Assembly: GCA_018238545.1 (NCBI GenBank)
Contig: JABCTC010000047.1
Location: 1-26,554 of the forward strand
DNA length: 26,554 nucleotides
Reading direction: 5' to 3'
From: Candidatus Heimdallarchaeota archaeon
GTDB lineage: Archaea > Asgardarchaeota > Heimdallarchaeia > Heimdallarchaeales > Heimdallarchaeaceae
The translations under genes and the position numbers were made by a program. A model generated the notes under the pieces. That model searched no databases. It had not been told where the DNA came from and saw only the letters and a list, made by a program, of their open reading frames with translations. Positions 1 through 26,554 of the stretch are shown here, one piece after another (the first letter of the stretch is position 1; the number at the start of each line of letters is the position of its first letter).

Positions 1-1
1 A

Positions 2-463
2 TCCCCTCTGTCTGTTTATCATGATATAGATATCTTGCTTAAGCATAGAGTTATTTTACATTCTTTTTTTATTCAAGCTTTAGTTGTTGTAGCTGTTTAT
101 CTCCTAACAAAAAGAAATCTTTTCTTCACTGGAGTTGTCGCTGTATATGTTTTTAGCCATATATTAATGGACATGAGCCAGTTTTATGTTGCTTGTTTTT
201 GGCCATTATCTGATGGTGTCTTCTCTTTCCATTTTGATATATTTATAAATATGTCTGACCCTTCTATGATCGATTCTGATATTTCTGGGTATTTTGAGAA
301 CAATTTTCCCAGTACAGGACTTGAACAATGGGGGACTCTAATCTCCACTTTAGGGCTGATGATGTCTTTTTGCGCTGTTCTAGTATGGATTATACACTAT
401 TACAGATTATCAAAAGATGATAAGAAAAAAATAGTCACAAAAACTAGTAGTAAATTAGTTTAG
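2..463 (+). CDS. Membrane-bound metal-dependent hydrolase (YdjM/DUF457-like), 5' truncated by the window edge
   Basis: The frame is open from nt 2 (SPLSVYHDIDILLKHRVILHSF). Motifs DID..HR..HS and FSH..MD plus several hydrophobic helices match the family pattern. Confidence 0.7.
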   Translation, partial: SPLSVYHDIDILLKHRVILHSFFIQALVVVAVYLLTKRNLFFTGVVAVYVFSHILMDMSQFYVACFWPLSDGVFSFHFDIFINMSDPSMIDSDISGYFENNFPSTGLEQWGTLISTLGLMMSFCAVLVWIIHYYRLSKDDKKKIVTKTSSKLV

Positions 464-643
464 ACTCTTTACATCATTAAGAGGTTCACGAGTGTTCTGA
501 GATTTACAACAAATGAATCTTGGAAGAACTGGATGGATTGGATATTAACAAACCAATATAGGATGTAAGAAAAAGTAGCATCAGATGAGAATTACCTTAA
601 GAGAAAATATCAAATAGAGGAAGATAAAATATAACATAATATT

Positions 644-650
644 AAGGTGA
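644..650 (+). promoter_or_regulatory. Shine-Dalgarno site AAGGTGA for the profilin gene
   Basis: AAGGTGA lies 7 nt upstream of ATG 658. Similar motifs precede atpI, atpH, the TPR gene and the MinD gene. Confidence 0.7.
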
Positions 651-657
651 TTTGTTA

Positions 658-1017
658 ATGAGCTTTGAAGAAGAAGTAGCAAAATTAGGTCAAGAAGGTA
701 CGATTGGCGTTGCCTGGCTGGTTGGAGACGATTTAAAGGTATATTATACTTACGGGGACTGGGCTGTTGATCCATTGATACCATTTAATGCATGGAAAAA
801 CCAAGATCATGCTATTGATTTTGGTGGAGGTCTCAAATTCACAGTTATTACTATGACTCCAGAAAGACTTATCTCCACAAATTTAGGTGGTCAAGGTCAC
901 ATCTGCATAAGTAGGTGTCCTAAGTGGAATGGATGTGTTGTTGCATGGTCTCCAAAAGACGTTGAGAAGAACTATGCGTATGCATCCACAGCACGTTTAG
1001 CAGCCAAGGTGGGTTAG
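658..1017 (+). CDS. Asgard-type profilin (119 aa)
   Basis: The pattern W-x-V/I ... G-x-KF-x-V ... T-x-ER-x-I-x-TN-x-x-G-x-GH (GLKFTVITMTPERLISTNLGGQGH) and the length match Asgard profilins as I recall them. ATG 658 is preferred over TTG 652 on SD spacing. Confidence 0.82.
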   Translation: MSFEEEVAKLGQEGTIGVAWLVGDDLKVYYTYGDWAVDPLIPFNAWKNQDHAIDFGGGLKFTVITMTPERLISTNLGGQGHICISRCPKWNGCVVAWSPKDVEKNYAYASTARLAAKVG

Positions 1018-1045
1018 AAAGCAACTTACCTTTAAGGTGTTTTTC

Positions 1046-1348
1046 TTGTCAATCCCTTCTTTTATTTCTGAAAAAACTGATTTTTTGATGATTACTCTTA
1101 ATGTTCATCCTAGTTCAACTCAGAAGAAAATTTTGATTACTGAACATGCTTTTGACATTTATGTGAAGGAACCTCCTGATAAAGGAAAAGCTAACAAAGC
1201 TGTAATCAAATTTCTTGCTAAATATTTTGACGTTCCTAGTTCATCTTTTTCAATAATCAAAGGATATAAATCTAAAATAAAAATCCTCACTGTTACTGAA
1301 GATAAAATGGAAGAAGTTAAAAAAACAATTATTGGAGTTATTAATTAA
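1046..1348 (+). CDS. DUF167/UPF0235 (YggU-like) protein
   Basis: Signature V-x-P-x-S ... VKEPPDKGKANKAVIKFLAKYF ... IIKGYKSKIK. TTG 1046 follows SD AAGGTG at 1034-1039 (alternative starts 1037 and 1088). Confidence 0.85.
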   Translation: MSIPSFISEKTDFLMITLNVHPSSTQKKILITEHAFDIYVKEPPDKGKANKAVIKFLAKYFDVPSSSFSIIKGYKSKIKILTVTEDKMEEVKKTIIGVIN

Positions 1349-1910
1349 GACTCATCTTTTCGAATGCTCTAATTAACTCATTTCGTTCGTTAAAGATATT
1401 CTCCAAGTTTTTGCTTTGGGACATTAGACTTGAAATGCTGATTTCTACTGTGTCAAGCATCATTTCTTCTAGATTTACTTGATTTTCAATAATTTTTTCT
1501 TTGAATTCTTCAGCATTGTCCAAAATGTCTATTTCTAATAGATATAGTATAGATAAATCGATGCCATGTTCTCCTTCTACACTCTTTACATCAAAGAAGG
1601 TACTGTATTTGTAGTCAGTGTTATCGGTCTCTCTCAGCATATCTTCAATACGTTTAGCAACTATACCTGAAGGGCCCCAGCTAGTCAATAATTGAGAATG
1701 AATCAATAGTTCGTTTACTTGAGCCATAGCGTCCTTGGAGCTACGAAGCAGGATAAAAAGCTTCTTTCTAAAAGCTCTATCGGAATTACTTCGAATTTCA
1801 AGGTCGGAATAACCTTCATAATCTGAAATGTTTGTCATTAATATCTTCAAAGCTTCAGGAATTTTGCCTTTTGTTTCATCTTTTACAGGCTTATTTTTTT
1901 TACCAAACAT
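1341..1910 (-). CDS. Conserved hypothetical alpha-helical protein (189 aa)
   Basis: Intact ORF 17 nt downstream of lig. Segments ISDYEGY..LEIRSNSDRAFR and YSTFFD resemble an uncharacterised prokaryotic family recalled from memory (IPGxxGYxxxExRRxxD...GYxxFFD). Confidence 0.7.
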   Translation of the reverse strand: MFGKKNKPVKDETKGKIPEALKILMTNISDYEGYSDLEIRSNSDRAFRKKLFILLRSSKDAMAQVNELLIHSQLLTSWGPSGIVAKRIEDMLRETDNTDYKYSTFFDVKSVEGEHGIDLSILYLLEIDILDNAEEFKEKIIENQVNLEEMMLDTVEISISSLMSQSKNLENIFNERNELIRAFEKMSLN

Positions 1911-1927
1911 TTGATGTCACTTCTAAC

Positions 1928-3697
1928 TTATTTTTTTTGATTTAAATATATTGTGTGTATTTCTTGATTTGAAGTAGAGTCTTCAGGAGCTTTATCTTCA
2001 ACAATCCTTCCTGTGAATCTTGGAAAACGAAGAGCTAATCCATCTGTTTTTTCACTCAAAAGGCCTCTTGTACAAGTATGAATCTGACTTACGGTAATTT
2101 CTGCTCCTGTTACTTCAATGACTATAGAAGGTTCAAACCAGATTTGGCATTCTGTGTCACTTACAACTTCCTTGGGTTTTGCTCTTTCCAATTTCTTGAG
2201 AACATCGTAAAAATATTGAAGGTTCTTATCACTAAAACCGGTGGCAACTTTTGTAAACGTTCTATATACAGCATCGTCCTGATCAAAGCAACCAACTAGG
2301 AAAGTACCATACGACCCCGCTCTCTTGCCTTTACCATAATCAGCACCTAACATGACAAGATCGAATGAATCTGATAGTTTGTCAACATAATCAGCTTTGT
2401 ATTTTACCCAATTCCAACCTCTCGCTCCAGCTTGATAGAAAGAACCTTTTGAAATATCCTTTCCCATTACTCCTTCACAGCCGTTTTCTAGAGCTTGTTG
2501 AAAGAATTTTTCGATATCATCTGAATTTTCTGCAATTGTCTGATGAGAAAATTGTATGTTATCATTCGTCTCAACAAGTTTTTCCATTAACTTCCTCCTG
2601 TCTAGATAATCGCTTTCTATCTCTGATTTTCCAAAAGCAAAAAGTGAATCAAAAAGATAAACTCTTACTGGAACCTCTCCGATTTTCTTGTCGATATCGT
2701 GCTTTCTTTTCCTTTGTGAAACATGTTGAAAAGGTAGTATTTTGTCTTTCTGTAAATCGTAAGCAACAATTTCTCCCTCGATGATGAACTCATCTTCTTT
2801 GGCAGCATCATTAATGAATTCAATGACATCAGGGAATTGGTGTGTGATATCTTCAGGTTTTCTGGAAAATAACTTGATTTTTGAGCCCTTTTTATGTATT
2901 TGAACACGCAATCCATCATATTTGTACTCTAGCGAAACCTTCCCTCCAAATCTTTCCAACAATTCTTCTGAGCTTGAAACTCTTTGTGCTAGCATGACTC
3001 TTATAGGATTAAAAATTTTTACTTCAACTTTTTTTATACTCTCTAAACCTTGTGAAAAAAGTGACGATGCAACAAACTCTATATCAGATGTCCTGTTATA
3101 AGCTCTTTCTAGAATATCTTTGTTTTCTCTAGTGCCTGTTTTTGCTAGAGACAGAGCTTCTAGTAGTAATTGAGTTGCAACTCCTAATCTTAATTGACCG
3201 CAAACCATCCTAATTATGTATCTTGCTTCCAGTGGGGAAACTTTAGAAATAAGACCAGATAGCGTTCTAATCTTCCTGTCTGATGATCCTTCTCCAGACA
3301 TTTTCGCTATAGAATCGAAAATTTCCCATATGTCTAGAACATTTAGCTCTTGCCGTTCTTCTTGTTTAGTAAATGCTAACAGAGTTGATTGAGGTTTTTT
3401 TTCTAATAGCTGGTGAGCTGTTTCCCCTAAATCGCCAATTTCATCGAGTAGGGTTTGAACAGATTTATCACTTTTACCTGTAGCTATCCCTAAGGACTTA
3501 ATTGCCATTCTTTCAGCTAGCATCAGTTCAATTCCAATAAAATCTGGATATAGTTTACCTAGAGTTAAGAGAGCAATTTTTCCGATCTCTTTAGAATCAG
3601 AATCTTTTATTGTCTCTGCTAAAATGTCGACCATTTCAAGATTTTTCCGTGTTTTTTCCAATTTGAAATAACACTGCGATAATTCTTTGAATTCCAC
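1928..3697 (-). CDS. lig: ATP-dependent DNA ligase (archaeal type)
   Basis: Motif I EYKYDGLR, motif III IEGEIV, IIIa YLFD, IV EGVMGK, V WVKYK and VI LRFPRF are present, with an N-terminal DNA-binding domain. 589 aa, GTG start. Confidence 0.97.
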   Translation of the reverse strand: MEFKELSQCYFKLEKTRKNLEMVDILAETIKDSDSKEIGKIALLTLGKLYPDFIGIELMLAERMAIKSLGIATGKSDKSVQTLLDEIGDLGETAHQLLEKKPQSTLLAFTKQEERQELNVLDIWEIFDSIAKMSGEGSSDRKIRTLSGLISKVSPLEARYIIRMVCGQLRLGVATQLLLEALSLAKTGTRENKDILERAYNRTSDIEFVASSLFSQGLESIKKVEVKIFNPIRVMLAQRVSSSEELLERFGGKVSLEYKYDGLRVQIHKKGSKIKLFSRKPEDITHQFPDVIEFINDAAKEDEFIIEGEIVAYDLQKDKILPFQHVSQRKRKHDIDKKIGEVPVRVYLFDSLFAFGKSEIESDYLDRRKLMEKLVETNDNIQFSHQTIAENSDDIEKFFQQALENGCEGVMGKDISKGSFYQAGARGWNWVKYKADYVDKLSDSFDLVMLGADYGKGKRAGSYGTFLVGCFDQDDAVYRTFTKVATGFSDKNLQYFYDVLKKLERAKPKEVVSDTECQIWFEPSIVIEVTGAEITVSQIHTCTRGLLSEKTDGLALRFPRFTGRIVEDKAPEDSTSNQEIHTIYLNQKK

Positions 3698-3708
3698 ATA
3701 AATCTATC

Positions 3709-5067
3709 CTAGAATATTCTTTTCTTGCCTTTTCCCTCTTTTATTTCAAGAACAATTTCACTCATTAGATGAATAAGATTTGCACTTAAAACGTCGACAC
3801 TATTCTTTAGTTCTTTTATTGCATCTACAACTTCTGTTAAATCAGATTTTTGCAAATGTTGAGAAACTACTGGTACTTGGCTGCTTGTTTGTATTTGTTC
3901 CTCCAAAGTTTCATCAAAAACTAGTACCTCTTTCTCAAACCTATCAGCTTGTGTTGGTAAAGGAATTGAAGACTTATCGGTTCTACTATCCTTGAGTTCT
4001 TGTTTCTTCTCGGTTTCACCTTTTCGTTTCTCTTTCTCTCGTATTTTCTCTAAATATGGTAATATTTGAGAATAATCAACGCCTTTTCTTCTTGCCATAT
4101 CTGTAAGAAGAATATCTCTATATCCTGGATCTTCTATGTTGAGTTCAGAAATATCTTTTTCTAAATCTTGAATTATTGCAATTGCACGATAGATATCATC
4201 TTTAGAGAGTTTAATTTCTGTTTTTTCCTCTTTTGGCTCTTTTATTCTCATTTCTTTTTTTAGTTCCTGAACGATTGATGTTGGAGTGACAACAGGAATG
4301 GGCGCATGTGTTTCGGGAACAGGTGGTTGTTGAAGAGAAGTTTTACTAGGTTTTTCTGGTTCTGGTTCTGGTTCTTCTTCAGTAATTTCTTCAGTTTCAC
4401 CCATTGGTACCTCAGAAATGAAGTTGAAAATATTGGTAGCTAATTTCTTATTGCCCCTCAGTTTCAAACCTGATTTTAAATCAGAAAACATTAAATAAGA
4501 TCCACCAACCAAAACTGTCCCTAACCCATAAGAAGCGATAGCTAAAACTGTTACACTTGGAGGGTCACTATCCGAAGATGTTCTTGCTAGTTCTATTCCT
4601 TTCTTTCCTATGTTGATTGAACATCCTGATACCATTGTAACATCTTTAATCCCTTTGGTAATGGAATGGTCGAAGAATTTGCTGATAACTGGGTTACTTT
4701 CTAGTTTTAAGTCGTAGTTTTTATAATCAAAAATCTGGTTTGCTACAATTTCCATATCAAAATGCTTCAAAAGCGTATTCATATTGGTGTTTAATCCTCT
4801 ATCTCCACCAGCATTAGCAAAAATTGCTACAGAACCACCCTCATCTAAAAATCTTAAGAGTGCTTTAACTTCATGTCCATACAATTTTGAACCATCAGGA
4901 CATAGAAATACAAGAATATCATATTTTGAAATTACTGTATATTTAATTGGAAATGTGTCTAAGCGGTTGACTTGATGTCCTGAATCTTCAAGTGTTTCAG
5001 CTAATTTTCGAAAATTATCAAAAATAAGACCTCTTTCTTTTTGGGTTTCGTCAAACAAAATTCTCAT
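3709..5067 (-). CDS. GIFT (GldG/IFT52-like) domain protein with a Pro/Glu-rich linker and helical C-terminus
   Basis: The first ~220 aa show ILFD..KE, FLDEGGSVAIFANAGG..NTNMNTLL and GTVLVGGSYLMFSD..N. An EEEPEPEPEKP linker and charged helices follow. No signal peptide or TM helix is visible. Confidence 0.7.
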   Translation of the reverse strand: MRILFDETQKERGLIFDNFRKLAETLEDSGHQVNRLDTFPIKYTVISKYDILVFLCPDGSKLYGHEVKALLRFLDEGGSVAIFANAGGDRGLNTNMNTLLKHFDMEIVANQIFDYKNYDLKLESNPVISKFFDHSITKGIKDVTMVSGCSINIGKKGIELARTSSDSDPPSVTVLAIASYGLGTVLVGGSYLMFSDLKSGLKLRGNKKLATNIFNFISEVPMGETEEITEEEPEPEPEKPSKTSLQQPPVPETHAPIPVVTPTSIVQELKKEMRIKEPKEEKTEIKLSKDDIYRAIAIIQDLEKDISELNIEDPGYRDILLTDMARRKGVDYSQILPYLEKIREKEKRKGETEKKQELKDSRTDKSSIPLPTQADRFEKEVLVFDETLEEQIQTSSQVPVVSQHLQKSDLTEVVDAIKELKNSVDVLSANLIHLMSEIVLEIKEGKGKKRIF

Positions 5068-5264
5068 GTTAACACCTTGTAATTTTAAATAATCTCTGCG
5101 ACTCTATTGAGAATAGTTAAAGATTAATAAATATAAGTTTGATGTTGGTGAAAACATCCCAAAAAAGATTATAAACGTTCTAATGCAGTGTTTTTTAACG
5201 AAAAACTTCACATCACTTAAACTTTAATATAGGTTGCTTCCAAATATAATTGTCCGGTGAGTAA
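5068..5264. promoter_or_regulatory. Divergent promoter region between the GIFT-lig operon and the MinD-like gene
   Basis: 197-bp AT-rich intergenic region. TATA-like TTTAATAT at 5223-5230 and SD GGTGA at 5256-5260 on +. SD AAGGTG at 5073-5078 on -. Confidence 0.45.
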
Positions 5265-6131
5265 ATGTCGAAATTCGATTTTAGTAATCAGAGTAATCTT
5301 TCTTCAACAAGGCTTGATATCATAATTCTCCATTCTCAGAAAGGTGGACCTGGAAAAACAACCCTTTCATGTAACATTGCAAAAGAACTGGCTAGAAGAG
5401 GTAATAAAACAGCAATAATAGATCTTGACATTGCACAACCGACAATACAGCACATATTTAACATAAAGGATAAAAAAATAAAACACACGATTAACGATAT
5501 TCTTCTTGGAGAAACTTCTGTATCTGAGGATGTCTTAAATAAAACAGATGACCCCAATTTATTTGTAATTGTAGCTAAAGAAAACGTAGAATATGGTGAA
5601 GGTTTACTTTCCATGTTAGAAGATATTCAGAAACATTCTTTCTTTGCTCTACATGAAATGACAAAGTTCCTATTAAGAATGGGCTTTAGATATGTGATTT
5701 ATGATTGTGCTCCTGGATATAAGCTTGAGTCAGTAAATGCTGCCGCTATAGCAGATGCTAGAATTTTTGTTTTAAGACCTTCTACTTTTAGTTATGAAGG
5801 AGCAAAGCAGATGCTTAATGATATCTACAAGAAGCTTAATATTCGTTCTCTAAATTTCTTTGTTTTCAATCAACTCCCCCCTAATCTAAAAAAAGAAAGC
5901 CAAAATTTGCTTAATTCATGGAGAGACGGGATAGTAAAACTTTATGAACCTGAAACTATGAACTTTCTTGACTTTCTTCCAATTTCTCATGAAATTATGG
6001 AGATGGCTCTCAAAGGAGAGTATATCTTTCCAGTATCAGATCCAATGTATGAAAAACTCACTAAAATAGTTGATACTGTTGTTGAAGCTATTGATGAGAT
6101 GAAAAAGGCAAAACTAAAAGAAGAGAAATGA
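5265..6131 (+). CDS. MinD/ParA-family (SIMIBI) ATPase
   Basis: Deviant Walker A SQKGGPGKTT, switch I IDLDIAQP and Walker B YVIYDCAPG. Confidence 0.9.
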   Translation: MSKFDFSNQSNLSSTRLDIIILHSQKGGPGKTTLSCNIAKELARRGNKTAIIDLDIAQPTIQHIFNIKDKKIKHTINDILLGETSVSEDVLNKTDDPNLFVIVAKENVEYGEGLLSMLEDIQKHSFFALHEMTKFLLRMGFRYVIYDCAPGYKLESVNAAAIADARIFVLRPSTFSYEGAKQMLNDIYKKLNIRSLNFFVFNQLPPNLKKESQNLLNSWRDGIVKLYEPETMNFLDFLPISHEIMEMALKGEYIFPVSDPMYEKLTKIVDTVVEAIDEMKKAKLKEEK

Positions 6132-6186
6132 TTTTCCTCTGCATCTGTGCTAAATTTTATATGTCACGATGTATTTATTATTATTG

Positions 6187-7170
6187 ATGAGCCAAATTGT
6201 TAAATTTCAATGTCCACATTGCAATGCACCTGTGGATGTTAATCCAGAAGATGCAGTGTTTAATTGTAATTCATGTGGTCAGGCTTTCTTGGCAGATGGG
6301 ACTGAATTCAAAAATCACTACATTCTCGACAACAAGCATAACCAGAACCAAATTCGAGACATTGTAAAGGGATTTATAAAGAAAAAAGGTTTCATGAGAG
6401 GGATTAAAGGTTACAAAATAACCAAACTTGAACCCATATTGATGCCATTTTGGGTAGCAACATCAGATGCTTATACTCACTATGTTGGGTATAAGAGATA
6501 CTCAGAAACAAGAACACGTACTGTAGGTTCAGGTAAAAATAGAAGAACTGTAACAGAAAGTGTGACAGTCTATCGTCCCGTTGATCAAGAAATTAGAGAA
6601 AAAAGAGCAGATGTTCTTCTAGGGAGAAGAGGAAGCTCTATGTATGGATATAGAAAAGTCAAACAGATTCTCCAAAGTGAATTTTCTCGTGCTGTTCCTT
6701 TCAACCATGATAGGTTGATGAATACTGAGAAAGAGTTTGAATATCTATCCACAGAAATTTCTTTAGATGCTGCGAATCAGTTAGCAAAAACTGCTGTTTT
6801 TGATGAACATAGATCAAGAGCAGAGAGAGCTTGTACTAAAGTATTTGACTGTGCCACACAAATAGCTTATACTGGTACATACTTCGTTCATACACCTGTG
6901 TGGCAAATTGAATATGTTTTTCAAGATGAGACTTACAGAATAGCTATTCTTGGAAGCAGTGGTAAAATTATAGCAGGAGAGATTCCTGTTACAACTCGAT
7001 TCAGAATGACATTCCTTGGAATTACAACCTTACTATTCTTAGGTGGAGGTGTTGGAAGTTATTTCTTAGGTGCTGATTATATAATACCCATTATTATTGG
7101 GGTTGTTGTCGCAATTATGGGTTTCTTCACGCTGAAAAACGTGTTTAAAACCGTGACGGTGGTGGATTAA
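6187..7170 (+). CDS. Zn-ribbon membrane protein (YdjG-like), paralogue 1
   Basis: N-terminal CPHC..CNSC, LMPFW, PVWQIEY...G.SGKIIAGEIP and two C-terminal TM helices. ATG 6187 is preferred because TATA-like TTTTATAT at 6155-6162 gives leaderless spacing (ORF track starts at 6169). Confidence 0.7.
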   Translation: MSQIVKFQCPHCNAPVDVNPEDAVFNCNSCGQAFLADGTEFKNHYILDNKHNQNQIRDIVKGFIKKKGFMRGIKGYKITKLEPILMPFWVATSDAYTHYVGYKRYSETRTRTVGSGKNRRTVTESVTVYRPVDQEIREKRADVLLGRRGSSMYGYRKVKQILQSEFSRAVPFNHDRLMNTEKEFEYLSTEISLDAANQLAKTAVFDEHRSRAERACTKVFDCATQIAYTGTYFVHTPVWQIEYVFQDETYRIAILGSSGKIIAGEIPVTTRFRMTFLGITTLLFLGGGVGSYFLGADYIIPIIIGVVVAIMGFFTLKNVFKTVTVVD

Positions 7171-7171
7171 A

Positions 7172-8164
7172 ATGAAAAGTATAATGTGCCCAAACTGTGC
7201 AGCTCCTTTAGAATTGGAGGATACTCAAACTCATGTAACCTGTCCTTTCTGTAGCGTTACAAGCGAGTTGAAGAAAGTTGATCAATTGATTGAACATTAT
7301 ATGCTGCCAGTAGTATATGATGTGGAACAAATTAGGACAGAATTAGCTGGTGACATTCTTAAAAGCCCAGGTACTCCTGATGATTTACACAAATCACTTA
7401 ACTTGAAGAAAGTTGATTTGAAATTCTATCCTTACTATATTGTAACCGTACACCTTAGAACTGAATACAAAGGTAATGGTGAATACGCAACATTCCATCA
7501 TCGTTACAAATCAGGATATAAGAGCATTGACATCCATCTCAAACCTGAACAAGGCGTTTTTGATGATGAGCGAGAATTCATAATTTGGGGTCCAAAAGAG
7601 ATTATCAACGATTTAATCAATTTCGAAATCTCCACACGTGGTAAGAGATACTTCCAAGCTTTAGAAGCTAAAAAAGTGAAAGCGAAAGTTGTGAAAACTG
7701 TGTTAGACGTGGAACAAGCTAAAGTCCAAGCTGTTGCTACTATGCGCGACATCCATAAGGGATTGATGTACAAAGAATTAGCTCAAATTCACGAAGTCAA
7801 AGACAAACCTGAAGTTAAGGGAATATATCTGTTGCACATACCATTCTACTTCTTAGAATTCGAAGTAAACAATAAGATGTATAAAGCAACCATGGATGCA
7901 GCAACTGGACGAACAGTAATCACACAAATACCTAGAGAGGGATCCTATTGGGTTATGATAGGTCTGTTATCCGCATTCTTTGGGATTATAGGAATCGCAG
8001 GTATATACTTTGCTGTTGCAGCTTCGCAAGATGCTTCATTTTTTGGCTTAGGTATAAACTGGGTTGGCATTTTTGCTGCAATTACAGGAATAGTATTCAC
8101 TGTGCGGACATTACTTCTAGGGCTTAGAACTAAATACAGAGAAACTAGAAGAAAGAAACGATAG
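7172..8164 (+). CDS. Zn-ribbon membrane protein (YdjG-like), paralogue 2
   Basis: N-terminal CPNC..CPFC, FYPYY, HIPFYFLEF...DAATGRTVITQIP and two C-terminal TM helices with a basic tail. It starts 1 nt after the paralogue 1 stop. Confidence 0.7.
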   Translation: MKSIMCPNCAAPLELEDTQTHVTCPFCSVTSELKKVDQLIEHYMLPVVYDVEQIRTELAGDILKSPGTPDDLHKSLNLKKVDLKFYPYYIVTVHLRTEYKGNGEYATFHHRYKSGYKSIDIHLKPEQGVFDDEREFIIWGPKEIINDLINFEISTRGKRYFQALEAKKVKAKVVKTVLDVEQAKVQAVATMRDIHKGLMYKELAQIHEVKDKPEVKGIYLLHIPFYFLEFEVNNKMYKATMDAATGRTVITQIPREGSYWVMIGLLSAFFGIIGIAGIYFAVAASQDASFFGLGINWVGIFAAITGIVFTVRTLLLGLRTKYRETRRKKR

Positions 8165-8180
8165 AGTGAAAATTTTTAAA

Positions 8181-8201
8181 TTCCTCTTTTTTCTTTTATT
8201 T
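8181..8201 (+). terminator. Possible oligo-T terminator after the Zn-ribbon pair
   Basis: Pyrimidine/T-rich tract TTCCTCTTTTTTCTTTTATTT just downstream of the stop at 8164. Confidence 0.3.
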
Positions 8202-8228
8202 ACTTATCAATAATGATGCTGGTTAATT

Positions 8229-8972
8229 ATGGAAGAAAAAGTTCCTATATTTGTTGACTTTGGTGGTACTCTTGTCGATACAATTGATATAACAGTAGAG
8301 GTGTTTGAAGAAGTTTTGGGAAAGAAATTTTCTCATGATCAAGTTAAGAAAATGTACAAAGAAGCTTCTAGAAGAAAAATGAGCATGTTCATGTTTTTTA
8401 AATATCCAGTGAACCCTATTAAGCTCTATCTAAGAAAGAAGCAACTTCGACAATTACAAATAGAGAAATTTTTAGAAATCAAGAAATTAATACCTGAGAT
8501 AGAAGAGACACTCCAAAAAATTAAGAAACTTAAAAACATTGAACTTGTACTAGTTACACAAAACCCAACAATGGAAGATGAAGAGGTTGCTAATAAGGTT
8601 CTTCAGAATCTATTTGGTGATGATATGCCTTTTGATTTCCTATTAGCAGGTGAAGATAAAGTTGAATTGATTGCTACCAATTATGATACTGAAACTATTT
8701 CCAGATCAGTTTTAATAGGGGATTTGCCAAATGATGTCTTTGTTGCTAAAATTCTCCAAATTCCTTGTTTTGGCGTAACTTGGGGATACTCAGATGAGAG
8801 AGAACTTGATACTCCATTTATTGCTGATGAAGCTCATGAGTTATTAGATTTAGTCAAAGATCATCTAGAAGATTTAAAGGAAGACAAGGAAAAAGATGAT
8901 GCAATTGAAGAAATAGAGTTTGATGAATCTTTCCCTGAACTGAAAAAAGATTATGAACTTATTGGTGAATAA
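8229..8972 (+). CDS. HAD-superfamily hydrolase (phosphoglycolate-phosphatase-like) with an acidic tail
   Basis: Motif I variant VDFGGTLVD, motif II VTQN, motif IV IGDLPND and GVTWGY. The C-terminal ~40 aa are D/E/K-rich. Confidence 0.85.
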   Translation: MEEKVPIFVDFGGTLVDTIDITVEVFEEVLGKKFSHDQVKKMYKEASRRKMSMFMFFKYPVNPIKLYLRKKQLRQLQIEKFLEIKKLIPEIEETLQKIKKLKNIELVLVTQNPTMEDEEVANKVLQNLFGDDMPFDFLLAGEDKVELIATNYDTETISRSVLIGDLPNDVFVAKILQIPCFGVTWGYSDERELDTPFIADEAHELLDLVKDHLEDLKEDKEKDDAIEEIEFDESFPELKKDYELIGE

Positions 8973-8981
8973 GAATACCTG

Positions 8982-9305
8982 TCATTTACCAATTTCAAGA
9001 ATGTGATTAGCTACCAATTCAGTAACTTCAGGTATCTTAGGTCTTACTTTATCAAGAAGTATTTCAGAGCTTTTTTCTGAATCTTCTATTAACTTCATGT
9101 AATTAGAAGTGTCTTTCGCTTCTTCTACTTTCTTCTTGAGAATCTCTCTTGCTTCTGTTTTTGCATGCTCTAATCTTCTTATTCGATTGCTTTGTGCTTT
9201 CTCTATAACCAGCGCTGATTCTGTTTCCGCATCTTCTAGAATTTGTTCAGCACGTTGTTCAGCAACCTTTATTTGTTTTATCAGTTCATGTTCTAATGAT
9301 GGCAA
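8982..9305 (-). CDS. atpH: A/V-type ATPase subunit H/G (peripheral stalk)
   Basis: About 107 aa of coiled coil with IKQIKVAEQRAEQILEDA, in ATPase context. TTG 9305 follows SD AGGTGA at 9311-9316, and the ORF-track GTG at 9314 lies inside that SD. Confidence 0.8.
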   Translation of the reverse strand: MPSLEHELIKQIKVAEQRAEQILEDAETESALVIEKAQSNRIRRLEHAKTEAREILKKKVEEAKDTSNYMKLIEDSEKSSEILLDKVRPKIPEVTELVANHILEIGK

Positions 9306-10354
9306 ATATTTCACCTGATATAGCCTTTTTAACCAGCTATGTGAGAGGGCAATATGCTAAATTACTTACTCAAGAAGACTTTGAAAATTTAATAAATAAA
9401 CCTTATGAATTGTTCATTCAAGATTTATTAAGTTTTGAAATAGGTGAAAAATTGAAAGACCATCCTGAATATCAATCTCACCAATTAGAGAAATTGCTTA
9501 CAGCTAGCTTGCTAGATCAATATATGTTTATATTAAAATACTCTCCAAAGTGGTCTAAAGAGTTTTTTGAAGCGTATACTACCAAACTTGAAGTAATGAA
9601 CATTCAAAGAATTATAAGATATCTTTATTCTAAAGCAAAGGTGGATTTGAGAGAAGTAATCAATTTGAGACCACAAGAAATGCTTGGAAGAACAGCTTTC
9701 ATTTCGAAGCTAATCTTAGCAAAAGATTTAGCAGAACTTCTTGATTTACTTAAAGAATCTGAATACGGTGAAGAGATAGAAGTTGCTGAAAAGATGTACA
9801 CCAAAATCAATGACATTTGGCCATTAGAATTCGCAATAGAAGCATTTTATCTTAAAAAGATGATTTCCACAGCTGAGAAATTAAAGCTAAACCAAAGAAA
9901 AGGTGCTATGGCTTTTGTTAAGAATGAATTGCTAACCAATCTCTTACTAGTGATACTAAAAGCAGATTTTGTTGAAGTAGATATACAAGAAGCTTTGCAA
10001 CTAGTCCCCATACCTGAAGAATTTCCTTTCAGAAAGCAAATTCTCAAAATGATGAAGGATAATGATTTAAAGAGTGATCTAAAACTTCTGAAAACTTTTG
10101 CATCAGATAAGATTTCGAAAGGCATTGATATGTACCTTGAGGATAAGATGTTTTTGCATATCGAGATTGCAGTAAGAGCAAGCGAATTAGAGATAGTAAG
10201 AAATGCATTTCATTCTGATTTTGGGATTCATAGTATAATGTGCTATCTGAAGATGTATGAATCCCAGATTCAAGACATAAACAAGCTACTTTATCTAAAA
10301 GAATACAAGTTCCCTGTAGAGAAAACTAGGGAACTAGTTGTAAACTTAGTATGA
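9296..10354 (+). CDS. atpC: A/V-type ATPase subunit C (V0 d-like), on the opposite strand to its neighbours
   Basis: 352 aa. N-terminal VRG..KLLTQEDFENL, E..NI..IIR and C-terminal YL..YESQIQDI..L..K are typical of the AC39/C family. Confidence 0.85.
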   Translation: MMANISPDIAFLTSYVRGQYAKLLTQEDFENLINKPYELFIQDLLSFEIGEKLKDHPEYQSHQLEKLLTASLLDQYMFILKYSPKWSKEFFEAYTTKLEVMNIQRIIRYLYSKAKVDLREVINLRPQEMLGRTAFISKLILAKDLAELLDLLKESEYGEEIEVAEKMYTKINDIWPLEFAIEAFYLKKMISTAEKLKLNQRKGAMAFVKNELLTNLLLVILKADFVEVDIQEALQLVPIPEEFPFRKQILKMMKDNDLKSDLKLLKTFASDKISKGIDMYLEDKMFLHIEIAVRASELEIVRNAFHSDFGIHSIMCYLKMYESQIQDINKLLYLKEYKFPVEKTRELVVNLV

Positions 10355-10363
10355 TGATACTCG

Positions 10364-10828
10364 TTAAGCCAGATTAAGGAGAATGAATGCAATTAAAAGA
10401 CCATAAATTGCTAAAGCCTCACCTAGACCTAAATAGATAAGGTTTGGAGTGAAAACTTCAGAATTTGCAGTTAATGAACCAATTGCAGCAGGTTCTCCCT
10501 TGGTTAATGTTATCGCAGCTCCAATATTTGAAATGATCATTATGGCCATCGCTCCAAGGAAAATGTATCCTTGTGTTTCCGTGAATTCCACTAATCCAGC
10601 AATTGCATCGCTTATTTTTGTGTACATAATAAATGCAACCAATAGCCCATAAATAGCTAGAGCTTCAGCAAGCGCTAGATATATCAGAATGAAAATATTT
10701 AATTGTTGTTTTTCAGCTATAGCAGCAGCTGCAGCTTGAATCCCTTTAGCTAAAGGTACACCCGCTCCAATTATCGTGAGCATTGTACCAGCAATTGCAA
10801 TAATTCCTAATAGTATACTATTTACCAT
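10364..10828 (-). CDS. atpK: A/V-type ATPase proteolipid subunit K/c, duplicated (4 TM)
   Basis: Two hairpins, each with EALAIYGLL. The start overlaps the atpI end by 11 nt. Confidence 0.93.
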   Translation of the reverse strand: MVNSILLGIIAIAGTMLTIIGAGVPLAKGIQAAAAAIAEKQQLNIFILIYLALAEALAIYGLLVAFIMYTKISDAIAGLVEFTETQGYIFLGAMAIMIISNIGAAITLTKGEPAAIGSLTANSEVFTPNLIYLGLGEALAIYGLLIAFILLNLA

Positions 10829-12848
10829 CCTTACTCAAATCCATTGTTTTATTAAATATAAATATTGGTTTATGTTGTATTCCGCTACCTTCGTAGAATT
10901 TACTGAAAAATTCATAGAAATGTAATCTTAATGTTTGAACAAACACCAGTAACCCTTCTAGAACTAAAACAAAGATATTTCCGATTACTAGAATTAAAAT
11001 TTGCCATACAATAAAACCAGAAAGATTTGCTAATGTATTGATAACACTGAGAAACACAAAATGTGCAACAAGCATAGCCAGTATTCTGCCATAAGAAATA
11101 GTGTTGCTTATGAAAGAACTAAATGATTCTAATAAATTCATTACACCCATCCCAATTCCCCCAAAGAATTTTTTGAAAAAGTTTTTCCTCTCATCTTTTA
11201 TTATTAATGCAGCAATTCCTTGTCCGAAAAGTGCTAAAACAACTCCTATTAATAGTGCAACTATCCCCACTATAGAATCAATTTCTATTCCAAAGTCTAT
11301 AATGTTGAGAGAACTTAGGAAATAAAGAATTCCTGCATAAAGAAAAACTTGAGCTCCTGTTTCTTTTATTATGTCTTCAATTTCTTTATGTCTAATTTGA
11401 TTGATTAATCGAAGAGTCAGTCCTAACGTCAATTGTATTGCACCAATAATAAGTACAAGATTGAAAATTTCAATTAGATTATCGACTGGATTTAAAATAG
11501 GATAGTGTACACCAAACAATTTAGGATCAGTCCAATTAAAAATATCCTGAGAAATCTCATATCCAAAAAATTCACCGAAGATAAACGCTCCCAAAATAAA
11601 GGAAGCTAACCCTAGGGAGAAAACCAAAATAAACATCGTACGAATATTTCTCTTCAACCCCTTAGCTAGCATCCCCAATAATCCTATTAGCATAAAAATT
11701 AACCCATGCCCAGCGTCACCAAACATTATTCCATAGAAAAGACTAAATGTAAAAATAAAGAAAATTGTTGGATCTACCTCTTTTGACGAAGGTAAACCAT
11801 AAAGACCAACAATAGATTGAAATGATCTCATTATGGGGTTTCTAGCTTGTTTTATTGGAACATTTCTTGTTTCTTCTTCAGGTTCTTCTGTTTCGAAAAC
11901 TGTTTCAGAGAAATCTGAAATAAACTCTTTGATATAATTTTGATCCTTTTGAGCAATCCACCCTTGGAAAATCACTGTTCTTTTTGTTTTCTTTGAAGTT
12001 ACGTAAATCCGAAGTAACTGTTTGTAACTCTCAATTGATAATCGTAAAGCCATTATTTTTTCCTTATTTTGAATAGTATATTGCTTTGAATCTTCATCAA
12101 GTTTCTTGATTTCCTTCTCTAAATCCTTGGTTCCTTTCTCAATTTCCTCCTCAATTTCTAACTTACTCCAATGGATAGGTCCAGTATGTTTGTGATCCAT
12201 CCATCGAACTGTCGATATTGTTTTGAGAAATCTTGTAATCTCTCCCTTTTTGCCTTGAGCATAAATCAGAAATTTATTATGAACTAATGGAATGACTTCT
12301 TTTTTTGATAAATCACTTACAAACTCTTCAGCATCTGATGCTTTTGATGTTGTCAATATTCCTACAATAGCTCTTTCTTTTTCATTAACTTGATACGGAA
12401 ACTCTTCTTCAAGTAATCTGAAACCTTTGGAGATTAAGTTCTTTGTTTCGAGTTCATTTTGAATAGTTTCTGTTCTTGACATAAGTTCATGTATTTCTTT
12501 CTTTGTTTTTTCTATTTTTTCGATAATCTGTATCTCAATTTCTTCAATATTTTCCCAATTAGTAAATAATGGGTCTAAAGGTGGGATTTTTCGATAAGCT
12601 CTAGCTATTTTTTGTACTAGTTTCTCTTTGGGTTCAGGAAGTGTTTTTAACAAATCTTCAAACGAGCTCTCTATTCGTCTGATCGAATCAAGTTTGGTTG
12701 TTGGAGAATAGTCTTCTAAATCCTCATCTATTGTAGTTTCTTTCGGCATGAATTTTTCAGTTTCCGCTAGCTGAATTATTAATTTGGGAAAATCTTCTAT
12801 TGGAACTATGATTGTTGCCTTCAGCATCGTTTGTGGAAATAAACCCAT
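10818..12848 (-). CDS. atpI: A/V-type ATPase subunit I/a
   Basis: YGLPSSKEVDPT, GIMFGDAGHG, ISYGRILA (stator Arg) and QTLRLHFYEFFSKFYEG. SD AAGGTGA upstream. Confidence 0.95.
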   Translation of the reverse strand: MGLFPQTMLKATIIVPIEDFPKLIIQLAETEKFMPKETTIDEDLEDYSPTTKLDSIRRIESSFEDLLKTLPEPKEKLVQKIARAYRKIPPLDPLFTNWENIEEIEIQIIEKIEKTKKEIHELMSRTETIQNELETKNLISKGFRLLEEEFPYQVNEKERAIVGILTTSKASDAEEFVSDLSKKEVIPLVHNKFLIYAQGKKGEITRFLKTISTVRWMDHKHTGPIHWSKLEIEEEIEKGTKDLEKEIKKLDEDSKQYTIQNKEKIMALRLSIESYKQLLRIYVTSKKTKRTVIFQGWIAQKDQNYIKEFISDFSETVFETEEPEEETRNVPIKQARNPIMRSFQSIVGLYGLPSSKEVDPTIFFIFTFSLFYGIMFGDAGHGLIFMLIGLLGMLAKGLKRNIRTMFILVFSLGLASFILGAFIFGEFFGYEISQDIFNWTDPKLFGVHYPILNPVDNLIEIFNLVLIIGAIQLTLGLTLRLINQIRHKEIEDIIKETGAQVFLYAGILYFLSSLNIIDFGIEIDSIVGIVALLIGVVLALFGQGIAALIIKDERKNFFKKFFGGIGMGVMNLLESFSSFISNTISYGRILAMLVAHFVFLSVINTLANLSGFIVWQILILVIGNIFVLVLEGLLVFVQTLRLHFYEFFSKFYEGSGIQHKPIFIFNKTMDLSKDGK

Positions 12849-12857
12849 TTTATCACC

Positions 12858-13493
12858 TTAGTTGAATAAATATTCGTTTATTTTTGTTCTAATTGTGTCT
12901 TTGCTTTCCTCTAATAGATATTCTATTGTATAATCTATTCTAACTCGTTCTTCTTTATCTGTAAGAATAAACCCCCCAGATGTTATTAACTCTGTTATTT
13001 CTATAATGAATTTCACGTTCTTTTCTTTTTCTAGTTTTTTAACAATTTGTGTAATTACTCTTTCATCTCTTTTGTCGATTAGAAGTTTCATTTCTTTAGA
13101 TTGAAAAGCCCTTTGAGTTGGTTCTAGCTTGCTTTCTAGATACTTTTTGTAATTTGAATTTTTTCTAAAATTTGACAAATCTTTCTCAATTTTTTCAAAG
13201 ACTTCATCAATTAGTTTCTCTTTGGTTTGGATTTTTATTCTTTTAGCTTTTTGTTGATATTCAGCTTCTGTTCTCTTTCTAATGTATTCTAAATGAGATA
13301 GTTCTTTTTCCAGTTCTTTCTGTTTTATTTCTGAAACAAGTTCCTTTGTTTCTTTCTCAAAGTTTGCAAGCTTTTTTCGAGTTTCTTCCCTCATTCTCTC
13401 AGCTTCATTTTCTGCTTCAGAGATAATTTTCTTCAGTAGATTATCTAAGTTTGTAGAGGGATGTTCTTCTTTTTGTTTTTGTTTATCTACCAT
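12858..13493 (-). CDS. atpE: A/V-type ATPase subunit E
   Basis: N-terminal coiled coil (KIISEAENEAERM) and C-terminal SGGFIL...RIDYT...I..YLF. ATG 13493 is preferred over GTG 13502, which looks like part of the SD. Confidence 0.88.
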   Translation of the reverse strand: MVDKQKQKEEHPSTNLDNLLKKIISEAENEAERMREETRKKLANFEKETKELVSEIKQKELEKELSHLEYIRKRTEAEYQQKAKRIKIQTKEKLIDEVFEKIEKDLSNFRKNSNYKKYLESKLEPTQRAFQSKEMKLLIDKRDERVITQIVKKLEKEKNVKFIIEITELITSGGFILTDKEERVRIDYTIEYLLEESKDTIRTKINEYLFN

Positions 13494-13503
13494 TTTTATC
13501 ACT

Positions 13504-13932
13504 TCAAACTGGATAGAGGAGTACTGGAATCGATGCTAGCTCAATAACGTATCTAATATGGTTTTTTAACAATCTCTTTGCCATCCTCTCTCTTTTCGTA
13601 CCCATTGCTATAAAATCTACTTTTTCTTTCAATGATGCTTTAATAATTGATTCTGATATTATACCTGTTTCAATACTAGACGTAATATAAAGATGAGAAT
13701 CAGAATAAATGTTAACTAGCTTATTCAATATATTTTCACTTTCAGCTTTGCACTTATTTTCTACATCTTCTATAGATTCCCCTCTAAAGTCTGCTAGATG
13801 TTGAACCGTTTCGCTATCAATAACATTGATGAGATGAATCTCAGTAACCCAGTCATCAAAAAAGTCGATGATCTGTTTGATCATGCTTATTCCACTTTCA
13901 AAATCACCTATAGCTACTAGTGCTTTTTTAAT
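13504..13932 (-). CDS. Universal stress protein (UspA family) inside the ATPase operon, probable ATT start
   Basis: IHLINVID, I...S.KEKVDFIAMG and V...ASIPVLL motifs. The frame extends upstream of ATG 13884 to IKKALVAIGDFES, the expected USP first strand, giving 142 aa from ATT 13932. Confidence 0.82.
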   Translation of the reverse strand: MKKALVAIGDFESGISMIKQIIDFFDDWVTEIHLINVIDSETVQHLADFRGESIEDVENKCKAESENILNKLVNIYSDSHLYITSSIETGIISESIIKASLKEKVDFIAMGTKRERMAKRLLKNHIRYVIELASIPVLLYPV

Positions 13933-14578
13933 TGTGAACGCCTCTTTTTCTCAATTTTTTCTCTTCTAACTTACTTTTCAATTTCTTAATAGTGTAAATG
14001 TTCTCTAATTCGTATGATTCAAGAGATTCTTCGATAAATTTGATTATATTTCGAAATCTCACTCTATACACTTTATCTAAAGCATTCAGATTTAGTTGTA
14101 TTGATTGTAAATTGTTCATGATTCTAAAAGCAAGACTCTCAATTTCTGCAAGCTGAATAATTAGATGAAATGTGTCTCTGAACCTTTCTGCTGTTACCCA
14201 TAAAAGACTTGATATTCCAAAAAACCCATAGGATGTATCAGGTAGTTTTTCTACCTCTAAATTCACGTAATCAACTCCCATATACTCTGTAGCCATAGAT
14301 TGAATCTCAACTTCCTTAGGTATTGTGTCACTGAAAACATTAATCATTTCTCTTCCAAGTTCAGATTCTGTTTTGATATATTCAATGTAAGCTTCACTCA
14401 GGCATTTTTCCATCTCAGTTCTTAAAGTAGCAATCTCTGCAGTTATTATATGTAATTTCATTAGGAGAGCTTCATATTTTTCTCGTAAAAGATCATATGC
14501 CCTTTCAACCAACTTTAGTTTCCTCTTATATTTGAGCAAATTATCTTTTGTTGGTGAAATGGTGATAGCTTCTCTCAT
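13928..14578 (-). CDS. atpD: A/V-type ATPase subunit D
   Basis: SPTKDNLLKYKRKL...AYDLLREKYEAL, YMGV and LNAL motifs. ATGA overlap with the atpB stop. Confidence 0.92.
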   Translation of the reverse strand: MREAITISPTKDNLLKYKRKLKLVERAYDLLREKYEALLMKLHIITAEIATLRTEMEKCLSEAYIEYIKTESELGREMINVFSDTIPKEVEIQSMATEYMGVDYVNLEVEKLPDTSYGFFGISSLLWVTAERFRDTFHLIIQLAEIESLAFRIMNNLQSIQLNLNALDKVYRVRFRNIIKFIEESLESYELENIYTIKKLKSKLEEKKLRKRGVHN

Positions 14579-15969
14579 TTGTCTTTTTCAACTCGATCGA
14601 ATAGCTGTTTCTCAATTTCCTCTGATGATAGTTTAGTAAGTTCTGATATTGGAAGTAATGACAAAAGAGACCACCCTAATTCTAATGACTCTTGCATCGT
14701 TCGGCGAGCGTCTCCTTGATTAATAAATAATTCTTCGAATTTCTCGGAAAATTCTAAATAAATTTGATCAATACGATTTAATTCTTTCTTGCCAATTACC
14801 TCAGCTAGATTCCTTTTATCTAACCCCATAGCATATGCTGCATATAACTGATCGCTTAAACCTGGATGATCTTTTCTTGTATGTCCTTCCCCAATTCCAT
14901 CTTTCATAAGCCTAGAAAGTGAACCTAAAACATCTATGGGAGGATAAATTCCGCTGGTATGAAGTGATCTGTCTAGAATAATTTGTCCCTCTGTTATGTA
15001 ACCAGTTAAATCAGGGATTGGGTGGGTTATATCATCATTTGGCATTGTCAAATTTGCTAAAAGGGTTATACTACCATTTGAACCCTCTATTATGCCTGAA
15101 CGTTCGTAAAGTGATGCTAAATCGCTATACATGTATCCAGGAAAACCTTTTCTTGCTGGCACTGTTTCTAAAGCAACAGAAACTTCTCTTAGTGCTTGAC
15201 AATAGTTGGTGATATCTGATAAAATAGTAAATACGTGATAATCTTTCTCAAAAGCTAAATATTCCGATGTTGTTAAAGCAACTCTGGGTGTAAGAAGTCT
15301 TTCAGCAGCTGAATCACTTGCTAGATTAACAAACATTACAACCTTATCTAGGGTTCCAGTTTCCTTAAATAAACGTTGGAAATAGATATGATCGTCCATT
15401 GTTAACCCCATTGCACCAAAAACAATTGCAAATTTTTCACCTTTATCTTCTTCAGCAATTCTTGCGTGTCTGACTATCTGTCCAATAACTCTATTGCTGG
15501 GCAATCCTGCACTTGTAAACACAGGGAGTTTTTGTCCTCGAACAATAGTGTTCATCAGATCAATTGCAGATATGCCTGTTTCAATGTAATTTTTAGGATA
15601 AACTCTTGAAGTTGGATTGATTGGAGCACCATTAACATCTAGGAATTCATCTGAATAAACTGCAGGGAGTCCATCAAGAGGTTCCCCAAGAGAATTAAAT
15701 GTTCTTCCAATCATACTCTCTGAAACAAAAAGTTGCATTGTTCTTCCAAAGAACTGTGTTTCTATGTCATCCTTATCTATTTCATAGGTTCCTTGGTATA
15801 ATAGAATTATTACTCTTTCTTCCTCAATAGCTAAGACTCTTCCTTTACGAATTTGACTATCATGAATTTTGACTTCTAAATATTCTCCCATTTGTATTCC
15901 AGATACTCCATCGACAACTATCAATGGTCCTCGAATTTCCGAAACCCCTTTAACAGTTATTCTTGCCAT
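14575..15969 (-). CDS. atpB: A/V-type ATPase subunit B
   Basis: ETGISAID, RGQKLPVF, PARKGFPGYMYSDL, DDITHPIPDLTGYITEGQI and SLSRLM. The true start is likely ATG 15969 (MARITVKG), 7 nt after the atpA stop. Confidence 0.96.
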   Translation of the reverse strand: MARITVKGVSEIRGPLIVVDGVSGIQMGEYLEVKIHDSQIRKGRVLAIEEERVIILLYQGTYEIDKDDIETQFFGRTMQLFVSESMIGRTFNSLGEPLDGLPAVYSDEFLDVNGAPINPTSRVYPKNYIETGISAIDLMNTIVRGQKLPVFTSAGLPSNRVIGQIVRHARIAEEDKGEKFAIVFGAMGLTMDDHIYFQRLFKETGTLDKVVMFVNLASDSAAERLLTPRVALTTSEYLAFEKDYHVFTILSDITNYCQALREVSVALETVPARKGFPGYMYSDLASLYERSGIIEGSNGSITLLANLTMPNDDITHPIPDLTGYITEGQIILDRSLHTSGIYPPIDVLGSLSRLMKDGIGEGHTRKDHPGLSDQLYAAYAMGLDKRNLAEVIGKKELNRIDQIYLEFSEKFEELFINQGDARRTMQESLELGWSLLSLLPISELTKLSSEEIEKQLFDRVEKDK

Positions 15970-15976
15970 TATGTTA

Positions 15977-18900
15977 TCAAATCCTGTACCCACATTTGGA
16001 GCCAACTTCTTCCATTTCGGAATGGATATAATCTTCAATCTTATTCAATTGCATAAGATCCTCATTGCTAACATCTTCCTTCATTCTCTTAAGAAATTGA
16101 ACAGATTTCAATGAGATAATTGACGAAATAGGACACCCATTTTTAATAAGGATGTCAGCTCTTTGATAGAAAAGAAGTATTAACTTCATCATTTTCATTT
16201 GTTTATCTATTGGGCAAAAAGTATCAACTGGATGAAAAGCGCTTTGTTGTAGTATCCCACTTTTGATTATATCTGCTATCAGAATTATCAGTTGTTCATC
16301 TGAAGGAAGTGCTTTTGATCCTATTAGCTCAACAATATGTTGCAATTCTTCATCTTTTAGCAGTAATTTCATCATTTCTTGACGATATCGCCCCCAATCT
16401 TCTAAACCGGATTCAAGGGCCCATTCTTCTATCTCAGATATATATCCAGAATAGCTGTTTAACCAGTTAATTGCAGGAAAATGTTTTCTGTTAGCTAAAG
16501 TTGAATCCAATCCCCAAAACGTTTTAACGAATCTCTTTGTGTTTGCTGTTACTGGTTCACTAAAATCTCCACCTGGTGGTGAAACAGCAGCAGTGATATT
16601 GATTGAACCTTCACGATATGGAGAACCAATTGGTATAACCTTACCAGCTCTTTCATAGAAATTCGCTAACCTTGCACCTAGGTAAGCAGGAAAACCTTCC
16701 TCTACAGGTAACTCTGCTAATTGTCCTGATATTTCCCTTAAAGCTTCAGCCCATCTACTTGTACTGTCCGCTGTTAATAGCACCGCATATCCTTGATCAC
16801 GATAATATTCTGCCATTGTTATTCCCATATAGATGGATGCTTCCCTAGCAGCTACAGGCATATTGGAAACATTTGCTACAAGAATTGTTCTTGCCATTAA
16901 TGGATTGTTTGTATAAGGATCAATTAATTTTGGAAACTCCCTTAATACATCTGTCATTTCATTCCCTCGTTCTCCACATCCTATATAGACGACAACGTTA
17001 GCATTGCTCCACTTTGACATTTGGTGCTGAATGACTGTGTTATGAAGGATAAATGGCTCATTTCCGCCTATAAAATTGTGATATTTCTCGACAACTAGAT
17101 CATAAACTTCTTCATCCCAATTTAACAATTCTATTAATTTTACTTCATCAAAATAAAATTCTGAATGTAGTTGCTTGATAGAATCTAACCTTTGAACCAA
17201 AGCCGTAGATTCTTCAGGACTATCATGCTGATTCTGTTCTTTTATTATATGTATTATATTTTCTAAAGTTTTGTTTGTGATTTTCCTTCCCATTGAAACA
17301 TTTTTGATAGCAGTAAGAGCTTTTGATTTCCTAGGGTTGGAATGTGAGTTGATAAATAATTTCTTACTTTCAGTTAAGAGATTTATACTAATAGGGATAG
17401 CATCAGAAGAAACAAAATGATCAATATTTTTTATTGTATAACTATAAATTTTCTTTGTCTTTTTATATTCTGTTACACCGTGTATCTTGAATAGATGTCC
17501 TAATTCTTCTAATTGGGAACCTTCAACTGATATTCTATAATATTCATGATCCTTAACAGTCTGCTTAGTTTTTCTATATATAATGTTCAATCTGCTTAAT
17601 ATATAACACAATCCTGAAGAAATGCTCTTACTTGCTGTTGCAATCTCTAATGTATATCCCTTTACATAACCATCCCCGGCTATGTAAGCGTTCAGAAAAT
17701 GTATCAAATCTTCATCCTCAGACATTTGAATCAAATCAGGTATAGACGCAGTTCTAGATTTCTTTTCTGAAGGGAAATTAAGGTATTGAAGGAAAATTCC
17801 AACGGGTCTAGAGTAGAATACAGTTGTTTTAACATTGTTCTCGACCCTTTCTTTAGATTTTGAATCAAACAGAAGTTGAACAAGTGTTGAAAACCTCTCT
17901 CTAATATGATTATCATTGTTATATAGATACATTGTTTTGTAATTAGTTACTCTTCCATCAGATAGCAGCAATCCAAGAAATTCTGCTAATTCTGGATTCA
18001 TCTTATTGGGTAGTTTAACACTCTCACTTTGCCTTTCAGCTTTAACAGTCTTAAAATTGATTTCTTGTTTTGTTATCCTTTGAAGTTTTTTTATAAATCT
18101 CAATGTTGGATTATTTATACCATAATAAAACCCATTAAAAACATCAGCTGAAACATTTAATTTTTCTGCCATCTGTATAAGCGAAATATTATTCAAAGTA
18201 ATATATTTATCAACACTTTCTCTGATTTCCCTTATAGCCGTTTTATCAGCTGTTCGTAAAGAATCAGCTATATCATAAACATTTATTTTCTTTCTTTTGA
18301 TGTTCTTATAATGATAGCTCAGTTTTCTCGGACTTAAAACAAAATCACCGACATTAAGTTTTTGAGATTCTTTTTCTATAATTTCTTTTCCATCGAAAAT
18401 TTGCAACTTATGGAGTGGTGTTAAGGTTACACTTCTTCCTTTCTTTGTAGTAACTCTTATCATTTTGCTGCTGTAACCTTTGTACAAATGAGTAGCCTTG
18501 CCTTCAGTCAAAGATCCATCTTTTTGATTGAATGATAATACTCTTAGAGGTTTCTTTAGCCTTATCAAAGTTTCATCCTCAGAATCTTTCTCAACTAGGT
18601 TATCACCATTTAGAGCTTCTTTATACAAATCTTCAATCTTCTCTAGATTTCCTTCTTTGCGCAGAATTAATGTATCACCAGATACACATTTACCTGTTCC
18701 AAAACCTCCTGGAATTGCTGCAGTTCCTCCTTTTGCTATTGGGAAAAACATATCTATGATTCTCTGACCCGTGATGAGAGGTTCTGATACAGGTAATTTG
18801 GTTGCAAATGGTCTTGCGATTCTTACAGGCCATTCATGCATTAAACTTAATTCTTTTCTCATCCCATCATTGTTCTTGGATAGAAGAATTGGTTCAATAA

Positions 18901-19429
18901 TAGTATAATCACCCTTCTCCTGAATCTCAATTAGCTCTCCAGAGAAGTCAGGAGGAGCCAAAATTTTGCTGATGATTGTCTTTGTTTCTTGAACTTCTCC
19001 AAGAATATCCCCCCCATGAATAATATCTCCTTTCTTAATTTCTTTATTAGGTTTAAATTGCCATTTCTTTTGTCTGTCTAGCGCATTTGTTCTAATCCCT
19101 CTTTTAATGAAATCTGATTTTGAAATTTGCTTAATCCTATCTAATGGTCGTTGTATGCCATCAAAAATATTAGAGAGCAATCCAGGTCCCAACTCAGCTG
19201 TTAATGATTTGCCTGTAGGATAGACTGGGTCGTTTATTCGTAATCCTTCAACAGACTCATAGACCTGAATTGTGGCAACATCTCGCTCTATTACGATTAC
19301 TTCGCCTACTAATCGTTCCTCTCCCACGTAAGTAATTTCACCCATTCTGTATGAAGAAAGACCCTTAACTTGGACTATTGACCCGTTTATTGAAACAATA
19401 CGGGCATCCTCTTCCTTAATGACAGACAT
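15977..19429 (-). CDS. atpA: A/V-type ATPase catalytic subunit A, intein-containing (600-aa extein plus 550-aa intein)
   Basis: [15 protein letters not shown], Walker A GGFGTGK|T split by the insert, [22 protein letters not shown] and [12 protein letters not shown]. Confidence 0.97.
17039..18688 (-). mobile_element. Intein with LAGLIDADG homing endonuclease in the AtpA Walker A motif
   Basis: Starts CVSGDT (residue 248). Block B TPLHK, block F VYDLVV and terminal HN followed by Thr+1. LAGLIDADG motifs [12 protein letters not shown] and [10 protein letters not shown]. 1650 nt, and removal restores GGFGTGKTV. Confidence 0.95.
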
Positions 19430-19522
19430 ATGTCATAATCTGATTTGAATGTTAAGTATTTTACTATTCAACAATATAGCATAAAACCTAAACTTTTAAA
19501 CGCAAATTCAAGTAGTCTAAGT
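19430..19522. promoter_or_regulatory. Divergent atpA/atpF promoter region
   Basis: 93-bp AT-rich gap. CTTTTAAA at 19493-19500 lies 23-30 nt upstream of the atpF ATG 19523, which is leaderless-type spacing, and no SD is present. Confidence 0.5.
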
Positions 19523-19834
19523 ATGGCTGACCTTGGAACTACCAAGAAAGCATTTGTTATCGGGGCAAGAGAAACTGTAAGGGGTTTCAATTTAATTGGT
19601 GTTCCAGGAAAAGAAGTCAATGATTCAGCTGAAGTCATGGAAACATTGGAAGAAGTGCTTGAACAAGATTATAGCGTCATAATTCTCTCTGCTTCTTGCA
19701 CATTTGAAATCGAGAATCAGATAATCGAATTAAGAAAGAATGTTCAAACTCCTATAATAATAGTTTCGGACGTCAATATGCAAGTTGATATTAAACAAAT
19801 AGAGAAGCAATTTAGATCATTTGTTGGTATTTAA
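19523..19834 (+). CDS. atpF: A/V-type ATPase subunit F, divergent from atpA
   Basis: VIGARETVRGFNLIGV, DYSVIIL, PIII and C-terminal VGI. 103 aa from ATG 19523. Confidence 0.9.
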   Translation: MADLGTTKKAFVIGARETVRGFNLIGVPGKEVNDSAEVMETLEEVLEQDYSVIILSASCTFEIENQIIELRKNVQTPIIIVSDVNMQVDIKQIEKQFRSFVGI

Positions 19835-20575
19835 TTTCTTTTTTTTAGCAATAACTGAATAGGCTTTATTTGCTGTTATAAATCCGATTTTTTCATAAAT
19901 ACGAACAGCAGCTTTATTGTTTTCCTCTACCCAGAGAAATATCTTTTCGACTCCTTCTTCAAATGCAATGCTACAGATTTTAGAACTGATATCGTATCCA
20001 AAACCTTTTCCTCGGTAAGAAGGTCGTGTCCAAACATCTCTTACAATTGCAAATGAAAAACTTTCATTTATTACTACATGTGGAGCGAAACCACAAGCAA
20101 CTAGTGATCCATTTTCAACAATACCTGCTCCACCCACTCCACTTTTCATGTGGATTTTTCGATTCATTGAAACTAATTTTTGATCCTCTTGATTGAGCTT
20201 TCTTGATAGATGTTCATCCTTGGTTTGAAAATCTTTTTTTGACAATTCCATGCACAAAAATGAGTTGTATGTATTTTCATCCCAAGAGGAGTCTAATTGT
20301 TTTATATCGGTAAAATGCTCTACTATTGATGGCATCCATTCCAAATCCGCAGAAATTACAACCTCACCCCTATCATCTATGTTCATAAAGATGTCTGGAT
20401 TAATTTTTCCACTTATTAGGTTGTGTTGTCCGTATGTACATCTTAATGTAGAACCAATTGTTTCAACCTGAAAAATATCCGACATGTAATAATAATCCCA
20501 TACCATAAAGCAATATTTAGCTAAATCCCTTATAGCAATTTTAAGAAAATATCGAATGTTATCTTTCATCTTCAA
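19817..20575 (-). CDS. GNAT-family N-acetyltransferase (C-terminal GNAT domain)
   Basis: VWTRPSYRGKGFG (motif A) and LWV..NNKAAVRIYEKIGF (motif B). The 3' end overlaps atpF by 18 nt. Confidence 0.9.
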   Translation of the reverse strand: MKMKDNIRYFLKIAIRDLAKYCFMVWDYYYMSDIFQVETIGSTLRCTYGQHNLISGKINPDIFMNIDDRGEVVISADLEWMPSIVEHFTDIKQLDSSWDENTYNSFLCMELSKKDFQTKDEHLSRKLNQEDQKLVSMNRKIHMKSGVGGAGIVENGSLVACGFAPHVVINESFSFAIVRDVWTRPSYRGKGFGYDISSKICSIAFEEGVEKIFLWVEENNKAAVRIYEKIGFITANKAYSVIAKKKKLNTNK

Positions 20576-20637
20576 ACAGATTCATTTTTATTTGTATGAT
20601 TATCAATTTTATCTTTACTGATTGAATCTAATCACAG

Positions 20638-21543
20638 CTATCTGGGGCTAAAGAGTTCTCTATCCACATTCTTTAGAAATTCCTCATACTCTACTTGAGG
20701 ATCTTTCTTTATTGCTCGTTTGATTCTTGTTATCCCTTCGTATCTCTGCCCTAGTCGTATCAAAGCTTTACCTGACAAAAAAGTAGCTTCAGGATCATCT
20801 TTCAATAGGGCCAGAAGCTCATTACTTATATTGAAAGCTTTTTGATTATTCTTTTTAGTTAAATACAATCGAGCAAGTTTGTGATACAATTCCTTCTTTA
20901 TTGGTCTTGTTTTTTCCTCAACTTGTAATCCCTCAAGATATTTTTGCTGTGCTAAATCTTCTCTTCCGATTACTTGAAATAAATCACCTAATTCCTCGTA
21001 GAATAATTGGTTTATTGGGTCAATATCAATTGCTTCATTATATGCATCAATTGCAGAAGTATGATTTTCTAATTCTTTATAATTACGGGCAAGCAATCTC
21101 CATACTTCGGAATCATTTTTCTTGTTTCTCAAATAAGTCTCAAAACATAAAACAGCAATTTGAAACTCTCTTCGTAGCATTGCCACTTTCCCTCTTCCAA
21201 GCCATGATTGGATTGCTTGAGGATTTAGAGATGTTGCTTTAAAATAATAAGTCTCAGCTAATTCTGTGCTATTTGTTAATCTATAAGTCTCTCCTAGAAG
21301 TTCGTAAGCTTTCCAAAAATCAGAATCCATTGCAATAACTGAAGTTAATTCCTCGATTGTTTGTTTGAACTTTCCAGTTAAATAGTAAACTTTTCCTTTT
21401 AGATATATGAAGTACGGATCATTGTATTTTTTCATCATTCTTTCTAGAAAAGGCAGGGCTTCGTCAAATAGTTGATTATCAATTAAACTTTCTATAAGTT
21501 CAATTTGAAATTCTTTCATGCTTTCGTCATCTACAATCCCCAT
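20638..21543 (-). CDS. Tetratricopeptide-repeat protein (301 aa)
   Basis: Repeated TPR consensus, e.g. AYELLGETY, SWLGRGKVA, AIDAYNEAIDIDP and YEELGDLF. SD AAGGTGG. Confidence 0.88.
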   Translation of the reverse strand: MGIVDDESMKEFQIELIESLIDNQLFDEALPFLERMMKKYNDPYFIYLKGKVYYLTGKFKQTIEELTSVIAMDSDFWKAYELLGETYRLTNSTELAETYYFKATSLNPQAIQSWLGRGKVAMLRREFQIAVLCFETYLRNKKNDSEVWRLLARNYKELENHTSAIDAYNEAIDIDPINQLFYEELGDLFQVIGREDLAQQKYLEGLQVEEKTRPIKKELYHKLARLYLTKKNNQKAFNISNELLALLKDDPEATFLSGKALIRLGQRYEGITRIKRAIKKDPQVEYEEFLKNVDRELFSPR

Positions 21544-21659
21544 AAATCCACCTTATATCTATCTCTTAATCTAACATATTAAAAGTTTCGTAGAATTTTA
21601 GATTCTCGAAAATTTGTGCTCGATAGGGAATTTAAATTAGAAAAAAGAGTGAAAATGAA

Positions 21660-23258
21660 TTAGTCCTCTGATGGAAATCTCTCCATTAATTCTCTCTTTA
21701 AAACTTTGCCTGCTGCACTCAAAGGAAGTTCATCTATGATTTCATAATACTTTGGAACTTTATATCTTGAGAGCTGTTCATTACAGAAATCTTGTACTTC
21801 TTCAGTTGTAAGATCATGTCCCTCTTTTGCAACAATGAAAGCTTTGGGAACCTCTCCAAAATACTCGTCAGGAATTGGGATTACTGCAGCTACGCTGATT
21901 GCAGGATGTTTAAAAAGCACTTCCTCGATTTCTCTTGGATATATTTTGAGACCTCCAGAGTTGATGATGTCTTTTAGTCTATCTACTAAGAAGTAATAAT
22001 CTTCATCGTCTGCCTTACCAAGATCACCAGTTCTTAGCCATCCATCAGGTGTGAAAACATTGACAGATTCAAGCCCCTTTCCCCAGTAACCTCTCATCAC
22101 TTGAGGACCTTTGATGGTCAATTCCCCAACATCACCTGTTTCTAACTGTTCTAGTGATTGAGAATCAATGATTCTTACCTGAGTATCCACAAGTGGTATT
22201 CCAATAGAGTTTACCTTTGTTTTCCCGTAAGGATTGATATGCGTAACAGGACTGCATTCAGTTAAACCATATCCTTCAACTATTGAAATGCCAGTTTTTT
22301 CTTCAAATGAACGGTGAATTTCTTTTGGTAAAGCAGAACCCCCAGACACACATATTTTGAGAGAGGATAGGTTAAAATCCTCAATTTTCTGTCTTAAAAT
22401 AGCTATGTACATTGTTGGAACACCATAAAAGGATGAAACTTCTTTTTCTTCTATAATCTTCATGACATCTGTTGGATGGAATTTTGGAAGTATGATGATT
22501 TTTTCTCCTCTAAATAAAGGAGCAAAAAAACCACATTGGAGACCAAAACTATGACATAATGGAAGAGACGATAAAACACCATTTGAATATTCTCTTGGTA
22601 TGCTAGATGACCAATGATTGAATTGGTATGCATTTGCTATCATATTAAAATGTGTGAGCATTACACCTTTGGCTAAACCCGTTGTACCACCACTGTAAAG
22701 AAGGAATGCAACATCTTCAGAATTACTAATTATACCTGTGAAGAGATCCTCTTGCTTGAAAATACTTTCCATATTCATTATTTTATTGTCACTAACAGAA
22801 TCTATTTTGCATTTTGAATCAGGTGTTAAAATACTTGAAAGCAATTTGTAATGTTTTGGTATATTTGAAATTAACTCACAGAATGATTCATTTGTAATCA
22901 AAATTTTTGTTTCAGAATCAATTATCTGAAACTCAATTTCTTTTTGGGATAATCTGGTATTGATGAGTGTTACCTTAGCTCCAACTTGAAAAGCAGCAAA
23001 AACTGATACAACAAACCAAATTGTATTAGGTAAAAGAACAGAAATAGTATCTTGAGGCTGTATATTCTCTGATAAGAAATAATCAGCAAGTTTGTTTGAA
23101 TACTTGATTAGTTGTCGAGGAGTATAAGATTCCTTTCCCTGTTCTATTATTATTTTATCAAGTTCTCTTTCTGTTACATTAAGAAAGATTTCATAAATAG
23201 AGGCTTCCGGATATTTTAATGTAGTCTCTTTAACATTTAGCCACTTTGAATCACTCAA
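21660..23258 (-). CDS. Long-chain-fatty-acid--CoA ligase (FadD-like adenylate-forming enzyme)
   Basis: LLYSGGTTGLAKG, EGYGLTE, WLRTGDLG, DRLKD and LPLSAAGK. TTG start. Confidence 0.9.
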   Translation of the reverse strand: MSDSKWLNVKETTLKYPEASIYEIFLNVTERELDKIIIEQGKESYTPRQLIKYSNKLADYFLSENIQPQDTISVLLPNTIWFVVSVFAAFQVGAKVTLINTRLSQKEIEFQIIDSETKILITNESFCELISNIPKHYKLLSSILTPDSKCKIDSVSDNKIMNMESIFKQEDLFTGIISNSEDVAFLLYSGGTTGLAKGVMLTHFNMIANAYQFNHWSSSIPREYSNGVLSSLPLCHSFGLQCGFFAPLFRGEKIIILPKFHPTDVMKIIEEKEVSSFYGVPTMYIAILRQKIEDFNLSSLKICVSGGSALPKEIHRSFEEKTGISIVEGYGLTECSPVTHINPYGKTKVNSIGIPLVDTQVRIIDSQSLEQLETGDVGELTIKGPQVMRGYWGKGLESVNVFTPDGWLRTGDLGKADDEDYYFLVDRLKDIINSGGLKIYPREIEEVLFKHPAISVAAVIPIPDEYFGEVPKAFIVAKEGHDLTTEEVQDFCNEQLSRYKVPKYYEIIDELPLSAAGKVLKRELMERFPSED

Positions 23259-23394
23259 TACTATTCACTGATTCTACAGTTTTTAAAGGCATTAATGAAC
23301 TTTATTAAACTAGTTAAATGAAGTTTTTGTATAAGCACAACTTTGATATAGTAAAATTAGGTGTTTTGCCTATAATCTCACTTGGTTTTAGATA

Positions 23395-26154
23395 ATGTCC
23401 CCACCAAAAAAAATTGATAAGAAAAGTGGAAAGAAAAAGAGAGTTAAATACAGTGAGGACGATTTATCAAAATTTGCTCAACAATTCGAGATTTCGTATG
23501 AATCCGATAAAGAGAAATTTGTGAGTGATTTAGCTATTAAAGGTCAGAACCTTTTGAAAGAAGGTAAATATAACGAATCTGAAGAAATATGCGGATTCTT
23601 ACTGAGCGTTGGTAAACAGTGGAAAGATAATTTTACAATAATGAAATCTTTACTTCTAAAAGCCCAATTAGGTTCCAGTTTGAATCAGGAAACTATAGTC
23701 TTCCTAGCTAAAGCTTTGTCTCTTGCTAAGAAATTAAAATATAATGAGATTATTGTTGGTGTAAGAGTTCAGCTAGCCTATGAATACTTCCATCAGAGGG
23801 ATTTTAAGAAGGTTCTTAAACAAATTGCAGAAATCGAAAAATATGAACCATTGGGTCTTGAAAATTCTAAGGTTATCTATGAGTTGAAATCGAGATGTTA
23901 TTGGGAGGAAGATGATTATATCAAAGGATTTGATGCAACATACAACTGGTTCGGTTATCTTAAAGAAACAGATGATGTGCATTCAATGTTTATTGTAATA
24001 GTATATCTTTTAACCGTTGTATCATCATTAGATTTGCCGATAATTAAAGAAAAAATAAATGAGATTAAAAAAGAAATTGCGCAAGTTTTAGCAAATCTTG
24101 CTACATCTCCTCACCTATTTCAAAACCTTATACCTAATATTGAAACACTATTTGCAAAATCATTAATGATGGTTCATCCTGAGGTTCTCTATGAGTTTGC
24201 AGATATGTTTTTGCAAACAGTTAGGTGGATGGACGAGGAAAAATTCCTATATTCGTGTCTGAAACTTGCAGATGCTTTTTACAAAATTAATGATTCTAAA
24301 AAAGCAGTGGAAATAATTGATAAAGGTAAAGAGTTCATAAAAGATAAGAAATATGATAAACTGGATAATAAAATAAATCTGAAGAAAGTAGAATTTACAA
24401 GTCTAATATTCTATTTTATGTCTTTTGACCCTCTTTACGACCCGCTCAGTATCGAGAGTATTAATATTATTGAGGATGAAGTCCAATCTGATTATTTCCT
24501 TAAAACATTTTACGCTCCAATTAACAGCTATGCATCTACATCTTACTCTCAGTTCCTTAGAATCTTGGAAAAAGCAAAGACAAATAGGCTAACAAAGGAA
24601 AAATCATTGCAGATAAACGGGTTATCTGACGAAGAAGAAAGAAAGTACTTTGTATTGCGGTTAATCCTAGCTAATAAAATGATTGATATTTTATTCAGAG
24701 AAGATTTCCAAATAGATGAGAACATATCAAATACACTACATTCGACAGTTTCTCCATTTTATTCAGTTATTGGTGTTCTTTCAGCAGAAAAGGGAGAAAA
24801 AATCACGGATGTTGAGGAAATGGAACGCATTCTGCTTGAAATACAAAGAGCAATTAATTGTCCTGCTTCAATTGCTGAGATTATTTTTCCAAGTAAACAC
24901 CCACACTTGGATCTTTTACGCTTCTCATCTAATGATGGAGGTTTCAAAGATCTCCAAGAAAAAATTCTAAGTTGTGCTTTAAGTTTAAAGCATAAATATC
25001 CTTTTTTGCGTAACCTTAATTTTCTACAGATTTTTCAAAGCGATCCTATTACTCTATTTGATTTTTCATTGCGAGAACCACATCAGCTTGAACCTTTGTC
25101 TGTTCTATTGAGTAGAGCATCTGGTTTGGATTTTACAAATGAAACTCTAAGTGATCTATTTAAAGATACAATGAATTTATTTTTGCAGAAAGGGGATACT
25201 AGATATTGGAAGGATTTCTTCTACCAGTATGCTTGGTTACAACAGCGTGGAATATATCTTAATCTTTCTGAAGAATTTATTGAGAGAAAAAATAAACTAG
25301 CTGACGATCTTATCCTTCTAGCAGATAAACTGCAAGAAGAAGAAAATATTCTTGAGAGTAGATATTATAGATTGTTTCTGCAATTAACAAGTGAATTTAC
25401 AAGTTATCAAGAATTTCTAGATGACTTTCTGACGCTTGTTAAAAAGTATGAGAATAAGAAATATGAGGTAATATCAAAAATTCTTGCAAAATTATTCGCT
25501 AAAGAGGATTTTTCTTTAGAAGCTACACTTTCAGATTCCTTTGATTTGTTTTGTGAACTTTGTTCTTCAAAAGATTGGAAAAAAACTCTAGAACTGTTCT
25601 TACATTTTGTTTCTAATGTCCCCAACTTATCTAAACTGTTAGAAGTCTGTGAAAAGAAAGAAATTAAAGATACAGGCTTCTTAATCTATCTAAACTTAGT
25701 TAAACATTTTATTAGAGAAGATCAACCAGATTCAGCTTTTAGTATATTAAAATGGTTAATTGTAAGTTTAACAGAAAGGAAGAAGCATTTCGATTTACCT
25801 GAACACACTTGGAATTATCTTTTTGTGACAGCGAATACTTTTTTGTATGATCTCCTACCTATTCTAGACGAGAGTGAACTCAAAAATATGAATTATTCAA
25901 GAAATAAGGTTGTTGATAATTTACTGGAAAATTATGATTGGATTATCGATCCTACCTTTTTAGTGAAAATTCTTCTAGAAAAGATTACTGCATTGCTTCA
26001 AAAGAGCGATTTTGCTCTTGCAGAGAGGTTTTATTCTTGGATTGAGCAATTAATGTTTTACCACTGGAACATATTCACTTCCAAAGAACATAAAGATTTA
26101 CTTGAGAAAATACAAGAAACAAAGAAAGAGATAGTTAGTCAACATTTCACATGA
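23395..26154 (+). CDS. Large hypothetical alpha-helical-repeat (TPR-like) protein, 919 aa
   Basis: Long intact ORF with a Lys-rich N-terminus and TPR-like helices (LAKALSLAKKL, LKLADAFYKIND..KAVEI). No catalytic motif was recognised. Confidence 0.7.
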   Translation: MSPPKKIDKKSGKKKRVKYSEDDLSKFAQQFEISYESDKEKFVSDLAIKGQNLLKEGKYNESEEICGFLLSVGKQWKDNFTIMKSLLLKAQLGSSLNQETIVFLAKALSLAKKLKYNEIIVGVRVQLAYEYFHQRDFKKVLKQIAEIEKYEPLGLENSKVIYELKSRCYWEEDDYIKGFDATYNWFGYLKETDDVHSMFIVIVYLLTVVSSLDLPIIKEKINEIKKEIAQVLANLATSPHLFQNLIPNIETLFAKSLMMVHPEVLYEFADMFLQTVRWMDEEKFLYSCLKLADAFYKINDSKKAVEIIDKGKEFIKDKKYDKLDNKINLKKVEFTSLIFYFMSFDPLYDPLSIESINIIEDEVQSDYFLKTFYAPINSYASTSYSQFLRILEKAKTNRLTKEKSLQINGLSDEEERKYFVLRLILANKMIDILFREDFQIDENISNTLHSTVSPFYSVIGVLSAEKGEKITDVEEMERILLEIQRAINCPASIAEIIFPSKHPHLDLLRFSSNDGGFKDLQEKILSCALSLKHKYPFLRNLNFLQIFQSDPITLFDFSLREPHQLEPLSVLLSRASGLDFTNETLSDLFKDTMNLFLQKGDTRYWKDFFYQYAWLQQRGIYLNLSEEFIERKNKLADDLILLADKLQEEENILESRYYRLFLQLTSEFTSYQEFLDDFLTLVKKYENKKYEVISKILAKLFAKEDFSLEATLSDSFDLFCELCSSKDWKKTLELFLHFVSNVPNLSKLLEVCEKKEIKDTGFLIYLNLVKHFIREDQPDSAFSILKWLIVSLTERKKHFDLPEHTWNYLFVTANTFLYDLLPILDESELKNMNYSRNKVVDNLLENYDWIIDPTFLVKILLEKITALLQKSDFALAERFYSWIEQLMFYHWNIFTSKEHKDLLEKIQETKKEIVSQHFT

Positions 26155-26387
26155 CATTTCGCAAAAAACCTGAATCAGAATAAAATTCCCGAGAGTTTCG
26201 AGCTTTTGATGTATTTCACCTTTTTGTGGGCTTGGAATGTTTATATATAATCAATAATTTTAGAGCATTGGTCCTTCTAATGCTTTTTTGCGACCAAAAA
26301 TAGCACTGTAAGCAACAGCTGAAAGAAATATTGCTCAATCTTGCCAAAAAACAGAAAATTTTTCGTAAGAGCAGTAAAATTAGAACT

Positions 26388-26554
26388 ATGTTAGTAAGAA
26401 TTAGGCATAGCAGCATACATGCAAGGAGTATCAACTAGCACTATGAGGAGGTGGGAGAAGGAAGAAAGAATCCTCCCTTGCAAGAGGACAAGAGGAGGAC
26501 ACAGGAGATACAAACTCTCCCAGATGATAGGAGAAGAAGAAAAAGAGGAGGAGA
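26388..26554 (+). mobile_element. tnpA: IS607-family transposase (MerR-type HTH serine recombinase) 5' end, frameshifted and truncated by the window edge
   Basis: Translation by hand gives MLVRI from ATG 26388, then one extra base at about 26401-26403. The frame from 26404 reads GIAAYMQGVSTSTMRRWEKEERILPCKRTRGGHRRYKLSQM, the typical IS607 TnpA N-terminus (GVS..T.RRW...RT.GGHRRY). Confidence 0.78.

Follow-up and report, generated by a model that had tools for sequence, protein, structure and literature searches.

The genes for subunits C and H of a second A/V-type ATPase in Heimdallarchaeaceae, atpC and atpH, lie head to head, and each appears to carry the promoter of the other within its own coding sequence. 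Comparison with related genomes shows that the layout is real, well conserved and unusual, and it is likely explained by reciprocal, face-to-face intragenic promoters. The locus was analysed as part of a stretch of 26,554 nucleotides, referred to below as the window, for which a first-pass annotation was available.

Genes of the locus

A gene for a HAD-family hydrolase (8229-8972, plus strand; PF13419 above cut-off) is followed by atpH (8982-9305, minus strand), which has a TTG start and encodes a 107-aa protein assigned as peripheral-stalk subunit H/G from weak G/H HMM matches, a long-helix model and a model of its complex with subunit E. The gene for subunit C/AC39, atpC (9299-10354, plus strand; 351 aa, PF01992 above cut-off), is without a Shine-Dalgarno (SD) motif and is predicted to be leaderless. 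Beyond it, atpK (10364-10828, minus strand; PF00137 in two stretches) encodes a two-hairpin proteolipid with Glu in both hairpins. The main operon, atpA (with an intein)-B-D-USP-E-I, was assigned by Pfam and gene order (10818-19429, minus strand) and runs on into atpK; a leaderless atpF is located at 19523-19834 on the plus strand (weak NCBIfam F matches). When coordinates and strands were rechecked, atpC (+) was found between atpK (-) and atpH (-), as the first-pass annotation had placed it; at atpK/atpC/atpH, functionally related genes of one orientation are thus interrupted by a gene on the opposite strand. The cluster would be transcribed as four units: atpF (+), atpA-B-D-usp-E-I-K (-), atpC (+) and atpH (-).

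The earlier annotation had also drawn attention to the convergent gaps HAD/atpH and atpC/atpK. Both are indeed 9 nt long, but they are not special: gaps below 10 nt account for a third of the convergent junctions in the genome (186/571), a baseline that rules them out as a signal. Only within the genus is the HAD gene found convergent with atpH. Other genes take its place in loci L076 and L110, where a co-oriented dehydrogenase gene comes after atpH, and it is not next to atpH in the sister-genus genome G042. HAD was therefore rejected as a component of the system. Upstream of HAD, and conserved there in the genus, are a MinD/ParA-like ATPase gene and, after it, two genes for paralogous zinc-ribbon membrane proteins (5265-8164). 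Elsewhere in the window, a 919-aa ORF (23395-26154) has no Pfam match, and a gene of similar size is found at the same place in L112.

At the other end of the cluster, atpF and atpA form an ordinary back-to-back divergent pair with a gap of ~90 nt, so that an intragenic promoter is unneeded at this junction; almost all of the 21 loci compared have a TATA box for atpF at about -29.

The second A/V-ATPase

By its encoded sequences, the cluster is predicted to be a second, complete and deeply divergent nine-subunit A/V-ATPase that is restricted to part of Heimdallarchaeaceae. All of the subunits A, B, C, D, E, F, G/H, I and K were found, seven of them by Pfam matches above cut-off (A, B, C, D, E, I and K; the same holds for USP and HAD), and F was identified with PF01990 on orthologues. 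Walker A and GERGNE are intact in A (with the intein removed in silico), as are the carboxylate in K and the conserved Arg in I.

For atpH, only sub-threshold G/H HMM matches were obtained, and Foldseek and PDB sequence searches gave nothing significant. The protein is modelled as a long helix with two short helices. Modelled together with the cluster's subunit E, it scored 0.65 versus 0.02 for the best control, with contacts agreeing to at least 89% and a partner pLDDT of at least 84; the score mark is reached by 58 of 80 solved pairs and 2 of 110 mismatched pairs. E and G/H are a textbook subunit pair, so the score is evidence of likeness, not of binding.

Two A/V-ATPase sets are encoded in the genome. 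The genes of the resident set are dispersed across contigs C21, C102 and C18; atpI and atpC of this set share one orientation, as they do in the order's other genomes. The window's set occurs in this genus and in one genome of the sister genus, and is absent from the family's two single-contig genomes. Its subunit B shows 70-94% identity within the group and ~55% to everything else; in a tree built without an outgroup, it forms a long-stemmed clade, with no donor identified. A second Heimdallarchaeia ATPase was not found described in the open-access literature searched.

The atpA-B-D-USP-E-I order is the same in L022, L061 and L110-L114, and the USP gene (13504-13884) separates atpD from atpE in all copies of the cluster that were seen, even in the most distant ones, L110 and L111; USP homologues start ~16-19 codons before the window's first ATG. 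In atpA (15977-19429), a LAGLIDADG intein directly follows the Walker A lysine; it is present in L022 and absent from the orthologues in L061 and L110-L113 (~600 aa). Within atpI, an 11-mer at 10921-10931 (minus strand TTAAGATTACA, Leu-Arg-Leu-His codons) is invariant in 20/20 genomes, with low synonymous change. It lies ~100 nt before atpK and may serve as an internal promoter, as a processing signal or as a promoter for antisense transcription. Near the resident atpK and atpI-atpC (G000:C21:35122-53748) are genes that, judged by translations only, look Vps4/ESCRT-III-, actin- and prefoldin-like; the resident atpI is 1065 aa long versus ~700 aa in other families of the order.

The head-to-head overlap and its conservation

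The coding sequences of atpC and atpH overlap head to head by 7 nt (9299-9305, both strands) in 30/30 loci, some of which are near-redundant. This confirms the overlap described in the first-pass annotation, except that the second ATG at 9296 is not conserved and was rejected as the atpC start. A start at GTG 9314 was likewise rejected, being the SD itself. That motif, AGGTGA (9311-9316, minus strand), is complementary to the 3' end of the genome's 16S and does lie, as had been noticed, inside atpC Ser-Pro codons, with minus-strand 9316-9311 the reverse of Ser5-Pro6. Its variants across loci are GGTGA, GGAGA and GGGGA, with spacing unchanged, and the start codon of atpH is TTG in 22, GTG in 5 and ATG in 3 of the 30 loci.

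Looking for the overlap in related genomes had been proposed as a check, and it is present throughout those that have the gene. Orthologues of atpC were found in 21 of 24 genomes of the genus (identity 61-100%), and in all 21 atpH overlaps atpC head to head. The locus is long enough to show HAD and atpK too in 20 of the 21, and the full HAD(+)/atpH(-)/atpC(+)/atpK(-) layout is seen in 20 genomes of this one Heimdallarchaeaceae genus. The overlap also occurs in G042 and on further contigs, and the source annotation of L110 and L113 calls the same 7 nt. For a genome baseline, a simple gene caller was used (3306 genes). Of 532 divergent pairs, the gap is negative in only 3 and below 20 nt in 5; the two negative-gap pairs besides atpC/atpH look like mis-called starts. 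The head-to-head overlap is exceptional in this genome, and the 9-nt convergent gaps are ordinary.

Predicted promoters within coding sequence

The predicted atpC promoter is a BRE and TATA box at 9258-9275 on the plus strand (TTTATTTG, TATA 9268-9275), within atpH codons ~11-16; the predicted atpH promoter is a BRE and TATA box at 9393-9410 on the minus strand (TTTATTTA, TATA 9400-9393), within atpC codons ~32-37. Archaeal promoter elements of this type have been described (PMC7289017). One option in the first-pass annotation was that each promoter lies within the coding sequence of the opposite gene, TTTATTT at 9268-9274 being a possible promoter of atpC. This is now strongly supported, and the atpH promoter can be placed at 9400 (-). 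Each site combines a TATA box, an A-rich BRE upstream, genome-typical spacing and conservation at the nucleotide level. Across the genome's genes, TATA boxes peak 29-30 nt ahead of the start codon (the leaderless class) and SD motifs at -8 to -14; TATA-to-start spacing is ~29-31 nt, and the atpC TATA at -31 is on the shoulder of the -29/-30 peak.

Sites were scored with a BRE/TATA matrix built, from crude gene calls, on other genes of this genome, atpC not among them. The scores are 7.5 at + 9268 and 6.3 at - 9400; unconserved sites, such as + 9326, reach equal values, and a single matrix score therefore means little. When conservation of the promoter score over 20 genomes is used instead, the atpC site ranks first and the atpH site second of 7902 positions. 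Two high-scoring TATA-like sites are not claimed: + 9326, which is not conserved, and - 10862 before atpK, which passes in 11/20 only.

Synonymous changes, counted by parsimony in 1496 six-codon windows of eight genes (median ratio 0.92), point to the same two places. There are none in atpH codons 10-15 versus 22.7 expected, the lowest of the 1496 windows, and two in atpC codons 32-37 versus 19.9 expected, the second lowest. The genomes are related and Poisson p-values overstate these differences; the rank order and the case of L110 do not rest on formal p-values and so are independent of them. The TATA 8-mer of atpC is identical in 30/30 loci, and that of atpH has C as its first base in one genome (L010). 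The Lys13 codon of atpH is AAG in 20/20 genomes, where the genome uses AAA at 73%. In L110, the most distant relative (atpH 40% identical), amino acids have changed at both sites and both TATA boxes are at unchanged positions: the atpH TATA is kept as TTTTTTAA despite N33K and P35G in atpC, and one TATA variant is exchanged for a higher-scoring one. Both boxes are also retained in G042.

Predicted transcripts, their overlap and their ends

If the predicted elements are used, TBP/TFB at TATA 9268 would direct a leaderless atpC mRNA from ~9298-9299, and TBP/TFB at TATA 9400 (-) would direct an atpH mRNA from ~9370, with a ~65-nt leader that contains the SD. A polymerase from either promoter would have to cross the promoter of the opposite gene. 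Because the coding sequences share 7 nt, expression of both genes would necessarily give transcripts that overlap to some extent; by TATA positions and spacing, the two mRNAs would be complementary at their 5' ends over ~72 nt (9298-9371, both strands), a region that takes in the ribosome entry sites of both, with the two translation starts and the atpH SD. Some mutual damping would be expected, by collision or promoter dislodgement, by duplex formation and possibly by RNase III cleavage.

A candidate RNase III of 238 aa is encoded in the genome (G000:C40:8099-8815; L130:200-916). It has the signature motif, a PF00636 match above cut-off and a TIGR02191 match over its full length (150 bits, cut-off 166), and it could act on the predicted atpC/atpH overlap. 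Homologues are found in 36 of the 46 genomes of the order, including genomes without this ATPase cluster. Archaea are usually said to be without RNase III (PMC11404451); an earlier search for the enzyme in Asgard archaea exists (bioRxiv 10.1101/2023.12.14.571608).

The most likely termination sites of the messages are U-tracts within the neighbouring gene on the opposite strand, where aCPSF1, which the genome encodes, would act. The first-pass annotation saw no terminator at the convergent junctions; this overlooks archaeal termination, which uses U4 tracts and aCPSF1 and in M. maripaludis is leaky, with a median efficiency of 30-55% (PMC8716108). Two U4 tracts on the minus strand (10325-10322 and 10300-10297), 39 and 64 nt beyond the stop codon of atpK, form a candidate terminator of the A-K message in antisense atpC. 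A U4 tract near the first position is present in 17/20 genomes, partly dictated by atpC codons, and antisense atpC has 14 U4 tracts altogether (7-20 across genomes). In G042, the gap between atpC and atpK is 80 nt, with U-tracts on both strands. Some transcriptional leak is possible. The first U4 tract available to the atpC mRNA lies ~260 nt into antisense atpK, and the message may run that far before ending.

Comparison with known systems

In coliphage 186, the convergent promoters pR and pL face each other some 60-70 bp apart and transcribe through each other, as proposed here. They form a lysis/lysogeny switch with one strong and one weak promoter, whereas the present locus concerns a housekeeping-type complex and has similarly scoring promoters, both within coding sequence.

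The geometry is already known from bacterial divergent excludons (PMC12288877), in which divergent genes have overlapping 5' ends (PMC12288877, PMC7154746). Like these, atpC and atpH are divergent neighbours with a 5' transcript overlap, here predicted, and with interference and RNase III as candidate mechanisms. Unlike them, the locus has archaeal TATA/BRE promoters, overlapping coding sequences, one mRNA that is predicted to be leaderless and two products that belong to one complex; mutual exclusion is a feature of the bacterial examples. The non-contiguous operon menE-menC-MW1733-ytkD-MW1731 of S. aureus (PMC7154746) likewise has an opposite-strand gene between co-oriented, functionally related genes, but here the gene downstream is served by a conserved promoter of its own, the intervening gene codes for another subunit of the same complex and read-through lacks support. 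Second A/V-type ATPase sets are also known from hadopelagic Thaumarchaeota (PMC6863869). The present cluster resembles these and other archaeal A/V-ATPase operons in its nine subunits, its intact catalytic motifs and its position as a second set beside a resident one; it differs in having four predicted transcription units on both strands rather than one operon, a long-stemmed clade of its own and an embedded USP gene. In the open-access literature searched, we found no description of archaeal face-to-face promoters, of archaeal excludons or of an ATPase example.

Alternative explanations

Conservation of the layout across genomes excludes an assembly inversion or mis-called start codons, to which we give a negligible probability. 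The source genome is a MAG and many divergent overlaps turn out to be wrongly called starts (PMC2478687, on overlaps >60 nt), but the arrangement recurs in 21 genomes that were assembled independently and whose atpC is as little as 61% identical, in the sister genus and on other contigs, and the atpH start alternates solely among TTG, GTG and ATG. Alternatively, an RNA element or a site bound by a protein could underlie the synonymous constraint, with the real promoters further off. Such a reading gains from the evidence being sequence alone and from TTTATTT not being the commonest TATA form in the genome; it is nevertheless highly improbable, as both sites fit the genome-derived matrix on the expected strand, one of them is at leaderless spacing from the atpC ATG, and L110 replaces one TATA variant by a higher-scoring one. 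A non-contiguous operon, raised in the first-pass annotation, would have the A-K mRNA run antisense through atpC to deliver atpH, and a HAD mRNA run through atpH into atpC. The tight convergent gaps and the leakiness of U-tract termination in M. maripaludis (PMC8716108) would suit this, and the atpH SD is weakly compatible with it, since 261/651 operon-internal genes have an SD motif as against 143/1064 first genes, in a comparison that is partly circular. Read-through is poorly supported and improbable all the same: atpC and atpH each have a conserved promoter, so that atpH has no need of it; the U4 tracts of antisense atpC, the wider G042 gap with its U-tracts and the presence of aCPSF1 also count against it; HAD is replaced beside atpH in L076 and L110, where the dehydrogenase gene is co-oriented after it; and gaps this short are commonplace.

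Reciprocal intragenic promoters thus being preferred, sequence by itself cannot separate lock-in from selected regulation as the reason for their persistence. Most likely, rearrangement and loss of intergenic DNA were followed by a state in which neither gene could be moved without promoter loss. A second pair in the genome, EMC6-like/rqc2 (NFACT; G000:C119:52702-55124, L131), is divergent with a 20-nt gap that holds SD-like motifs for both directions. In the 18 genomes compared for this pair, the design is the same. The EMC6-like gene contains a TATA-like site for rqc2, and codons 35-42 of rqc2 contain a conserved TATA on the opposite strand, in a stretch whose synonymous change ranks with the lowest of 393 windows; the rqc2 intragenic site is absent in the three genomes with a gap of ~220 nt. 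Each gene of this pair appears to carry its partner's promoter, and the recurrence of the design in this genus favours lock-in after compaction over an ATPase-assembly device; a locked-in habit of the lineage is likelier than ATPase-specific control. For a third tight divergent pair (C86), a DNA query found no relatives. The mutual antisense control tuning ATPase assembly that the first-pass annotation suggested is possible, and a version of it would refine the best explanation rather than exclude it: with the same architecture, the overlap would be a selected device, an archaeal divergent excludon in which interference and RNase III set the C:H ratio or switch assembly. We regard this as rather unlikely. 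The predicted overlap spans both initiation sites, most genomes of the order (36/46) have an RNase III homologue, in atpH the constraint (codons 15-17) goes beyond the usual BRE by a few bases on its upstream side, and the geometry is retained while atpH identity drops to 40%. Yet expression from excludons is mutually exclusive (PMC12288877), and here both products are required at once; the same design is found at the non-ATPase EMC6-like/rqc2 pair; leaderless spacing and SD spacing alone account for the invariance; and genomes that lack the cluster encode RNase III as well.

Implications

To our knowledge, gene regulation in Asgard archaea is almost unmapped. The locus offers two precisely placed, evolutionarily supported predicted promoters and, spanning the two start sites, an RNA duplex predicted for the 5' ends, and is suited to asking, by silent mutations, whether archaeal polymerases interfere face-to-face and whether RNase III acts on mRNA overlaps. 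It is unlikely, in our estimate, that Heimdallarchaeaceae combine face-to-face intragenic promoters and RNase III into excludon-type control, balancing or gating assembly of the second rotary ATPase at atpC/atpH; if they do, it would mean dsRNA-based regulation of mRNA in a lineage close to eukaryotes. If the overlap is merely a locked-in accident, the locus would still be a clear case of compaction embedding promoters in coding DNA.

Follow-up and report, generated by a model that had tools for sequence, protein, structure and literature searches.

The window (the whole 26,554-nucleotide stretch of DNA analysed here) encodes an A/V-ATPase gene cluster in which a gene with the universal stress protein (USP) fold lies between atpD and atpE. 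The USP gene (13504 bp–13932 bp, minus strand) consists of 142 codons and a TGA stop when read from the ATT at 13932–13930. It is preceded by the central stalk gene atpD of a set that we have designated type-2 (13928 bp–14578 bp, minus strand; PF01813, 103.9 bits) and followed by the peripheral stalk gene atpE (12858 bp–13493 bp, minus strand; PF01991). Also encoded on the minus strand are atpB of the type-2 set (14575 bp–16038 bp), the product of which is 51% identical to the type-1 B subunit; atpA (15977 bp–19429 bp), which carries an intein and a LAGLIDADG domain; atpI (10818 bp–12848 bp; PF01496); atpK, encoding a c subunit of 154 amino acids (10364 bp–10828 bp; PF00137 in two matched stretches); and a probable atpH encoding a G-like coiled coil (8982 bp–9314 bp), which gave weak V-ATPase_G matches only. 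The plus strand encodes atpC (AC39; 9296 bp–10354 bp; PF01992) and atpF (19445 bp–19834 bp; PF01990, 47 bits). Subunits A, B, C, D, E, F, H, I and K are all represented, eight with Pfam support and H weakly supported. As the full subunit set is present, the USP is an addition to it and not a substitute. A USP replacing F or H was considered and rejected, F having Pfam support and a weak H/G-like candidate being present. The listed atpB open reading frame, with a TTG start at 16038 bp, shares 62 nt with the end of atpA (15977 bp–16038 bp), and atpB probably starts downstream of this TTG. Directly upstream of atpA, the minus strand between 19817 bp and 23258 bp encodes a GNAT acetyltransferase, a TPR protein and an AMP-forming acyl-CoA synthetase-like gene; the 3′-end of the GNAT gene overlaps atpF on the opposite strand.

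Two A/V-ATPase sets are present in this genome, the other (type-1) on contig C102. The type-2 atpD was found to be ~29–30% identical to the type-1 atpD of same-genus genomes. The type-1 B subunit of C102 scored ~600 bits against the Methanosarcina A-type B, whereas that of the window scored 490–508 bits against the B subunits of Thermus, yeast, Enterococcus and Methanosarcina (solved A- and V-type enzymes) alike. On the B tree the window's B formed a long branch and did not group with those of other USP-bearing operons. By these comparisons the USP operon is a divergent second A/V-ATPase set, and two sets in one genome raise the question of the second enzyme's purpose. The type-1 atpD stands alone on contig C102 of this genome (G000; loci L062 and L088), ~10 kb from A-B. 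Lone type-1 atpD genes, with no atpA or atpB within ~6 kb, were also seen at L149, L151–L155, L157–L159 and L161–L166, and occur in families f1, f3, f5, f7, f9, f13, f14, f27, f30, f31 and f33.

Analysis of the stop-to-stop frame (13504 bp–13950 bp) revealed a match to the Pfam Usp family PF00582 that scored 46.4 bits (cut-off 24) and spanned profile positions 2–141 of 141 and residues 7–147. PF00582 was the only Pfam match, and none of the nine A/V-ATPase subunit families was matched. The orthologs P0093 and P0242 also matched PF00582. A search for a specific NCBIfam family found none, the UspC and UspG models scoring ~20 bits against cut-offs of 167–189. Eighteen orthologs were aligned over USP residues 1–142, and an AlphaFold2 model built from this alignment (mean pLDDT 88.4) showed five strands and four to five helices. 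The closest PDB match by Foldseek was MJ0577 (1mjh; TM 0.79); the matches listed were USPs or USP-like proteins, with TeaD among the lower ranks. The first-pass annotation had read this frame as a USP gene between atpD and atpE, and both the Pfam score and the USP fold of the model bear this out. No other PF00582 match was found in this genome (92% complete), and USPs are scarce across the genus.

The junctions on either side of the USP gene measure −1 nt (atpD/USP) and 10 nt (USP/atpE). The USP stop TGA (13506–13504) is followed by AGTGAT and then by the atpE ATG (13493–13491), which agrees with the earlier statement that the gene ends 10 nt before this ATG. The USP/atpE junction and the atpE ATG were retained in the orthologs. 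At the other end, the atpD stop overlapped the USP start or lay within 13 nt of it at all 19 loci (ATGA, TAATG or ATTAA). Overlapping gene pairs can be coupled by termination-reinitiation, which has been documented in archaea (PMC6728339), and they frequently encode subunits of one complex (PMC10666635). Translation of the USP would be tied to that of atpD by the overlap or abutment of stop and start. The proposal of the first-pass annotation that the USP is co-transcribed with the ATPase genes is consistent with the stop/start overlap and the 10-nt gap, and these junctions together with the conserved gene order argue for a single transcript. A programmed frameshift producing a D-USP fusion was rejected: the USP frame is +1 to atpD without a canonical slippery site, many orthologs have in-frame stops 1–7 codons upstream, and the junctions vary. 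A search among longer proteins for fused (Rosetta-stone) USP-ATPase forms found none, which is weak evidence.

The 5′-end of the USP gene is less simple. The frame opens after an in-frame TGA (13953–13951), and the first ATG, GTG or TTG occurs only at 13884 bp. The position given earlier as the beginning of the gene, 13944 bp, holds GAG, which is no start codon. In the alignment the place of the ortholog starts is taken by the ATT at 13932–13930 (minus strand), which shares one base with the atpD TAA (ATTAA); the overlap with the atpD stop that had also been described therefore holds if this ATT is the start and fails for any other start. Among the orthologs the aligned codon is ATG in ten, GTG in one, ATT in five and ATC in two. 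A Shine-Dalgarno-like GAGG (13941–13944, minus strand) lies 8 nt before the ATT, the spacing at which GAGGAG or GAGGTG precedes the ATG of orthologs, and a motif of this type was found ~8 nt upstream of the aligned start codon in every ortholog. Three codons before the ATT there is a GCG (13939–13941, minus strand), which is GTG in the ATT/ATC relatives (L002–L007 and L019). This GTG is usable as a start in L002–L005, L007 and L019, and gene callers place the start there in the ATT/ATC clade, giving a product of 145 amino acids; in L006 it is followed by an in-frame TAA, and the ATT is retained. The first canonical start in the window is the ATG at 13882–13884 (minus strand), which is codon 17 and encodes leucine in nearly all orthologs. 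Initiation there would give a 126-amino acid product without the central strand beta-1, and the database copy of the window's USP (P0006, on 4 contigs) is this 126-amino acid call.

Two changes unique to this genome fall together between 13882 bp and 13941 bp, GTG to GCG and leucine codon 17 to ATG, and their coincidence suggests that the start codon is shifting or that decay has begun. The gene could be decaying or already shortened in this genome, making only the 126-amino acid product, which would not be expected to fold as a USP because strand beta-1 is missing. Such a loss would fit the lack of a canonical start before 13884 bp, the unique Met17 and the 126-amino acid call on 4 contigs; in addition, the GTG at codon −3 in L002–L005, L007 and L019, and the N-terminal methionine of P0093, which is three residues ahead of the aligned isoleucine, suggest that the start of the clade moved to that position. 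Set against this, the frame upstream of the ATG is open and its 16 codons specify the very residues seen in the orthologs, differing from L002 at a single synonymous site; dN/dS against close relatives is 0.19–0.35; the GAGG keeps its spacing to the ATT; and L006, which also has no usable GTG, keeps the ATT as well. We regard decay as quite improbable. Initiation would take place either at the near-cognate ATT, probably by ribosomes ending atpD, or at the ATG at 13884 bp, and because the 16 codons between them encode the exact ortholog sequence we favour the ATT at 13932 bp as the start in this genome. The N-terminal stretch IKKALVAIGDFESG is the part of the protein whose presence would mark initiation at 13932 bp. 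As a near-cognate ATT would be reached by ribosomes finishing atpD, expression of the USP in this genome is probably low.

A search of 40 relatives with the single protein found the full-length USP in 17 same-genus genomes and an eighteenth copy (L019, genome G014) in which the contig ends inside the USP gene. A profile search of 399 Asgard genomes returned the same 18, the full-length copies scoring 238–258 bits and the next best protein in the phylum 52 bits. The order B-D-USP-E-I was present at all 18 full-length same-genus loci, the window included, one of them ending at a contig edge before I. The same order in the other genomes shows that the arrangement is not due to chance. The neighbourhood survey suggested by the first-pass annotation thus located the USP at this position in every genome carrying the operon, and it was not absent from relatives. 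Identity to the window in these genomes falls to 54–57% for the USP, ~70% for atpD and ~45–50% for atpE and atpI. The median pairwise dN/dS of the USP (0.18) lay between those of atpD (0.11) and atpE (0.26), and by these ratios the USP gene is under purifying selection, like the neighbouring subunit genes. AtpD of the window type (at least 59% identity) was restricted to the 18 same-genus genomes returned by the USP searches and a single genome from a neighbouring genus (g11, G051), where contigs break inside atpD and inside atpE and hide the junction. In the five genomes of the genus that lack the USP, atpD is of the other type only. This co-presence and co-absence of USP and operon is not independent evidence of a link, since adjacency explains both.

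Outside the genus, a profile search of 1.8 billion representative proteins added just two more, distant, orthologs. One of them, P0242 (MHA1687424.1), is numbered next to a type-2-like AtpD (MHA1687423.1) that is 58% identical, and for both accessions the longest contig is 52,886 bp. From the adjacent accession numbers and the shared longest contig we infer that the D-USP adjacency extends beyond the genus, to a more distant Heimdallarchaeaceae lineage.

The genomic context of USP genes was surveyed at ~80 loci, all within the Asgard phylum. When the ortholog profile was run, four of the six best-scoring proteins outside the ortholog family were ATPase-linked, and USP genes lie within the ATPase operons of four other Asgard families. 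The arrangement is D-USP-K-I in families f16 and f17, in one of them with an ATGA overlap, and D-USP-I in f21; in three f20 genera, D-I is followed by a small zinc-ribbon membrane protein gene and then by the USP. In one further case (G255, L121) the USP follows an A-like gene. The linked ATPase operon was the only one detected (a single atpD match) in four of five USP-linked genomes, G281 (f21) having a second atpD. The f20 protein encoded between atpI and the USP (L111, 5942 bp–6340 bp; L112, 5907 bp–6320 bp; L131, 2944 bp–3363 bp) is 132–139 amino acids long, has a membrane segment at its N-terminus and a CxxC...CxxC zinc ribbon at its C-terminus, and may be another unannotated component of the ATPase operon. 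Six f20 genomes (G145, G198, G183, G205, G261 and G270; loci L130 and L137–L141) have a second A-like gene (~590 amino acids, 41–44% identical to type-1 AtpA) ~600 nt downstream of atpI of an A-B-D-I operon.

The association of USP genes with Asgard ATPase operons is recurrent but patchy. In a sample centred on atpD, a USP was present in 3 of 23 A-B-D-type operons and at none of 17 isolated type-1 atpD loci, the former count indicating that the ATPase works without a USP in most Asgard lineages. The USP tree placed the linked genes in three clusters (the Heimdall family of the window; f16 with f17; f20 with f21) on a backbone that was not resolved. A single clade of all linked USPs was not rejected (AU p = 0.17), which allows a single old origin without showing one, and the B-subunit tree requires at least four gains or losses of the linkage. 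USPs are versatile proteins that are found in many operons, frequently as passengers. The protein could accordingly be a small stress- or ligand-binding protein with its function elsewhere, riding on a strong ATPase transcript and held in place by tight gene packing, and both this versatility and the patchy linkage on the B tree are what such a passenger would lead one to expect. That account is an unlikely one in our estimate: the only USP of the genome is always tied to the type-2 operon, four further families show such a placement, stop/start overlaps are characteristic of genes whose products share a complex (PMC10666635), and the loss of the ATP-binding motif is consistent in linked USPs and not in unlinked ones.

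The region of the ATP-binding motif was read as MGTKRERMAKRLLKNH (13558 bp–13605 bp, minus strand; residues 110–125), a basic loop that replaces G-x2-G-x9-G(S/T). It runs M-G-T-K-R-E-R-M-A-K-R-L-L-K-N-H or, by motif position, G-TK-R-x9-N-H. The first-pass annotation described this stretch as degenerate and very basic; the motif is lost throughout the family, the second and third motif glycines and the Ser/Thr being substituted in 18 of 18 orthologs. The 27 ATPase-linked USPs compared (the 18 orthologs and nine from other families) all lacked the full motif (0/18 and 0/9). Of 47 Asgard USPs in the same loci set that are not linked to an ATPase, 38 had it; these figures are counts and not a test, because related sequences are not independent. 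The last motif position is G-H-(V/I)-T in common to the linked f20 and f21 USPs and N-H-(I/V)-R in the window's family. The residues around the former nucleotide cleft were the most conserved part of the protein, and the basic segment of residues 115–122 was modelled at low confidence. The loss of the motif suggests that the USP does not bind ATP in the canonical way. It does not prove that nucleotide binding is lost, because TTHA0350, a tandem USP of Thermus, binds ATP without a detectable motif (PMC12159084).

The reading that we tentatively prefer, at a little under an even chance, is that the USP is a dedicated accessory or regulatory protein of the ATPase that does not bind ATP canonically. 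In its favour are the fixed gene order, the purifying selection, the tight junction with atpD, the status of the gene as sole USP beside a full subunit set, and the missing motif in linked USPs; against it are the patchy association, the frequency of USPs as operon passengers and the lack of a canonical start upstream of 13884 bp in this genome. A USP-type dimer would bind the soluble A1 part or the stalk of the ATPase encoded by the surrounding operon. Contact would be made through the former cleft (D10-F11-E12-S13-G14, D39, M110-G111-T112, E115, N124 and R127), with the flexible basic arm of residues 113–123 also forming part of the surface, and the protein would act by this contact and not as an ATP switch. 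Binding might gate or stabilise the enzyme, for example by restraining wasteful ATP hydrolysis or by preserving the coupling of A1 to AO under some condition; whether it would brake, stabilise or help to assemble the enzyme is a guess. A bolder form, which we consider rather unlikely, is that Asgard rotary ATPases have a genuine tenth component in the form of a USP dimer that no longer binds ATP and docks on A1 or the stalk as a built-in brake or clutch, possibly with a single ancient origin across Heimdall- and Loki-group lineages. In that case it would be the first protein known to regulate an A/V-ATPase of the archaeal type.

The same gene position could also suit a transient assembly factor that helps to fold or assemble the stalk or A1, for instance by retaining D or E until their incorporation, and is not part of the mature enzyme. 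The gene sits between those of stalk subunits D and E and is coupled translationally to D, a lost ATP motif fits a scaffold role, and expression appears low in the ATT/ATC clade. On the other hand the f20 USP gene follows atpI and is not between stalk genes, and most Asgard ATPases assemble without a USP; we know of no USP that serves as an assembly chaperone, and we hold this explanation to be improbable.

An accessory protein that acts on the finished enzyme, the preferred reading, would have parallels among rotary ATPases. Their protein regulators include IF1, the C-terminal helix of epsilon, the zeta subunit, AtpTheta and subunit H of the V-ATPase. Some of these regulators are small, curb ATP hydrolysis and have genes that lie with those of the enzyme or close by. 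The window USP resembles these in the kind of role proposed only: IF1, epsilon, zeta and AtpTheta are helical and H is an ARM-repeat protein, whereas the USP is alpha/beta and has no sequence or fold relation to any of them. V-ATPases are the eukaryotic descendants of the archaeal A-type enzymes and are heavily regulated; to our knowledge no protein regulator of an archaeal A-type ATPase has been described. Literature searches for a USP in an A/V-ATPase or ATP synthase operon found no relevant paper, and a 2025 review of archaeal USPs makes no mention of operons or of Asgard archaea. If the preferred reading is true, one member of a family whose functions are mostly unknown would gain a specific partner and task, and the case would show what a USP does after it has ceased to bind ATP. 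The operon can be expressed with and without the single 142-codon gene.

Among USPs, the best structural match is MJ0577 of Methanocaldococcus jannaschii (TM 0.79, 24% identity), an ATP-binding archaeal USP with the motif G127-x2-G130-x9-G140 (PMC12159084). The two proteins share a hydrophobic C-terminal strand and differ in the motif, the corresponding segment of the window USP being G-TK-R-ERMAKRLLK-N-H. Both also carry a D-F-(S/E) motif after strand beta-1. The literature searched describes no link of MJ0577 to an ATPase.

The E. coli UspA/UspC class does not bind ATP, and UspC scaffolds the KdpD sensor; KdpQ is a USP-like gene in the kdpFABCQ operon of Halobacterium, an operon not found in the literature searched. 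As in the mechanism proposed here, these cases involve USPs that do not bind ATP and influence an ion-pump system through protein contacts, and KdpQ would parallel the window as a USP gene in an archaeal operon for an ion-pumping ATPase. The Kdp cases differ in that the pump and the regulators concerned belong to a P-type system and not to a rotary ATPase.

The closest studied case is TeaD of Halomonas elongata (PDB 3hgm), an ATP-binding USP that is encoded with the teaABC TRAP transporter genes and modulates the activity of TeaABC (PMC9006882). TeaD binds ATP, whereas the window USP has only the first of the three motif glycines and no Ser/Thr, and its presumed partner is a rotary ATPase and not a secondary transporter. 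Like TeaD (3hgm_A; Foldseek TM 0.69), it consists of a single USP domain, and its gene shares a cluster with those of a membrane transport machine.
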